This document shows positions 1 through 64,000 of a DNA stretch of 64,000 nt, piece by piece. Numbering within the stretch: position 1 is the first letter of the stretch; every line of letters begins with the position of its first letter. Source of the DNA: Candidatus Bathyarchaeota archaeon (GTDB taxonomy: Archaea > Thermoproteota > Bathyarchaeia > Bathyarchaeales > Bathycorpusculaceae); NCBI GenBank assembly GCA_963767735.1, contig CAVYES010000005.1:32001-96000 (forward strand), in the 5' to 3' direction. Under the pieces are notes generated by a model. The model was not told the DNA's origin and searched no databases. It saw only the letters and a program-made list of their open reading frames with translations. The position numbers and the translations under genes are program-made.

Positions 1-262
1 TTCTTAACAAAAGTCTCTCTTCAGTTCAGGCTTTTCTAAATGCAAAATCCAGTTGTGACTTCTTAAGCTTATGTGACTGCCGCATGACAGCAACAAAAAC
101 TGAAATACGTTAAGTTTCACTCGGATTAGAAAAGCACTTCAATATATTATATTTATTTTTTGAAAGATTACTTTTGGCCATATACGAACTCCAAACCAAA
201 AAGCAACAAAACAATGATCTGAAAGGAACTTTTAGCCATTCGACACAGCAAAAAGTAGGAAA

Positions 263-277
263 GGTTAAAATTTAATC
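263..277 (+). repeat. Left target-site duplication GGTTAAAATTTAATC
   Basis: Identical to 5558-5572; 14-15 bp is the TSD length characterised for casposases (a 13-bp TSD with 20-bp TIR is also formally possible). Confidence 0.88.
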
Positions 278-296
278 CCCAAACCCAAACCCAAAC
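278..296 (+). repeat. Left terminal inverted repeat CCCAAACCCAAACCCAAAC
   Basis: Exact reverse complement of 5539-5557. Confidence 0.92.
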
Positions 297-488
297 GACG
301 ACGGAAACGACGAAAAAACCTGAAAAAAACGGCTAAACGATGAAAAAACTACGAAACGACGGTTTATTTTTATAATTATTGTTGTTTACACTATAATTTT
401 TAATATTATTTACAATTTTATCTTAAATGTTGTGTAAAGTTGAATGTTAAAGATTAATTAAATTCAGTATTAACATTTTATAATTTAA

Positions 489-731
489 TTATTGTTTGAC
501 CTTCACAGAAGATAAAGCACCATAAACACTACAAGTAACACCAATCAACGAAAAAACAAGTCCAATTATAGCAACAATAGAATATTCAACTATTGTATTA
601 TAAATACCAATCCAATAAGCAGTTTTAGGATAAGGGTCACCAAGCAACTGTAAATCATGAAACCCAATCATCAACATAACCAAACCTAACACCGTAAGAA
701 CAATGCCAATAATAATGATTCCAATTTTCAT
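489..731 (-). CDS. Small two-TM membrane protein (element cargo)
   Basis: 80 aa with two long hydrophobic segments, downstream of cas1 inside the TIRs. Confidence 0.7.
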   Translation of the reverse strand: MKIGIIIIGIVLTVLGLVMLMIGFHDLQLLGDPYPKTAYWIGIYNTIVEYSIVAIIGLVFSLIGVTCSVYGALSSVKVKQ

Positions 732-870
732 TTTTTTACCATCTTAGGACATTTTTTTCAGCACTACATTACAATTATTAATAACGATAAAATCCAAATT
801 AATATTTTATGAATATGAAATTAATATTAACTTAGATTCACTAATGATTACATTAAAAATTGGGAAAAGA

Positions 871-1905
871 TTAAATTGTTGGAAGTCTCGGAATCCAACT
901 TGGTTTTTCATGCCTAAGATACTTCGCTAAAAGTAACGCTTCTTCACTAATTAATGTCTCAAACTCTTGTCTTTTCCCGACTCTGATTCTTGGTATTTCC
1001 ACATAAGAATTAAACAAACTATCTAATTCAACCATGAAACTTTTAGTTTCATCATCGTTAAGATATTCTCTTTTCCCAATTTTTCCACGTGACATTAACT
1101 CACTTTTTGTTATGAAATCCTTTTTGCTCAATTCCTTACAGAATCCGATAATAAAATCATCAATGATGTATCTGTAAATCTCCATGAAATCACATATTAA
1201 ACTTGGCTTACCGAATTGTTCACTATGCAAAAAACCAAGATAAGGCTCTAATTTCGCATTAACAAGTGCTTTATGAACTTTCCAGTTAAGCATCTCATAA
1301 CCTAAATTGAAAAGATTATTTATTCCATCATAAGCCTTGAAAGTTCTTCTACATTCAGGTCTTATCCTTTCAGGTATTAAATCAAACACTTGTTTAAAAT
1401 AAAATTCTGCACAATGAGATTCATAAGTGGAAATAATAACTCTAACTTTAAGTAAATTGTCACTATCAATATTCTTAATCCTTGAAATCATGGCAATATC
1501 AAACGGTTTTAAACTGTATTTGCTCAATACCTTATTTTGACCTTCTATTTTACTTAAAACAATTATTTTTGCAATCTCTAAAGCTCTACCATCTTTTAAC
1601 GCTTCATACTGTTGTATCCTTGTATCTACATGGTCATCATTATCTAAACTTCTAAGCATCGCAACAGGTCTCCCTTTTTGCGTAATAATCAAAACATCAA
1701 TATCCCAAAAACCTAAAGATGCTAAAGCACCTGTAGAAACACAATTACCACTTTTTAGTACAACTTCACCAATTTCTTTTTCAAATAATGGATAACGTTT
1801 AACATTTCCAGTTCTATCTTTAACTATAAAACAGCCTTTTTCCATGCCTAAATAACTGCCTTGTTTATCAAGCGTTATTTTCAGAGTTTTAGAGCCTTTA
1901 ACCAT
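871..1905 (-). CDS. cas1: Cas1 solo / casposase
   Basis: Cas1 motifs: YESHCAEFYF (Glu), INNLFNLGYEML, LEPYLGFLH (His), SLICDFMEIYR (Asp/Glu); 344 aa, no obvious C-terminal HTH extension. Confidence 0.95.
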   Translation of the reverse strand: MVKGSKTLKITLDKQGSYLGMEKGCFIVKDRTGNVKRYPLFEKEIGEVVLKSGNCVSTGALASLGFWDIDVLIITQKGRPVAMLRSLDNDDHVDTRIQQYEALKDGRALEIAKIIVLSKIEGQNKVLSKYSLKPFDIAMISRIKNIDSDNLLKVRVIISTYESHCAEFYFKQVFDLIPERIRPECRRTFKAYDGINNLFNLGYEMLNWKVHKALVNAKLEPYLGFLHSEQFGKPSLICDFMEIYRYIIDDFIIGFCKELSKKDFITKSELMSRGKIGKREYLNDDETKSFMVELDSLFNSYVEIPRIRVGKRQEFETLISEEALLLAKYLRHEKPSWIPRLPTI

Positions 1906-2016
1906 TTTTAAACCTTCATTTCAAACTATTAATAATTATTAATAATAATTAATTAATGTTAAGGTAAAAAATATAAACATTTCACTCATTATTAATAAGT
2001 TTTAGTGACTGTTAAC

Positions 2017-2151
2017 ATGACAAAAAAACTTATTTTAGATATTGATAATGAAACTTGGAAAGAGGTTTTAAAGTACAAAATTGATAACGATTTAAAGAAC
2101 AATAATGAAACAGTAATTTTACTGATAAAAAAAGCATTATCTCTAAAATAA
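2017..2151 (+). CDS. Small ribbon-helix-helix-like regulator divergent from cas1 (not in ORF track)
   Basis: Manual translation MTKKLILDIDNETWKEVLKYKIDNDLKNNNETVILLIKKALSLK: beta-strand plus two helices pattern. Confidence 0.65.
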   Translation: MTKKLILDIDNETWKEVLKYKIDNDLKNNNETVILLIKKALSLK

Positions 2152-2528
2152 ACTTGAATCTTCACAAAATAATTATTAGAAAAAAAGTGGAGGAAAGTAA
2201 TTTAGATTTTACTCTAAAACTACTTTTTACCTATGTATTTGACTTTGATTATTAGTGCTAATATTCCCATGCCTATGAAACATAAAGGCAATAATCCCCA
2301 AATAGTTATTACCGTTGCGTTCCAACCGCATATACAAACTCTTTATGTAAAAGTTTTTTGTATCGGTAGCATAGAAAATAGCGAACCCTATGATTCTGCA
2401 TAATTATCTAAAAATTTAGGTAACTATTCAGCAGCAAGCACTAATATGACAAAATCAACCAATCCCCTCACGGTCGATAAGACCATGATTTAGGTCGATG
2501 ATATCTGTCATGTTTTTTGTGTAACCCT

Positions 2529-2546
2529 CCCTAAGTCAACTTAGGG
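2529..2546. promoter_or_regulatory. Palindrome CCCTAAGT-CA-ACTTAGGG, possible operator or hairpin
   Basis: 8-bp perfect inverted repeat with 2-nt centre in an intergenic part of the element. Confidence 0.35.
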
Positions 2547-2658
2547 CTTGATTAGATATAAAAGATTTGCTATATTTTTGGTGTTTGATTCAAAATAAAC
2601 TTTTAAATTACTTTTTAGATAAATTTTTACTTGTTTTTTATCTTTAATATAATTATAT

Positions 2659-2820
2659 TTATTCTTTTATAGGCTCAAGAATTAACGTAAATTTTTGTTT
2701 TCCATCTAAAACAGCTTTCAATTCTTCCAAATTAGCAAGATAACGTTCATGCTTAACCATTACAGTTACTTTTTTACTATCTTTAGTTAAACTCAAATAT
2801 CCACAATCTTTCCAATTCAT
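2659..2820 (-). CDS. Small hypothetical protein (53 aa, not in ORF track)
   Basis: MNWKDCGYLSLTKDSKKVTVMVKHERYLANLEELKAVLDGKQKFTLILEPIKE; ATGA overlap with the stop of the upstream ORF. Confidence 0.7.
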   Translation of the reverse strand: MNWKDCGYLSLTKDSKKVTVMVKHERYLANLEELKAVLDGKQKFTLILEPIKE

Positions 2821-3503
2821 TGGCATTCAATCACCTCACTAACAGCTTTTACATTAGAATCAACAGATTTCTTAACAGAATCCTTAAGCGAATTCTTAAC
2901 AATATTCAAAATAATTCTTCTTGTTTCAAGTAATTCTTTTATTTGGTTGTTTTGACTACCATAACGAAAAACAATTTTGGGCGAAGGTTTATCAATTTTA
3001 GGGCTAAACCTTAATGTTGAGCTTTCCTTAATACACTGCATTAAAACCCATTTTTGTAAATCTATACTACTGCTTTCAAGTGCAATCCAATTTATTATAT
3101 GAACATTTTTAGTCCAGCTAACAGGTCTATCAAAAGCAACAAGATAATTCTTTTCAAAATATCTGTAACTAACTTTTCCTTTTTTCCCTTTTTCTTTAGC
3201 AATATGTTCTTTTCTACTTGATTCAAAAATAATAAATCCATTCAGATTAAACCAATTTAATGCTCGAAAAGCATAATATCTCACTTTATCAAGAGGCATC
3301 TTATCAAAATCAATTTGAACTATATTTTTACTCCAATTCCCAATAATTACAGATAAAATATCATCAGAAAAATCATTACCTAAAACACGTTTTGCAACTT
3401 GATATAATTCTTTTTCAGTGCCGAACGTTTGAATCCTTTTCTGTTTGCCATTAACAGAACCGTAAAAAGCAACTTGAACTTTTAGCTGTTTATTCTCGGT
3501 CGT
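2817..3503 (-). CDS. Candidate AEP (archaeo-eukaryotic primase)-like protein; frame extends upstream of the ATG at 3299
   Basis: Frame is open to 3503; the extension holds IVQIDFDK (hhDhD-like), followed by FESS...NYLVAF and STLRFSPK; no canonical start codon in the extension. Confidence 0.45.
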   Translation of the reverse strand, partial: TTENKQLKVQVAFYGSVNGKQKRIQTFGTEKELYQVAKRVLGNDFSDDILSVIIGNWSKNIVQIDFDKMPLDKVRYYAFRALNWFNLNGFIIFESSRKEHIAKEKGKKGKVSYRYFEKNYLVAFDRPVSWTKNVHIINWIALESSSIDLQKWVLMQCIKESSTLRFSPKIDKPSPKIVFRYGSQNNQIKELLETRRIILNIVKNSLKDSVKKSVDSNVKAVSEVIECQ

Positions 3504-3949
3504 TTATCCCACTCTTCTTTTGAAAGATATTTATCTGGATTAGAAAGTAACTTGCTTGCATCTATAGTTAAAAATTGAGATTTAGGTGAATAACCGCTTT
3601 TTGTTTTACCAAAATCAAATATTTTTTCTCTTATTACTTTATGTAAAGTTTTACCATCTATTGAAAATATATTAATTCTACTCGCATGACCGTTAACTAA
3701 TCCGCTAAATGAAACTACTTTTTCTCTCGGATGATAATATCTTCTATATTTTTTAGGTGTATATTTACTAACATTGGCTTGTGCAGGTCTATTTCTAAAT
3801 TCTCGTGTATAGTTAAGTATTATTTGTCTTCTTAATCCAATATGTTCGCTTCTAAGCTCTTTTTGAATCTGATTAGCACTATAACCTCTTGCATTAAGCT
3901 CTCTTATTCTATTAACTTGTTTAGATGAAACTCCAGATTTACGACTCAA
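3482..3949 (-). CDS. Basic HTH-like DNA-binding protein
   Basis: N-terminal RELNARGYSANQIQKELR...RRQIILNY resembles an HTH; 4-nt overlap with the upstream gene. Confidence 0.55.
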   Translation of the reverse strand: MSRKSGVSSKQVNRIRELNARGYSANQIQKELRSEHIGLRRQIILNYTREFRNRPAQANVSKYTPKKYRRYYHPREKVVSFSGLVNGHASRINIFSIDGKTLHKVIREKIFDFGKTKSGYSPKSQFLTIDASKLLSNPDKYLSKEEWDKRPRINS

Positions 3950-4374
3950 AAAGTTTCACCTTCTAAATTTAACCTTTTTTTCTCTTCTTCCGTTAATGGA
4001 GCTTTACGCTCAGATTCATCTAATCTTAACTGTAACTTTTTTTCTCTATCTATTTTATTCTCATAATTCTTAATGATTTTATGAAGTTGTGATAAATAAT
4101 AAGGAAAACTTTTAGATATTGTTATAATTTGAGTTTTATAATCAACAGTTATTAAACCTAAATTTTCAACATGACTTATTATTTCTGTTGTTTGGTTTTG
4201 GTGAGGAGCTTTAGGCATACCGCCCTCAGTGATAAACGCATTGTTAAAATCATTTATAGTTTTATTTTTACATGATTTAAGCATAAAATCCATAATTTTT
4301 AGGTTTTTAAGAAGTTTTTGTTTTGCCCAATATTCTTCTTGACTTTCAATCGGTTTTATACTTATATCTGTCAT
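3946..4374 (-). CDS. Hypothetical protein, possible winged helix plus coiled coil
   Basis: IISHVENLGLITVDYKTQIITIS resembles a wHTH wing; coupled to neighbours. Confidence 0.55.
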   Translation of the reverse strand: MTDISIKPIESQEEYWAKQKLLKNLKIMDFMLKSCKNKTINDFNNAFITEGGMPKAPHQNQTTEIISHVENLGLITVDYKTQIITISKSFPYYLSQLHKIIKNYENKIDREKKLQLRLDESERKAPLTEEEKKRLNLEGETF

Positions 4375-4526
4375 TTATACCGCTTAACCTTCTTTTTCCA
4401 GTTAAAATGAAATTCTCTTAAACTTGTTTTTTTATGTGAAGCTCTGGGTAAAAGTACACGTTCTTTCCAAAATTCTATTTTTACATCTAAAACGTTACCA
4501 TGACAGTCAACATGTAGTTTAGACAT
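4371..4526 (-). CDS. Small basic hypothetical protein (51 aa, not in ORF track)
   Basis: MSKLHVDCHGNVLDVKIEFWKERVLLPRASHKKTSLREFHFNWKKKVKRYK; overlaps both neighbours at start/stop codons. Confidence 0.6.
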   Translation of the reverse strand: MSKLHVDCHGNVLDVKIEFWKERVLLPRASHKKTSLREFHFNWKKKVKRYK

Positions 4527-4945
4527 TATTTTTCACCTTTAGAGCTTTCAGGGCTTTTTTTTATCTGATTAATCCAATTAGTTTTTAATTTTTCATTTTT
4601 CAACATACTTATTTTTTCAATTAATTCTGAATCTGATAATTTTTCATAATGATTTGACTTAATAAAATCAGTTAAATCTAAAGTAAAATCTTGCTCTTTT
4701 TCTATTTTCGGTTGTATTTGCGGTTTTTCTTCTTTAACTAAATTATCTGTAATTCCATTTTTTCTTTCGAATTTCAACATTTCTTTTGCAGTATTTAGAT
4801 AATCTACTCTTGTATCTTGGCAGAAACACATAGCAAGTTCAGTTAATACATCATTTTCAGATTCTCCATCTTTTAATTTTTTCATTACGGCTCTTATATT
4901 TACATCTCTTATTGTTGAGCCTGACCTTTTCTTAAATTCACTCAA
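4526..4945 (-). CDS. Hypothetical protein
   Basis: 139-aa ORF in the coupled operon. Confidence 0.6.
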   Translation of the reverse strand: MSEFKKRSGSTIRDVNIRAVMKKLKDGESENDVLTELAMCFCQDTRVDYLNTAKEMLKFERKNGITDNLVKEEKPQIQPKIEKEQDFTLDLTDFIKSNHYEKLSDSELIEKISMLKNEKLKTNWINQIKKSPESSKGEK

Positions 4946-4948
4946 AAT

Positions 4949-5131
4949 TTAAACCTCTTCTCTAATTTCTTTTTGACCTATATTTTGACTTGTATTTTTT
5001 TCTGTAATTGTAAAAGTATTTCCACAATTTCTACATCTAAAATTATTAAAATAAAATCTAAAATATGTTTGAGTTGAATTGAATTTTGGACATCTGTGAT
5101 TTTTTACTTTTGTTTTTTGCATAGACATCAA
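4949..5131 (-). CDS. Small zinc-ribbon-like protein (degenerate first CxxC)
   Basis: RCPKF...RCRNCGNTF; first gene of the element's leftward operon. Confidence 0.55.
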   Translation of the reverse strand: MMSMQKTKVKNHRCPKFNSTQTYFRFYFNNFRCRNCGNTFTITEKNTSQNIGQKEIREEV

Positions 5132-5320
5132 ACAAACAGTATGTTTGTATCAAATTTAAGTTCTTCGATTTAGTTTTTTATCAATTTTGAGTTAATAATC
5201 CAACCCATATAGCTTGAATGGATTAATAAATTTCTACCTCAAAAACGTTTCAAAATTTACAATATATTTAGGGCTAACTCAAACTTCAGAGCTAACTCCT
5301 AACTATTCTTTATTCAGCGA

Positions 5321-5460
5321 GCTAACTAACGAACGAGCGAGCTAACTAACGAACGAGCGAGCTAACTAACGAACGAGCGAGCTAACTAACGAACGAGCGA
5401 GCTAACTAACGAACGAGCGAGCTAACTAACGAACGAGCGAGCTAACTAACGAACGAGCGA
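5321..5460 (+). repeat. Perfect tandem repeat 7 x 20 bp (GCTAACTAACGAACGAGCGA)
   Basis: Units start at 5321, 5341, 5361, 5381, 5401, 5421 and 5441; no spacers. Confidence 0.97.
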
Positions 5461-5538
5461 GCGAGCGAATGCGTGGGAGAGAGGGATAAGGAGAGCTTGA
5501 GTTTGGGTTTGTGAGTAGGCGTAGGCGTGTGTGAGGAA

Positions 5539-5557
5539 GTTTGGGTTTGGGTTTGGG
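5539..5557 (+). repeat. Right terminal inverted repeat GTTTGGGTTTGGGTTTGGG
   Basis: Exact reverse complement of 278-296; partial extra copy at 5501-5511. Confidence 0.92.
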
Positions 5558-5572
5558 GGTTAAAATTTAATC
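5558..5572 (+). repeat. Right target-site duplication GGTTAAAATTTAATC
   Basis: Identical to 263-277. Confidence 0.88.
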
Positions 5573-5586
5573 CTAATTAATTAGTA

Positions 5587-7218
5587 GTGAGGGTCTTTTT
5601 AGGAATGTTCAGTTCCCAGACAGGCATATCACATTTCTGCAACATATATTCAAGCAATAACAAGAAAGACGTTTTGCTTGTTTTCCCAGGAAAGTTCAAA
5701 GCGCCTGACCCGCTGTTTCCTCTTTCGCTTTTGTATTTAGCCGCTTCACTGCAGGAAGAAGGTTTTACGGTTCGCGTTCTTGATATGAGAATTGAAGATT
5801 ATCGCCACTTTGAAATTGGCAACCCCCTATTTGTGGGCATAAGCTGTATTACGGGTTTACAAATCAATTATGCCTTAGAATTTGCCCGTTATGTCAGAAT
5901 ACACGCTTCTTCGTCGCCCATTGTTTGGGGAGGAGTTCATCCGACATTGTTGCCTGAGCAAACAGCAAGCAATGACTATGTTGATATCGTTGTCCGAGGG
6001 GGAGGAGAATTGATAATCAAAGATATAGCAAACGCGCTTGCGTTAAATGAATCGTTAGATACTGTTGCTGGAATAACTTATAATTTAAACGGCTCAATCA
6101 AAAATAACCCAGATGGTAACATAAAAGATTTAGATGATCAACCAATAGCTTTGCCCTATGACCTGCTCCAAATGGATAAGTACCCATCGGTAAAATCAGG
6201 CCGGTTCCATATACAAACAAGCCGAGGATGCCCTCACAGATGTGGTTTCTGCTACAACATATATTTTAACAAGAACAAATGGAGAGCCAAAAGCTCCAAA
6301 CGCGTGGTCGACGAAATTGAGTACATATTGAAAAAATTTCCCCACGTTAAAATAATAGATCCAATGGATGATAACTTTTTTGTTGACAAAAAACGTGTTG
6401 AAGAAATATGCCGAGAAATTTTAGGTCGCAAACTTGTAATTCAATGGCGCGCTAATTGCCGATTCGATTACCTATCTACTTATGATAAAGATTTTCTAGA
6501 GCTTTTAGAGAAAGCTGGATGTGTTGAGTTGAATTTTGGGGGTGAGTCAGGTTCAGAGCGTTTGCAACAGCTTATATGCAAAGACGTTACAGCAAATCAA
6601 ATGTTGCAATCGGTTGCGAATCTCCGTCGCTGGGCACCTTCCATTGAGCCCTATGTCACATGGATGATTGGTCTCCCAGGCGAAACTGACGACGATTTGA
6701 ATCAAACTTTTGATTTAATGGACAAGATGTGTGAAGTAAATCCTAAGACGCAGCATTTAGAAATATTTGTTTACACTCCATTTCCAAGTCCATTTATGAA
6801 TTTTTTGCCAGCGAAGTATAAACCACCTCAATCGCTTGAAGAATGGGGCAGCATCAATGTCTTTCATTTCGATCCACCTTGGCATAGCAAAAAGCAAGTG
6901 GAAAAGTTGCATTCGATTTCAGCTGTTATACGTTATGGGTTTTACCCTCAATCAAGAATAAAAGAACGGGATGTCACTTACAAAATAGCTCATGACGTTA
7001 TGAATCGTATTGCGAAGTACAGATGGAAACGCAGGTACTTCGGCTTCCCAATTGAACTAAAAATCGCTGATTCCTTATCTATGAAATTCAAGCTTTTTTC
7101 CTATATGCGGTTTAAGCTACGCGCTGTAGTCTCTTCCTTCAGGCTTAGAGCTTGGCTGTTTTCCAGCTTCAGGAATCTGCGGCAACGGAACCGGCGGCGG
7201 AATATTCAATATTCTTGA
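5587..7218 (+). CDS. B12-binding radical SAM protein
   Basis: N-terminal cobalamin-binding domain (WGGVHPT), TSRGCPHRCGFC CxxxCxxC motif, DDNFF, GGESGS; true start probably slightly downstream. Confidence 0.9.
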   Translation: MRVFLGMFSSQTGISHFCNIYSSNNKKDVLLVFPGKFKAPDPLFPLSLLYLAASLQEEGFTVRVLDMRIEDYRHFEIGNPLFVGISCITGLQINYALEFARYVRIHASSSPIVWGGVHPTLLPEQTASNDYVDIVVRGGGELIIKDIANALALNESLDTVAGITYNLNGSIKNNPDGNIKDLDDQPIALPYDLLQMDKYPSVKSGRFHIQTSRGCPHRCGFCYNIYFNKNKWRAKSSKRVVDEIEYILKKFPHVKIIDPMDDNFFVDKKRVEEICREILGRKLVIQWRANCRFDYLSTYDKDFLELLEKAGCVELNFGGESGSERLQQLICKDVTANQMLQSVANLRRWAPSIEPYVTWMIGLPGETDDDLNQTFDLMDKMCEVNPKTQHLEIFVYTPFPSPFMNFLPAKYKPPQSLEEWGSINVFHFDPPWHSKKQVEKLHSISAVIRYGFYPQSRIKERDVTYKIAHDVMNRIAKYRWKRRYFGFPIELKIADSLSMKFKLFSYMRFKLRAVVSSFRLRAWLFSSFRNLRQRNRRRNIQYS

Positions 7219-7545
7219 GATAAGCACTGCTTCAATGAATACGACGTTGGATACTGATTGAATAATTATTTGTGCCGGTGGCTTTTTTTGTTCATAGTCT
7301 TTGAGAGCTTTTTCAATTTCGTTTTTCTCGCCATTAACATAGGCGTTTCCTTTTATACTCATTTGAGCGATGGAAGGATTAAACGTGATTGACAGGACAA
7401 ATGGGACCTCCAAAGATTCATCCTGTTTCTTTTCCATACCAACAACGTTAATGTTAGTGTTTATTTGAATTGGGGGGATTGGCTTTCTTATATCCCAAAA
7501 GCGTTCAGCAGTAATGCTGGTAATTATGACGTTAACTCTGAGCAT
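7117..7545 (-). CDS. Conserved archaeal hypothetical protein (possibly SecB-like fold)
   Basis: 142 aa ending in NIPPPVPLP, downstream of rps27ae. Confidence 0.7.
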   Translation of the reverse strand: MLRVNVIITSITAERFWDIRKPIPPIQINTNINVVGMEKKQDESLEVPFVLSITFNPSIAQMSIKGNAYVNGEKNEIEKALKDYEQKKPPAQIIIQSVSNVVFIEAVLISRILNIPPPVPLPQIPEAGKQPSSKPEGRDYSA

Positions 7546-7591
7546 TTCGGGTCATCAGAACTAAATCCGTGAAAGGGAGATTTAAAACTGT

Positions 7592-7894
7592 TTATTTCTG
7601 TTTGTAACGAGTAAAACCGCAGTGACCGCAAGTGAACCTGTCATGGTGGTCTGCCATGAAGTATCCTGCTCCACATCGCTCGCAGGTTGGACGTGCCCTA
7701 CTAACCTTGGTGTCTTCAACCTTATACATTGCGTGGACTCCTTTTTCCTCTCGATGTTTCTTTTCATGTTTTGCTTTCTCAGCCTTTTGCGGCTTTGCTG
7801 CTGCTTCCGCCGATGGGGCTGGTTTGGCCTCTTCCTTAGGCGCTACTGCTGGTTTATCTTCTTTCTTCGGTGGTGGTGCTGCTTTCTTGGACAT
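7592..7894 (-). CDS. rps27ae: 30S ribosomal protein S27ae with K/P/A-rich N-terminal extension
   Basis: CERCGAGYFMADHHDRFTCGHCGFT; syntenic with rps24e. Confidence 0.93.
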   Translation of the reverse strand: MSKKAAPPPKKEDKPAVAPKEEAKPAPSAEAAAKPQKAEKAKHEKKHREEKGVHAMYKVEDTKVSRARPTCERCGAGYFMADHHDRFTCGHCGFTRYKQK

Positions 7895-8205
7895 TAAGCT
7901 GTCGCCTCTTCCTTTGGCTTTTCTGGCGGACTGTTACGTTTCCTGATATATTCAGGTTCCACCAGTTTCGCCTGCTCGAATGTTTGATAAACGTTAGCAT
8001 CTCCCTGAGTTATACTTGTTCCAGTTTTTGTATGCATTCTTTTAACAAAAACTACGTCGTCGCCAATTTTCATTTCAATAGCTATGGCTTTCTTCACTTC
8101 TAACCTCGGAGGGGTTTTTTCTTTTGGACCTTGAACAATAGTGAAAACTACTTCTTTCCGTTTCAGAAGCGGGTTATTCTTGGTTGATTCTATTTTGATT
8201 TGCAT
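7894..8205 (-). CDS. rps24e: 30S ribosomal protein S24e
   Basis: NPLLKRKEV, TPPRLEV, EPEYIRKRN. Confidence 0.95.
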   Translation of the reverse strand: MQIKIESTKNNPLLKRKEVVFTIVQGPKEKTPPRLEVKKAIAIEMKIGDDVVFVKRMHTKTGTSITQGDANVYQTFEQAKLVEPEYIRKRNSPPEKPKEEATA

Positions 8206-8228
8206 TAATATTCACTTAAGGCGTAAGT

Positions 8229-8798
8229 TCATACAGTTTTCTTCCTATTTAGCTTTTCGAAGGCTTTCATGGCTTTTAGGAACTCCTTGGCCTGAGCCTT
8301 TTTTTCCGGAGTCACTTTGACCACCACTAATCCCGAATATGGTTGCCCATAAACTACAAACGATTTTTCTGGAGCGTACAAAACAGCTATGAGTGTAAGT
8401 AAATCTTCCTCGCCGTTAACGACAATATGAGTGTGCTCGTTTTTTTCTATGGCTTCTTTGATTGCAGAAATTGCTTCTTTGGTGATTGTTCCCTGAGGGT
8501 TATTCACGTAAACTGTTTTTTCTGCTGAGATTTTTTCGGGCATATTTCGGTTTCTGAGAAATTTGGTATCGATAATTGTTAGTTGTGGGTGAATATTGTG
8601 TTCATGGAGGTTGCGAGAAACTACATCTCCGACAGAAATTGTTCTGGTCGGTTTTTCCCTGTTAACTAACTCTTTTATTTCACTCATTGTCTTATCAAAT
8701 GAGCCCTGAATTAGGATGCCGAATGGTTCTTTGAATTTTTCTCTTAGTTCCGGCGTTATTGTGTAGACTATCGTCATCTTTTTCGACCTTGTGAACAA
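8229..8798 (-). CDS. GTP-dependent dephospho-CoA kinase (DUF359)
   Basis: VGDVVS, NPQGTIT, GEEDLL, YGQP motifs; canonical position between spt4 and rps24e. Confidence 0.9.
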   Translation of the reverse strand: MFTRSKKMTIVYTITPELREKFKEPFGILIQGSFDKTMSEIKELVNREKPTRTISVGDVVSRNLHEHNIHPQLTIIDTKFLRNRNMPEKISAEKTVYVNNPQGTITKEAISAIKEAIEKNEHTHIVVNGEEDLLTLIAVLYAPEKSFVVYGQPYSGLVVVKVTPEKKAQAKEFLKAMKAFEKLNRKKTV

Positions 8799-8842
8799 CC
8801 GGTTTTAGGAACAAGTTACCGTTATGTGCCTAAAAAAACCGC

Positions 8843-9028
8843 TTAGCGCACTTTTAACGCGTATCTGCCTTTTTCTTTTATATTCATGGCTTTTGCAATG
8901 ACTGAGTTCTCAGGGTCAAACATGACAACTAAGCCGCTGTAGTCTTCGCTAAAACTTGTGGATCTACATTTACCGCAAACGTTTTCTTTAGTTATAAAAT
9001 GACAGTTAACACATGCTTTTTCACTCAT
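8843..9028 (-). CDS. spt4: Transcription elongation factor Spt4 (RpoE'')
   Basis: KACVNC...CGKC...GRYALKVR. Confidence 0.93.
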   Translation of the reverse strand: MSEKACVNCHFITKENVCGKCRSTSFSEDYSGLVVMFDPENSVIAKAMNIKEKGRYALKVR

Positions 9029-9048
9029 TCTTGTTCACTCCCTTTTAC

Positions 9049-9630
9049 TCAGCTTTTTTCTTTGCTTTCTGCCTGTTTCTTTGCAGGTGCTTCAGCTGTT
9101 TCCTTTAACCATTCAAGTTTACCTAAGAACGGTTGCCTAGCTGTGACGCCGATTTTTCCTGAGCTTCCGGCTCTGCCAAGCGAAACCGCTGTTATTCTAA
9201 CACGTACTTGGTCGCCTGTTGTTAGTTTTCTTTTGGATTCTTTTCCCAGTAGTACTCCTTGTTTTTCGTCATAAGAGATGTAGTCGTCCATAAGTTGTGA
9301 GACATGAAGTAATGCGTCTACTGGTCCGATGCGTACGAAGGCGCCGAAATCTGCTATTTCAACGACGTCTCCTTCTACAACTTCTTGAATTATCGGGTAG
9401 AACGTTAACAGAGAAAATGATACCTTGTGATAGGTTGCTCCGTCGCCTGGAATTATCTTGCCTATGGGGCTTACTTCTATAGTTGTGACCGCGATGACGT
9501 ACCCTAATTCCTCATCCACAACTCCCTCATATTTCTGTTTGACTTGTTCACGACCCACTTTTTCTAAAGGGTTGCCGAAGGTTTCGGGTGGAATACGGAT
9601 AGTATCCTGTAGTGTTATGAGCTTAAACAT
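9049..9630 (-). CDS. rpo7: DNA-directed RNA polymerase subunit E' (Rpo7)
   Basis: GKIIPGDGA; S1 domain FGAFVRIGPVDALLHVSQ. Confidence 0.96.
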   Translation of the reverse strand: MFKLITLQDTIRIPPETFGNPLEKVGREQVKQKYEGVVDEELGYVIAVTTIEVSPIGKIIPGDGATYHKVSFSLLTFYPIIQEVVEGDVVEIADFGAFVRIGPVDALLHVSQLMDDYISYDEKQGVLLGKESKRKLTTGDQVRVRITAVSLGRAGSSGKIGVTARQPFLGKLEWLKETAEAPAKKQAESKEKS

Positions 9631-9632
9631 AG

Positions 9633-10097
9633 TTATATCAACCCGTCAATCTCTAGACGCGATTTTTGTCTCACATAAATCACTGGCACACTTATATCTC
9701 TTAGCTTCCTCCGTAGCTGCCTGTCATTGGTGAACACGGGCGAATTCCACGCTTTAGCAACCTTAACTATAACATCGTCAGTCGACAGCTTTTCATTTTC
9801 ATCAACTGGAACGTACTTGCATTTTTCAGCAAACTTCAATGCGTAAACAGCTTCCCTGCGAATTTTAGGCGAATTCTTAGTTGCCAACAGTTCAAGTTCA
9901 CCTTTAACTGGCGATAGCAAAACAAAATCAACATTCCGATTTAGCAGACGCTCAACTTCAACAAAAATATCGAGTTTAAACTCAAGCGGAACAAATAATG
10001 CGTTTGAATCTAAAATAACTTTTAACGCTCCATTTCTCTTCGGTGAAGCTGACACTTGGCATGGCTCCTGTTTCCCAAAAAAGTTAATTTTTTGCAT
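9633..10097 (-). CDS. PIN-domain nuclease (Fcf1/Utp24-like)
   Basis: VILDSNAL, TDDVI, FTNDRQLR; conserved between eIF2g and rpoE'. Confidence 0.88.
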   Translation of the reverse strand: MQKINFFGKQEPCQVSASPKRNGALKVILDSNALFVPLEFKLDIFVEVERLLNRNVDFVLLSPVKGELELLATKNSPKIRREAVYALKFAEKCKYVPVDENEKLSTDDVIVKVAKAWNSPVFTNDRQLRRKLRDISVPVIYVRQKSRLEIDGLI

Positions 10098-10211
10098 GCT
10101 TAAAACATTTCGTTCTTAAGTTTCGTTTGTGTTGCTATGCATTATTGTCTTAAAATTACTATCAGTTTAAATACCTTGAGCAAATGAATTGAGCAATAAT
10201 CAGGTGAATGT

Positions 10212-10649
10212 TTGCTCCGCGAGAAATCGTGTGGCGCTGTAATATTCATAAAAAAGAGTGATGCCACAAAATATCTTCTTCTGAACTATACAGCAGGGCA
10301 TTGGGATTTTGTCAAGGGCAATGTTGAACCTGATGAAAGCGAAAAAGAAACCGTTGTCCGTGAACTAAAAGAGGAAACTAGCATAACTGAGGCCCAATTC
10401 GTCGATGGTTTCAGAGAAGCAATCGCTTACTTTTACAGGCGGCAAGGTTTAACGGTCCATAAAGAAGTTGTATTCTTCTTAATGGAAGCATACAGTGATA
10501 AAGTGGTGTTGTCTTTCGAGCACGTAGGCTATGTTTGGTTGGATTACCAGCATACCATGGAAAAACTAACTTTTAAAAATGCTAAGGACGTTCTACAAAA
10601 ATCGCGCGATTTCCTTAAGAAAAACGGCATAATAAAATTGACTGAGTAA
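10212..10649 (+). CDS. NUDIX hydrolase (Ap4A hydrolase-like)
   Basis: GHWDFVKG; Nudix box GNVEPDESEKETVVRELKEET; LSFEH. Confidence 0.9.
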   Translation: MLREKSCGAVIFIKKSDATKYLLLNYTAGHWDFVKGNVEPDESEKETVVRELKEETSITEAQFVDGFREAIAYFYRRQGLTVHKEVVFFLMEAYSDKVVLSFEHVGYVWLDYQHTMEKLTFKNAKDVLQKSRDFLKKNGIIKLTE

Positions 10650-10658
10650 ACTTGGTTG

Positions 10659-11909
10659 TTACTTTTGGATAAGCCCGTATCCGATAAGTCTCCAGCGGGC
10701 AGTGATTTTTCTGCTGATAGCAACTCTGGAATCTGGCAATGCACAAATCGGCCTAGTCAACTTTACTTTAATCACGTTTTGTTTTATTGCAACTATTTTT
10801 CCAACGTTTACAGCAGCGCCTATATGAAGCAGCAGTGTTTCATCGGGGTTAAATTTTTCAACCTTCAAAAGTTCTTTTGTTCCCACTGCACGTTCCAAAA
10901 CGTGTGTTTCTAAAGTAAGCTCCGTCAATGTTGGCGGAAGCATTCCTGCTTTTCCAGCAATGCTGCCTGTTAAGCCGTCTGCCTTTGAATAGGATGGGTC
11001 AAGTAATGTTCCTACTCCAACAAGGCCCCCGCACGTGGCCTCTTTCACACTTTGCTCACCAGCGTTCAAACTAACTATTTCGCTGATTAATGGGTCGTAA
11101 AGGGTTTTGCCTTCTCTTTCAACACTGATGCCTGGGCGAATTTCTATTTCTTCTCCAACGGCAAATTTTCCTTGAGCTATTGTTCCGCCGACGATGCCGC
11201 CTTCTAGCTCTTCGATGGTGGTTCCTGGTTTGTTAACGTCAAAAGACCGAATAATGTACATGAGCGGCGGCTTAGTTTCATCCCGTTTGGGCGTAGGAAT
11301 AAATGTTTCAATAGCGTTAAGGAGCACATCAATGTTTATGCCCCGTTGGGCTGAGATTGGAATAATCGGCGCCTTTTCCGCTACTGTGCCTTTAATGAAG
11401 TTTTTGATTTCTTTGTAGCTTTCTAGCGCTCTTTTCTCATCTACGATGTCAATTTTGTTCTGTACAATAATTAGATTTTTTATGCCACTTACTTCAGCGG
11501 CTGCGAGGTGCTCTCGTGTCTGCGGTTGAGGACATGGCTCATCTGCTGCAATAACCAAAATCGCGCCATCCATTATGGCCGCGCCTGAAAGCATAGTGGC
11601 CATTAACGCTTCGTGCCCTGGTGCGTCAACAAAACTTATAGCTCGAACAAATTTTGCTTCAGAATTACAGCCTTCACAATAGGGCTTAATTGTGTAGTTT
11701 TTGGGCGGCTCACATTTCGGGCACTTGTAAATAGGCATATCCGCGTAGCCCAGTTTTATGGTGATGCCTCTTTTTAGTTCTTCACTGTGCCTTGACGCCC
11801 AAACGCCCGTTAACGCTTGTACCAACGTTGTTTTCCCATGGTCTACATGCCCTATGGTGCCGATGTTGACTTCTGGCTGCTTAGGCAAGGCTTTACTCGT
11901 GTCACTCAT
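10659..11909 (-). CDS. eif2g: Translation initiation factor 2 subunit gamma
   Basis: GHVDHGKT, RGITIKLGY, DAPGHE, NKID. Confidence 0.97.
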   Translation of the reverse strand: MSDTSKALPKQPEVNIGTIGHVDHGKTTLVQALTGVWASRHSEELKRGITIKLGYADMPIYKCPKCEPPKNYTIKPYCEGCNSEAKFVRAISFVDAPGHEALMATMLSGAAIMDGAILVIAADEPCPQPQTREHLAAAEVSGIKNLIIVQNKIDIVDEKRALESYKEIKNFIKGTVAEKAPIIPISAQRGINIDVLLNAIETFIPTPKRDETKPPLMYIIRSFDVNKPGTTIEELEGGIVGGTIAQGKFAVGEEIEIRPGISVEREGKTLYDPLISEIVSLNAGEQSVKEATCGGLVGVGTLLDPSYSKADGLTGSIAGKAGMLPPTLTELTLETHVLERAVGTKELLKVEKFNPDETLLLHIGAAVNVGKIVAIKQNVIKVKLTRPICALPDSRVAISRKITARWRLIGYGLIQK

Positions 11910-11997
11910 CTGATTCTCTCTTTAAATAAATTTGATGAATTATGAAAGAACTAGGGAAGTTTATAAGGTTTAAGCATGAGCTCAGTCAAAGTTGTGC

Positions 11998-12390
11998 TCA
12001 CGTTGCAACTGGCTGCGCTTTAACTTCAGCGGCTTTTGCGGCTGGTTTTTCAACAATTTTCATGTTAATCTGAACAATTTCGTCTGTTATTGTGCTTCCG
12101 CGAACTGTTTTACGCCTTCTCTCTCCATGCTTCTTTGGGCTAAAACCTGCTCCACCGCTAAGCACCACAGCTCGGCGGACACCACCATGAACATTTCCCC
12201 TCATAGGAACGCCATCTTTGTCTGAACCGCCCCTTATTTGCACTTTATGCGCCGGCAAATCAACTACTGTTCCGTCCATTGTTTCTCCAATTCTTCTACC
12301 GATGAACGGTGCTGCACGTGCTTCTTCAAGCTCAACAACCTTTGAAGTTCCAGCTTCGGGATCAGATACTATTACCTTAAATTTCGCCAT
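11998..12390 (-). CDS. rps6e: 30S ribosomal protein S6e
   Basis: GGSDKDGVPMR, GERRRKTVRG. Confidence 0.96.
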   Translation of the reverse strand: MAKFKVIVSDPEAGTSKVVELEEARAAPFIGRRIGETMDGTVVDLPAHKVQIRGGSDKDGVPMRGNVHGGVRRAVVLSGGAGFSPKKHGERRRKTVRGSTITDEIVQINMKIVEKPAAKAAEVKAQPVAT

Positions 12391-13049
12391 TTGGCTGATA
12401 TACTCTCCAGCGGAGTAAGAAGTTGGCTGCTCTCTCTATTAAGGATTTATGAAAAATTTTTGCCCTATGCCTGATTTTCAAAACAACTTAGTATTGTTCA
12501 GGGGCTCTGGCTCTAATTTTTGTTTGTAATCGTTGGGGCAGAACATCAATGGTTGTGTTGCCGTTTTATGGGGCTGTAATGGGTTGTTTTTTGATTTTAA
12601 GCTTGAATCGGTGGCAGGTTGTGTGCATATTTGTTCGGATTTGTGTGGATTTGTGTGGAATTGTATGGATTGTTGAAGAGCCGCTCTGAGTAGGTTGCGG
12701 CAAATTTTGAACAAGCCGTTCTAAGTTGCTTTTCTGGTTTAGGCTTTGAAACGTTTGCAGGTTGAGTGTTTTCGCGTTGTTCTGCGTTGTTTTGCGTGTT
12801 TCTGGGTGTTTCTGGGTGTTTTCTGCGTTTTATTGCGTTGGTTTGCGTTTCTTTAGGCTTAAGTTTAGGTTAGTTGATGGTTCTGAAGGTCAGCCTTTTA
12901 ACGGTTGCTTCAATTAGAAACCGGCGTTTACAAACTTTAAATGGCAAAAGTTCACGTCCAAGGCAGCTAGAACCTTAAGGTACCACCAAAATATTTAGAG
13001 ACAGCGCGTTGTTCAGGCAAAAGGTTTAAAGCATCTTTGAAGCCGTTCT

Positions 13050-14294
13050 TTGGCTATGTGGCGGTTAGGGTTTTTCTTCCATGATATGGCTTTCGGATTG
13101 CTAACGGTCTTCATACCGCTATACTTGGTATTGCATTTTAGCGCCAGTAGCCTAGCTATTTTGGGAGGTCCGCTTCTCGCCCTCGGAGTTATGACTTCTG
13201 TAGCGATCTTCTGTTCGATCCCCGCCTCTTTTCTGTGGGGGTACCTATGCGACGCTACCCGGCACTACAAAATCTTCATTCTCCTTGCTTTCGCATCAAT
13301 AGCTGCAATTCTTTTCCTCATGGCGCTTCCATTTGCCCAGAACCTACTTGTTTTTGTTGCTTTGTATATTGTCATGCAGGTGCTTCATGTAGCTCATGAA
13401 TCGCCGAAGAACGTGCTTGTCACCGAGCATTACAGCCGCAACGACTGGGAGAGAGCCTTCGGGTTCTACGAGGGGCTAACAGAAATCGGAACGATTATAG
13501 GTTTTGCTATAGGAATATTCATGTTTGCTTTTGTCTCAACAATCAGTTTCTCTATCTTGTCAACGTATACGTTTTACATTTGCAGCGGTATAAGCGTGGT
13601 TGCATTCGCGCTAGCTTTAGCGTTGATTGCTGACCCATTGTTGATTTTTGAGAGACGCTTGGTAAGCATCGAGAAAAAACTGGAGTATACACATCGTGGC
13701 GTCGAAGCCTCATCTAGGCTAATGGATGGTCTGCCGTGGAAAGGTCGTCTTAAGCAGGACAGCTTCGCAGGCTTCGCATTAGCCATCGTTCTGTTTGCTC
13801 TTGCAACAAGCCTCTTCTTTACTCCTTTACCCATCTTTCTAAACGAAGGTCTACATTTGCCTATGAGCATAGTTTACTTTGCATACATCTTAAACTCTGC
13901 AGGTGCAACAACGGGCTATTTCCTGATTCGTGGACGAGCACAATCGATGAATATAAGAAAGCAGATGCCTCGCTTTGTGCTCCTGCGTAGCTTACTAGTT
14001 TTTATGATTGTTGCGGTAATTTGGTTTGCTTTTTCACCCGCTATCTTAACCGGCATTTTGCTTATCTTTCTCGGATTTACCTACGCCATGTACTACATTA
14101 TGATGCTTTCTCTTTCAATGGAGGTTATACCCGCGGGAAAAGCCGGCTTCTTCGATGGGCTTGTCGGTTTAGGGGCAGCGATAGGCGCTTTTCTTGGTCC
14201 CTTCCTCGCTTTTCACTTGAATTACGTGCCGATGTTCGTTGTTACGGCAGTTATTTTCTTAGTCGCCTTCACAACTCTAAAACTGTTCCGCTAA
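13050..14294 (+). CDS. MFS transporter
   Basis: About 12 hydrophobic segments; WGYLCD motif-A-like sequence. Confidence 0.85.
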   Translation: MAMWRLGFFFHDMAFGLLTVFIPLYLVLHFSASSLAILGGPLLALGVMTSVAIFCSIPASFLWGYLCDATRHYKIFILLAFASIAAILFLMALPFAQNLLVFVALYIVMQVLHVAHESPKNVLVTEHYSRNDWERAFGFYEGLTEIGTIIGFAIGIFMFAFVSTISFSILSTYTFYICSGISVVAFALALALIADPLLIFERRLVSIEKKLEYTHRGVEASSRLMDGLPWKGRLKQDSFAGFALAIVLFALATSLFFTPLPIFLNEGLHLPMSIVYFAYILNSAGATTGYFLIRGRAQSMNIRKQMPRFVLLRSLLVFMIVAVIWFAFSPAILTGILLIFLGFTYAMYYIMMLSLSMEVIPAGKAGFFDGLVGLGAAIGAFLGPFLAFHLNYVPMFVVTAVIFLVAFTTLKLFR

Positions 14295-14312
14295 ACAACA
14301 AGTTACATACCA

Positions 14313-14345
14313 TTTTTGTGGCTGGAATTTGGCACAAAAAGTAGG
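14313..14345 (+). repeat. Dispersed hairpin repeat, copy 1
   Basis: TTTTTGTGGCTGGAATTTGGCACAAAAAGTAGG, 29/33 identical to 22115-22147. Confidence 0.65.
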
Positions 14346-14540
14346 TAGGTCTATAGGTAGGGGGTGATGGTTGAGGGTTTGTTTTGGGTTGCTTTTTTGT
14401 TTTAGGGTTTGACAAGGTATTTGTTTAGATTTTAGTTTAAATTGTTTCAGAAATCCTTTGAAAAATCATCGCTTTTTAGAAACATAATAAGGATTGTTAA
14501 TTCAAAAAATCTTTAAGCTGAAATAACAACTGCTTGCGCT

Positions 14541-14678
14541 ATGAAATTTGTCGATGAAGATGACGGGGAGTTTTGCCTCAAATGCCAAAGTCGAAAAGAA
14601 CGTATCTTTGAAAACGGGCTGGTAGTTTGTCGAAACTGCAGGCATTTAAAAGCTGTTAAATTACCGATACCCCTTTAA
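14541..14678 (+). CDS. Small zinc-finger protein (45 aa, not in ORF track)
   Basis: MKFVDEDDGEFCLKCQSRKERIFENGLVVCRNCRHLKAVKLPIPL with two CxxC. Confidence 0.6.
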   Translation: MKFVDEDDGEFCLKCQSRKERIFENGLVVCRNCRHLKAVKLPIPL

Positions 14679-15057
14679 CTTTAAAACAACGGAAACAATA
14701 AACCGTACATTTAATTTTACAGTGCAAACGATTAAACCTGTTAAAATTTTAGCTGGAACAGCTTTATCTGCTCTATTAACTTGTTACAAACCTCTAGTTT
14801 CCAGAGGCTAACTCGGAGTTTCCAGAAGAAAACGGGTTAAGAAGCCTAGAACCAAAAAAGAATCACCAAATCTTGTCACGACAAACATCTAACTAGTAAT
14901 CGTAAATCCAAACACGTAAACAGTAAAAGAAAATCCAAAATGGGTTAGGATAAAGGAGCTTGGTTAACTGCTCAACCTGTGAATCCGGCTTTAACTTCAT
15001 TTTGGGTAATGGACGGCTTCCTTAGAAAGAAAATAAGTTACAGTACAAGAAACGGTT

Positions 15058-15276
15058 TTGAATGAAGAAAGAAAAAATCTTAGAATCCTCTCAACATCTA
15101 CGCATGAATGGAAAAAGACTCTTGTCCACTCAAGATTGATTACAAAGGTGGGTTCTATTCGTGGAGCTGAAGGGTCGAAAGAATTCCCACCCTTTAGAGA
15201 AATTGAGGAGGCTGAGGAGGCAGAAGAAGTCAGATGCGTGAAATGTAAAAAAACTGGGAGACCCAAGTGTTATTAA
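15058..15276 (+). CDS. Small hypothetical protein
   Basis: 72-aa ORF with C-terminal CxxC; no family recognised. Confidence 0.35.
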   Translation: MNEERKNLRILSTSTHEWKKTLVHSRLITKVGSIRGAEGSKEFPPFREIEEAEEAEEVRCVKCKKTGRPKCY

Positions 15277-15648
15277 GTTAAGTTCGCAATCTAAAATACT
15301 CACGCGTTTTCGAAAATAGGATTTTTGGGAAACAAGGTTACAAATTGTTTGATTTCAGAACACATGTACTGCAACCAATTTAAACCAAAATTTTAACGAA
15401 AAGCTTGTTAATTTAGGGTTTGAAGCGCAGTTATACTGTGTTTGCTTAAAGGGCGAAAATGAGGGTAAAACCATTGGATTCTCCTAATTGGCACATCTAT
15501 ATTAGCCAAATAGGCAAGCATACAAGCGTTAAGGCAACTGGCGTGTTTGGCTATTCCAAATACAGCAAAATCGCTTTTGCCAATGTCGGGTAGCAGAGAA
15601 AAATTAAAGAAGAAAAAAGAAAGAGTTGGTTGAGCTTTGTGATCGGGT

Positions 15649-17091
15649 TTATTCTGTGTGGACTCTGTAGAGGTCGATGTCTTCGCGCATGGCTGGAGTC
15701 AGTTCAAGGAAGTCTCTGACTGAGCGTACAATGTCTTTGCTCTGTGTGACGTATCTGCCGACTATGAGGATGTCTGCGCCCTGCTCAAGTGCTTCTTTGG
15801 CTGTTTCTGGAACAATGCCGCCTGCAACTGCAATGAGGAGTTTCTTGTTGGGGAAAGCTTGGCGTAGCATCTTTATGCGTTCAAGTCCGCAGGTTCTGCC
15901 GCTTTCCTGATCAATACCTCTGTGTAGAATGACGATGTCTGGCAGGACTTTAAGTGATTTTAGCTTTGCGAGGACGTCTTCTACATTTAGCATGTCGATG
16001 ACCGAGTAGATTCCCATACGCCTGGATTCAGAAACAGTTGCATCAAGAGTTTCTGCGGGTCCTAAGCCTGCTGCGACAACTGCGTCTGCTGTGTCTTCGT
16101 ATGCAATGTCTACTTCAACTTTGCCTACATCAAGCGTTTTTAGGTCAGCTATTATAAACTTGTCTTTGGCTGTTTGTCTTAGATCGCCGATTACGCGTGT
16201 TCCGTAGCGTTTAATGAGGGGTGTGCCAGCTTCGATGATGATTCTGTCGCTTCCAGGCAGTTGTTCAAGAACTTTTTTTGCCGCTTCAAGTGAGGGTGCG
16301 TCAAGCGCAATTTGCAGGTATGGTGGTCTCCATAGGCGTGGCACTTTGAATCCCATGATTGGATGCTTTGATCGGTCTTTCTCGTAGATCATCTTTTCCA
16401 ACGTTGGATAGCTCTTTAATGCTCGCTGCAACGCCATTTTGGTTGCGCCGTAGTTGTACTGGTATATTTTGCGGAAATCGGTTGCTTGTGGGTGGATGAA
16501 GACACTGCATATGATGACCCAGTCGTCGAGTTTGTCTGCGGGTATGATTCCTTCTTCTGTGGAGTCCGCGATGGCTTTGGCAACCGCGGCTTGTGCAGGA
16601 CCAAAAATTTTCCCTGTATCCTCCATGTTCTTAACAGTTACTTTAGGAACTATCAGCGTGTGGGGTTTCGGCGGTAAGTTCGGTCTTATGACTGCCAGTA
16701 GCGGCGTGTGACCGGCTGATAAACTTGTCATGCCATTAGCGAAGGCTTGGCCAACAGGTCCATCCTTGTCGCCTATCATCAGGTCGATGTGTGCGACTTC
16801 GTTTCCTTCTCCTACTAGAGATTCGCCGATTAGATAGGTGCTTCCTGATTTTTCAGCTGGAGCGTCTACAGTGGTTGTCGGCGTACGGTCAACGATTTCT
16901 TTAAAATCGACATTAAACTCCTTTAACCACGAATATAATGTATCCCTATGGATCTCTAATTCTTTTGCCGTTCCGACGATTGTCGGTTTTGTCGGCTTAC
17001 CTTTTGTGCCAACTTCTTTTTTTGCTGCTTCGGTTAATGTTTTTATGAATTCTTCTCGAGTTTCTGGCTTTTTAACATCTGCTCCCGACAT
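15649..17091 (-). CDS. fae-hps: Bifunctional formaldehyde-activating enzyme / 3-hexulose-6-phosphate synthase with extra N-terminal HTH
   Basis: Fae: GEGNEVAHIDL, GPAQAAVA, NYGATK; Hps: LQIALD, EAGTPLIK, ADLKTLDVG, AVAGG, VGR. Confidence 0.92.
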   Translation of the reverse strand: MSGADVKKPETREEFIKTLTEAAKKEVGTKGKPTKPTIVGTAKELEIHRDTLYSWLKEFNVDFKEIVDRTPTTTVDAPAEKSGSTYLIGESLVGEGNEVAHIDLMIGDKDGPVGQAFANGMTSLSAGHTPLLAVIRPNLPPKPHTLIVPKVTVKNMEDTGKIFGPAQAAVAKAIADSTEEGIIPADKLDDWVIICSVFIHPQATDFRKIYQYNYGATKMALQRALKSYPTLEKMIYEKDRSKHPIMGFKVPRLWRPPYLQIALDAPSLEAAKKVLEQLPGSDRIIIEAGTPLIKRYGTRVIGDLRQTAKDKFIIADLKTLDVGKVEVDIAYEDTADAVVAAGLGPAETLDATVSESRRMGIYSVIDMLNVEDVLAKLKSLKVLPDIVILHRGIDQESGRTCGLERIKMLRQAFPNKKLLIAVAGGIVPETAKEALEQGADILIVGRYVTQSKDIVRSVRDFLELTPAMREDIDLYRVHTE

Positions 17092-17305
17092 TTTTTAGCC
17101 TCAGCGCTTTCTGTAGATTTATCTTGTATATAAGAATGTCGGAAGTTTAGAAAAAATGTTGGTGAGTGTTCGTCTGCTTTTAGCGGTTGGTTGCCGCTTA
17201 ATGTTTTTTCTTTGGGGAGCAGCAAGAACTTGCTTGGGGAAAAAAATCCAGCGGTAAATCTATATACCTTGAAGTTTTATTCAATGCAACCTATGAGGCA
17301 ACTCG

Positions 17306-17488
17306 ATGTCTTGGACTGACTGGGCATGCTTAGGAATATTCATACTTGGATTTTTGCTGTTCCTCGTCGGCGCCAACATTTATAACGCAATTATCGGTTA
17401 CACTGGCGTCTACCTTTTCATCGGGGCAATCGTAGCCTACATTATCATTTACATATACAAGGAATTGAGTAAGAAGCCATCCGCTTAA
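17306..17488 (+). CDS. Small two-TM membrane protein
   Basis: 60 aa, two hydrophobic helices. Confidence 0.7.
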   Translation: MSWTDWACLGIFILGFLLFLVGANIYNAIIGYTGVYLFIGAIVAYIIIYIYKELSKKPSA

Positions 17489-19071
17489 AATTCGTAGATG
17501 TTACTGTATTTTTCATTCAAGTATTGCAGGTACAACTCAGAATTCAGGGTTCCTCCAGTCGCTTTCTTAATCAGTTCTTCTGGGTCGTTGAGGTCTCCTT
17601 GGCTGTGAATGTTTCTCTTTAGCCAACCGTTAATGTGTTTTAATTTTCCCAATGCAAGTTGATTGCGCCAATCCGGCAGGTCTTTGGCGATGGCTGCGGT
17701 TATTTGTCCACTGTAAATGTTGCCAAGCGCGTAGCTTGGGAAATAACCGTATAAACCACTTGCCCAATGCGTATCCTGCATTACTCCTTCAGAGTCATCT
17801 TCAACTTTTACACCCAAATAATCAGCATACTTCTGGTTCCACGCCTCGGGAAGCTCGTTGACCGCAATTTTATCGGCAAACAGGTCTCTTTCAATTTCAA
17901 AACGAATAATCACATGCAAGTTGTATGTTACCTCGTCGGCTTCAATGCGAATTTTTGAAAGCGCGACTCTGTTGATTGCTCTGATAAACTTGTCTAATTC
18001 AACGTTTGCGAGGCTGGGCGCTGCTTTTTTAAGTTTAGGCATAAAGCTTGTCCAGAACTCTTTCGAGCGGCCAATTACGTTTTCATAAAAGCGTGATTGC
18101 GATTCATGGATTCCATATGAGCATGTGGAGCCTATTGGTTGATATTTCCATTTTGGGTTGAGGTTCTGCTCGTAGAGTGCATGTCCACTCTCATGTAATA
18201 CGGAGAAGATTGAGCTGGCGTAATTGTTTGGGTAATAATGGGTGGTTATGCGTACATCATCGTAGTAGCCTGTGGTAAATGGGTGTTCTGTCTCATCAAT
18301 TCTCCCATGTGCCGCAGGAGAGGCAGTGTCGTAACCTAATGTTTTTGTTAAGAGTTGTGCAATTTGGCGTTGGTTCTCTGCTGGAACTGGGTGATAAAGT
18401 GTTGCTGTATCTGGCTTGTTTGAGCTGGCTTGGATCCTGCTTATTAGCTGTTTTAAGCCCTGCTGAAACTGATTAAATGTTGCTGTAATCTTTTCCGTAG
18501 TCATTTTAGGCTCAAAATTATCAATCAACGCTTCATATGGCGTTTTTGTTTCCTTAACATCCATGAGGATTTCTGCCGCTTGCTTGCTTAAATCTAAAAG
18601 TTTTTGTAGGTCCGCTTTGAAGAGGCTGAAGTTTTTTTGGGCTTTAGCTTTTTTCCAAACGTTTACTGTTATTGCTTCTTGCTTGGCAAGCTCAGCCACG
18701 AGTTCTTCTGGCAAAGCAGTTTGTTCTCGGTAGCTTTTGTTGATTAAGTAAATATTTCGTTTTTCAGCTTGGCTAAGAGCCTCGTACTTGGAGCTTGTTT
18801 GTATGTTGTTGATTAGTTTTCCTATTTGCGGGTCTGTGCTCAGTTTGTGATGAATACGACTAAGCAATGATAGCTGCAGGCTTCGCTGCTCCACCGCGTT
18901 TGGAGGCATGTACGTTTCCATGTCCCAGTGAATTAAACCTTCAGCAGTTACTAGGACGGTTGCGTCTTTAGTTTTCGACAACAATTCCTTGTAGGCTAAC
19001 ATGATATTAGTTGTCAAATAAGGTCTCCTCAATATCTGATAACGAATGCTTTTATTTACTGTTGCTTTCAA
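17485..19071 (-). CDS. Carboxypeptidase, M32 family
   Basis: HPF, HESGH, HESQ, IRIEAD, QDTHW, YFPSY; true start probably near 19000. Confidence 0.95.
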   Translation of the reverse strand: MKATVNKSIRYQILRRPYLTTNIMLAYKELLSKTKDATVLVTAEGLIHWDMETYMPPNAVEQRSLQLSLLSRIHHKLSTDPQIGKLINNIQTSSKYEALSQAEKRNIYLINKSYREQTALPEELVAELAKQEAITVNVWKKAKAQKNFSLFKADLQKLLDLSKQAAEILMDVKETKTPYEALIDNFEPKMTTEKITATFNQFQQGLKQLISRIQASSNKPDTATLYHPVPAENQRQIAQLLTKTLGYDTASPAAHGRIDETEHPFTTGYYDDVRITTHYYPNNYASSIFSVLHESGHALYEQNLNPKWKYQPIGSTCSYGIHESQSRFYENVIGRSKEFWTSFMPKLKKAAPSLANVELDKFIRAINRVALSKIRIEADEVTYNLHVIIRFEIERDLFADKIAVNELPEAWNQKYADYLGVKVEDDSEGVMQDTHWASGLYGYFPSYALGNIYSGQITAAIAKDLPDWRNQLALGKLKHINGWLKRNIHSQGDLNDPEELIKKATGGTLNSELYLQYLNEKYSNIYEF

Positions 19072-19145
19072 GAATAAAGATTGCTGCTTCTTGATTGTGG
19101 GTCTTTTTTGAGGTTTTGTTTTTGAGTTTCTAAGCGATAGCTTGA

Positions 19146-19868
19146 TTGAAAAAGCTTTTATCTATCTACATTGTGCCATCTAGTGAGGTTACTCTAATGA
19201 GTAGTAGTAGCTTGGAATCTAGTAAGACTATGTCTGGAATTGGTTCAATACTGCTTATTTTTCCAATAATAAGCATCGTCGGCATCATTCTTATTTTGTT
19301 TGGCATGAAGGGGCTGTCAGATTACTACAAAGAGCCAAGTATTTACCAAAATGCCTTGTGGGGTGTAATTTTTGGCATCATCGCTTTAATTGCAATTGCC
19401 GTTGCGGTACCCTTATTCTTCGTATTTGGAGCATTTAGCGTCTTCACCTTGGGATTAAGTTTGCTAGGGTTGTTTGGGCTAGCCGTGGTTGTTTTCGTGT
19501 TTTACTTGATAGCAGCAATGTACTTCAGACGGGCATTTAACGCGCTTGCGCAGAAATCCGGCGAGCACATGTTTGAAACCGCAGGTTTGCTATTATTTAT
19601 CGGAGCGATTCTGACAATCGTTTTCTTCATAGGTCTGCTTCTGATTTTGGTAGCTTGGATACTTGCGACAATTGCATTCTTCTCAATAAAAGTACCTGCA
19701 CAACCATATGCCGCCCCACCTTCTCCAATGACCCCCGTTTCATCTGCAGCACCGCAAACCGCAACTCCAATGACAACACAAGCAACAAGATACTGCCCCA
19801 ACTGCGGCGCCCCCGTAGCGCCAAACACGGCTTTTTGTCCACACTGCGGAAAACAATTGCCACAATAA
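19146..19868 (+). CDS. DUF996-like membrane protein with C-terminal zinc ribbon
   Basis: Multiple TMs; CPNCG...FCPHCG. Confidence 0.8.
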   Translation: MKKLLSIYIVPSSEVTLMSSSSLESSKTMSGIGSILLIFPIISIVGIILILFGMKGLSDYYKEPSIYQNALWGVIFGIIALIAIAVAVPLFFVFGAFSVFTLGLSLLGLFGLAVVVFVFYLIAAMYFRRAFNALAQKSGEHMFETAGLLLFIGAILTIVFFIGLLLILVAWILATIAFFSIKVPAQPYAAPPSPMTPVSSAAPQTATPMTTQATRYCPNCGAPVAPNTAFCPHCGKQLPQ

Positions 19869-20103
19869 AATCCTGTCTTCTTTTTTTATTTTTGCTTCTT
19901 CACTTTTCAGGCAAAAACCAAAGCCAACTATACAGGCACCTTCTTTATGAACATGAATCGCGGGAAGGAAAAGACTAGACCCTATGAAAAGCGCATGGGA
20001 AACAGAATAGACTCTTCATGGTACATTTGAATCGATTGCGTGCAAATTGTTGTGTTATACCATCAAAAAATCGTTTGATCAAATTTCTTTGCAGAAGAAT
20101 ATT

Positions 20104-20181
20104 TGGTGCTCCGGCCGGGATTTGGACCCGGGTCGCCGACTCGAAAGGCCAGTATACTTGACCGGACTATACTACCGGAGC
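20104..20181 (-). tRNA. tRNA-Glu(TTC) with encoded CCA
   Basis: GCTCCGG/CCGGAGC acceptor stem; anticodon loop CT-TTC-GA; T-arm CCGGG-TCCAAAT-CCCGG (non-canonical TCC). Confidence 0.88.
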
Positions 20182-20512
20182 AGTGACTATACGAGTTTCA
20201 AGAAGAACCTCAACCGCATAAAAAAACCTTGCTCCAACAGTGCCAGCAAGAAGCGTACATAATACGCAAAAAACAAATTCCAAAATCTAAGGATTCCGCC
20301 AACATTGCAAACACCCTAATCTCAATGCAAAGCAGACACCTTGACGAACACACAATAAAACTAATAGACTACCGAATATGCGAACTTGGCGCAAATGCAA
20401 TCTTTCTGAACCAAAAACAATAGAAAACTACATAGATACAAAAAATTATTAGAGATGATACAAGCCAACATGTTTCCTATTTAATCGATGTTAAGAAAAA
20501 AGTGAGGAAGGT

Positions 20513-21382
20513 TTACTTTCTTTTTCTGTACGCGTATGCTCCGGCTGCTGCCAAAACTGCTATTAAAGCCGCGACCACGGCGACTGCGCTTGCAGATGAA
20601 TACTCATTTATTTTTGTTGGTGTTGGTGCTGGTGAAGTCGTAGTGCTGATTGGAGTGAACACTGCCTCATAACTGTACGTGTTTCCGTAACCGTGATTCA
20701 CGTTATACGGGTTATTTGTTGGAGTATCTGTGAAAGCGTATGCGCCGTGAGTTAGTGGGCTGCCAGCGATAATCCAGTTTGAAAATGTCCATCCGGTGTC
20801 TGCAATTGCCGTTATGTCAAAGTTGGAGGCATCAGCCAATAAATATGTTCCTGGTGCAGGGCTCGTGGTTCCTCCGTTGTCAGCATAGATTACGACGACG
20901 GCGTTAGTTGAAGCTGTACTTGGAGTGGCCGGATATAAATAATACGGTGTGCCCGCGGGTGTTACAGATGCTGCAAATTCGGCCTGAACAGTGTAGTTGA
21001 CACCTTCGGCAACAGTGATTATAAGTGGATTATCAGTATAAAAGTTGGTTGCATTAGTAGTGTCGACAACAACCCACTGCACTAAACTTCCCGTTGCTGT
21101 AAAGTTAACATCTGTGCCAGCAGCATAACTGTATGTTCCTGCGGCAGGAACTGTTGATCCAGCTCCTGCTGATGGTAAGACTACGACAGTGGATGTTCCT
21201 TGTGCTTTCACGACGGTTGTAATAACTGGACTTATGGCTACAACTAGAAGCGCTGATGTTAGCAGAATAAAAGCAAAAACTTTCAGATTCTTAGTTAACT
21301 CTCTATTCATAAAATCACCAAAATTTTCTCTATATGCATTATTTATATAACAAAATATAAACTTTGCTAAGCCGTCAAGCAA
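20513..21382 (-). CDS. Secreted/surface protein with two repeated beta-rich domains and C-terminal TM anchor
   Basis: Signal peptide (likely start 21310), two G.T.P..GTY repeats, Thr/Pro linker, INEY-TM-RKRK tail. Confidence 0.8.
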   Translation of the reverse strand: MLDGLAKFIFCYINNAYRENFGDFMNRELTKNLKVFAFILLTSALLVVAISPVITTVVKAQGTSTVVVLPSAGAGSTVPAAGTYSYAAGTDVNFTATGSLVQWVVVDTTNATNFYTDNPLIITVAEGVNYTVQAEFAASVTPAGTPYYLYPATPSTASTNAVVVIYADNGGTTSPAPGTYLLADASNFDITAIADTGWTFSNWIIAGSPLTHGAYAFTDTPTNNPYNVNHGYGNTYSYEAVFTPISTTTSPAPTPTKINEYSSASAVAVVAALIAVLAAAGAYAYRKRK

Positions 21383-21399
21383 GCCATGTTAACTACTGA

Positions 21400-21427
21400 A
21401 TACTTGACCGGACTATACTACCGGAGC
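21400..21427 (-). repeat. 28-bp copy of the tRNA-Glu 5' end (att-like)
   Basis: ATACTTGACCGGACTATACTACCGGAGC identical to 20154-20181; no tRNA continuation beyond it. Confidence 0.9.
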
Positions 21428-21494
21428 TTTGCTTAAAAGCATCAAGCAGAATGCGATTTCACTAGAATAAACCTTACCCTTCAGGAATCGGGCT

Positions 21495-22058
21495 TTAGGT
21501 AGCTTGCGCTTTATTGTTTTGGTTTCTCGGCTTAAACAAAAATCCAGTTATTTGCTCAACAAGCTTGCCCTGGTTCTTAGCTGTTTTCTCGAGTTCTTCT
21601 ATTCTTTTTTCTAGGTCGTTTGAGATGATTTTGCCTTCAATTCTGTTTGCTGAACGGAACATCAGCAGCATTCTGAAAACGTCTGCAATCGCTTTTTCCT
21701 GCTCTTCAACGGATGCAGGTTTTATTCCGGCAATGATGGATAGCTGGTCCACGTAGTGCTCTTTGATTTTTAATTCCGCGTTAACGGAGGGATCAGTTGG
21801 AAACGCGATGCTCAACGGCGTCTTCTTCGCTAATTCTGCTGCGGTTGGAAAGCGGATTATGATGTCGCCTCTAATCCATGAAGAAACGAATTCGACAACG
21901 AATTTTCGAATCTCTTTTTGACTAAAAAGTAGGGGCGGCTCTGTTTTTGGTTCAGGTTTCTTTTTAATTCTCACGCTTATAACTTTCTTGTCCTCAGAAT
22001 TGTTCTCCATTTCAGTTCCCTTCCCAGCCTTCGAGTTCTCACTTTTCTTCTTAAGCAC
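21495..22058 (-). CDS. Hypothetical protein with C-terminal coiled coil
   Basis: 187-aa ORF; no family recognised. Confidence 0.6.
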   Translation of the reverse strand: MLKKKSENSKAGKGTEMENNSEDKKVISVRIKKKPEPKTEPPLLFSQKEIRKFVVEFVSSWIRGDIIIRFPTAAELAKKTPLSIAFPTDPSVNAELKIKEHYVDQLSIIAGIKPASVEEQEKAIADVFRMLLMFRSANRIEGKIISNDLEKRIEELEKTAKNQGKLVEQITGFLFKPRNQNNKAQAT

Positions 22059-22114
22059 GGACTAGTATTTAAGAAAAATTGTTCAAGGGATTTCGCGCTT
22101 TGTTTTTGCAACGT

Positions 22115-22147
22115 TTTTTGTGGCTGGATTTTGGTACAAATGGTAGG
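22115..22147 (+). repeat. Dispersed hairpin repeat, copy 2
   Basis: TTTTTGTGGCTGGATTTTGGTACAAATGGTAGG, matches 14313-14345. Confidence 0.65.
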
Positions 22148-22363
22148 GTCGCCTGCAGGTCGGTAGATAAATGCGTGTGCACAAGACTACCCCCATAGTC
22201 TACTAGATGATCCTATTAGACGCCGAACATGATTCAACATACTTCAACGTAGACGAAACGTCCCGCACTTTCAACATGAAACTGGCTTTTTGCATGTAGA
22301 ATTCGTTGCTTTTGCTTGATTTAACTTTGAAAAAACTATAAGTAATTATTATGCGGGCATGTT

Positions 22364-23650
22364 TTAAAATGAGATTTTTGCTGCAGATGGGATTTTTCCC
22401 AAGATTTTCGCCGTGGCTTTTTCTACCTTCTCACGTTCTGCTGCGTCGGTGTATACTCGCAGTATGTTCATGAAGCCTTTGAGCGTTTCGAAAATCTTTG
22501 AAATATCGCTTAGCCGCTGCGGCGTTTTGTCACCCGCTTGGCCTCTTGTGAAAACCGGAATTTCCATAGATTCCATAAGTACCGCGTGATGGTAAGGTAC
22601 GGAAGGCACCGTAGGCACGTCAATTATCACTGATTCAATGCCGACGCCTGCTTCTTTGGCGATTTCACTTTGCATTTGGCGCCTGTATGATTCGCGCCCG
22701 AAAATGTTGGAAATCATCGTGTCCTTCTCGTAGAAGGTCCGTTCATAAGCGCATTTTAGCATTCTTCGCCTCTCAAGATCTCCGATTATCCCTTTGGAAG
22801 CCTCACATTTTTTCAATGCAGCCCAAACCGTATAGTCATCAAGCGCCAAATATTCTTCAGGTGTCTTAAACGCTGTCAACCCCAACTCATCGTTTGCTTT
22901 TTCCATTGCGGTCGCCAGCATAATCTGCGCTGCTCTGCCCACGCGGTGAAAATAAATGCTCTTAAACGATTCAATCCTGGCAATCATGAACACTTCCAAA
23001 GCTGATAAGGCTCCCAATTCCACGGCTAGATTTTCGCCTAAAACATCAAGCGCGTGTATGATACGGAAAACGTCGATGAAACCATACTCGGCGCCCGTAT
23101 GATAGGTGTCTCTGACGATGAAGTCCTGTTTGTCAACGTCCACGGCGCTGCTTATTATCTGGTCAAGAAACGCTTTGCCAGGCTTATGCAGTTTCCCAAC
23201 GGCAAGTCCAGCTACCTCTTTAGGTTTGAACCCCATCTTTGATAGTTTATCGCCAACTTCACTCTTCTCAATAATCCAAGAAGTGATGTCTTCATGCGTT
23301 TTCTCCAATTCCTTAATCAGTAACTGCTCAAAAACATGCGAGAAAGGGCCATGCCCGCAGTCATGAAGCAACGCTGAAATCCTGCAAACATCAACTTCTT
23401 CACTGCTTACGACGCCTGAAATGTACGGGTTTTCCAAAACTGCACCCGCCAAATACATGACGCCAACACAGTGTTCAAAACGTGTATGGTTGGCTCCCGG
23501 ATAAACGTACTCTGATCCCGCCAGCTGCCGTAGCCGCCTGAGCCGCTGCATCGGATACGAATCAACCATGTTTTTTTCTGCTTCAGTAATGTACACGTAG
23601 CCATGCACAGGATCCTTTATTTCTCCCCAGTAAGCCTTAGGCACAAGCAA
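22364..23650 (-). CDS. HD-domain phosphohydrolase (SAMHD1/dNTPase-like)
   Basis: DPVHG, QRLRRLRQL, HTRFEH, LHDCGHGPFSH, DVDKQD, IYFH. Confidence 0.92.
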   Translation of the reverse strand: MLVPKAYWGEIKDPVHGYVYITEAEKNMVDSYPMQRLRRLRQLAGSEYVYPGANHTRFEHCVGVMYLAGAVLENPYISGVVSSEEVDVCRISALLHDCGHGPFSHVFEQLLIKELEKTHEDITSWIIEKSEVGDKLSKMGFKPKEVAGLAVGKLHKPGKAFLDQIISSAVDVDKQDFIVRDTYHTGAEYGFIDVFRIIHALDVLGENLAVELGALSALEVFMIARIESFKSIYFHRVGRAAQIMLATAMEKANDELGLTAFKTPEEYLALDDYTVWAALKKCEASKGIIGDLERRRMLKCAYERTFYEKDTMISNIFGRESYRRQMQSEIAKEAGVGIESVIIDVPTVPSVPYHHAVLMESMEIPVFTRGQAGDKTPQRLSDISKIFETLKGFMNILRVYTDAAEREKVEKATAKILGKIPSAAKISF

Positions 23651-24226
23651 GCCTCACAGTTTGTAAGTTATATTTATGTATCTCCCTATAATGTCTAACG
23701 CTAACCAGCCTATAGGGCATCTTCCTTTTCTTACTTTGCTCCTGTTTAAATGGGGTATTACTGTTTTTGATATATCGCTGGTCATTTTTGGAGTTCTTCT
23801 AAAAGATTTTTTATTAGGTCATTTTGGTATGCTTGCATTTTTAATTTTGGGTTTTTTGTTATGAATTGTTTTAGCCATTGTTCAGTTATTAATATCATGG
23901 CACTTGAGATTTTGTTATAGTCTGGTTGGTTGTTATCCCAACCTTTTTCAATTATCATTTCTTTAAGTGTTGTCGTGTTAATCTTCTCCTGTTCTTAGAG
24001 GTTCGTTGTTGTTTATTGGTTCGATTTTTTTAAAAATTAGTATGTCTATGTTTTTGATGTGCCAATTATCAGGGTTTATTAGGGCGGTTTTGAAGCATGG
24101 GTTAAGTTATTTTGTTGTTCTACGACTCGCTGGTTTCATGAGGATAGTTGGTTGATTCTTGAAGCATTTTGATTGGATTACAGAAAATTTTAAAAAACAA
24201 TCTAATGAACATTAATTTGATGTATA

Positions 24227-24799
24227 TTGAGCGCTGCAAATATAACAGCCAGCGATTTTGAAAATCTTCGCATAGCTTTAATGAATTCTTATAATTCTCA
24301 AGCTTTAACTCACGCTGGTTTTATTTTAGCTTTGATAATTGGTCTTTTTACTTTGGTTTCTAGTCAGACGATTTGGGACTTTTATAGGTCAGGGCAGTTT
24401 GGAAAATTCGTTACCTTTTCAATTATCGGTTCTGATTTAGGTTTGTGTGTTTACTTCTTTTTTAAGATACTATATTGGTATTTTTTGAGTAATGCTGTCT
24501 TATCTGTCACAATGGCGAATGCTACATCTACAAATAGTACAACTCTAATTTATGGCATGCAAATATACGCCACGCAAGGATTTAGATTGTCTAAAACTCT
24601 ATTTGTGGGTTTTACGTATACTGGAATTGGATTCAATTGGTGGGTGAGCATTCTCTTTTATTTTATACTGCCGACCATAGTTTTTGTAATACTCCTTTAC
24701 GTTTTTGGCGCGCTTTTTGACGCGCGTATGCGTTTAAAAACTTGGATAGATATTCACATTCGTAAAAAGGAAGTAAGGAAGTTCTGGTTTGATAAGTAG
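24227..24799 (+). CDS. Hypothetical membrane protein (island cargo)
   Basis: Three hydrophobic segments; AT-rich. Confidence 0.65.
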   Translation: MSAANITASDFENLRIALMNSYNSQALTHAGFILALIIGLFTLVSSQTIWDFYRSGQFGKFVTFSIIGSDLGLCVYFFFKILYWYFLSNAVLSVTMANATSTNSTTLIYGMQIYATQGFRLSKTLFVGFTYTGIGFNWWVSILFYFILPTIVFVILLYVFGALFDARMRLKTWIDIHIRKKEVRKFWFDK

Positions 24800-25401
24800 T
24801 GGTCTTGCGTCATCTGCTTGACAAATTCAATTTAATATCTGTTTGGTCTAAGACTTTGGGTGTAGACTGTTAAGTTTAAATTTCCTATTTTTTGGTTGTT
24901 ATGTTGTTCTTTGATTTAACTTTCTTGTATTAAGAAAGTTCCGTTGTTTATAATAGATTGGCTGGCGTTTTTAACGGGAATGGTAGTTTGCGGTTAATGG
25001 GAGTGATTTAAGCCTGCTTTTCTATTTTTTACTACAACTATGTCCTTACTGTGTTGGCTGTGGGGGTATGGTAGGGGGTCTCCCCTGTTTATGCAGAAAA
25101 AGGTTTAAGGAAAAAACTGTCTACGGTTTTGTCCTTGCGATTTTCTTGCTTACTTCTTACTAAGAAGTATGTGTTGGTTCTAATTTATTTCTTGCAAGAA
25201 ATAATTTTACTCAATTTTTTTTAAAAAATTGTCGCTGGGGTGCGGGTGAAGCGAAATGTCGGTAAGGGTTTCTAAAGACCTTCTGGGTGAAATGGTCTTT
25301 TGTGTTTCTTTGCGTTAGCGAAGAATGTTTTTGTTGGTCATTTTGACGGAACGAATACTGTGAGGTTTCGGAGTTTCTCGGAGCGTCTGATTGAATTGAG
25401 C

Positions 25402-26046
25402 TTATGGCATTGGAACGCTTGCCATAAAATTATCTGAAATAGCATCTTCATTGAAAAAATTGTTATCCCGAAGGAAAGCTTCTTTCAATGCAGTAGGAAC
25501 ATAAAGAAGACACTTTTGCTTTTCATAAGACTGGGTTGTAACTCCATCTTTTTGGACTGCTCTAACCCTCTGGACTATGTGCGGCTGTGCTGCTGTTTGA
25601 TATAACCTATCAAGACTATATGCAACCTCATCGAGAGCGAAACAGAGTTCTTTCGTATTTATGTCAAAGCCTGCTTCGCCAAAACGCATTTTACCATACG
25701 CAAGACTAAGGCTTTCAATGAAAACCTTCAATCTCTCATCAGTCAACAATAGGTCAAAATAACCAATTTTTGCTTTTCCACGTTTTAGTAAATCAGGCAA
25801 ATAATGAATACCTTTGCTTTTATTATCTAAATGTAGGATAGCTTTGATAAACAATTCAACAGATTGTTCAGCAAGCAAACAACCAGGATAAACCATTCCT
25901 TGCATGAAGGAAACTCGTGCCATAACATAGTGTTCACGAGCGATATGCCATGCAAACAAGAACGAAATAGGCTGTTTGACTTCTCGAATAGTAAGAAAAG
26001 TATTCTTAGACATAATAAGACCACCTTTCGTTTTTTGTTCTCGCAC
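25402..26046 (-). CDS. HEPN-domain protein
   Basis: LAEQSVELFIKAIL, KGIHYLPDLL and YGKMRFG match the Q..E...KA / H.L..L / RY pattern of HEPN. Confidence 0.7.
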   Translation of the reverse strand: MREQKTKGGLIMSKNTFLTIREVKQPISFLFAWHIAREHYVMARVSFMQGMVYPGCLLAEQSVELFIKAILHLDNKSKGIHYLPDLLKRGKAKIGYFDLLLTDERLKVFIESLSLAYGKMRFGEAGFDINTKELCFALDEVAYSLDRLYQTAAQPHIVQRVRAVQKDGVTTQSYEKQKCLLYVPTALKEAFLRDNNFFNEDAISDNFMASVPMP

Positions 26047-26271
26047 TTCACCCTTTTGCGGTTTAACTATTATAATTAGTTCACTGCCTTCTGCCTTAAG
26101 AAGCCATTCTAACTTATCGTATTCGGTTAATCCAAATTGATTTTTGATGCTTTCTGGAACGGTTGTTCTTAAGGACTCTGTTTTTGGGGGTTCTGTGAAG
26201 TCTTCGTCTGTTGATTTTCTCTGTGAAAATTCGTCTGTTAAATAAAACTCCTGTCTGCTTAAGGATGGTAA
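26047..26271 (-). CDS. AbrB/SpoVT-like domain in frame with the HEPN ORF (not in ORF track)
   Basis: Manual translation KTESLRTTVPESIKNQFGLTEYDKLEWLLKAEGSELIIIVKP; frame open 26271-25402; no canonical start upstream of 26046. Confidence 0.65.
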
Positions 26272-26501
26272 TTATATTTGACCATTAGACCTCTCCATTT
26301 CTCAAGAAAAGGGCAAACATCAGCTATTTGGTAGATGCAATAACATGGTTCACAGATTTCTTTTCCTTTTGGGCATAAGAGTTTCGTATACTCTTGCTCG
26401 ATTATCTCAATATCTTTGTTGGAAACGGTTTTTTTGTTCAGAATTTTGGCTAGACGTTTTTCTAACGGTGCTTCGCCCACTTTAGGACTCCTCAGCATCA
26501 C
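26259..26501 (-). CDS. Small Cys-rich hypothetical protein
   Basis: CPKGKEICEPCYC...CPF; overlaps the end of the island tmk. Confidence 0.5.
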   Translation of the reverse strand: MMLRSPKVGEAPLEKRLAKILNKKTVSNKDIEIIEQEYTKLLCPKGKEICEPCYCIYQIADVCPFLEKWRGLMVKYNYHP

Positions 26502-27138
26502 GAATAATAGGTTTAACTATGTCCCATATTCGTTTTGAAATTTCTTCTGCTGAATGGTTTCCGTTTCCGTCAATTATTTTTGCGTAATTTCTTTTGGCGA
26601 ATTGACTGTTAAATAACTCTCTCACTGTTTCTAAACATTTACTTTGTTCAAAATGGTTAGGTCCATCCTTTCGCGTAGCGATGATTCTTTTTACGGTGAT
26701 TTGAGGAGTTATATCAAGAATTATTAGAACATCAGGCAGAGGGGCAATTTCTTCATTTTTCTTTTCAACATAATCTGGATTTAAGCCTCTTGCTCCCTGA
26801 TATGCGACGCTTGAAAAATAATACCTATCCATTATCACGATGCTTTTGTTCTTTAAATTGGGTTTTATGTTAATTTCTACATCTTCTTTACGGTCTTCAA
26901 AAAACAGGTTCATTTCTTCTTCTGGAGTCGTTTTGTTTCTGCCATTTTTAGCTAAGTCTCTTATTTTTTCTCCATACTTTCCGTTTGTTGGCTCGTGTAA
27001 TAACACAACTGAATAATCTGCTTTTTTTAATCTCTCACAAAGTATTTTTGATTGTGTTGTTTTTCCTGCTCCATCAATACCTTCGATTGCTACAAGTATG
27101 CCCTTCCTAAGAGTTTTCTTTTGAACTGCCTCTTGCAA
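26482..27138 (-). CDS. tmk: Thymidylate kinase, island-borne second copy
   Basis: EGIDGAGKTT P-loop, HEPT, MDRYYFSSVAYQ. Confidence 0.9.
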   Translation of the reverse strand: MQEAVQKKTLRKGILVAIEGIDGAGKTTQSKILCERLKKADYSVVLLHEPTNGKYGEKIRDLAKNGRNKTTPEEEMNLFFEDRKEDVEINIKPNLKNKSIVIMDRYYFSSVAYQGARGLNPDYVEKKNEEIAPLPDVLIILDITPQITVKRIIATRKDGPNHFEQSKCLETVRELFNSQFAKRNYAKIIDGNGNHSAEEISKRIWDIVKPIIRDAEES

Positions 27139-27557
27139 AACGTGTTCAACCTTTCATACTTGTTTGATTATGTTCTTATACGGTGCATTAGGTTAAAAAT
27201 TTAGTGGTTGTTACTTTCTTAAAGCACTACTGTAAAAATTAGTTGTTTGATGAATAAAATAGTTATTTCTGCCTACATTTCCTTTGGAGAATGTATAAGA
27301 TGAGTGATAAGCGCAAAATGAAAAATATTTTTAGTTTGCTTTTATCATTAATATGTCAATTTTGTCTATTTCTGCTTGCATTTTGTATTAGTGTTTTCCA
27401 TTTGTTTTCGCCTTCTATGGTTATTTCACATGCTTCGCTTGGGGTTTTGCATGGGGCGGAATTTATGTATTGGATAAAATTCTATGTTGGGAATTTGAAA
27501 TTTCGGAAAATAAACTTTGGTGTATTTGCGGAGCGAACGGAGCAATTCTCCGTTTCT

Positions 27558-28543
27558 TTAATACTTCATTTTTGTAAATATGTGTTTATCTCCGAAAATG
27601 CTTTCCTCTTTAAAGCCCTGATTTAACAGTTCAATAGCTTCTTCTGCTGTTGTGGCTATTTTGCTTACGCGTGTTGTGTTTGCGCTGAACTCTGTTAAGC
27701 CTCTGAGATAATCCATTGTTGTATTGATTTCTTTATGTCTCATAAAATGCATTGTGGCGATTGGGTCTTTTCCCATTGTTAAGTAAAATATTGCGCCAGC
27801 ATAGTTTCTAAGGTCCTTCATTTGGATATTTAGGATTTCTTTGTTGCATAGTTTTTTAGCGGTTGTGCGTCTTGCACATCTCCATGATTCTCTTATGGAT
27901 TCCACTTTTGGAAATGGATATTCACGTTGGTGTGTGGCTAAATATTGTCGTAGCATTTCTGCGGTTTGGTCTTGGAGTTTATAGGTTCCGTTGTCGTGTC
28001 TTTTAACGCCGATAACGCTAATGGTTCCCTGTTCGGGGTTTATCTGGTTAAGTGGAACCATGCTTAACTCGTAACCTTCGATAGCTGTCTCTGATAGAAT
28101 TTTAAATATAACGCCTATGCGTTTTGGCGCATTTGCGATTATTGCGTTTATATAGTCTGTCTTTGGAATTAACGGAATTGCTGATTTATAGCAGAATGAG
28201 GGTTTATGATATTCTATGTTGTTTACACCACAGAATATTTCATAGCTGTTCGCTATTTTTTTTTATATCCGTCTTTCCAAAATTCCTCTGTGGGTAACAT
28301 TGTTTGAGGGTCTGTTTTCTTGGCAGTTGCAATATAATTATTAACTGTTTCGGGGCTAAAAATGTCAACGTGTTTGTTTAGCCTATATAGGTTTTTTTCT
28401 ATGTCCTTAACAGTTTTGGGTTTGCATCCTCTGTTTTGGATGCAGTAAACTGTTTTTGCTATTGCTGTTGACACTTCCGTTTTTTCTACGGGTTGAACTT
28501 GTTTTCTAAATGTTTGAGGTAACGGTTTAAATTCTTGGGTCAT
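27558..28543 (-). pseudogene. Tyrosine integrase split by a frameshift at an A9 run (28256-28264)
   Basis: ORF 28253-28543 joins in the -1 frame via IANSYEIFC...ETAIEGYEL to ORF 27558-28061, which has KDLRNY and MRHKEINTTMDY; may be intact if the indel is a sequencing error. Confidence 0.8.
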
Positions 28544-28617
28544 GTTTTTATGCTCCTTTTATTTTTTACTCGACAGGTTACGCTTTGACTTGGCACGTCT
28601 AACGCTAACCAGCCGAG

Positions 28618-29229
28618 TTGAAAAACATGAGCCAAAGAGGCATTTTCATCTGCATAGAAGGCTTAGACGGAAGCGGAAAAACTACGCAGGCAAAAATTTT
28701 AGCTGAAAGGCTCTACAAAAGCCACCGTGCGGTTTACACTGCAGAACCTAGCCGAGGCAAAATAGGCACTTTCATTCGAGATTGCTGTCTCTATGACGGG
28801 AAACGTCTTCCAACGGAAGCTGAAGCGCTGCTGTTCGCGACGGATCGTATTGAGCATGTGCAAAATGAGATAGCTCCCTTTTTAGCCGAAGGAAAGATAG
28901 TGATTTGCGACCGCTATGTTTATTCGTCTTTAGCCTACCAAGGCAGCGCTGGCCTCAGCTTGGCTTGGATTAAAACTATTAATGCCCGTGCACTGCAACC
29001 TGACTTCACCATTTTCATCGATGTGCCTCCAGAACGGGTGCTGGAACGTTTGAAGAGAAAGAGGTCTGTGATGGAAACGTTGGAAATACAGCGAAAAGTT
29101 CGAGAAGTCTACCTAAAGTTTGTAGATGAGGGCGAGCTTATCAAGATAGATGGCGACAAACCAAAAAACACCGTGGCAGATGAGCTGTACTTGAAAATTT
29201 TGAGTTTACTTAAAGTAAATAGCACCTGA
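28618..29229 (+). CDS. tmk: Thymidylate kinase (host copy)
   Basis: EGLDGSGKTT, AEPS, CDRYVYSSLAYQ. Confidence 0.94.
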   Translation: MKNMSQRGIFICIEGLDGSGKTTQAKILAERLYKSHRAVYTAEPSRGKIGTFIRDCCLYDGKRLPTEAEALLFATDRIEHVQNEIAPFLAEGKIVICDRYVYSSLAYQGSAGLSLAWIKTINARALQPDFTIFIDVPPERVLERLKRKRSVMETLEIQRKVREVYLKFVDEGELIKIDGDKPKNTVADELYLKILSLLKVNST

Positions 29230-29248
29230 AAAAGAGAAAGTTTGTGGT

Positions 29249-30373
29249 TTAGTCTTCTCTCCACTTGAATAGTTTAACGGCTAAAACGAAGAATACGACC
29301 GTTATCACAGCAGTTACTGCAAGGTCAATGATTGCTCCACTGTAGTTTGCGTAGACCATGACGTTGTTTAAGCCTTGAATTATGTAGAATAGGGGTAGCA
29401 CGTGGGCGATGCTCTGTAGGTATTGCGGCATGATGGCGATTGGGAAGAATGTGCCGGAGAGGAACATCATTGGGAACGTCACTACGTTTCCTATTACGCC
29501 TGCAGTCTCAGGGTTCTTTGTTATGGTTCCAACTAACATGCCTAACGCAGCGAACAGCATTGGACCCAGAATTAGGAAGGGGATAAGCCAGATGGTTAAC
29601 GTTATGTTCGCGCCATAGAGGAGGATTCCTACGGCAACCATAAGTACGAAGCTGAAAGCCCCCAAGGCAATATACCACATCATTTTAGAGGTTAGCCACT
29701 CTATTTTTGTGAGCGGCGTAAGAGACAATTGCTTGAAGATTTTTGTTTTCTTGTACTCTGAGGATATGTTAACAAGCGAGAACATTGGGCTTACAAGTAT
29801 GGCAAAACCAATCAAGCCTGGAACAAGAAAGTCAATGTATTTGGTTTGATGGGTGATTCACTGTAGTCTGGGTTACGCTGATTATGGGTGTGGCGTTTTG
29901 TTTGTAATAGTTCAGATTGAAATAGCTTATAACTCCACTAACTAATTCGACTTACTGCACTGCTAGTGCTCGAAGTTGGATTACCGTAGACTATCACGTT
30001 TACAGGAATACCCGCTAAATAGTTAGCTGAGAAGTTTTCAGGAATAATGATGCCGTCAGATGCTGATTGGGCAGCTAGGTACTTTGTAAAGTTATCCGAA
30101 TTAGGTACCAATGTTATTTGGATTACGCCCGAACTGTTAAGCGTGGTTTAAAAACTGTTGGGCTATATTCATTTGTGGCGACGCAAACGGGCCAGTGTCC
30201 TGGTTCTGAACATAAACATTGACAGCTGGTACTGCTGCTCGAGAAAATTGCGCCGAAAATCAAGATTAGAATTACTGGGAATATTAAGTCCGAAGAATAA
30301 TCCAAACTTGTTTCTTAGATACCCACGGCTAAATACTTTGAAATCTGACAGGATTCTTTTTCCAGCTGCCCAT
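29249..30373 (-). CDS. ABC-2 type permease (several frameshifts)
   Basis: Fragments MGSWKRILSDFK...IFPVILILIFG and FPMMFLSGTFFP; coupled to the ATPase. Confidence 0.82.
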
Positions 30374-30376
30374 TTT

Positions 30377-31348
30377 TTAGCGCCCCTGTTGATTGTCAGG
30401 TTTGTTTTTGTTTTCATCAGCATCAATGATTTCGCCATGCTCATCCACTCTTCCGCTTACAAGCTTGACGAACACGTCGTCTAAGCTGTCGCGGCGTGTC
30501 TGAATGTCTCCATAGTCCATTTTTGATTGATCAGCAGCGGCTAAAGCTGCCAGTGCATCGATTTTCTGTTTGAGCGGTATACTAATTACGCTTCTATGCC
30601 TATCGTAGTCAACTTGCAGTTCAGTGTTTGCTTTGATATAATGAGCTAATTCTTCGGTTCCGTGAATTTCAAGTCTTTCTCCTGAACCATGCTGCGCAAT
30701 GATTTCATCTGAGGTTCCCATAGCAACAATGTGCCCGTGGTCCATGATGGCTACTCTGTCCGCTAATTGCTGGGCTTCATCTAAGTAATGAGTCGTTAAA
30801 ATGATTGTTTTACCTTTAGCTTTCAATCCACGTATGACATCCCAGATTGCTCTTCGAGCGTTCGGATCCAATCCAGTGGTGGGCTCATCAAGAAAGAGCA
30901 TTTCAGGAGTGCCCACAAGTGAAAGAGCAAGCCCTGTTTTCTGTTTCTGCCCGCCAGAAAGACTGTCAAAATTGGTTTTAGCGGATTCCTCAAGCAAAAC
31001 CTCTTTTAAAATTTCATCAGGATTAACTTTAATGTCGAAGAGGTCGGCATAGTATATTATGGCTTCTCTTGGGGTTATTTTTTCCAAAAAAGTGAACTCT
31101 TGAGGTATGACGCCGATTTTCTTGTGAAGTTCATAACCGTTTTTCCATGGGTCAAGACCAAGAACTTTCACGTCTCCGCCGTCTTTTGCTCTTAAGCCTT
31201 CCAAAATTTCTATGGTGGTGGTTTTGCCTGCGCCGTTTGGACCTAAAAGACCGAAAACTTCACCTTTGCTAACTGTGAATGAGATGTCATCTACGGCTTT
31301 CAAATCTCCATAGCATTTCTTGAGAGCAGAAACTTCAATCGGAATCAA
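30377..31348 (-). CDS. ABC transporter ATP-binding protein
   Basis: GPNGAGKTT, LSGGQ, LDEPTTGLD, TTH. Confidence 0.95.
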   Translation of the reverse strand: MIPIEVSALKKCYGDLKAVDDISFTVSKGEVFGLLGPNGAGKTTTIEILEGLRAKDGGDVKVLGLDPWKNGYELHKKIGVIPQEFTFLEKITPREAIIYYADLFDIKVNPDEILKEVLLEESAKTNFDSLSGGQKQKTGLALSLVGTPEMLFLDEPTTGLDPNARRAIWDVIRGLKAKGKTIILTTHYLDEAQQLADRVAIMDHGHIVAMGTSDEIIAQHGSGERLEIHGTEELAHYIKANTELQVDYDRHRSVISIPLKQKIDALAALAAADQSKMDYGDIQTRRDSLDDVFVKLVSGRVDEHGEIIDADENKNKPDNQQGR

Positions 31349-31391
31349 CTAAGTTTTCCTCCAGTTTCCTTGGTTATTTTGTAAGTCTGCC

Positions 31392-32141
31392 TTATTTCTG
31401 GGTTTCGCTTTTACCTCGTAGCGCGCTCTCCGTGCCCGTTTCTTGTCGATTGAGCTCGTATGGTCGATCATACATTTTCGCTTTGGCATTGTTTTCTTTT
31501 GCCAGTTTGTTCCAGCCTCTTTTGCCGAACAGACGTGTCATAGTCTTTGCCAGAAAAAGCGGGACGAAAAGGGTGGAGGCTAAATCTTCAGCTTCTTCTG
31601 ATATGGGTTGACCCGTTGAAAGGTTGATGGACGCTAACGAAAGACCTCTCGTAAGTTTTCGGGTCATGCCTTTCTTTTCGTTCAGTGGTTCACTGTTGAG
31701 AGCCATACCCCAACCAACTCGAATTCCTCCTCCCCACGTGAAATTTGACGCTTGAGCGAAGTTTCGAATGATTTTGACGGCGATATCCATGTGCTCCTTT
31801 TCTGGGAAGCCGCTGTTTATAATTGTAACAAAGAGCTGCGATTTTGTTGGCAATACAGCTTTTCGATGTTCATGAATTAGTTCCATGGCTTTGATGGTTG
31901 GCGAGGGGAAACTGTCAACGTATAATGGAGTGGCAAGGACTATTATGTCAGCGTTGTCAACGGACTTCAATAATTTCTCTGTGCCTTCGCGCGTGTTAAC
32001 TGAGCGGGTGGCAAACGCTTCTTCAGAAACTAGGCCTTTTTCTTCCAATTTGTCTACTAAGAATTTTCCAATCGCATAAGAGTTGCTTCTTTCGATTCTT
32101 GGGCTTCCAATTAATAACAGAACGTTTCTCGGTTGGCTCAT
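31392..32141 (-). CDS. Flavodoxin-like NAD(P)H-dependent oxidoreductase
   Basis: LIGSPR, ATPLYVDSFP, NSGFPE. Confidence 0.82.
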   Translation of the reverse strand: MSQPRNVLLLIGSPRIERSNSYAIGKFLVDKLEEKGLVSEEAFATRSVNTREGTEKLLKSVDNADIIVLATPLYVDSFPSPTIKAMELIHEHRKAVLPTKSQLFVTIINSGFPEKEHMDIAVKIIRNFAQASNFTWGGGIRVGWGMALNSEPLNEKKGMTRKLTRGLSLASINLSTGQPISEEAEDLASTLFVPLFLAKTMTRLFGKRGWNKLAKENNAKAKMYDRPYELNRQETGTESALRGKSETQK

Positions 32142-32712
32142 GATATTACCTCCACCTTCTTCAGTTGCTCCTCAACAAAGGCGGGTATAGTTTCTGGGTT
32201 TTTATCCTCGCTGGAAAACGCTGGCAGCATGGGTTGGAGGCCGAAAATTGAGCATGTTCCGTTCAGCCAGCGCCATAAAGGTTTCTTCATAGTTTACGCC
32301 GGGTTCTTGCACTCCGATTACGAGTAGCTTTGGATATTTCTTGTAGCGCATCTCGTGATGGATTTGCCCGTGGTATATTTGGAAATACGGCAATAAAATC
32401 GGGATAATGCGGTCGAGTGCCTTCTTCAGTTCAGAGGAGTATCCGCCGAACGTAACTGGAGTCAGCCACACCAGCAGGTCGCTCTGGAAGGCTTTCCTGG
32501 TGGTTTCCCGTCCCTCGTCATCAATCACGCATGTTCCCGGAGTCTTAACCCAACAGCCGAAACAGCCTATGCAATTAGCAATCTGCATGTCGCGCAGTTC
32601 GATGGGCTCAACCTCCCATTTTTCCTTGGTCAATTGATCGGCAATGATTTTTTCTATCGCTTTAATAGTCAGGATCGCCTTCTTTGGCTCCGTTAAAGAT
32701 TACAGCTTTCAT
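32138..32712 (-). CDS. Iron-sulfur flavoprotein/flavodoxin family protein (frameshifted ends)
   Basis: CIGCFGCWVKTPGTC, TPVTFGGYS, LDR; core ORF 32202-32633. Confidence 0.82.
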
Positions 32713-33384
32713 TTTTTTAGCTCTCCATTTTTTTGGTTTGAGTGTTCTCTAGCAAACGGCGCAGAGCTTGTAGTGTGAACTTGAATGTAGCGTCTTTCTC
32801 TGCGTTCGCCTTTTTCAGAACCGATCTCAAAACCTGGTGGAAGCAGTATCATGGATCTTGTCGACTGAATGAGGAAAATCGATGTCTGAATCGGGTCCAG
32901 GTCAGGTTTTATGGAGCCATCTTTTATGCCCAAGACAACAGCATCTGATAATATTTTGAGGCTTTCGCGACTTGCTTTCATTAATTCCGCTGCGTTTACG
33001 TCATCACTAGTTGCAACGAGCAGGTTTTCAGCTTCCATTAACATGCGAAAATAGTGGGGGTGGCGCTTATAGAACTCATAATAGGCTTCACCTATTGCAT
33101 AACTTTTTTCCAATCCGCTTTTTCTTTTGTCTGCTGCGTCTTTAAACATGGCGTTCATTATGTGCTGCTCCTCTTAAAGCGACCGCTGAGTACAGGGCTT
33201 CTTTGCTCTTAAAGTACAGGTATAATGTGCCTTTCGCAAGCTGTGACTTCTCCGCAATTTCCTCTATGGTTATTTCGTCATAATGTTTAGAGAAAAAAAG
33301 CGTCTGGGCAGCGTCTAAAATGAGTTTGCGACGTTGTTCCTTCTCTTTTTCTCTTCTTTTCAAAGTTGACATTATGACCGACAT
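32709..33384 (-). CDS. TetR/AcrR family regulator (frameshifted)
   Basis: HTH ITIEEIAEKSQLAKGTLYLYFKSKE in 33142-33384; C-terminal domain in 32709-33158. Confidence 0.88.
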
Positions 33385-33409
33385 CCATTATTTGACTTTA
33401 AGTCTGTTA

Positions 33410-33424
33410 ATGACTAACAGTCAT
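33410..33424. promoter_or_regulatory. Putative TetR operator ATGACT-AAC-AGTCAT
   Basis: Palindrome just upstream of tetR, with a second similar site TGACTTTAAGTC at about 33393. Confidence 0.55.
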
Positions 33425-33529
33425 AAACTCTTATAAACCTATCCATTCAGAATCACGAGACGCGCTTTACGGAATTATGCTCAGAAATATAATCGATACA
33501 ATTAGTCTCCTTCATCATTAGGCTTTACG

Positions 33530-33991
33530 TTATGCTACAGGTTGTTTTTTCAAAATTTTTCTGTTTGAAGTTTCATTTATTTTGTTAAAAATAAACAGTG
33601 TTAAATCTTCTGGCGATAAGTATCTTGGTCCTTTTTTATGGAAAACTTGAATTTCCAAAATGTCTTTGTCGTATAAAGTTCGGAGAAGGTAATAATCAAA
33701 TTTTAGCGCCTGCTTTTTTTCTCCCTTATAGTAACGTATGGCACAGAAGAAATCCATCGTACGCAAATTCTCTTTACCCAGCAGGTTTCGTATTTTTTTT
33801 ACTTCTTCCTCATCAATATAGTTGAATTCTCCAGTGTCCGCCAACCCGAACTCAAAAATTAATTTACAGTCAGGTATAGTTGGGTTGGCAGCTTCTTCAA
33901 AACTGAATTCTTTTCTGTTTATTTCATAAAAAACTTGGACTAGTCTTTGTTGAAGTTGTTTGCTTGGAGAGAATTGAATTAAAGGTCTCAA
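33530..33991 (-). CDS. Conserved hypothetical protein (N-terminus probably frameshifted, LGFYENFP near 34030)
   Basis: FEFGLAD, LKFDYYLLR, GPRYLSPEDL. Confidence 0.65.
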   Translation of the reverse strand: MRPLIQFSPSKQLQQRLVQVFYEINRKEFSFEEAANPTIPDCKLIFEFGLADTGEFNYIDEEEVKKIRNLLGKENLRTMDFFCAIRYYKGEKKQALKFDYYLLRTLYDKDILEIQVFHKKGPRYLSPEDLTLFIFNKINETSNRKILKKQPVA

Positions 33992-34124
33992 CTAGGTGAA
34001 TGCTTGATGGGAAATTTTCATAAAAACCCAGCGGCAAGATAGTTCTGCTCAAGCTTTCTTCATTTTCTTACTTTATCAAGGGTGTTTAGCAATTCAGAAA
34101 GTGTGACTGCTGAGTTTTTGTAGT

Positions 34125-34445
34125 TCATCTAAGTTTTCGGTTTTTTCGATTTTGCCTTGTAGATTCTTGCATCTTCGCTGAGAGTGTTGCTTCGAGTTTA
34201 TCGTAGGCTGTGTTGGCTGCGGCTTGTTTTGGCGGTTCTTCGCCTTCTTTAACTATTACTACTTTTTTTTCATCATTTGCGCACCAAAGAGTGCCGTCTT
34301 TTAGCCTGAAGAGTGGGGACGCGCAGACTGGGCATGCCAGGTCGGTTAGGGTGGCGCCTTGTGTTAGCAGGTCAGCCATGCGTTTAATAGGAGTGTTTTC
34401 AGTTTTTTCTTGCAATTTTAGAACCCCAAAGTAAATACGTCTCAA
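34125..34445 (-). CDS. UPF0148 / Sjogren autoantigen-like zinc-finger protein (C-terminus frameshifted)
   Basis: MADLLTQGATLTDLACPVCASPLF. Confidence 0.85.
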   Translation of the reverse strand: MRRIYFGVLKLQEKTENTPIKRMADLLTQGATLTDLACPVCASPLFRLKDGTLWCANDEKKVVIVKEGEEPPKQAAANTAYDKLEATLSAKMQESTRQNRKNRKLR

Positions 34446-34467
34446 TGCTTATATAAGCAGTTACTAC

Positions 34468-34773
34468 GTGACTTGCAGTAGGGAGTGCCGATTTATGGTT
34501 AGAAAGAAAAAAGCTGAAGAATACGACGCTAAGATTAAGCAAGCGTTGCAAGTGCTTGGAGAGGTTTCTGAGGACAGCACAACGCCAAGAAACATCAGGC
34601 GTTCCGCAAAAGACGCTATGAATTCCCTGCAAAGCTCCGAATACACGGTTGCAGTGCGAGCTTCAAACGCAGTGTCGCTTCTGGATGAAATTTTGCAAGA
34701 CCCAAACATGCCCCCCTACACTCGGGTAAAACTTTGGAACGTTATGAGTTTTATTGAAGCCATAAAAGACTAG
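34468..34773 (+). CDS. UPF0147 family protein
   Basis: DSTTPRNIRR, DPNMPPYTR. Confidence 0.9.
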   Translation: MTCSRECRFMVRKKKAEEYDAKIKQALQVLGEVSEDSTTPRNIRRSAKDAMNSLQSSEYTVAVRASNAVSLLDEILQDPNMPPYTRVKLWNVMSFIEAIKD

Positions 34774-34826
34774 TAGTCTTCAAACTTTTGTTTTCAATTA
34801 TTTATCTTAAAAAAAGTTAGCATTGC

Positions 34827-35327
34827 TCACGTTTGCTTATCAGTATCCGTTAGTTGTTTTGCCAGTTTCTTTGATTCCTTGTATGCGATGGCGCAGTGTA
34901 TGCAGCAGAACGCTGTTTCTCTGCCGTCGATGACTTCTCGGTAGCCGCCCTCGTAGACTTTGCATCCGCAGTGGGCGCAAACGTAGAGGCTTGGTTCAAT
35001 AGCGATTGCTACTAGCTCGGCAAAGCGCTTGAAAAGATCAGTGCATAATTCCCTGCCTGCCTGTGTTAGCTCAAAGATTTTTCTTTCTTTCTCGCCCACC
35101 GGTTTTATTGTGTGTTTAACTAAGCCTTTTTCTTCTAGTTGCTGCAGGAACGGGTAAACTAGGCTTGGGCTCACTTCTTTTTTGACTCTTTTTCTGAATC
35201 TGCTAATAATGCTGTAACCGTGTGAGGGCCCCTCGTACAGTATGGTGAGTATGTAGAAGCGTGAGAAATCGGAGATTAATTCATCAATGTTTTCGGATTG
35301 CGTCTTACTGGGCATGTTTTTCTTCAT
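34827..35327 (-). CDS. PadR family regulator with C-terminal metal-binding (TRASH-like) motif
   Basis: HGYSII, SPSLVYPFL, CAHCGC...FCCIHC. Confidence 0.85.
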   Translation of the reverse strand: MKKNMPSKTQSENIDELISDFSRFYILTILYEGPSHGYSIISRFRKRVKKEVSPSLVYPFLQQLEEKGLVKHTIKPVGEKERKIFELTQAGRELCTDLFKRFAELVAIAIEPSLYVCAHCGCKVYEGGYREVIDGRETAFCCIHCAIAYKESKKLAKQLTDTDKQT

Positions 35328-35397
35328 GACTATTGGAATTTTTGTTATTATAAATGTTCTTCAATACACTTGAAATCCTCTGGCAATTCCCAGAAAC

Positions 35398-36865
35398 ATG
35401 CAGTCTGCTTCTATGATTAATTCACCAACAAATATATGCCACCTGTTACATGTAGTTCTGGGTTCCAAGGGGGTAGTGCCTATGAAATATGACGTAATAA
35501 TTGTGGGTGCAGGACCAGCAGGCATCTTCTCAGCGCTAGAACTAACCGAGAAAACAAACTTGAACGTCCTGATACTTGACAGAGGGGCAGACATAGATAA
35601 ACGCAAATGCCCATCCAGCCGAGGGTTCGAATGTGTCCATTGTGAACCATGCTCAGTTCTTTCAGGCTGGGGCGGAGCAGGCGCTTACAGTGACGGAAAA
35701 CTAACTTTGTCAACAGAAGTTGGCGGTTGGCTGAACCAGTACGTTTCAACCAAAGAGCTCCAAGCCCTAGTTAAATACGTAGATGGCGTCTACCTCAAAT
35801 TCGGGGCAAGCGAGCAAGTTTACGGTGGAGATAGCGAAAAAGTTGATGAAATAGACCGCCAGGCTTCGCTTGCTGGCTTGAAGCTTATCAGGCAAGAAGT
35901 TCGCCACATGGGTACCGACAAATGCCTAGAAACGCTACAGCGGATGCGTAAAGAACTCAACGGCAAAATCACTTTCCGGCCAAAAACAGATGTGAAAGGA
36001 TTAATCGCTGAAAACCACCTCATCCAAGGCGTGGAAACAGTAGACGGCGAAAAAATCTTAGGAAAATACGTCATAATTGCTCCTGGGAGAAGCGGGGCAG
36101 AATGGCTTCAAACTGAAGCTCAGATTCGAGGATTAAAAACCATAAACAACCCTGTTGATATCGGCGTACGCGTTGAAGTTTTAGCTTCAGTTATGGAGAA
36201 CCTGACTAAAGCGCTTTATGAGCCAAAACTAGTTTATTACTCACGACTTTTCGACGACATGGTCCGCACTTTCTGTGTGTCGCCTTACGGCGAAGTCACC
36301 ACTGAATCATACGATGGCGTCTTAACAGTTAACGGCGGAAGCTACGCTGAAAGAAAAACTGACAACACAAACTTCGCCATCTTAGTAAGCACCTCCTTCA
36401 CGGAGCCCTTCAAAGAACCTATTGCTTACGGCAAATACGTTGCCCGCCTTTCAAACCTCTTAAGCGGCGGAGTGATGGTTCAGCGCCTAGGCGACTTAGT
36501 TGGCTGGGCGCCGCTCAACTCCAGAACGCCTATCCAGAAGCGTAGTCGTACCAACTTTGAAGAATGCTACGCCTGGCGATTTAAGCTTCGTTTTGCCCTA
36601 CCGTTACTTAGCGGACATACGTGAGATGCTTCAAGCTTTAGATGTGATAGCGCCAGGAGTTCACTCAAGAGATACATTGCTCTACGGCATAGAAGTCAAG
36701 TTTTACTCTTCACACTTGCAACTAAACAATGCGTTAGAAACCAAAATCCAAAATATGTTCACCATCGGCGACGGGGCGGGCGTGACACGCGGTTTAATTC
36801 AAGCTTCAGCATCAGGCGTGATAGTCGCTAGGGAGATTCGGAAACGTGAACATTTGGGCGCTTAA
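35398..36865 (+). CDS. FAD-dependent oxidoreductase (frameshift near 36500)
   Basis: GAGPAG, GGAGAYSDGKL, IGDGAGVTRG; likely start 35482. Confidence 0.88.
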
Positions 36866-36868
36866 GTA

Positions 36869-37615
36869 ATGGATACTGTAGCTCAAGAAATCAAGTGCAG
36901 CCACTGCGGTGCTCCAGTCGACTTTAAGCCTGGAGAAATAATCGCTACCTGCAAATACTGCGGCTTTAACACCGTCATCGAGACGGGGCAAGCATTCACG
37001 TTTGAGCATTCTCTTATTCTCAACAGATTTGACCAAAAAAGTATAGATGGACCGATTCAGGATTGGATGCGCGGCGGCTTCTTGAAGCCAGGCGACCTCG
37101 CTAAGAAATCAAAGATTGCGCAGCGCGACCTGGTTTATTTGCCATTTTGGGTTGTTTCGGTGGAGGCTAAAAGCACCTACAAGGGAATATTCGAACGCAT
37201 AGCTCCAGCCATAGTTAAAGAAGGCACAATCTCTAAGGAATATGAGTGGCTGGTTTTGGCACGTGAAGCTTCGGGTTTCCCGACGCGTGAATACTTGGTT
37301 CCTTTGGAAGGTAAAATTCCTTTTGACTTTCGTAAAATCGAAGGCTTCGCCAAGCTTTTAAATAGCGAAATGGACCGTGATGCCGCTTTAGAAATTGCTA
37401 AGCAACAAATCGAGGATCACCACCGTTTCCTTCTCCAGCAAGACGTGGATAAAATAGTTGAGATAAAAACAGAAGTCACCGCCAAGCAGGAGGTCTACTT
37501 GCACGCGCCCCTATGGTTCATTAAATATGAGTACAAAGGCAAGATTTACCAGTTAATAATTGAAGGAACCGGCGGAACAGCCCTAAAAGGTGATATTCCC
37601 TCTTCCAGATTCTAA
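36869..37615 (+). CDS. Zinc-ribbon-containing protein
   Basis: CSHCGA...CKYCG, VYLPFW. Confidence 0.75.
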   Translation: MDTVAQEIKCSHCGAPVDFKPGEIIATCKYCGFNTVIETGQAFTFEHSLILNRFDQKSIDGPIQDWMRGGFLKPGDLAKKSKIAQRDLVYLPFWVVSVEAKSTYKGIFERIAPAIVKEGTISKEYEWLVLAREASGFPTREYLVPLEGKIPFDFRKIEGFAKLLNSEMDRDAALEIAKQQIEDHHRFLLQQDVDKIVEIKTEVTAKQEVYLHAPLWFIKYEYKGKIYQLIIEGTGGTALKGDIPSSRF

Positions 37616-37689
37616 GCCAGATAAGTTCTAACAAACTTTAAAAGCGACCTTTTATTATCAACGAATATTAAAAAAGGCGGATATGTAAA

Positions 37690-38227
37690 ATGAGCGATAA
37701 TAACGATATGTTATCGAAAGTTCAAGGTCAGATGTCTCTTCCTGAGAAGATAGCTGCATTTGTTCCTGGTTTCCGCGGTTACAAAGAGAAGGAACTGCGA
37801 CGCGAAAGCGACAGGCTAATCAGGAATCACCTGTACCTGAAGCTGTCACATTGAAAAGACAGATTTGAGGGAAATTGAGCAGAAGTTAGCTGACCGCCGC
37901 TACTTCGACGTTCTCACGGATATGGATCGACTATTAGCTAAGATGGACCGTGTTGTTGAGAAAGTTAATCATGCCGTGTACGGGTACAGCGGGTTTTTTG
38001 ACGCTGTCAAAGTCAAAGAAGACAATCTTGACAACATGATAGCTTTCGACAATAAGCTTATAGACGGAATAACCTCTTTGACCACCGAAATCGACGCTTT
38101 CAAAGCAGATTTAGCCAGCGGCGTAACAACAAACCTAAAAACTCGGGTTCAGAATGTAACTGATAAGCTTGAAAGTTTAGAAAACACGTTTGATCAACGT
38201 AATGAAGTAATTATGGGAATGAGTTAA
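37690..38227 (+). CDS. Conserved helical hypothetical protein (frameshift near 37850)
   Basis: FVPGFRGYKEKELRRESDRLIR joins to HAVYGYSGFFD. Confidence 0.7.
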
Positions 38228-38228
38228 A

Positions 38229-39224
38229 ATGCCACAAGTAATAGAATGGGTAAATGCAGGCGCAGATGACATAATTTACAAGGATCCAAACGAAGATATC
38301 ACCTGGGGCGCTCAACTCGTCGTGCATGAGTACGAAATGGCCGTGTTCTTCAGAGACGGAAAAGCCTATGACGTTTTCGGCGCTGGCAGACACACCCTGA
38401 CAACGTTGAATCTGCCTTTGCTTACTAGTTTGCTGACTCGTATAGCAGGGTTCGGCTCCAACAAACCTTTCAAAGCCATGGTCATCTACATCGCCACTAA
38501 AGTTTTCAATGGCAAATGGGGAACAAGCGCACAAACCACCGAGTTAGCTCCACTTAAAGTGTTCGGGCAATTTCTCTTCAAAATCGAAGATGCAACACTG
38601 TTTGTGACCCAGGTCGTCGGTGGACAAAACGCTTACACAACCGAAGACGTAAATGGCTTCCTCCGAGGTTTCCTAAATGAAAAGATAATTGCAGAAATTT
38701 CACACTACGACTTGGTCACGGTCTTCACTCGGCTTCAAGAGACATCAGTGATAGTTAAGAACTCAGTCATGGATTACTTCAAACGCTTAGGCATCGAACT
38801 AACAGACTTACGTTTCGAAGGCATCGACACCACACCTGAGTACCGAGAACGGCTGTTTTGGCTTAAAACTGGAAGCGTCTCAGCGGATACGGTCTTGCGC
38901 ATGGAAACAGTGAAGAGTTCAGCGGCGTCTCTAGGGTCAGGCGGTGGCGGCGGGGGAGCAGGAGCCTTAGGCACAGGCATGGTGCTCATACCTCAAATTA
39001 TGAATTCAGCAGGTCAAGTGCAAGCACAAGCACCCACAGCCGCACTAGTGATATGTCCCAAATGCGGTGCGCATGTTCCCGCTACATCGAAGTTCTGTCC
39101 TGAATGCGGAACCTCACTTACACCTCCATCGGCTGCCACAATTAATTGTCCGAAATGCGGCCACTCAATTCCTGCAGGCTCCAAAGTTCTGCCCCGAATG
39201 CGGCGCAACAATAACGTAGGCTGA
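38229..39224 (+). CDS. SPFH/Band-7 domain protein with double zinc ribbon
   Basis: QLVVHEYEMAVFFRDGK, GRHTL; CPKC/FCPECG repeats (last one frameshifted). Confidence 0.85.
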   Translation: MPQVIEWVNAGADDIIYKDPNEDITWGAQLVVHEYEMAVFFRDGKAYDVFGAGRHTLTTLNLPLLTSLLTRIAGFGSNKPFKAMVIYIATKVFNGKWGTSAQTTELAPLKVFGQFLFKIEDATLFVTQVVGGQNAYTTEDVNGFLRGFLNEKIIAEISHYDLVTVFTRLQETSVIVKNSVMDYFKRLGIELTDLRFEGIDTTPEYRERLFWLKTGSVSADTVLRMETVKSSAASLGSGGGGGGAGALGTGMVLIPQIMNSAGQVQAQAPTAALVICPKCGAHVPATSKFCPECGTSLTPPSAATINCPKCGHSIPAGSKVLPRMRRNNNVG

Positions 39225-39231
39225 CATAGTA

Positions 39232-39603
39232 ATGTCTGAAAGTAGACGGCAACTGCTGACTATTGGCGTTTTCTTCATAATCATAGTAGTCGCCATACTG
39301 CTTTACCCAGCAAATGTAACTCATAACGGATGGAACATTCTACAGTTAATCATCGTTTTGTTCGGAGTGTGGATGCTGGTTCTTGCGGGCATGAGAGCTC
39401 AAAGCCCTGAGAAATACGAACGTTCGGCATATAGCACGGTGCAAATGGGCGTGCTCCTGATGGCAGTAGGCGCAGCATGGTTCCTGTTTGGCTACAGTTG
39501 GATCTACTCGTTAGCTTTGCTGCTGCTTGCGCTGGGCGTGATAGCTATCGTTTCAGCTATGAGACGAAAGCCACCACAAAAAACGCCACAAACAACGACT
39601 TGA
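39232..39603 (+). CDS. Four-TM membrane protein
   Basis: Hydrophobicity pattern; operonic with the SPFH gene. Confidence 0.75.
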   Translation: MSESRRQLLTIGVFFIIIVVAILLYPANVTHNGWNILQLIIVLFGVWMLVLAGMRAQSPEKYERSAYSTVQMGVLLMAVGAAWFLFGYSWIYSLALLLLALGVIAIVSAMRRKPPQKTPQTTT

Positions 39604-39612
39604 GCCTCTTTT

Positions 39613-41275
39613 TTGGCTCTAAACATTTTTCTATTCCAACGCACAGTTCACAATGGCAGAAGGCTCAACTTTATGAGTGAAGAGACGATTGGACACGGCA
39701 CATGGTACGACCTGATGGCCAAGAAAGTTATCGAAAGGGAGCAATCGCTAAACCGAGACATGAGTAAACTGCGGACAGAGATGGGTCTTGGCGCCTCAGG
39801 TTTTCCCCACATCGGTAGCTTAGGTGATGCGTCGCGTAGCTACGCGGTTACGTTGGCGTTGAAGAACTTTAATTGTAATTCTGAACTTGTTGCTTTCTGC
39901 GACGATAAAGATGGTTTACGCAAGGTTCCCGTAGGGCTCTCTAAAGACTTGGAAAAATACCTTGGGTTTTCAGTCTCCTCCATACCTGACCCCTTTGGCT
40001 GCCACGAAAGCTATGGGCAACACATGAGTTCGCTATTGCTGGATGCCCTAGATAAATGCGGCATAGAATACAAGTACTACTCAGCCAAACAAGTCTACGC
40101 GCAAGGTTTACTTCTAGATGAGATTCGAACCATACTGACAAACGCCAAGAAAGTAGGCGAAATCGTCAAAGAAGAGGTAGGCCAAGAAACCTACACTGAG
40201 GTTTTGCCGTTTTTCGCGGTTTGTGAAAAATGCGGGCACCTCTACACAACCCGAGCCTACAAGTTTGATCCCAAAACCGATAAGGTCTCGTATAAATGTG
40301 AAGGTCTTGAAATCCGAGGCAAACTAATAGCAGGTTGTGGTCATGAAGGCGAAGTGGACATAAAAAGCGGCGAAGGCAAGCTAACTTGGAAAAGCGAATT
40401 CGCAGCCCGCTGGAAAGCGCTGGATATACGGTTTGAAGCTTATGGGAAAGACATAGCTGACTCCGTACGCATCAACGACCGAATTTGCCACGAAGTTCTA
40501 TGTTTTGAACCGCCTTCCCACGCAAAATACGAAATGTTTCTCGACAAGGGTGGAAAGAAAATTTCCAAATCAGCAGGCAACGTATTCACGCCTCAAGTGT
40601 GGTTTCGTTACGGTTCTCCCCAGTCGCTGCTTCTGCTGATGCTTAAACGCTTTGTCGGCACACGAACCCTAGACGTATCCGACATTCCCTTGTACATGAA
40701 TGAGCTTGATTCCCTCGAAGACATTTATTTCGGCAAAAAACAAACTAGCGAAAAAGAAGCAACCCGGCTTAGAGGTTTATTTGAGTACTGCTATGTTATG
40801 AAGCCGCCAGCTAAGCTCAGGCGTTCATGTACCTTACAATTTAATGGCTTTTCTGGTTAAAATGGCGCCTAAAGAATGCGTAGACGTCTACGTGGCTGAG
40901 AAACTGCAAAGCTACGGTTACCTGCAAAAGGGTCAAGCCTTAGATGAAAACTTGAAACAGCGAATTGCGTATACATCGAACTGGATTAGGGACTTTGAAG
41001 AAATCAAAGAGACCGACGTCACCTTGAAGAGCGAAGAGAAAAAAGCAATCACCGAGCTAATTACACAGCTGGAAACTGAGGAAGAGCCAGATAAAATACA
41101 GAACGCCATCTTCAACGCTGCAAAAGCCAACGGCATACAGCCCAGCGGCTTCTTCAAATTGCTCTACCAGATTTTGATGGGTGCACCGCAGGGTCCACGC
41201 TTAGGTCCATACGTGCTTGCCATGGGCAAACAAAACGTTGTTGCTGCACTGCGAAGAGCGATAAATAAAAATTAA
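39613..41275 (+). CDS. lysS: Lysine--tRNA ligase, class I (frameshift near 40820)
   Basis: GASGFPHIGS, KISKSAGN, GPRLG; likely start 39673. Confidence 0.93.
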
Positions 41276-41683
41276 AACTGCCAAGGCTATATCCCCACAC
41301 GTTACTTCGTTTTTTAATCCCCTTGTTTGTAGTGTAACCTTCATTTGTGATTAGTTTCAAGATAATTTTGAACTGGCTGTTTTCAGTTGCTTTTTTGAAA
41401 TAAAGCTTGAATCGTTTGCACGTTGAGTGAAGAAAAGTGACAAAAAGTGGGCAAAAGTGAAGGAAAGTGAGGAGAAGTGAAATAAAGAGAATAAAAGTGA
41501 AAGGCGATCAAAAGTTGCGGGTAATGGCTTCTAAATTTCAAATTTTTTTCTGCAATTTTCTGTTCTTTGTGTTTTGGGTTGCTTTTTTGGAACAAGCTTT
41601 AAATCAAAGTTAGACTACGGTTAAAAAAGGTTAGTAATGGTTAAGTCTGGTTTAAAACGGTTGTATTTGGTTGGAAAAGGTTT

Positions 41684-41968
41684 ATGCCACTAACACGTTC
41701 AGTAAGCTTCAAAGCAGCCATAGGCAAAGGAAACCGAATACAAATCCCCACACTCATCAGATGGGAATTCAAACTAGAACCCACCCAACCCCTAACAGTA
41801 CACGTCCGATTGTTCGGCCGCGGAATCGACGAAACCTTCTACACAAAAATGAACAAAGACGGACGAATAACAATCCCCAAAATAAACGCAGAACTAATAA
41901 AAACACAACTACCCAAAGAAACAACCCTAAACCAATACGCATTCGAAATAACCCTAAAACCAGCATAA
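41684..41968 (+). CDS. Tandem AbrB/SpoVT-like DNA-binding protein
   Basis: KGNRIQIP and KDGRITIP repeats. Confidence 0.7.
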   Translation: MPLTRSVSFKAAIGKGNRIQIPTLIRWEFKLEPTQPLTVHVRLFGRGIDETFYTKMNKDGRITIPKINAELIKTQLPKETTLNQYAFEITLKPA

Positions 41969-42217
41969 CCAAAGAAACAGAAGAAAACGCACACCCCCGG
42001 GAAAGGAACATAAATGGCTTTAGAACTTTCTATAGCCCAAGAGGCACCAGTCCTACCTGTCGCAGTTTTCATCCAGTTCCTTTTCAGCCGCTTCAAAATC
42101 TTTCGCTATAAAGCGAGCGATCGTCAATCCTTCCCCCTTCGCACACACGACCACGCGCCGCGCGAAATTTAAGTAGTAGAACCACGAGTGTAGTAATCCA
42201 GAAAAAAGCATGGACAG

Positions 42218-42293
42218 GGGCTCGTCGTCTAGTACGGATTATGACACCGGCCTGCGGAGCCGGAGGTCCTGGGTTCAAATCCCAGCGGGCCCG
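42218..42293 (+). tRNA. tRNA-Arg(GCG)
   Basis: GGGCTCG/CGGGCCC acceptor stem; CCGGC-CT-GCG-GA-GCCGG anticodon arm; CTGGG-TTCAAAT-CCCAG T-arm. Confidence 0.95.
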
Positions 42294-42320
42294 TCTTAAC
42301 CATTTTCCAAGGAAAAAAGA

Positions 42321-42348
42321 GGATTCGCTTAATGTTTTAAACGAATCC
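42321..42348. repeat. 11-6-11 palindromic site GGATTCGCTTA-ATGTTT-TAAACGAATCC
   Basis: Arms are inverted with one mismatch; same left arm as 44631-44658. Confidence 0.75.
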
Positions 42349-42533
42349 TTTTGAAAAGTTAGGCTTAGAGCGCGCTATCCAAAAAAACCAAAAAGACTGA
42401 AATGATAGACCGAAAAAGCAAAACTGCCACACAATTAAAGAAACAAGAAAACACGAAAATCACTTGCAGGCAAAACCGAAAATCTCTGTTTAGAGACCAG
42501 AAAACAAAAAAACAGCACTTTACGTTGTTTGGG

Positions 42534-44258
42534 TTAGTTGAGCTTTTTCTTGCCGCGTATGAACCATGCCAAGATTACGAAGATAAACACTATGAGGATA
42601 ACGATGACTACTATGAGCCAATCAACCACACCGAAAACAGCTGCTGCCGCAGTAGCTGTCGGCGTTAGAGTAGGCGTTGGAGTTACAATAGCCGAAGCTG
42701 TGACAATTACAGCGGTAGATTGAGGCGAAGTCGCGTTTAAACTGTCAGTAACTGTTACTGTAATCGAGTAAGCCCCTGCGGATGCAGGAGCAAAACTAAA
42801 CGTGGACGCAGTCGCACTAGTCTGAACAGCTCCATCCACATACCACTGATAACTCGTGTAAGTGCCTGAACCGCCACTAGCCGTAGCATTGAACAGTTGA
42901 GACTGACCCACATCTAAAGCTGCAGTTTCAGGAGAAATAGTGACAGTCGGAGCAGCATTCACTGTAACCGTTGTAGCGGTAGATTGAGCCGAAGTGAAGA
43001 GTGAACTGTCAGTAACCGTAGCAGTAATCGAGTAAGCCCCTGCGGATGCAGGAGCAAAACTAAACGTGGACGCAGTCGCACTAGTCTGAACAGCTCCATC
43101 CACATACCACTGATAACTCGTGTAAGTGCCTAAACCGCCGCTTGGAGCAGCAGTAAACATCGTAGATTGACCCACATCCAAAGCAGCAGATTCGGGAGAC
43201 ACATTAACAGTCGGACCAGCATTCACCGTAACAGAGGTGGCTGCAGACGAAGCTGTAACTGGGATACTGGCGCTGTCAGTCACTTGAACCTCGAAACTCC
43301 ACGATCCCGTAGTCGTAGAAGCAGAAGTGTTGAAACCGTAACTGGTTTCACTGGTGGAAATTGCGCCTGAAATAGGTGAGAAACTTCCTCCAGGAGCCTC
43401 CTCAAACCACTGAAACGTATAGGGAGAAGTGCCCGTAGACACAATAGTAGAAAAAAACAAAGTGCTATTCTGACCCTGCTCAATCGTACTCTTGAAAACA
43501 GACACAGATGGAGCAACCAAAGCGGAATTTACCGTAACCGTTGCAGCGGTAGATTGAGCCGAAGTCGCGCCTGAGCTATCAGTAACCGTCGCAGTGACAG
43601 AGTACGACCCTGGGGATCCAGGAGAATAATTAAACGTGGACGCAGTCGCACCAGACTGAGACACCCCACTCACATACCACTGATAACTCGTGTAAGAACC
43701 TGAACCGCCGCTCGGAGTGGCCGTAAATGTAGTGGACTGACCCATATCCATAGTCCAAGAAGAGGGCGACACACTCACAGTCGGAGCACTCACGCTTATC
43801 ACCGAGACTGTATCGCTATCAGAATTTGTGACATAGGTATATGTGCCGCTGGGCGTAACAGCCACATCAATAGGCCCGATTCCAACGGTTATCGTCGCCG
43901 TCACAGTATTCGTGGCCGTGCTTATCACCGACACCGTACCGCTGCCAGAATTCGCAACATAGGTATATGTGCCGTTGGGCGTAACAGCCACACCGACAGG
44001 CGCGCTTCCAACTGGTACCGTCGCCGACACCGTATTCGTAGCGGTGCTAATCACCGACACTGTATTGCTGCCGTTATCTGCAACATAGGCATATGCACCG
44101 TTGGGCGTAACAGCCACACCTATAGGAAAGCTTCCAACGGTTACCGTCGCCGCATTCTGCGCTCGAACTGGCTGAGGCAATAATGCGAAAGCACAAAACA
44201 AGAAGCTGATAAGAAGGATGCAACCAACTCTCAAAGTCTTTGTTGCCCCATGCCTCAT
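42534..44258 (-). CDS. Cell-surface protein: YVTN repeats, Ig/PKD-like repeats and C-terminal TM
   Basis: Signal peptide; three P.GVAVTP.G...YV.N repeats; about 88-aa YQWY repeats; 108-bp exact duplication 42760-42867 / 43024-43131. Confidence 0.88.
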   Translation of the reverse strand: MRHGATKTLRVGCILLISFLFCAFALLPQPVRAQNAATVTVGSFPIGVAVTPNGAYAYVADNGSNTVSVISTATNTVSATVPVGSAPVGVAVTPNGTYTYVANSGSGTVSVISTATNTVTATITVGIGPIDVAVTPSGTYTYVTNSDSDTVSVISVSAPTVSVSPSSWTMDMGQSTTFTATPSGGSGSYTSYQWYVSGVSQSGATASTFNYSPGSPGSYSVTATVTDSSGATSAQSTAATVTVNSALVAPSVSVFKSTIEQGQNSTLFFSTIVSTGTSPYTFQWFEEAPGGSFSPISGAISTSETSYGFNTSASTTTGSWSFEVQVTDSASIPVTASSAATSVTVNAGPTVNVSPESAALDVGQSTMFTAAPSGGLGTYTSYQWYVDGAVQTSATASTFSFAPASAGAYSITATVTDSSLFTSAQSTATTVTVNAAPTVTISPETAALDVGQSQLFNATASGGSGTYTSYQWYVDGAVQTSATASTFSFAPASAGAYSITVTVTDSLNATSPQSTAVIVTASAIVTPTPTLTPTATAAAAVFGVVDWLIVVIVILIVFIFVILAWFIRGKKKLN

Positions 44259-44630
44259 TCTTTCACCTCACCAGTCAAAACCCTTAGCTGATGTCAGCGA
44301 AATGTCTGGAGTGTAAGTGCAAGTACGAGCTGTATCTTGCATGCCAGCCGGCGAATGAGCAAATTGATAACGAAATTAGAAAATTGATAATTACGATTCG
44401 TAGTTTCTTTATGCTTTTTTCATCCCCAAATTTCTTACTCTGCTAAGCTCTTCGTACGAATACAGATTAACCTTAACTTACATGTTAGCTGCTTATATAC
44501 GCATAACATTTGCGCTATTCACCTCATACAGATTAAGGAAGGTACCAAAAAACACACGATAAATTGTAAAAAAACATTACGCTATATGAATAAACAAACG
44601 TAACACAACCATGAAAATAGCCGCTGAATA

Positions 44631-44658
44631 GGATTCGCTTAAATAATTAAGCGCATCC
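44631..44658. repeat. 11-6-11 palindromic site GGATTCGCTTA-AATAAT-TAAGCGCATCC
   Basis: Second copy; overlaps the tRNA 3' repeat. Confidence 0.75.
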
Positions 44659-44734
44659 CAGCGGGCCCGCTCCATTTTAGGTTCGGGTGTTTAAACAGTT
44701 CTATAAAGTAGTGGGTAGAGACAAACCAGCGCGC

Positions 44735-46051
44735 TTAGCTGCTTAGCGTTTGGATGTTCGCGACCTGCCCAGTGTCTGCCCATATCCCGACGCCTATGCT
44801 GTTAACTCCTCCCGGGTAGACCTTGTCGAGATACAGCGTTATGTACCAGTAAGGGACTAAGGTAAGGCCTGTTCGAGGTGTAGGATAGAACACTGCCGAG
44901 ACGGGTTCTTGAAGTACGGTGAAATTGGAAACTTGTACTCCGTTCGCTTTCCAAGTGAACGTGTTCGCCGCATCTCTGGCGATTTGAATTGCTTGGTTTT
45001 GTGTGATGTTTACTTGGGTGTTGCCGACCGAGTAGAGGGGCCAATCGTCGCTCAAAGTTGTCAGGATGCCGTTTTCATACACTATTTGGAGGCTTTTGGC
45101 GGCGAAATCAATGTTATTGTCCGTGTACAGCAGAGAGAACTGAGCATTTTCTCCGTCTAAAGAAATTTCTAGTTTGACGTTGCCCAACGTTTGGTCTTGC
45201 TGTGTTTCGGTGGCACCGGATAGAAGCTGGCTCATCTGATTCAGGTAGGAAGCATTGTCAACAGACTCGTATCTTGTTATGATTTCTCTCACCGCCGTTA
45301 AGAAGTCAGTCGGTTGACGTTGAGTGTAGATCGGGGTGAACGCTGTCACTCCTTCAATCACGTTTAGTTGAAAAAGCGAGAAGTTACCGTTCCTAAACGT
45401 TAAGACCAAGTTAATGTTGCTTGCGTTGTTCACAAGTGAGTATGTCAACACTTCCTCATTAATGCCTGGCATGTCGGCCTCGGGTCCCGAAGTGTCACTG
45501 AGAAGGGTCACTTGATATTTTGTGACATCTATCTGGAAAACGTCCTTTATGATGACCATTGCCTCGTCAGCAGAGGTGCTTCCCGAGAGCAATTGCTGAT
45601 TCTGCGATTGCACCTTTTCAAAACTAGCGCCCAAAGTGTTGTAGTCCTTAGACAGCTGATTATAAGAGGCGTATTGACCGTAGGTCATGCTTGCCAAAAT
45701 CACGATACCTATTATGAGGATTGCGTACAGCGACTTCCACCTCAAAGGAATGGACGAAAAGCTTTTCTTTTGGACTGAAGGGGCATCTTCCGCTCCCCTC
45801 ATCATTACTGCAGCGGCTTCACCGAAACTGGATAATTTGTATTTTCCGTCTTCTCTCTTCATCAATAGCTCGCCGAGGCTTTCAAGGTGATAGGTCAGAT
45901 GTGAACTTGGAATCCCGAGGTGATCAAGAATCTCCGAAAAAGTCATCGGTTTTTCCGAAAGCATCCTAAGGATTTTGCGGCGTGCTGGATGCCTCAAAGA
46001 ACTGAACATTGTTGAGTAGGTTTCTTCTTCCGATTCAGACATTTCAAGCAC
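44735..46051 (-). CDS. ArsR-type wHTH - TM - extracellular domain one-component regulator
   Basis: SLRHPARRKIL...SSHLTYHL, one TM segment, large polar C-terminal domain. Confidence 0.82.
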   Translation of the reverse strand: MLEMSESEEETYSTMFSSLRHPARRKILRMLSEKPMTFSEILDHLGIPSSHLTYHLESLGELLMKREDGKYKLSSFGEAAAVMMRGAEDAPSVQKKSFSSIPLRWKSLYAILIIGIVILASMTYGQYASYNQLSKDYNTLGASFEKVQSQNQQLLSGSTSADEAMVIIKDVFQIDVTKYQVTLLSDTSGPEADMPGINEEVLTYSLVNNASNINLVLTFRNGNFSLFQLNVIEGVTAFTPIYTQRQPTDFLTAVREIITRYESVDNASYLNQMSQLLSGATETQQDQTLGNVKLEISLDGENAQFSLLYTDNNIDFAAKSLQIVYENGILTTLSDDWPLYSVGNTQVNITQNQAIQIARDAANTFTWKANGVQVSNFTVLQEPVSAVFYPTPRTGLTLVPYWYITLYLDKVYPGGVNSIGVGIWADTGQVANIQTLSS

Positions 46052-46229
46052 TTTGATACACTAACGTGCTCCGTTAGATTAATTTTTCTAATAAAAAACC
46101 AAATGCCCCGTTTAGTCAATAAATGCAGAATCAACTTTTGTTCAGTACATTTTTCTTGTGTCAATAAACCTTTACAAGAACCGTTTTATCGGAAAATACA
46201 CTCATGCATGAAGCGTCAGAGGAGCAGCT

Positions 46230-46601
46230 ATGAAAAGATGCGGAACTGGTCAAGTGCAAGATTTCGCTTGCGAGTGTGTAGCGCCATTAAGCTTTGAGAC
46301 GAAATGCGTTACAGTGGCGATATTCGAAAAAGAAGGAAAGACAATCCTGCAACCGCTGATAAGCGAACAAGACGCCAAAACAATCCAAGAACTGTTCCGA
46401 ACCGAAACTCTTGAAGTTTGGCTATCTAACGGCAAATCTTCCTATTCCGTTTTTGATGTCGATATACTAAGGTACAAACAAGTATCGCAACCGTTGACGA
46501 AATGCAGCAAAATCGCAAATCAAGTGTATTTGAAAAACCTGTTTGCAGGCATCGTTTCTTGTGAGCAATGCCCACTGGATGATGAAGCGGGTGGCTTGTG
46601 A
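46230..46601 (+). CDS. Cys-containing hypothetical protein
   Basis: 123-aa ORF coupled to the downstream gene. Confidence 0.55.
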   Translation: MKRCGTGQVQDFACECVAPLSFETKCVTVAIFEKEGKTILQPLISEQDAKTIQELFRTETLEVWLSNGKSSYSVFDVDILRYKQVSQPLTKCSKIANQVYLKNLFAGIVSCEQCPLDDEAGGL

Positions 46602-47997
46602 AATGGCAACAATCAAAAAAGCGGTTGCAGAACGCGCGCCCAATATTGCGCTGGGGACCTTTTCGAGTCCGAGAGATAGCACACTAAACGTACTGTCAGC
46701 TATCAAAAACGCGGAAAAAAATCACGATTTCGCAGCAACGATCAAAATCTTGGATGAGGCATGCCGGAAGTGCACCCCATTAACTCCGCTCGAATGCATC
46801 TCACGATGCAAAACCTGGAAGTTGAAGAATGAGCTTAGAATACTCCATAAGAACATTGAAAACCCAGATTTCAAAAGAGACCTGATGAATGTACTGAAAA
46901 ACGACGCGCGACTGCACATTCTAATGATGATCGCTAAAGGCCACTATTCAATTCACAAGATTCAACAAGAACTCAGAAAGACGGGTCACGCACTCAGTCA
47001 AGACAACATTGTTGTAGAATACTTGCGTCCATTGCTGGAAGTTGGACTTGCCGTCGAGGCTCAAGACTGTTACTACACAACAACGTTCGGTAGAAGACTC
47101 ACAGAATTGATCGGAGGTTCAGCGAACTTAGTGAACTTGCTACCGGCTCGATCCGAATGCTACGAGGAAACTGTACTCAGAGCTTTACTCAGCGGACCCA
47201 AAACCTTTGAAGACATAAACGGGTTTGTCTCCCAGAGGGCCGTCTCGCGAATTTTAAAGAGACTGGAAACGGTGGGCTTGGTAGAAACACCAAAGGAAAG
47301 AGCTTACATATTTTTCTTCAGATCAAAACGTGACCCTACAATGGAAAAGCCTTCCTCTGCTGAGAGCAAGGTTTACAACGGCGTGCCTCACGAGGGAATT
47401 TCTGTACAAAAACTTGCCGAAAAAACAGGATTTGCGCTAAGGACAATTTACAAACTTCTGAGAGGACTGAAGGGAAAGAAGCTAGTGTTCACTAGAAAAA
47501 CGCCTAAAGCTTACCGTCTGACTGCAAAAGGCGAAAAGTTGGCTTCGCTTCTGAATGCGCTCTATATTCTGGTTGAGGAAACGCTGAGCTCCTCTGAACA
47601 AGTCTTCAAAGACAACGAAAACATAGCCCCACAGGTCTCAGGTTTGACTGCCGCCCGCTATTCAAGCATGCCAAGCGAACCAACTTTCCCAGCTGAAGAG
47701 AAGGCTGAAACGACGAGACGGTCTCAACTGGAAATGTGTGTGGATATCTTGGAGGTCTTGACTCGTGAGGGTCCGTTGAACCTGATGCGTGTTATGCAAA
47801 ATGCTAATGTCAACTGCAGCATGCTGAGGGAGTGCCTTGGCTTCTTGACTAAGCAGGGACTGGTTGAAGTTAAGGCCATTGGAAAAGAAAAAAAAGTCTA
47901 TGCGGTCACTCAACTCGGCTTGACAGTGCTTAAGCAGTTCCGCGATCTCAAAGAGGTGCTTCCCATAGTTGTAGAAACAGGAGTGCGCGCTATATGA
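46543..47997 (+). CDS. Multi-winged-helix protein with N-terminal Cys cluster
   Basis: CRKCTPLTPLECISRC, then about four wHTH units (YYTTTFG, YRLTAKG, RRSQLE...YAVTQLG). Confidence 0.75.
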   Translation: MQASFLVSNAHWMMKRVACEMATIKKAVAERAPNIALGTFSSPRDSTLNVLSAIKNAEKNHDFAATIKILDEACRKCTPLTPLECISRCKTWKLKNELRILHKNIENPDFKRDLMNVLKNDARLHILMMIAKGHYSIHKIQQELRKTGHALSQDNIVVEYLRPLLEVGLAVEAQDCYYTTTFGRRLTELIGGSANLVNLLPARSECYEETVLRALLSGPKTFEDINGFVSQRAVSRILKRLETVGLVETPKERAYIFFFRSKRDPTMEKPSSAESKVYNGVPHEGISVQKLAEKTGFALRTIYKLLRGLKGKKLVFTRKTPKAYRLTAKGEKLASLLNALYILVEETLSSSEQVFKDNENIAPQVSGLTAARYSSMPSEPTFPAEEKAETTRRSQLEMCVDILEVLTREGPLNLMRVMQNANVNCSMLRECLGFLTKQGLVEVKAIGKEKKVYAVTQLGLTVLKQFRDLKEVLPIVVETGVRAI

Positions 47998-50831
47998 GAA
48001 AATCCCTAATTCTTATCGTATCCCTAATTCTTATTTTATTGCTATCAACTTTGATAAGTTTTAGACCAACCATTCAAACGGTAAAAGCTCAACAACTGAG
48101 TCCTCAATCAATCTCAGACAACTTTAGCACGGATTCAGGTTTATGGACGTATTTAGGGAGCGCATACAGAGACCCAACCAATGATTATTTAGTCTTAACT
48201 AATTCTGGCAACGACCAAGCTGGAGTTGCCTTTTTCAATTATGCAGTTTCAAGCTCTTTTACAGCTAATTTTAGCTACTTAGTTGGTGAAGGAAACTCGG
48301 GGGATGGGTTCACCATGTTCTTCTACAAACAGCCATATTCAACATTCAGCAACGGAGGCGATTTGGGTTTCAACACTCAATATGCAATTATCCCGGGGTA
48401 TGGGATTGAATTTGATGGCTGGCAAAACATACCTGGGGATTTCCAAGACATAGCGGGAGGCGTAATGAATCCGCCAACAGGTGATCCGTCTGGCGCCTAT
48501 ATTGCATTAATACAGAATTCTGTTGGTGATCATTTAGCATATTCGGCTAATGACCCGAGAGTTGACAACAATCAGTGGCATAACGTTTCTGTGATCGTCA
48601 GAGATTCTTCTGTTAGCGTTTATGTTGACCAAGGATTAGTCCTTCAATGGACTGGGGCACTAAACACAACTTATGCAGGGTTTGGATTCAGTGGAGCTGA
48701 TGGAGAAGTTGGAAGCAACTATCACATAATAGCCAACTTTTCAATTACTGCCAATAATTTAGGAACGCCAGAACCAATTCCTACAGGAACTCCTACACCA
48801 ACTGCCAACCCCGAACAAAGCCCAGTCATTTCTTCGGTAAGCCCGATCTCCCCGACGCTAGTGCAGAATATAACCCTCCAAGGCAGCGATTTCGGAAATA
48901 TTCAGCCCCAACTTTTGAGTTTAGGTGACGGGTCAGTTGATACCGTTTGGGGTGGTTCTACGCCGAGTATCGTTATTTTAGATGAACGTAATTTACTCTC
49001 TGCTGGAGCCGCAGGTGCATGGTCTGGTTTTACAAACGGACCTCCCGACCTCATCGGTGTTGTCCTATTAAGTTGGACTAATACAGAAATAGTCTTAGGT
49101 GGCTTCGGTTCTGGCCTCGGTTCGCAGTTTTCATGGAGCCAAGTTTTGCAAGGAGATGTTTTACAAATCCAAATTCAGACTGTTAGTGGAGTTGCAACGT
49201 ACAACACTAATGCCGTTTCAAATCAATCCAATCAAAATCTCACTTCTGGCTCCACAGGAACTCCGCCTGTAATTTCTTCGGTAAGTCCAATCTCGCCGAC
49301 TCGACTGCAGACTATAACCATCAAAGGCAGCGGTTTCGAAAACACTCAGCCTCAAACGATAAGTCTTGGAGATGGCTCTGTAGATACTGTCGATGGAGGT
49401 AACACTCCTTCAATTCAAATTCGTGATAATCATCTCATTGCCGATTGGACGGCGGGGTATGGAGAAAACGGAATTGGAATTATTCTTGTAAGCTGGTCGA
49501 ATAACGAGATTGTGTTGGGCGGATTTGGGACTTTGCTCACCACAAACGGTCAGGGAAGCTATAACTTACTGCTTGGAGATCCAATTCAAATCCTAGTGAA
49601 GGCTTCGGGAACTGTGACTTCGTATAATACTGTTGTATTAGGTTCTCCAGAAAACACGAACGACACCAATAATGGTCCAGCTCCTGTTATTACCTCAGTT
49701 AGTCCCATTTCAACAGATGTATCGCAGACCATAGTTATCAAAGGCAGCGACTTTGGAAACATTCAGCCTCAAACTATGAGTCTGGGAGATGGTTCAATCG
49801 ATACCGTGGGCGGAGGCAGCACCCCGGTGATACAGATTCATGATGACAGCTGGTGCGGTTGGGAAGCAGGCACCCAGGATGGTCCAACAACAGGCGCCGA
49901 TTCGATTGGCATAATAATGGTAAGTTGGTCAGATACAAAAATTGTTCTTGGCGGCTTCGGATCCGCACTTTACACAAACGGCCAATGGAGCATTTCACCG
50001 GGAGATCCGATGCGGATAGTGGTGTTGACTTCTGGAGGAGTGTCAGTATATGATACGACTGTAACTGGAGGTTCTGGCACCTCATCAAATTCAAGCACAA
50101 CTTCTACACCAACGCCCTCAACGTCTCAGCTTGTGGTTTCTTGCCAAAGCTCCACAACAACTTCAAACTTCAGGGTTGAAATTAACGGCAATTTAACAGT
50201 CGGGTGCATTGGCATTCAAGGAGCTCTAATCTACCTCTACTATAGCATAAATGAAGGAAGCTCTTGGCAGGGCTTAACTACGGTAAACACAGATTCAGAC
50301 GGAAACTTTTTAGCAGACTGGTTGCCTTCGGTGACTGGAAACTACCTGATAAACGCTACTTACGCGGGAGACTCAACTTATCCCGGAGAGAGCACTGTAG
50401 TTACCCTTGTGGTTACCCCATATCCATCTGAGAACGCTCAAGACGTATTTTCAGTCGCGTCAAACTCTACAGTGTCAGATTTAGCGTTCAATTCCACAAG
50501 CGGACAATTAAGCTTCATCGTTAGTGGACCAAGCGGAACAACAGGTTACTCGGACGTATACATTGCCAAATCCCTCGTTAACGACATATCAACCGTCAAG
50601 GCTTACATAGATGGAAACACATTAAACTACACAGTCACGTCAACCGCTGACTCATGGATACTGCATTTCACGTACCATCACAGCACTCATGAAATAACCA
50701 TAAACCTAAACAATGCGTCCACATCAACGTTAAGCATCACGCAATTGTTGCAAGGAGTTACTTACGGAGCAATAATTAGCCTGAGCGTGATAGTTGCACT
50801 TTTGCTGATTTTAAGAAAAAGGCAGGACTAG
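47994..50831 (+). CDS. Large surface protein: L-type lectin/ConA-like domain, three repeated domains, Ig-like domain and TM anchor
   Basis: GDGFTMFF/GIEFD/WHNV lectin-like motifs; three PVISSVSPI...LGDGSVDTV...SWS..EIVLGGFG repeats. Confidence 0.82.
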   Translation: MRKSLILIVSLILILLLSTLISFRPTIQTVKAQQLSPQSISDNFSTDSGLWTYLGSAYRDPTNDYLVLTNSGNDQAGVAFFNYAVSSSFTANFSYLVGEGNSGDGFTMFFYKQPYSTFSNGGDLGFNTQYAIIPGYGIEFDGWQNIPGDFQDIAGGVMNPPTGDPSGAYIALIQNSVGDHLAYSANDPRVDNNQWHNVSVIVRDSSVSVYVDQGLVLQWTGALNTTYAGFGFSGADGEVGSNYHIIANFSITANNLGTPEPIPTGTPTPTANPEQSPVISSVSPISPTLVQNITLQGSDFGNIQPQLLSLGDGSVDTVWGGSTPSIVILDERNLLSAGAAGAWSGFTNGPPDLIGVVLLSWTNTEIVLGGFGSGLGSQFSWSQVLQGDVLQIQIQTVSGVATYNTNAVSNQSNQNLTSGSTGTPPVISSVSPISPTRLQTITIKGSGFENTQPQTISLGDGSVDTVDGGNTPSIQIRDNHLIADWTAGYGENGIGIILVSWSNNEIVLGGFGTLLTTNGQGSYNLLLGDPIQILVKASGTVTSYNTVVLGSPENTNDTNNGPAPVITSVSPISTDVSQTIVIKGSDFGNIQPQTMSLGDGSIDTVGGGSTPVIQIHDDSWCGWEAGTQDGPTTGADSIGIIMVSWSDTKIVLGGFGSALYTNGQWSISPGDPMRIVVLTSGGVSVYDTTVTGGSGTSSNSSTTSTPTPSTSQLVVSCQSSTTTSNFRVEINGNLTVGCIGIQGALIYLYYSINEGSSWQGLTTVNTDSDGNFLADWLPSVTGNYLINATYAGDSTYPGESTVVTLVVTPYPSENAQDVFSVASNSTVSDLAFNSTSGQLSFIVSGPSGTTGYSDVYIAKSLVNDISTVKAYIDGNTLNYTVTSTADSWILHFTYHHSTHEITINLNNASTSTLSITQLLQGVTYGAIISLSVIVALLLILRKRQD

Positions 50832-50993
50832 AACTCCACCTTCCCTAAAAGTTAGAGCTCAGGATCCAATTCTTGAGTTTCCAAAAACCCAAAATGGGTT
50901 CAAATCCCAGCGGGCCCGCTCCCTTTTGGGTTCAGGTCTACCACAACGGTTAAATGTATTCAGCCGAAAGAGGTTTTAAGGAGAAAAAAGGTT

Positions 50994-52283
50994 GTGCGCG
51001 GGAACGATTACTCGTCTCTTTTGAATGACAAAGCGGTTAAGCGTTGGCGGGATAATGTCGCCCGCGGTTCAGTGATAACTGCCGAGGTATATCTCAGGCG
51101 TTTGGGACATTTCTGTAACGATTTGAAAATTTTGCCAGGCGATCTTCTGAAGATGAGCGACGATGAGCTTTATGATTTGCTCTTGGATACGGTTTCTAAA
51201 TTGGAGGGGAAAGGATACGCCGGAAGTTATATTCACTCCACAGTGAAAGCAATTAAATCCTGGCTTATCCATAACCGAAAGGAGGTCAGAGGTAGGATTA
51301 AGATAAGAGGGGCCCAAGACACCCCCACCCTTAAAGACGAACGTGTGCCGCTCAAGAATGAACTTAAACGGATTTTTTTAGCGGGCGACGAAAAGTCGCG
51401 AACAACATGCGTACTGATGGCGCATGGAGGCCTTCGACCTGAAACCATAGGACATTATCATGGGAATGATGGATTAACACTGCGGGATCTGCCAGAACTT
51501 TGCTTCGAAAAACAAGAAATAACATTCCTCAAAGTTCCAACAATGGTAACCGTACGCCGAGAGCTCAGCAAAGCTGGACATCAATACTTCACTTTTCTAG
51601 GTCAAGAAGCTTGCGACTACTTGAAAGACTATTTGGAAGGAAGACTAAGGGAAGGAGAACAACTTACCCTCGACTCAGCCATCATCACTCCAAAACAGAA
51701 GATGAAGGCTTTCATTAGAACATCAAATGTGGGAGACGCTGTAAGACTCTGCATTAGAAAAGCTGGTTTCCCATGGCGACCCTATGTTTTAAGATGCTAT
51801 TTTGACACGCAGATGATGCTGGCCGAATCAAAGGGGTTAGTGCTTAGGGATTACAGACAGTTCTGGATGGGGCATAAGGGCGATATTGAAGGCAGATACA
51901 CGACCAACAAGCAAAGGCTGCCAGAGTCAGTTGTCGAAGATATGCGGACAGCTTACGGAAGAAGCGAAGAGTTTTTGCAGACTAAGATCAAAGAGGAAAT
52001 CAGCGAGGAAAAAGTCCGCAATAGCGTCAGCAAACAACTTTTGGTGATCGCTGGCTACAGTCAGGAAGACTTAGAAAAAATGGACATAACCTCTATGGCC
52101 GACGAAGAAATTCAGAGCCTCCTTAGGAAGAAACTGGTGGGACTGCAAGGGCCAAATGAGGGTTCCCAAAAAGTAATTAGCGTTGCTGAAGCCAACGACT
52201 TTTTGTCAAAAGGCTGGGAATACGTTGCTAAAATCTCTGATAACCAAGTAATTATCAAAATGAACCATAGCGAAAATGTCTAG
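50994..52283 (+). CDS. Tyrosine recombinase/integrase
   Basis: GGLRPE (R), PYVLR, WMGH, RY catalytic pattern. Confidence 0.9.
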   Translation: MRGNDYSSLLNDKAVKRWRDNVARGSVITAEVYLRRLGHFCNDLKILPGDLLKMSDDELYDLLLDTVSKLEGKGYAGSYIHSTVKAIKSWLIHNRKEVRGRIKIRGAQDTPTLKDERVPLKNELKRIFLAGDEKSRTTCVLMAHGGLRPETIGHYHGNDGLTLRDLPELCFEKQEITFLKVPTMVTVRRELSKAGHQYFTFLGQEACDYLKDYLEGRLREGEQLTLDSAIITPKQKMKAFIRTSNVGDAVRLCIRKAGFPWRPYVLRCYFDTQMMLAESKGLVLRDYRQFWMGHKGDIEGRYTTNKQRLPESVVEDMRTAYGRSEEFLQTKIKEEISEEKVRNSVSKQLLVIAGYSQEDLEKMDITSMADEEIQSLLRKKLVGLQGPNEGSQKVISVAEANDFLSKGWEYVAKISDNQVIIKMNHSENV

Positions 52284-52421
52284 TTCGTTGCCCAAAATGA
52301 GGGTCAAATCTTACTTCCTAACCTGTCGCCTCGTTGCAGGCGGATTAGGTTTTAGAATGTGTAGCGAATCGGCAAGAGACGTAATTTCTAAGTAGCATAA
52401 TTCGAGGTTATTCAAAGAATT

Positions 52422-52679
52422 CTACGTTGTTGCCTTTGGCTCTTTATCCCATCGTACAGATCCTACGGCTGCGATTGGAATTAAATAGTCTTTTCCGGCG
52501 CTTTCCACTTCTACGTATGAATTTTGATATACTGATTCTTTGGTGACTATGATTTTTCCTACCAGTTCTTTCAATTGGCTGTGTTTATCTTTAAAATATA
52601 ATGTTCCAGTACCGCTTACGATTAAGCCTCGTGAAAGACACTCAATAGGCTTTTCTTTCTTTTCTTTCATACTATTCAC
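52422..52679 (-). CDS. Small hypothetical protein
   Basis: 85-aa beta-rich ORF co-oriented with neighbours. Confidence 0.55.
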   Translation of the reverse strand: MNSMKEKKEKPIECLSRGLIVSGTGTLYFKDKHSQLKELVGKIIVTKESVYQNSYVEVESAGKDYLIPIAAVGSVRWDKEPKATT

Positions 52680-52717
52680 ATCTTCCGTCTTTTCAAATTT
52701 GCTCGATCAAGTTTGGA

Positions 52718-53518
52718 TTAGTTTAAGAACTCAACAATGTTTCTCCAAAAAATACTCCTTGACGCTTCTGATGGAGTATTGAAATTCATCAACACTGGAA
52801 AAGGTACCGCGTGCGACTGCTTTATTCTTGGGTCGTGAGTAAAGTATATTATGAAAGCGTTTCTGAGGAAGTCTATGTCGTACATTTTTCCTTCAAGACC
52901 TTTTTTGCCTCCTTTAAGCAGTCGGCGGAAATCTGCCCTTGTAATTTGTAAGCTGGAATATTCTTTTATTAAACTCGAAATTATGGCCTCCAGTTTGGAC
53001 CACTTTGCCCGCCTAATTTTGATCTGGAGATCTTTTTTTGTTTGGTCAAACAGGCACAAAATGGCAAAGCTATACGGATCAGAAAAACGGAACGCTTCGA
53101 TCTGGCACGCTGCTCCAAGTGTTCGCTCTTTTAAGAAACTTCCGAAAAATTCTGCTTCCGACGGAGATAATTCGAGCGCTTCGCAGCGGAACCCATGAGC
53201 AAAAAAGAAAAGCCAATCTTTCAATTTCATTTCAGCACCTGTTCCAAATGAACCTATTGTTTTCATGTGAGGCACAAGCTCAGGAACGGCTTTATTGCCA
53301 ATTATGTCTTTTGCTATTTCTGGATCGCGATACGGCGCGCTTACCCGTATAAGAGTGGGGTGTCTAAAAAAGAGCCTTTCAAGTGCTTTCCATTCACCAT
53401 TGGTTAAATTGTCTTCGAGATTGTTATTCCTGTCAGCATTCCAGTCTATCCCTGTCGCATCACTTTCAATTGTTATGTACGGTTTCTTCTCAACCTTTTT
53501 ATTATTTGACATTTTCAA
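52718..53518 (-). CDS. Hypothetical protein
   Basis: 266-aa ORF; no family recognised. Confidence 0.65.
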   Translation of the reverse strand: MKMSNNKKVEKKPYITIESDATGIDWNADRNNNLEDNLTNGEWKALERLFFRHPTLIRVSAPYRDPEIAKDIIGNKAVPELVPHMKTIGSFGTGAEMKLKDWLFFFAHGFRCEALELSPSEAEFFGSFLKERTLGAACQIEAFRFSDPYSFAILCLFDQTKKDLQIKIRRAKWSKLEAIISSLIKEYSSLQITRADFRRLLKGGKKGLEGKMYDIDFLRNAFIIYFTHDPRIKQSHAVPFPVLMNFNTPSEASRSIFWRNIVEFLN

Positions 53519-53543
53519 CCCCTCTACCCGATAAATACGCGGA

Positions 53544-54668
53544 TTACCTTTTTTGCTTTATCGTTAGCGCGTTCGCTTCCAGTTTATAATCTATATTCAG
53601 AAGAATCCTCTGAAGGTACTTCCTTGCGGCTTTTTCATCCCAAGATAATCTTAGCTTTGGTTGGAAACGGTTGTCTTTTACAGGCCATCGTGGCATACTA
53701 AAAGTTCCCGATCGTATCGCTTTTTCCAAGTCTTTCCGGTAATCCAAAATCTGAATTTTACTGAGAGAATCTATGACCTCTTCAGCTGGTCTGAGAATGT
53801 CGTCGACGCAAACAATAAAGTTGTGTTTTTCAAGAAAATACTCTTCCATTCCAAAGTTCCAAAAACAACAAAGGAACTTCGGTATTTGGTCATCCATTTT
53901 CTCGAAAAATTCTCTTAAATGAGAAATCTTTCGTTCTAGTCGCTGATATTCTTCATATTCGTTGAGAGTGAGCGGAATGTCTTTCATCATCCTGTTGAAA
54001 CGCCACTGCGCCTTCGCTTTAAAATCCTCAACAGTATTGAGATCTTCTAATCTAGCTCGAACGAGCATTTTTGCAGATGCTGCTTTATCTTCTTTCTCCG
54101 TTTTAACTTTGCCCGACAGTTCCAAGCGACGTCGCATTTCATCATATAAACGTGCGTTATGTGGATATGCATTGGCGTCAGCTTTCAGATTATCTGGGAG
54201 CTCTTCGATTTTCTTCTGCATTAGAGCCCGAGTAACCCGATCAGTGATTATCCCGTTCGCATTGTCAAGACACACATTGATTTTCTCAATCTCTTCTTGA
54301 GTCATAAAATCCGTCAGGGCTGGTTGGCTGAAAACGACTGAAGCGCCAAGAGCATCTCTGCTCTCACCAAAGCACACAGACCCAGCAAAATCAACAAAAA
54401 TTGAAGCAAAACTTTTTCGCTGAACCTCATCTACTTTAGCAAAGCAATAGCAGCCTTTCTCCGAATCCCATTGCCTTATCACAAAATTGTGCCGGACAAG
54501 CTCAGTCAAATATCGGCCAAATTCATGTTTACTCTTCCTTTTAAGTGAAGGTGAAAGGCGCTCTTTTTTACTCCAGAGATCATTAAGGCTCAACCATTTG
54601 TCACCTTTTTCAGTCCAAAGATTTAGGATCTTAAGTGCATCCGAAAAGACTGTTGTCATGCTTGACAT
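53544..54668 (-). CDS. Hypothetical protein with possible N-terminal winged helix
   Basis: FGRYLTELVRHNFVIRQWDSEKGCYCF resembles a recognition helix plus wing. Confidence 0.62.
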   Translation of the reverse strand: MSSMTTVFSDALKILNLWTEKGDKWLSLNDLWSKKERLSPSLKRKSKHEFGRYLTELVRHNFVIRQWDSEKGCYCFAKVDEVQRKSFASIFVDFAGSVCFGESRDALGASVVFSQPALTDFMTQEEIEKINVCLDNANGIITDRVTRALMQKKIEELPDNLKADANAYPHNARLYDEMRRRLELSGKVKTEKEDKAASAKMLVRARLEDLNTVEDFKAKAQWRFNRMMKDIPLTLNEYEEYQRLERKISHLREFFEKMDDQIPKFLCCFWNFGMEEYFLEKHNFIVCVDDILRPAEEVIDSLSKIQILDYRKDLEKAIRSGTFSMPRWPVKDNRFQPKLRLSWDEKAARKYLQRILLNIDYKLEANALTIKQKR

Positions 54669-54751
54669 TTTGAGTTAACGATTAATTATATTTTTACCTA
54701 AGACCCGAAATGTGATCGAGCAATATCGGGAAAATCAGGAGAAAAAGGCAA

Positions 54752-54937
54752 TTGAGCCAAAATAATCAGAAAGGCTACGTAAACATCGCCAAACTACTAA
54801 GATCTGCTGAAGAACTTCCATCGGGATGTGCTTTACGAGAAATCTTGTTGTCTGAGCATTCTGACGAAATGCCCATCGAGACCTTTTTGATCAAAGCCCC
54901 AATATGGCTCAAATTATCAAAGCTCCCAAGGAGATAA
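54752..54937 (+). CDS. Small hypothetical protein
   Basis: 61 aa with a purine-rich upstream sequence. Confidence 0.5.
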   Translation: MSQNNQKGYVNIAKLLRSAEELPSGCALREILLSEHSDEMPIETFLIKAPIWLKLSKLPRR

Positions 54938-55246
54938 TGCGAATGACCTTTCATGCTTTTTTAAATCCTTTCCGCAAAAAATTAAACAAAGACATGGGTG
55001 AGCCACCCATAAAGCCTGCCATCTACTTGAAATTGTTGAGGAGAATCAGGCTTTGAATTTTGCCCCCTCATTCGAACCTCACGTTTCTATCAGACGAAAT
55101 CTTAACAATCTGCAAGAATTGTCGAAATCAGACGACAACTTTAAACCCCCCAGCGCGGCGGTGTTAACTTTTCGTCATATCCACTTATTGTTAATTTTCC
55201 GTCTGATGCTCAAGAGGTTTCTCAGGAGATACGGAGTCCATAAAGG

Positions 55247-56371
55247 TTGACTGTTTTTAACGACATCTCTAGGTCGCAGAGTCCCTTTCAAACAAAAATG
55301 ACCGATTTTGGACTGAATTCTTTGCCTCTCCCACCGGAGAATTTGTCGGAGCTTTTGAAGCCTATTATATCTGCTTCACAACTCCCGCTTGATTTTTACA
55401 AAGATAGATGCTTGAGGTGTGGGAGGCCGTTGGTGGACGATGGGAATCGATATAATATACACGAAACTAAGAAGAAGCAATTCTGTCCAGATTGCGATAA
55501 AGTCACAACGCTGGGTTTCAATCGAGGGTCTCATGTACCTCTCTGGGTTTGGGACCGAGTTTTATTTTCAACAGCGAAAGGCCATAGAAATGTTGACATT
55601 CAAGAAGAAGTGGAAAGAGAAAGCAAATTCCACGGAGCAAAGTTCACGATAAGTGTTCCCACGATATACAGAATTAGATGGGCAAGCGATAAAATTGTAG
55701 ACAATTTCGAGCCTTACGCTTTCCGTTATCTTAAACCTAAACCTATCAATGGAACCTGGTGCATGGATAGCCGATATCATGATTTGCCTTTTGACCCAAG
55801 CCTCTTTCCGGGGAAAGTGCTTGACCCGAGAAAAGGGAATCCCCACATGTATGTAACAGCTGTGCTACATGAAAAGGCAACATACTGTTTCTCCAGTTGC
55901 GTTTCAAAGTGGCGCGACAAATTCATCGGTATTAGAGCTCTTTCACTTGCAATTGATAAGGCGGGTGTTGAACCTGATCCTTTGAAAATAGATAGCGCCA
56001 AAGAATTAATCGCTGCCGCAAAAGCTCTGCTTCCTGCTGAAAAAATTCTGTGCATTAATAAAAAATACGATTTCACTTTCAACCAAACTATGGAGGGTTG
56101 GTTTGGCGTTTTTGGTTTACGTCACAACAAACATGAGTGCCAATATAAAAGACCAGAAACTCAGGAGTGCGCCATGAACATTTTCCGAGATTTCCGCAAT
56201 TTCGTATGGCCCTTTAACAAAACTAAAAAGACTCCAGCGGAAACATTAGGACTCATCCTGCCTCGAAATATAGGAAACAAATTAAGTTTCATTCCGCTTC
56301 TCGATTTCGCATATCGCTTCACTCGTTTTGTTGAAGGCGAATCTGCAAAGGCTAAGAACAAACGCCTTTAG
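55247..56371 (+). CDS. Divergent IS6-like DDE transposase/integrase with Zn finger and HTH
   Basis: CLRC...FCPDC, ISVPTIYR, WCMDSRY, LKIDSA, NQTMEGW, KTPAE. Confidence 0.7.
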   Translation: MTVFNDISRSQSPFQTKMTDFGLNSLPLPPENLSELLKPIISASQLPLDFYKDRCLRCGRPLVDDGNRYNIHETKKKQFCPDCDKVTTLGFNRGSHVPLWVWDRVLFSTAKGHRNVDIQEEVERESKFHGAKFTISVPTIYRIRWASDKIVDNFEPYAFRYLKPKPINGTWCMDSRYHDLPFDPSLFPGKVLDPRKGNPHMYVTAVLHEKATYCFSSCVSKWRDKFIGIRALSLAIDKAGVEPDPLKIDSAKELIAAAKALLPAEKILCINKKYDFTFNQTMEGWFGVFGLRHNKHECQYKRPETQECAMNIFRDFRNFVWPFNKTKKTPAETLGLILPRNIGNKLSFIPLLDFAYRFTRFVEGESAKAKNKRL

Positions 56372-57492
56372 TTCTCGGATGCTTTATCAATTAGCTCTCT
56401 CCAACTCATCTTTCCATTAGAAATGCCTGCCATCTCACCTGGCGTTCTTCCTTTTAATGCCTTATGTTCCCTTATGAGGTTGTGATGCACTTGATATCCT
56501 TCTGCAAAAACCTCTGCTCCCTCTGCAGAGTTCAAGTGACCCATCGATTTGAGGCGCCTTTTTATGCAACCATTAAGTGCTTCGATTTTATTATTATTGA
56601 TTTTTCCAACAAGCGGACCGACAATGTGCAGTGGTCTTATATTTGAACCCTGAATATCATTTTTCCCTCCGAATTCACTTTCAAGTGCAAAGTCGTAACT
56701 TTGAAGACCGTCCGTGACAACTTCAAGCGGAGAATTCTTTGTGGCTTTCTTGCCCTTCTGGAACAGAATTATTGCGTCTTCTTTGCTTCTGCTCTGGCTT
56801 ATGTGCTGCGCGATAAGCTGTCTAGTTTCAGAGTCAAGAAGGCACCACATCACCATTTGTCTGCCTCTAACTTTTATGAGAGTCTCGTCGGCGTGCCATC
56901 GATCCGAGGTAGTCGCTTCCAATCCTTCAGTGTAGCGTCTAACCAGTTCAACATATTTTTTTATCCAATTATGGATAGTGACATAGGAAACGTCAATCCC
57001 GAATGTTGATTGCAGATGCTGCTGTACTTCTCTCAAGCTTATGCCACGGAAAAAAAGATCCAAAGCACATACGATCGTCATCGTTTGGTTTTTCATTCTC
57101 TCGTAGCCTCTTCGGTCAGTTGAGAATTTTCTGCATTGTTTGCAGTAGAATTTCTGGACTGGGCCGCTTTGGTTACGCCTGGGCCCGACCTTTACCAAAA
57201 ACTTGTCAGACCTGCAAATTCTGCACGAGAATACACTCTCTGAATCTCGCATCCCTTTGGTAATGTCTCTGATTGCGATAAAATACTGTATCGCGTAAAT
57301 ATGTTTGCATTGAGCGTTTCTTTTTTTGTAGTCTTCACATTCACAGCACCAATGGCTCCTTTGCCATGTTATTTCATACCACTTTTTAGGATTTGATTGA
57401 GAACGAACCAAAAATTGGGACCGACTTATGGGCTTGATGCTATTTCCCTTTGCTAAGAATTGAATTGCTTTTGCTTCGCGTTTATTTGCCAC
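56368..57492 (-). CDS. IS6-family DDE transposase with N-terminal SWIM zinc finger
   Basis: CECEDY...CKH (SWIM), CRIC...CKQC, SYVTIHNW, WHADET, VVTDG, NNKIE, RTPGE. Confidence 0.88.
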   Translation of the reverse strand: MANKREAKAIQFLAKGNSIKPISRSQFLVRSQSNPKKWYEITWQRSHWCCECEDYKKRNAQCKHIYAIQYFIAIRDITKGMRDSESVFSCRICRSDKFLVKVGPRRNQSGPVQKFYCKQCRKFSTDRRGYERMKNQTMTIVCALDLFFRGISLREVQQHLQSTFGIDVSYVTIHNWIKKYVELVRRYTEGLEATTSDRWHADETLIKVRGRQMVMWCLLDSETRQLIAQHISQSRSKEDAIILFQKGKKATKNSPLEVVTDGLQSYDFALESEFGGKNDIQGSNIRPLHIVGPLVGKINNNKIEALNGCIKRRLKSMGHLNSAEGAEVFAEGYQVHHNLIREHKALKGRTPGEMAGISNGKMSWRELIDKASEN

Positions 57493-57504
57493 TTGAAGAA
57501 ACCT

Positions 57505-58833
57505 CTAATCTTTTCGGCTGGTTAAGAGAAGTGAGTTATGATTATCAGGAGCAACTTGAGTGATTGCATTATTGATTCTCGTCTGTAAGTCATTTAATAC
57601 TCGTCGTAAGTGCTTATCCAGGGTATCAATGTCTTGATCGATGCCGTCAGCGTTTGTCTCTATCCGCCGGGCTTTCTCCTTTATTCTTTTGACCCATTCA
57701 CAGTATTCAAATGCTTCTTTGATCGCTTCTCCAATTTTCTGGTCTGCGAAAAGTCTGCTAAAGTTTACTTCTTTGTGGCAGAAGGGTTGCAGTGCGATTA
57801 TGCTGGCCCTTAAGCCGCCGTATGCGACTCTAAAACATTCTCTATCTGTAACTAACATTACGCCTTCTGGGCATTGTTCGAAGAGGAAGCCGTTGGCGCC
57901 TTTGGGCATGTTGTCCACCGCCAGTATTGCGAAGTGTTCTCCTCTTAGTTTCATGTGAGTCCTAGTTTGTTGAATGAATAACCGGTTCCATCCGCTTCCA
58001 TTTTTTTTAGATTCTACTAAAATTTTGCTTAGATTTGCGCCGTTAAAGCGTGGGGTGGCTAAGATGTCAGTGTCCCCAGGGCCTCCAACATGTTCGCATT
58101 CATCTTCTGGGAAATACTCTCTGAGCTGTTCTACAAGTTCCAGTTCTCCTTGCCTACCCTTCTCAGAGGGAACTTTCTGGAATCGCAACAATTCTTCAAG
58201 CAGCGGCAGTGTTGCAGGCATCAACCGTGACAACAGCTTTAGTTGTTCAGGTTCAGGGAAGCCCATTTCTTCAAGAGTTTGCTTGAACTTTTCGGTGACT
58301 TCTTTCTTTATTGACTCCATTTTTCTTTCAGTAACTTCATTCAGCGTGTTAGTCATGGTTTGCATTGCGTTGAGTGTATCTTTAAATGTAGGCGTTCCCT
58401 CTCGAAGAGTCTTGAATTCGGTTTCTAACCTTATTCTAGTTTCTTGGAATTCTCCTTTCACATCTTTTCGGATATCATCGGGTAATTTTTCAATAATCTT
58501 TGGGAAAGTTTCGATGAACATTTTCATTGGTGCCAAGATTGCGTTCAACTGATTTTGAGTATTTGCAATCAACGTTTTTGATAGTTCATCAACGACCTCT
58601 CTTGTGTCAGAATTAAGCCCTATCTTAGGAATATTTGTCCACATCATCCTGAATATAGACAACGCTGGGTCGATTTTCTTTTCTTTTTCAAGGTTAGTTA
58701 GGAATTGAAGATTCTCAACAGCTATTGAATAACTGTCTGATTTGTTTCCACATATTGGACATATTTGCATTGTTGATATCAATACTCCTGCCGATTTATT
58801 TAACCACTCTACCACTGTACTATTATACATCAC
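57505..58833 (-). CDS. Coiled-coil protein with PD-(D/E)xK nuclease-like domain (DUF2130/RmuC-like)
   Basis: Long helical region followed by KGRQGE...GDTDI...LVESKK. Confidence 0.68.
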   Translation of the reverse strand: MMYNSTVVEWLNKSAGVLISTMQICPICGNKSDSYSIAVENLQFLTNLEKEKKIDPALSIFRMMWTNIPKIGLNSDTREVVDELSKTLIANTQNQLNAILAPMKMFIETFPKIIEKLPDDIRKDVKGEFQETRIRLETEFKTLREGTPTFKDTLNAMQTMTNTLNEVTERKMESIKKEVTEKFKQTLEEMGFPEPEQLKLLSRLMPATLPLLEELLRFQKVPSEKGRQGELELVEQLREYFPEDECEHVGGPGDTDILATPRFNGANLSKILVESKKNGSGWNRLFIQQTRTHMKLRGEHFAILAVDNMPKGANGFLFEQCPEGVMLVTDRECFRVAYGGLRASIIALQPFCHKEVNFSRLFADQKIGEAIKEAFEYCEWVKRIKEKARRIETNADGIDQDIDTLDKHLRRVLNDLQTRINNAITQVAPDNHNSLLLTSRKD

Positions 58834-58948
58834 TTGACAGCTTCATTTAAATATTGTGGTAAAGTCTCTTGGTAGTAAGCTGGTAAAATCTCCATCCTTA
58901 AATAATGCTTACAAGTAATTATGTAAAAGGCTAACGGAGAGACCTCAA

Positions 58949-59098
58949 GTGGCAAAAATCACAATAACATTAAGTGATACGACAGAAAAGAAGTTAAGAT
59001 CATACGTTACTTCAAAATATCCTGAAAAACCTTTCGGAAAACTTAGTGGTGTGGTTGAGGAAGCATTAATCGAATATTTTGAAAAACGTTCGAAATAA
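58949..59098 (+). CDS. Ribbon-helix-helix protein (49 aa, not in ORF track)
   Basis: MAKITITLSDTTEKKLRSYV...GKLSGVVEEALIEYF. Confidence 0.78.
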   Translation: MAKITITLSDTTEKKLRSYVTSKYPEKPFGKLSGVVEEALIEYFEKRSK

Positions 59099-59142
59099 GG
59101 AGAATGCACTTTAGATCCTTGCTGGCATCGTTGAAACTGGGT

Positions 59143-59298
59143 TCAATCATCGCGTATCCAAACGGGTTTGCTGTCAACCATCTCCCGCTCGGAAGGTAAA
59201 GGGTGGGACAAGCCTAAGGCTTCAAACACTCCTGTCTCGGGTTCTCCCGCAATTATTTTGTCGTCTTTGACTAGGCCAGGCTTTCTAAGTGCGACCAT
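59143..59298 (-). pseudogene. Fragment resembling the DNA polymerase X thumb subdomain
   Basis: GLVKDDKIIAGEPETGVFEALGLSHPLPSERE resembles the PolX C-terminal GL...IAG..E..VF..LGL....P..RE pattern. Confidence 0.6.
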
Positions 59299-59305
59299 AC
59301 TGTCC

Positions 59306-59929
59306 TTAAATTATACCAGTATTAGGGCTCCGCGCTAAGTGTGCCCTAATTTGCCACTGCTTCTCTTTAGACTGCATAAGATTAACTGCTGCTCTTGCAG
59401 TACATGCACTTTCGGTAACCATCGCTGTAGCAGCCAATAGCAGTCGCGAACCAAACCGCGGATTGCTGCTGTCAGGCTCAATCCCACCGGATAATACATT
59501 ACTGCTCAGCATTCCTATAGCTTTCCTTAGCGAGGTAGCTACTGACAGAAAATTCTGGATCACTTGTTCATCTTGGTTTAGCAAAATGATCCAGTTAAGC
59601 AACAGATTGTTTAACGGCGCATTGCCAGGAGAAAAGCATACAGCGTTTGCGCTATCTTCATCTGACTTGTTTAAATAAGAACTTGCTGCCTGAATAGTGC
59701 CCGAAATGCTCCGGAGTTCTTCAATCAAACCTTTAAACAGTTCAACTTCTGCGTCAGCTAAACAATCGTCTTTGTTCTCAACCCAACGAATCGACAAACT
59801 TTTTAGCGCAGAAGCTAATGCTTCAAGCTCTATGGTTTTTTGAGTTGACAAGCTAACAAAGGCTCGATGTCTTTTGCAAAAATTTTCAAACTGAAATAAG
59901 TCTTGATTAAACTCTATTTCTTGAGACAA
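59306..59929 (-). CDS. Hypothetical helical protein
   Basis: 207-aa ORF; no family recognised. Confidence 0.6.
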   Translation of the reverse strand: MSQEIEFNQDLFQFENFCKRHRAFVSLSTQKTIELEALASALKSLSIRWVENKDDCLADAEVELFKGLIEELRSISGTIQAASSYLNKSDEDSANAVCFSPGNAPLNNLLLNWIILLNQDEQVIQNFLSVATSLRKAIGMLSSNVLSGGIEPDSSNPRFGSRLLLAATAMVTESACTARAAVNLMQSKEKQWQIRAHLARSPNTGII

Positions 59930-60689
59930 GTTGAATCTCCAGAATCAGAGAATGGCTTATAGTTAGGAATTAAATGCTTTGGCATTGTAATCTTTTATTT
60001 TCCTTGCCTTGAGGTCCTGAATTTTACGCTATTAATTAAAACTAATCAATTGCTAAAGCAAAAAATGGTGATAAATTGAGCTCTTATAGTTAAAAGAGAA
60101 GAAATGCACGCCCGAAATTGTTAATTAACATAGGATTTTACAACACTGTGAGCGTTAAAGCGATATTCACGTAATAAAATCGCACTTTCAAACAAATAGC
60201 CATTTAATGGTTAAATTAGCAATCAAATATAAGGTAACAAACGTTAAGGGTTCAAATCCATAGAGACCTGCACCGTTAAAAACCGAAAGAGCTCTTTAGC
60301 TGGCGCTTCCATGACTGGCTATATACGTCGCTATTGGAATAACCATTAACTCGCAGAAATTACATACCCAGCCGAAAGGCAAAAGCCTTTTGCTCATAAA
60401 ATACAATGAATGTCTGCCCTGATTGTAGGATATAAAGTGAACTCTGTCGGACTGAGTCACTCCAGCTACTGTTCAAGATACAAAAGGTACTGCATAATTA
60501 TCGTACGCAGATATTGCAAGTAACTCGAAACTTTTTCCTAAAATTCCTTTTGCAATTTCAACAACTTGAAGATATAAAACTACAAATAGTGTTACGGTAA
60601 ATTTGAATGAACGCTATGGTATCGATAATTGGCAAGGCAAAACAATCTCAAAGAAAGGCTTTTGAAAACCTTAGACGTGATTGGCGATT

Positions 60690-62015
60690 TTATTTGACAT
60701 GTGTTTGAATCGTATAAGACGAGCCTTGTTTAATGATTTGTGTTGCGTTTGACGCGTTGAAGGTTAGTGTGTTTCCAGAACTTGTTAGAATTACTATCTT
60801 GTTACCCGCCGTAAGGTTCTGCTCTTGTGTTGTTAGAGATGTTAGATTAGATAAATTGGCGGGCAAGTGTCCGCCGTTTTCTGAGGTGAGATTTTGGTTT
60901 GCTGATTGATTGTCGCTAATGTATTTATTGTTTTTAGCTGAAAAAGAAGTTTGGGCTTGTACTGCGGTATATCCTGACAATATAGCTGTTGTGACAAGGA
61001 TTGCCACTAGCAATAGAGAGGCGGTTCGGCGGCGAGGTTTTGGATGGGTTTTGGATATAGCTGTATTGATGTTGTGGACTCGATTAGCTATTGCTGGATG
61101 CATAGAAAGTATTCCATGACTATGTCTATTGGCAAGAGGCGACATGAGAAACAAACTCGCGGAAAGTCTCTCTGCAAAGCGTGCTTTAGGAAACTCCTGT
61201 ATTGCGCTCTCAAGTTTTGCTAGAACATTTGCCATTAGTTTCGGTTGATCAAGTAAAGCCGCTCCTTTCTCATCAGCAAGCAACTCTCGCTCTCTTTGAG
61301 CTTTGGTTGCTGCAAAATATGAGAGGGGATTAAAAAATGAAAGGATGGTTAAGCTGTTTAATATGCTTCTGAATAGGTAGTCTCTTGATTTGATGTGTGC
61401 CAGTTCATGAGAAGCAACCGCTGTCAACTCATCTATGTTAAGCATTTCTAAAATTCCTAATGAGAAAACTATGTCAACATCACGTCCGTATCCCACTGTA
61501 AAAGCATTAGGCCTCAAATCTTCAATTAAACCTACTTTCGGCTCAGAAATACCGATTTTGTGAGCGATTTCCTTAACCTTTTCTTGAAGAGCCGCATACT
61601 CGCCAGGAGCCATTCGAAAAACATGTAGATTTCTCATAACGATTCTTTTTCCAAAAGCAAGCGTAAATACAAGATAACCAGCAGCAGCAACTATTGCACT
61701 TAGACATAATGACCCTGTTATTGATAGAGTGCTCGCTGAACTGTTCCAAAAAAGTGCGTAAGACGATTTAGCTGTGACTACAAACATAGATTGGAAACCT
61801 GAGGAGGGAAGTATGGTTTGTGGATTAAAGAAGATAAATACAATTAATGAAGTCAAAAGTGGGATGAGCCAGATAATGCTCTGATTTTTCCTACTTAGTA
61901 AGGGATTAAGTTTCAAAAATACTTCGATGCAGACGAAAGCTATTGAGAGAAAGACTATTGAATAAAAGAAGTATGGCTGTAAGATTTGAACCAAAAAATC
62001 ATTTAAGCCTAACAT
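60690..62015 (-). CDS. BlaR1/M56- or M48-type membrane zinc protease
   Basis: TMs, PNAF, HELAH, RELLAD, HP...R; downstream of blaI-like genes. Confidence 0.88.
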   Translation of the reverse strand: MLGLNDFLVQILQPYFFYSIVFLSIAFVCIEVFLKLNPLLSRKNQSIIWLIPLLTSLIVFIFFNPQTILPSSGFQSMFVVTAKSSYALFWNSSASTLSITGSLCLSAIVAAAGYLVFTLAFGKRIVMRNLHVFRMAPGEYAALQEKVKEIAHKIGISEPKVGLIEDLRPNAFTVGYGRDVDIVFSLGILEMLNIDELTAVASHELAHIKSRDYLFRSILNSLTILSFFNPLSYFAATKAQRERELLADEKGAALLDQPKLMANVLAKLESAIQEFPKARFAERLSASLFLMSPLANRHSHGILSMHPAIANRVHNINTAISKTHPKPRRRTASLLLVAILVTTAILSGYTAVQAQTSFSAKNNKYISDNQSANQNLTSENGGHLPANLSNLTSLTTQEQNLTAGNKIVILTSSGNTLTFNASNATQIIKQGSSYTIQTHVK

Positions 62016-62022
62016 AGTCTAT

Positions 62023-62475
62023 TCATTTCTTCTTTTCCTTTATGGTTTTATCGATTTTGTTTTTTAACTCTTCTAACTTTTTATCACTATTTGCAGTTTT
62101 CTCGATAAGGCAGTTGGTGACTAGATCGTCAAAGTTTTCCATAAGACTGCTCAACACTTCGCGGACGGCCGCTTCTTTGAAGTTTTGTTCATCTACCTTT
62201 GGCCAGTAAACATAGAAGACGCCGCCTTTTCCTTTTTCCACACTTCGATTAAGTAGACCTTTTTCATACAGCCTATCCATAGCGTTCATGACTGTGGTGT
62301 AGGCTATGGATTTTTTCTTTTGGAGAGTTTCAACAACCTCTCGTACAGTAATTTGTCTTTTTTTGGAGCACCAGATGATTTCGATTACGCTTGCTTCTAG
62401 TGGACCCAAAAATGCTTCCAGTTGCTTTCCTTCAACATTGTACTGTGAAACTGCAGTTTTCTTCTCCGACGACAA
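62023..62475 (-). CDS. BlaI/MecI/CopY family repressor (copy 2)
   Basis: LGPLE, TVREV, AYTTVMNAMDRLYEKG. Confidence 0.92.
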   Translation of the reverse strand: MSSEKKTAVSQYNVEGKQLEAFLGPLEASVIEIIWCSKKRQITVREVVETLQKKKSIAYTTVMNAMDRLYEKGLLNRSVEKGKGGVFYVYWPKVDEQNFKEAAVREVLSSLMENFDDLVTNCLIEKTANSDKKLEELKNKIDKTIKEKKK

Positions 62476-62511
62476 AGAAGTTCCTCAATTACTATTCAAG
62501 ATAGTAGCATT

Positions 62512-62892
62512 TTAATATTTTCCATAATAGTTGGCAACAATGTCGCCGAAGTTTTCTAATAGACTATTTAGTACTTCATTAACTGCAATTTCTTTGAATT
62601 TTTGTTCTTCCAATTTTGGCCAGTATGCATAATACCAGCCACCTTTACCTTTTTCTATACGCCTGTCAAGCAGGTCTTTTTCGTAAAGTCTGTCCATAGT
62701 GTTCATTATAGTTGTGTAGGCGATTTGTTTTTTCTTTTTGAGCGCTTCATGTACTACCCGCACAGTGATAGGTCTTTTTTTGAAAGACCACACGGTCTTT
62801 ATTACTTCTGCTTCCAGCGGACCTAGAAAAGCTTCCAATTCCTTGCCTTCAATGTTGTATTGAGAAATAGCCGCTTTTTTCTCGGTAGGCAT
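62512..62892 (-). CDS. BlaI/MecI/CopY family repressor (copy 1)
   Basis: LGPLE, AYTTIMNTMDRLYEKD. Confidence 0.92.
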   Translation of the reverse strand: MPTEKKAAISQYNIEGKELEAFLGPLEAEVIKTVWSFKKRPITVRVVHEALKKKKQIAYTTIMNTMDRLYEKDLLDRRIEKGKGGWYYAYWPKLEEQKFKEIAVNEVLNSLLENFGDIVANYYGKY

Positions 62893-62907
62893 GTCACACT
62901 TCCTTTG

Positions 62908-63058
62908 CTACCATAGTTGTGGTAGGGCTTTTTAACGTTGCTCAAATAATCTTTTCTAACACACGGTGTTTTCCTTGTTGAATTGTGCTCTTAGGCTTTT
63001 TTGAATGAGCTACTATCGCCCACAGTAACATTTATTAAAGCTACCATTGATATGGTAC
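62908..63058. promoter_or_regulatory. Putative BlaI-family operators in the divergent promoter
   Basis: CTACCAT-AGTT-GTGGTAG (62908-62925) and CTACCAT-TGAT-ATGGTAC (63041-63058); related TACTAT-N5-ATAGTA at 62490-62506. Confidence 0.6.
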
Positions 63059-63081
63059 CAACACTTAGGGAGGTATAAAAA

Positions 63082-64000
63082 ACGGGTATAGTAACAAGAG
63101 CAGTAAGAAATATTTCAAGACGAAAAATGAAAGCACTACTGGTTATTTTTGCACTAGGTTTTGCCTTAGCCATGATGATTTCCCTTCCGCCAGGCATTAC
63201 AGCAAACCAAGCAGCAGCACAAAATGCGATCAATACTATAAACACTTCATCTAATGCTGTTAACGCAACCTTGAGCAGAGCAGCAACTGAAATAGATTGT
63301 AGTCTTCCACCAACCGTAAGTCAACAAACATCGAGTAGTTCTGGATACTACCTTAGTACAGGCGGACAGTCCTCGGGAGATTACAGCGGCTTAACATTTA
63401 CAGATATGAATGAAAGTCATTACTCAGCCATCAATTCTATTTCAGGTGTAGCAACTGTTATCCCAATTCTTCAAGCAAATGAGCAAGATGGTCAATTTGC
63501 TTACCAGATTCAGGGTATACCGACAGACGCTTCCTTGATAAACACGTATCCCATTGCGCCTTACTCCACAAACATGACTTCTGGTAGAACATTACAGGCA
63601 GGTGATAGCGGCGTTGCCGTCATCGGTCAAACAGATGCAGATCACTGGGGTGTAGCCGTGGGCGGAACTATCAATATTTTGGGAAAGAACTTCGAAGTAG
63701 TTGGTATCCATGGTTATTCAGTCGCAACAGACGAATCAAATATTTACATGAGCCTTAGCGACGCACAAGCTATAACTGGTAATTCTGGGAATGCAACAAC
63801 GCTCAAAGTATTCTGTAATAACGTGAATGATGTCAGTTCAGTGCAAGCTCAAATTCAATCCTCATACTCCGAGTTGGATGTTAACTCAGCCACGTCTCTA
63901 CTTAGCCAAGTTACCGGGGCTGAAGCCCAAACCGCTCAAGAATTAAAACAAGCACAAAACACCATGAATCAAACACAAGGAACAGCTATAACGGAAATAG
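63082..64000 (+). CDS. MacB/FtsX-like ABC permease, N-terminal part (runs off the window)
   Basis: GIVTRAVRNISRRK, a TM, then a large extracellular domain with SGR.L and FEVVGI; ACG at 63082 after GGAGGT, first ATG at 63127. Confidence 0.8.

What the first reader, a model, noticed from the sequence alone, without database searches (positions are those of the whole stretch)
263..5572. Complete PolB-less mini-casposon: solo Cas1 between perfect TIRs with a 15-bp TSD
Seen: a 5.28-kb AT-rich segment with perfect 19-bp TIRs, an exact 15-bp flanking duplication and a cas1 with intact E/H/D residues, but no cas2, CRISPR array or ORF long enough to be a family B polymerase. Established: described autonomous casposons are larger, are defined by casposase plus PolB, and characterised casposases make 14-15-bp TSDs. 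Inference: this is a minimal, recently inserted Cas1-mobilised transposon using a different replication module or plain cut-and-paste, potentially a new class relevant to the origin of CRISPR adaptation.
Basis: partly seen in the sequence, partly recalled or inferred. Interest (0 to 1): 0.93.

Follow-up and report, generated by a model that had tools for sequence, protein, structure and literature searches.

The report
Polymerase-less Cas1 transposon in Bathyarchaeia
This is a small mobile DNA element that apparently uses a relative of the CRISPR protein Cas1 to insert itself at one particular 15-letter palindrome; it belongs to a large, barely described family in Bathyarchaeia archaea that has no DNA polymerase gene and carries a small primase-like gene in its place.

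Summary
Window 263-5572 is a 5.3-kb element with 29% GC in a 41-43% GC host. It has perfect 19-bp inverted ends, (CCCAAA)3-type, and an exact 15-bp flanking duplication. Cas1 is intact. There is no cas2, no CRISPR array and no polymerase-sized ORF.

It is not a one-off or a deletion derivative. Cas1 has 1887 homologues. Of 79 genomic loci, 76 are labelled Bathyarchaeota/Bathyarchaeia, and 29 elements I delineated (2.8-12.6 kb) all lack PolB.

The duplicated site is a conserved near-palindrome, GATTAAAWTTTAATC. A sister insertion in the same genome has a clean empty site in a relative. Some genomes hold repeat-insert-repeat arrays.

Twenty-three of the 29 elements carry a small gene whose confident model best matches RepB'/AEP-type primases. 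In the window copy this gene has a stop at codon 3.

In a tree limited to Thermoproteota references, the Cas1s form their own clade, outside EF-2-linked PolB casposons and CRISPR Cas1.

A 2022 paper proposed PolB-less "family 5" casposases. I could not test whether they are this family. Verdict: a real casposon-like element, a new variant of a known kind.

The parts
263..277 (.). Left copy of the 15-bp target-site duplication (GGTTAAAATTTAATC), a near-palindrome
   Evidence: Exact direct repeat with 5558-5572. The same motif flanks other elements in this genome and in other genomes.
278..296 (+). Left terminal inverted repeat, 19 nt, (CCCAAA)3C
   Evidence: Perfect reverse complement of 5539-5557. 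The same terminus occurs in L021, L022, L025, L049, L069 and L171.
300..350 (.). Subterminal short repeats (AAACGACGAAAAAAC-type, 2 copies here, 1 more at 543)
   Evidence: Direct-repeat family D4. Their function is only inferred (protein-binding sites).
489..731 (-). 80-aa hydrophobic protein, element-specific cargo
   Evidence: ORF. Only sub-threshold Pfam hits. A singleton in the clustering. The relative L171 has a 270-aa secreted/membrane protein in this position.
871..1905 (-). cas1 (344 aa), the presumed integrase
   Evidence: PF01867 E 1.9e-45. Catalytic E162/H227/D239/E242 invariant. The only gene family found in all 29 delineated elements.
2005..2151 (+). 48-aa repressor-like protein, divergent from cas1
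   Evidence: phrog_4738 'transcriptional repressor', E 5.2e-5. Conserved in L171.
2659..2826 (-). 55-aa conserved small protein (cluster 5)
   Evidence: Found in 6 of 29 elements. No family match.
2817..3512 (-). Primase-like (RepB'/AEP-like) gene, interrupted: GTG at 3512-3510, in-frame TAA at 3506-3504. The frame is then open down to the gene's own stop codon at 2817-2819. The next ATG/GTG/TTG in that frame is at 3299.
   Evidence: Closest homologues (79-87% identical) are 218-232 aa and have Q, Y or H at codon 3. Weak Pfam hit to PF24387 AEP-like in 2 of 8 members. AF2 model pLDDT 94. Top Foldseek matches are primases.
3482..3949 (-). 155-aa basic protein with an N-terminal HTH-like segment (cluster 1)
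   Evidence: Found in 21 of 29 elements. Sub-threshold HTH_7 hit, E 0.05. Alignment.
3946..4374 (-). 142-aa protein of unknown function
   Evidence: ORF. No Pfam match. Has a homologue in L171.
4371..4526 (-). 51-aa ORF, unsupported
   Evidence: ORF only. No match, and no counterpart listed in L171.
4526..4945 (-). 139-aa conserved protein (cluster 3)
   Evidence: Found in 11 of 29 elements. Two members carry a zinc-ribbon/DUF2116 segment below the Pfam cut-off.
4949..5131 (-). 60-aa zinc-ribbon protein
   Evidence: CxxC...CxxC pattern and sub-threshold zinc-ribbon hits. Conserved in L171.
5316..5469 (.). Subterminal tandem array of a 20-nt unit, about 7 copies
   Evidence: Repeat family D1. 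An iteron-like role is only inferred.
5539..5557 (-). Right terminal inverted repeat, 19 nt
5558..5572 (.). Right copy of the 15-bp target-site duplication

Best explanation
Window 263-5572 is an integrated member of a large family of small (about 3-9 kb) Cas1-encoding mobile elements of Bathyarchaeia.

Shown: the element has perfect inverted ends and a 15-bp direct duplication of the host site. Cas1, with its catalytic residues, is the only gene common to all members. The family carries no family B polymerase and is not linked to CRISPR arrays. The duplicated site is a conserved AT-rich near-palindrome. Insertions are absent from the same place in related genomes.

Inferred: a Cas1 oligomer joins the two G-rich 3' ends of the element to the two strands of the palindrome 15 bp apart. 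Gap repair then duplicates the palindrome. Each insertion therefore leaves two fresh targets, which would allow tandem units.

Inferred, with less confidence: the element's DNA is copied with the help of its own small RepB'/AEP-like primase, the HTH protein and the subterminal repeats, in place of the PolB of described casposons.

In this copy the primase-like gene carries a stop at codon 3. The copy may depend on other copies or on the host for that step.
For: Ends and duplication.

Foreign composition.

Cas1: PF01867 E 1.9e-45, and four catalytic residues invariant in 26 members.

Family size and host: 1887 homologues at E <= 0.001. Of 79 genomic loci, 76 are labelled Bathyarchaeota/Bathyarchaeia.

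Direct repeat plus inverted ends around cas1: found in 33 of 79 loci. I kept 27 of these and added the window element and a second element in the window's genome, giving 29. Repeat lengths were tabulated for 28 of the 29, leaving out the second own-genome element. The commonest length is 15 (12 of 28), 9 more are 13-14, and 8 are perfect palindromes.

No PolB: no ORF above 516 aa in any of the 29 elements. None of the 10 largest non-Cas1 ORFs matches a polymerase family. The same Pfam search does detect DNA_pol_B_2 in 3 control casposons.

No CRISPR link: none of the 159 family loci holds a convincing array; 2 show a 3-copy 18-mer. All 12 CRISPR control loci and the genome's own CRISPR locus have arrays.

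Motif enrichment: TTAAAWTTTAA occurs 67 times in 1.21 Mb of family loci and 0 times in 0.4 Mb of control loci.

Empty site: in relative G439 the flanks of the sister insertion abut with a 14-nt overlap. In this genome the same flanks lie 12,361 nt apart.

The window's own site: relatives G004 and G019 have one motif-like stretch upstream of the orthologous gene.

Mobility: L171, whose Cas1 is 94% identical, has the same ends and lies in a different site.

Primase-like gene.
Against: A conserved flanking repeat is also what site-specific (att-type) recombination leaves. The case for Cas1 as the integrase rests on the 15-bp length, the inverted ends and the lack of any other recombinase.

The empty-site match at the window's own locus is only partial. 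The left neighbour gene differs between genomes.

The primase assignment is weak in places. No Foldseek match in PDB reaches E <= 0.001. The Pfam hit is below the cut-off and occurs in only 2 of 8 members. The histidine seen in most members (SYH) is a leucine in the window's subgroup.

The gene is interrupted in this copy.

Many units inside the repeat arrays have unmatched ends. Not every repeat pair brackets an element.
Confidence: 0.78

Rival explanations
1. Same mechanism, opposite history. A small primase-encoding plasmid or transposon of Bathyarchaeia captured a CRISPR-type Cas1 and re-used it as an integrase. On this reading the family is a late offshoot of CRISPR adaptation, not a relative of the ancestral casposon.
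For: The best solved-structure match of the family profile is a CRISPR Cas1 (4n06, 102 bits). The M. mazei casposase 6opm scores 77.5 bits (single sequence). The protein has no extra C-terminal domain: PADLOC Cas1 models align to residues 331-339 of 344. The join to casposon Cas1 in my tree has only 66 support and carries a long-branch warning. PMC9755687 places its PolB-less 'family 5' next to subtype I-A Cas1 (section 18 and passages of section 22 read).
Against: The family is not nested in any of the 13 CRISPR-linked Cas1s sampled. It scores only 156-166 bits on general Cas1 models (Pfam 155.6, best PADLOC 165.7), while the genome's own CRISPR Cas1 scores 252 on the Pfam model. The tree is unrooted and uses references from one phylum only, so direction cannot be read from it.
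Confidence: 0.35
2. It is an integrated plasmid or virus that enters by site-specific recombination at a 15-bp att core, catalysed by an unrecognised recombinase. Cas1 would then be cargo with another role.
For: The flanking repeat has a conserved sequence across genomes, as att cores do. Most element proteins have no known family, so an unknown recombinase cannot be excluded.
Against: No tyrosine or serine recombinase or DDE transposase was found among the 10 window ORFs or the 20 other element proteins scanned. Cas1 is the only family present in all 29 elements, and its catalytic residues are invariant. Inverted ends abutting the repeat are a transposon feature. No relative was found in IMG/VR viral contigs, and the only PHROG matches are a repressor-like match for the 48-aa ORF and a weak hit (E 0.0075) to a family of unknown function.
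Confidence: 0.08
3. It is a non-autonomous deletion derivative of a PolB-carrying casposon.
For: Described casposons all carry PolB (PMC4046053, PMC9939771 and PMC6563490, passages read). This copy does have one broken gene.
Against: None of the 29 delineated relatives has a polymerase-sized ORF. The gene order is conserved with L171. Cas1 is separated by long branches from the PolB-linked Cas1s tested.
Confidence: 0.03

Closest known systems
Family 1 casposons of Nitrosopumilaceae (e.g. NitAR1-C1; Krupovic 2014, 2019)
   Same: Cas1 of about 330-360 aa without a C-terminal HTH. Inverted ends, a target-site duplication, one preferred target and tandem insertions (PMC4046053 and PMC6563490, passages read). 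My control loci L129-L136 show Cas1 with no CRISPR array, beside the EF-2 gene in six of the eight. EF-2 was confirmed by Pfam in L130; in the other five it is inferred from a 730-aa ORF.
   Different: They carry a protein-primed PolB, confirmed in L130, L132 and L135. They target the end of a protein gene. Their Cas1 forms a separate clade. The present family has no PolB, has a primase-like gene, and targets an AT-rich palindrome.
Family 2 casposons (Aciduliprofundum boonei, Methanosarcina mazei)
   Same: A 14-15-bp duplication made by Cas1, sequence-specific targeting that involves a palindromic element, and head-to-tail arrays separated only by the duplicated site (PMC9939771, passages read).
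   Different: They have PolB, an HNH nuclease, an HTH on the casposase, and tRNA-gene targets. The M. mazei casposase 6opm is a weaker match (77.5 bits) than a CRISPR Cas1. No family 2-4 sequence was available for my tree.
Proposed 'family 5' casposases from hot-spring metagenomes (Salgado et al. 2022, PMC9755687)
   Same: Solo Cas1 with catalytic residues kept, more than 50% identity among members, no HTH, and no PolB in most contigs. Inverted ends were found in five contigs, one of them listed as family 3. The authors suggest 'non-self-replicative transposons' (section 18 read in full; passages of sections 3, 15 and 22). Several loci of the present family come from assemblies whose isolate names I recall as hot-spring sampling sites (the source is not stated in the call).
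   Different: A search of its main text found no 'TSD', 'primase' or 'Bathyarchae', and 'target site' occurs only in a cited title.
CRISPR adaptation (Cas1-Cas2 at the leader-proximal repeat)
   Same: A Cas1 enzyme, a partly palindromic repeat that is duplicated at each insertion, and repeat-insert-repeat arrays as the result.
   Different: No Cas2, no leader-plus-short-spacer array, and no effector genes nearby. The inserts are kilobase-sized elements with their own inverted ends.
RepB' primase of plasmid RSF1010 and AEP-type primase-polymerases of plasmids and viruses
   Same: These are the best structural matches of the conserved 210-230-aa protein: 3h20 RepB' (prob 0.96) and ASFV PrimPol, plus viral primase-helicase N-terminal domains. 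There is a conserved acidic pair (D69, D71) and an xTLRxxxKxxKxP motif.
   Different: The protein is much smaller, with no helicase or zinc domain. E-values are marginal. The histidine seen in most members is missing in the window's subgroup. No sequence-level membership was shown.

Membership tests
Casposons (Krupovic et al. 2014) | Cas1-family integrase with the four catalytic residues | tested here: met
   PF01867 E 1.9e-45. E162, H227, D239 and E242 are invariant in 26 members.
Casposons (Krupovic et al. 2014) | Terminal inverted repeats | tested here: met
   Perfect 19-nt ends. Matched ends in the 27 related loci I kept.
Casposons (Krupovic et al. 2014) | Target-site duplication of about 14-15 bp | tested here: met
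   15 bp here. The commonest length is 15 among 28 elements. The empty site in G439 overlaps both flanks by 14 nt.
Casposons (Krupovic et al. 2014) | Family B DNA polymerase inside the element ('self-synthesizing') | tested here: not met
   No polymerase match among the 10 window ORFs. No ORF above 516 aa in 29 elements. None of the 10 largest ORFs is a polymerase. PolB was detected in 3 control casposons by the same search.
Casposons (Krupovic et al. 2014) | Cas1 falls in the casposase clade (families 1-4) | tested here: inconclusive
   It forms a separate clade with support 100. Its join to family-1-type Cas1 has support 66 with a long-branch warning. No family 2-4 references were available.
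Casposons (Krupovic et al. 2014) | cas1 not linked to a CRISPR array or other cas genes | tested here: met
   No array in the window and none convincing in 159 family loci. No Cas2 match.
Proposed family 5 casposases (Salgado et al. 2022) | Sequence membership in that clade | not testable with these tools
   The sequences are in supplementary files, which are closed. The described properties agree.
CRISPR adaptation module | cas2 beside cas1 and a CRISPR array nearby | tested here: not met
   All 12 CRISPR control loci have arrays within 10 kb.
AEP / RepB'-type primases | Sequence match to a curated family above its cut-off | tested here: not met
   PF24387 AEP-like matched only 2 of 8 members, at E 0.0015, below the cut-off. 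No PDB sequence match.
AEP / RepB'-type primases | Primase catalytic fold | tested here: inconclusive
   Model pLDDT 94. The top PDB matches are 3h20 RepB' (E 0.017, prob 0.96) and 8iqh PrimPol (E 0.048). The BFVD top list is rich in primase domains but also holds HUH Rep proteins.
AEP / RepB'-type primases | Conserved acidic and histidine motifs | tested here: inconclusive
   D69 and D71 are nearly invariant in 64 sequences. The histidine is in the consensus but is replaced by leucine in the window's subgroup. My labelling of these as AEP motifs is recalled, not taken from a tool.

The most novel reading that the evidence does not exclude
These elements are the nearest transposon counterpart of CRISPR spacer acquisition found so far. 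A Cas1 without Cas2 recognises a 15-bp palindromic repeat and duplicates it at each insertion. It thereby builds repeat-insert-repeat arrays of kilobase-sized inserts, while the element is copied by a miniature primase in place of PolB. If the Cas1 clade proves to be sister to all CRISPR Cas1s, the family would be a living model of the step between casposon and CRISPR array. It would also show that the 'self-synthesizing' PolB is not essential to Cas1-driven transposition.
Probability: 0.25. Interest if true: 0.9.

Novelty: new variant of a known kind. Interest (0 to 1): 0.76.

Why it matters
Casposons are the accepted source of the CRISPR adaptation enzyme, and every characterised family is defined by Cas1 plus a family B polymerase.

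This family differs on several counts. It is abundant, with 1887 Cas1 homologues spread across Bathyarchaeia. It is small enough to handle whole. It lacks PolB and carries a primase-like gene in its place.

Its target is a short palindrome that is regenerated at each insertion. This gives a simple, testable system for asking how a Cas1 without Cas2 measures a 15-bp stagger and reads a repeat. Those are the two properties that CRISPR adaptation inherited.

It also bears on annotation. Source-given names in the homologue list call many of these genes 'CRISPR-associated protein Cas1', although none of the 159 family loci holds a convincing CRISPR array.

Tried and rejected
I used the search for related loci instead.

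tRNA or known RNA at the insertion site: none found.

Free linear or circular forms: 18 short contigs of roughly 2.5-9.6 kb showed no terminal overlap, and none ends at the inverted repeats.

Viral nature: no relative in IMG/VR. No capsid or packaging match in PHROGs.

First structure model, from 8 sequences: pLDDT 57, and its fold search gave only generic ferredoxin-like folds. I replaced it with a 64-sequence model.

Profile searches of the primase-like family against PDB sequences: nothing meaningful.

A closer relative for the window's own empty site: five more genomes of the genus gave nothing better than G004.

I considered that the target might be a promoter (BRE/TATA-like), because it lies about 15-30 nt upstream of the flanking gene. 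I did not test this. Against it, the motif occurs only 14 times in the 3.04-Mb genome, and most of the copies I looked at abut simple-repeat ends like those of the elements.

The 'gaaag' stretch next to many repeats first looked like a leader-like motif. In most loci it turned out to be the CTTTCTCTC-type end of a neighbouring element.

Literature. A search for PolB-less or non-autonomous casposon wording found 0 papers. 'casposon' plus 'Bathyarchaeota' found 1 paper, which I saw as a listing only. 'casposon' from 2023 onward found 39 papers, of which 33 were listed and none has a title or abstract on such elements. Makarova et al. 2020, on Cas1 homologues in Asgard archaea, is not held. I know of it only from a reference list and one sentence in PMC8730458, and it may bear on novelty. 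Supplements of PMC9755687 and PMC4046053 could not be seen and may also bear on novelty.

Not used: complex prediction and the search of protein representatives.

Full report
**1. What is there**

The window is G000:C5:32001-96000 of a 3.04-Mb, 10-contig genome.

At 263-277 and 5558-5572 lies the same 15-mer, GGTTAAAATTTAATC. The identity extends to 16 nt by one shared C. Directly inside are perfect 19-nt inverted ends, (CCCAAA)3C at 278-296 and its complement at 5539-5557.

The 5.3 kb between them has 0.25-0.30 GC, against 0.39-0.47 to the right and 0.42-0.43 for all contigs.

The element sits between two divergently oriented paralogous radical-SAM genes. No tRNA or Rfam family lies at the site.

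It contains cas1 (871-1905, minus strand, 344 aa, PF01867 E 1.9e-45). Nine further ORFs I scanned match no Cas2, recombinase or polymerase. There is no CRISPR-like array in the 64-kb window.

**2. It is one of a large family**

The Cas1 has 1887 homologues at E <= 0.001. The 120 listed are 62-99% identical over nearly the full length.

A scan of one genome per species returned 79 loci. Of these, 76 are labelled Bathyarchaeota/Bathyarchaeia. The other three are an 'uncultured archaeon', a Levybacteria bin and a 967-nt Methanophagales contig.

The window's genome has three cas1 genes:
- one beside a 67-repeat CRISPR array on contig 10 (Pfam 252 bits);
- the window's (156 bits);
- a third (159 bits) inside a second element at C5:450.6-459.1 kb.

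A script looked for a direct repeat of at least 11 nt on both sides of cas1 with inverted sequence just inside. It found candidates in 33 of 79 loci.

I kept 27 loci and dropped six, mostly with weak ends or short repeats (L033, L038, L042, L057, L075, L079). With the window element and the second own-genome element this gives 29 delineated elements of 2.8-12.6 kb.

Most have lower GC than their flanks: equal in 3 of the 29 and higher in one.

Their ends are simple repeats: (CCCAAA)n, CTTTCTCTCTC, (CCAA)n or (CTT)n.

**3. The polymerase is absent from the whole family**

No delineated element has an ORF above 516 aa. In most, Cas1 is the longest ORF.

None of the 10 largest non-Cas1 ORFs matches a polymerase family. 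Their matches are Schlafen/AlbA_2, a lectin fold, a ClpP-like protease, or nothing. Two further large ORFs are DNA methylases.

The same Pfam search finds DNA_pol_B_2 in three control casposons. So this is not a deletion derivative of a PolB casposon.

**4. The duplicated site is a specific palindrome**

The flanking repeats of different elements in different genomes are variants of GATTAAAWTTTAATC. One Cas1 subclade uses GGGGTAAAGTTTTATCC.

Of 28 repeats tabulated, 12 are 15 nt, 5 are 14 nt, 4 are 13 nt, and 7 are longer through chance extension. Eight are perfect palindromes.

The core TTAAAWTTTAA occurs:
- 67 times in 1.21 Mb of family loci, in 31 of 79 loci;
- 0 times in 0.4 Mb of 20 control loci;
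- 14 times in the whole 3.04-Mb genome.

Most of the own-genome copies I looked at lie next to simple-repeat ends.

**5. Insertion is shown by comparison**

For the second element in this genome, relative G439 (83-88% identical flanks) has the two flanks adjoining, overlapping by 14 nt. In G000 the same flanks are 12,361 nt apart. They are separated by two tandem units and three copies of the repeat.

For the window's own site, the closest relatives with the orthologous right-hand gene are G004 (80% identical) and G019 (76%). Each has a single related stretch at the corresponding place. It is preceded by the same TAGGAAGG-like bases that precede the window's left repeat. The left neighbour gene differs, so this case is only partial.

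A metagenomic relative, L171, has a Cas1 94% identical, the same 19-nt ends, the same gene order and a length of 5.04 kb, but lies in an unrelated site. That argues for recent mobility of this subfamily.

**6. Gene content and the likely replication module**

All-against-all BLAST of element ORFs gave these families:
- Cas1 in 29 of 29 elements;
- a basic HTH-like protein in 21 (window 3482-3949);
- a roughly 150-230-aa protein in 10 (window 2817-3512);
- a roughly 175-aa protein in 13;
- smaller families, including zinc-ribbon proteins.

The 150-230-aa family has 167 database homologues, none carrying a functional name or a Pfam domain.

With a 64-sequence alignment, AlphaFold gave a model of pLDDT 94.
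- Its best PDB matches are the RSF1010 primase RepB' (3h20, E 0.017, probability 0.96) and the ASFV PrimPol (8iqh, E 0.048).
- Its best matches among viral models are a DUF927 primase-helicase (E 7.6e-4), a Pyrobaculum filamentous virus protein, CRESS-virus Rep proteins, a giant-virus primase, a C962R-type AEP domain and a D5 N-terminus.

Two of 8 members touch Pfam 'AEP-like' below its cut-off. An acidic pair (D69, D71) is nearly invariant.

The 175-aa family aligns to it by profile comparison over the same motifs (probability 73.5%, E 3e-5). A primase-like gene is therefore present in 23 of 29 elements.

I read this as a probable miniature RepB'/AEP-type primase, at about two chances in three. 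An HUH-type Rep with a similar core fold is not excluded.

A subclade that includes the second own-genome element also has a weak TniB/AAA-like protein.

**7. State of this copy**

In the closest homologues (79-87% identical, 218-232 aa) and in L171, the primase-like gene starts M/V-G-(Q/Y/H)-T-T.

The window has GTG at 3512-3510, then GGA, then TAA at 3506-3504, and lacks two codons a little further on. No other ATG, GTG or TTG occurs in frame before 3299, which lies beyond the acidic pair. The gene is therefore probably dead in this copy, while cas1 is intact.

In L171 the reverse holds. The primase-like gene is intact and cas1 ends early, at 317 aa.

**8. Where the Cas1 belongs**

I had no named casposase sequences, so I took references from the same phylum:
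- 8 Cas1s from a family I take to be Nitrosopumilaceae. None has a CRISPR array nearby, and six lie beside a 730-aa ORF, confirmed as EF-2 in L130. Three lie in the same 20-kb locus as a confirmed DNA_pol_B_2 gene, so they are family-1-type casposons (EF-2 targeting as described in PMC6563490);
- 13 Cas1s at CRISPR loci: 12 have arrays within 10 kb and the 13th is the genome's own CRISPR-locus Cas1.

In a 46-row tree (IQ-TREE, short search) the 25 family members form one clade (SH-aLRT 100) and the 8 casposon Cas1s another (100). The CRISPR set is the remainder. The join of the family to the casposon clade has support 66 and a long-branch warning.

By profile against solved structures the order is a CRISPR Cas1 (4n06, 102 bits), 7cr6 (81 bits) and the M. 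mazei casposase (6opm, 77.5 bits).

So the family is a distinct Cas1 lineage. Its position relative to casposases and CRISPR Cas1 is open. The tree lacks casposase families 2-4 and all non-Thermoproteota CRISPR types.

**9. Arrays**

Several loci hold three to six copies of the repeat within 5-20 kb, for example six in 13.4 kb of L025.

The units that carry cas1 have matched ends. Other units range from 10 nt to 4.3 kb and mostly have unmatched ends.

Some are probably truncated elements or footprints, such as the 10- and 14-nt units in L171. Some may be host DNA lying between independent insertions. The likeness to a CRISPR array is one of layout only. Nothing shows that the units are used.

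**10. Literature**

Described casposons carry PolB (PMC4046053, PMC9939771 and PMC6563490, passages read).

Salgado et al. 2022 (PMC9755687; section 18 read in full, passages of sections 3, 15 and 22) proposed 'family 5' casposases from hot-spring metagenomes. Its features are catalytic residues kept, more than 50% identity among members, no HTH, and PolB in only one contig. Inverted ends were found in five contigs, one of them listed as family 3. The clade lies next to subtype I-A Cas1, and the authors suggest non-self-replicative transposons.

These properties fit the present family, and I think it likely (about 0.6) that the two overlap. The sequences are in supplements that I could not open.

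Searches of that paper's main text found no mention of a target-site duplication, a primase or Bathyarchaeia.

Searches for PolB-less casposon wording, 'casposon' with 'Bathyarchaeota' and all 'casposon' papers since 2023 found no other description. Makarova et al. 2020 on Asgard Cas1 homologues is not held.

**11. Verdict**

This is a real, casposon-like, Cas1-bearing mobile element. It meets all casposon criteria tested except the polymerase.

The points that appear new are:
- the palindromic 15-bp target;
- the family-wide primase-like gene;
- the repeat arrays;
- the breadth of the family in Bathyarchaeia.

The idea of PolB-less casposons is already in print. I rate it a new variant of a known kind, with interest 0.76.

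Noticed in passing
G000:C5:450598-462986 (L011:4598-16986), outside the window: A second solo-Cas1 element of 8.5 kb with inverted ends of about 250 nt and a weak TniB/AAA-like gene. It is followed in tandem by a 3.9-kb unit without cas1. Relative G439 has the site empty.
   Followed up: yes
window 3504-3512: The primase-like gene has a TAA at codon 3 and a two-codon deletion relative to its closest homologues. In the related element L171 this gene is intact, but cas1 ends early at 317 aa.
   Followed up: yes
L025:7588-20977; also L031, L048, L088, L171:2183-2237: Arrays of three to six copies of the 15-bp palindrome. The units between them range from 10 nt to 7.7 kb. The very short units (10, 14 and 37 nt) may be footprints of lost elements.
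   Followed up: partly
window 278-296 and 5539-5557: The element ends are telomere-like simple repeats whose 3' strand is G-rich, (TTTGGG)n. The copy number differs between the two ends in some relatives (L021, L025), which suggests slippage.
   Followed up: no
window 5316-5469: About seven tandem copies of a 20-nt unit just inside the right end, possibly protein-binding iterons.
   Followed up: no
window 1-10 and upstream (L017:10552-12010): The left neighbour is a paralogue of the right-hand radical-SAM gene. It appears split into 362-aa and 111-aa ORFs. A 98%-identical copy of the last 138 nt of the right-hand gene lies at G000:C5:28694-28831. The region has been duplicated and rearranged relative to G004, where the neighbour I take to be a ribosomal protein S19 gene, judged by reading its translation, not by a search.
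   Followed up: partly
G000:C4:132859-133006 and C5:298047-298194: A 148-nt sequence, 97% identical, ends at the palindrome at two loci. At each locus it is followed by a different simple-repeat terminus. Its nature is unknown.
   Followed up: partly
L061 (Levybacteria bin) and L074 (Methanophagales bin): Two family members sit on short contigs binned to non-Bathyarchaeia genomes. Mis-binning seems more likely than transfer.
   Followed up: no
L047:6903-7847, L060:7134-8141, L065:13844-14659: Three elements share a cargo gene family. The two members scanned, in L047 and L060, match an N6/N4 DNA methylase. Others carry Schlafen/AlbA_2, lectin-fold or ClpP-like protease genes.
   Followed up: partly
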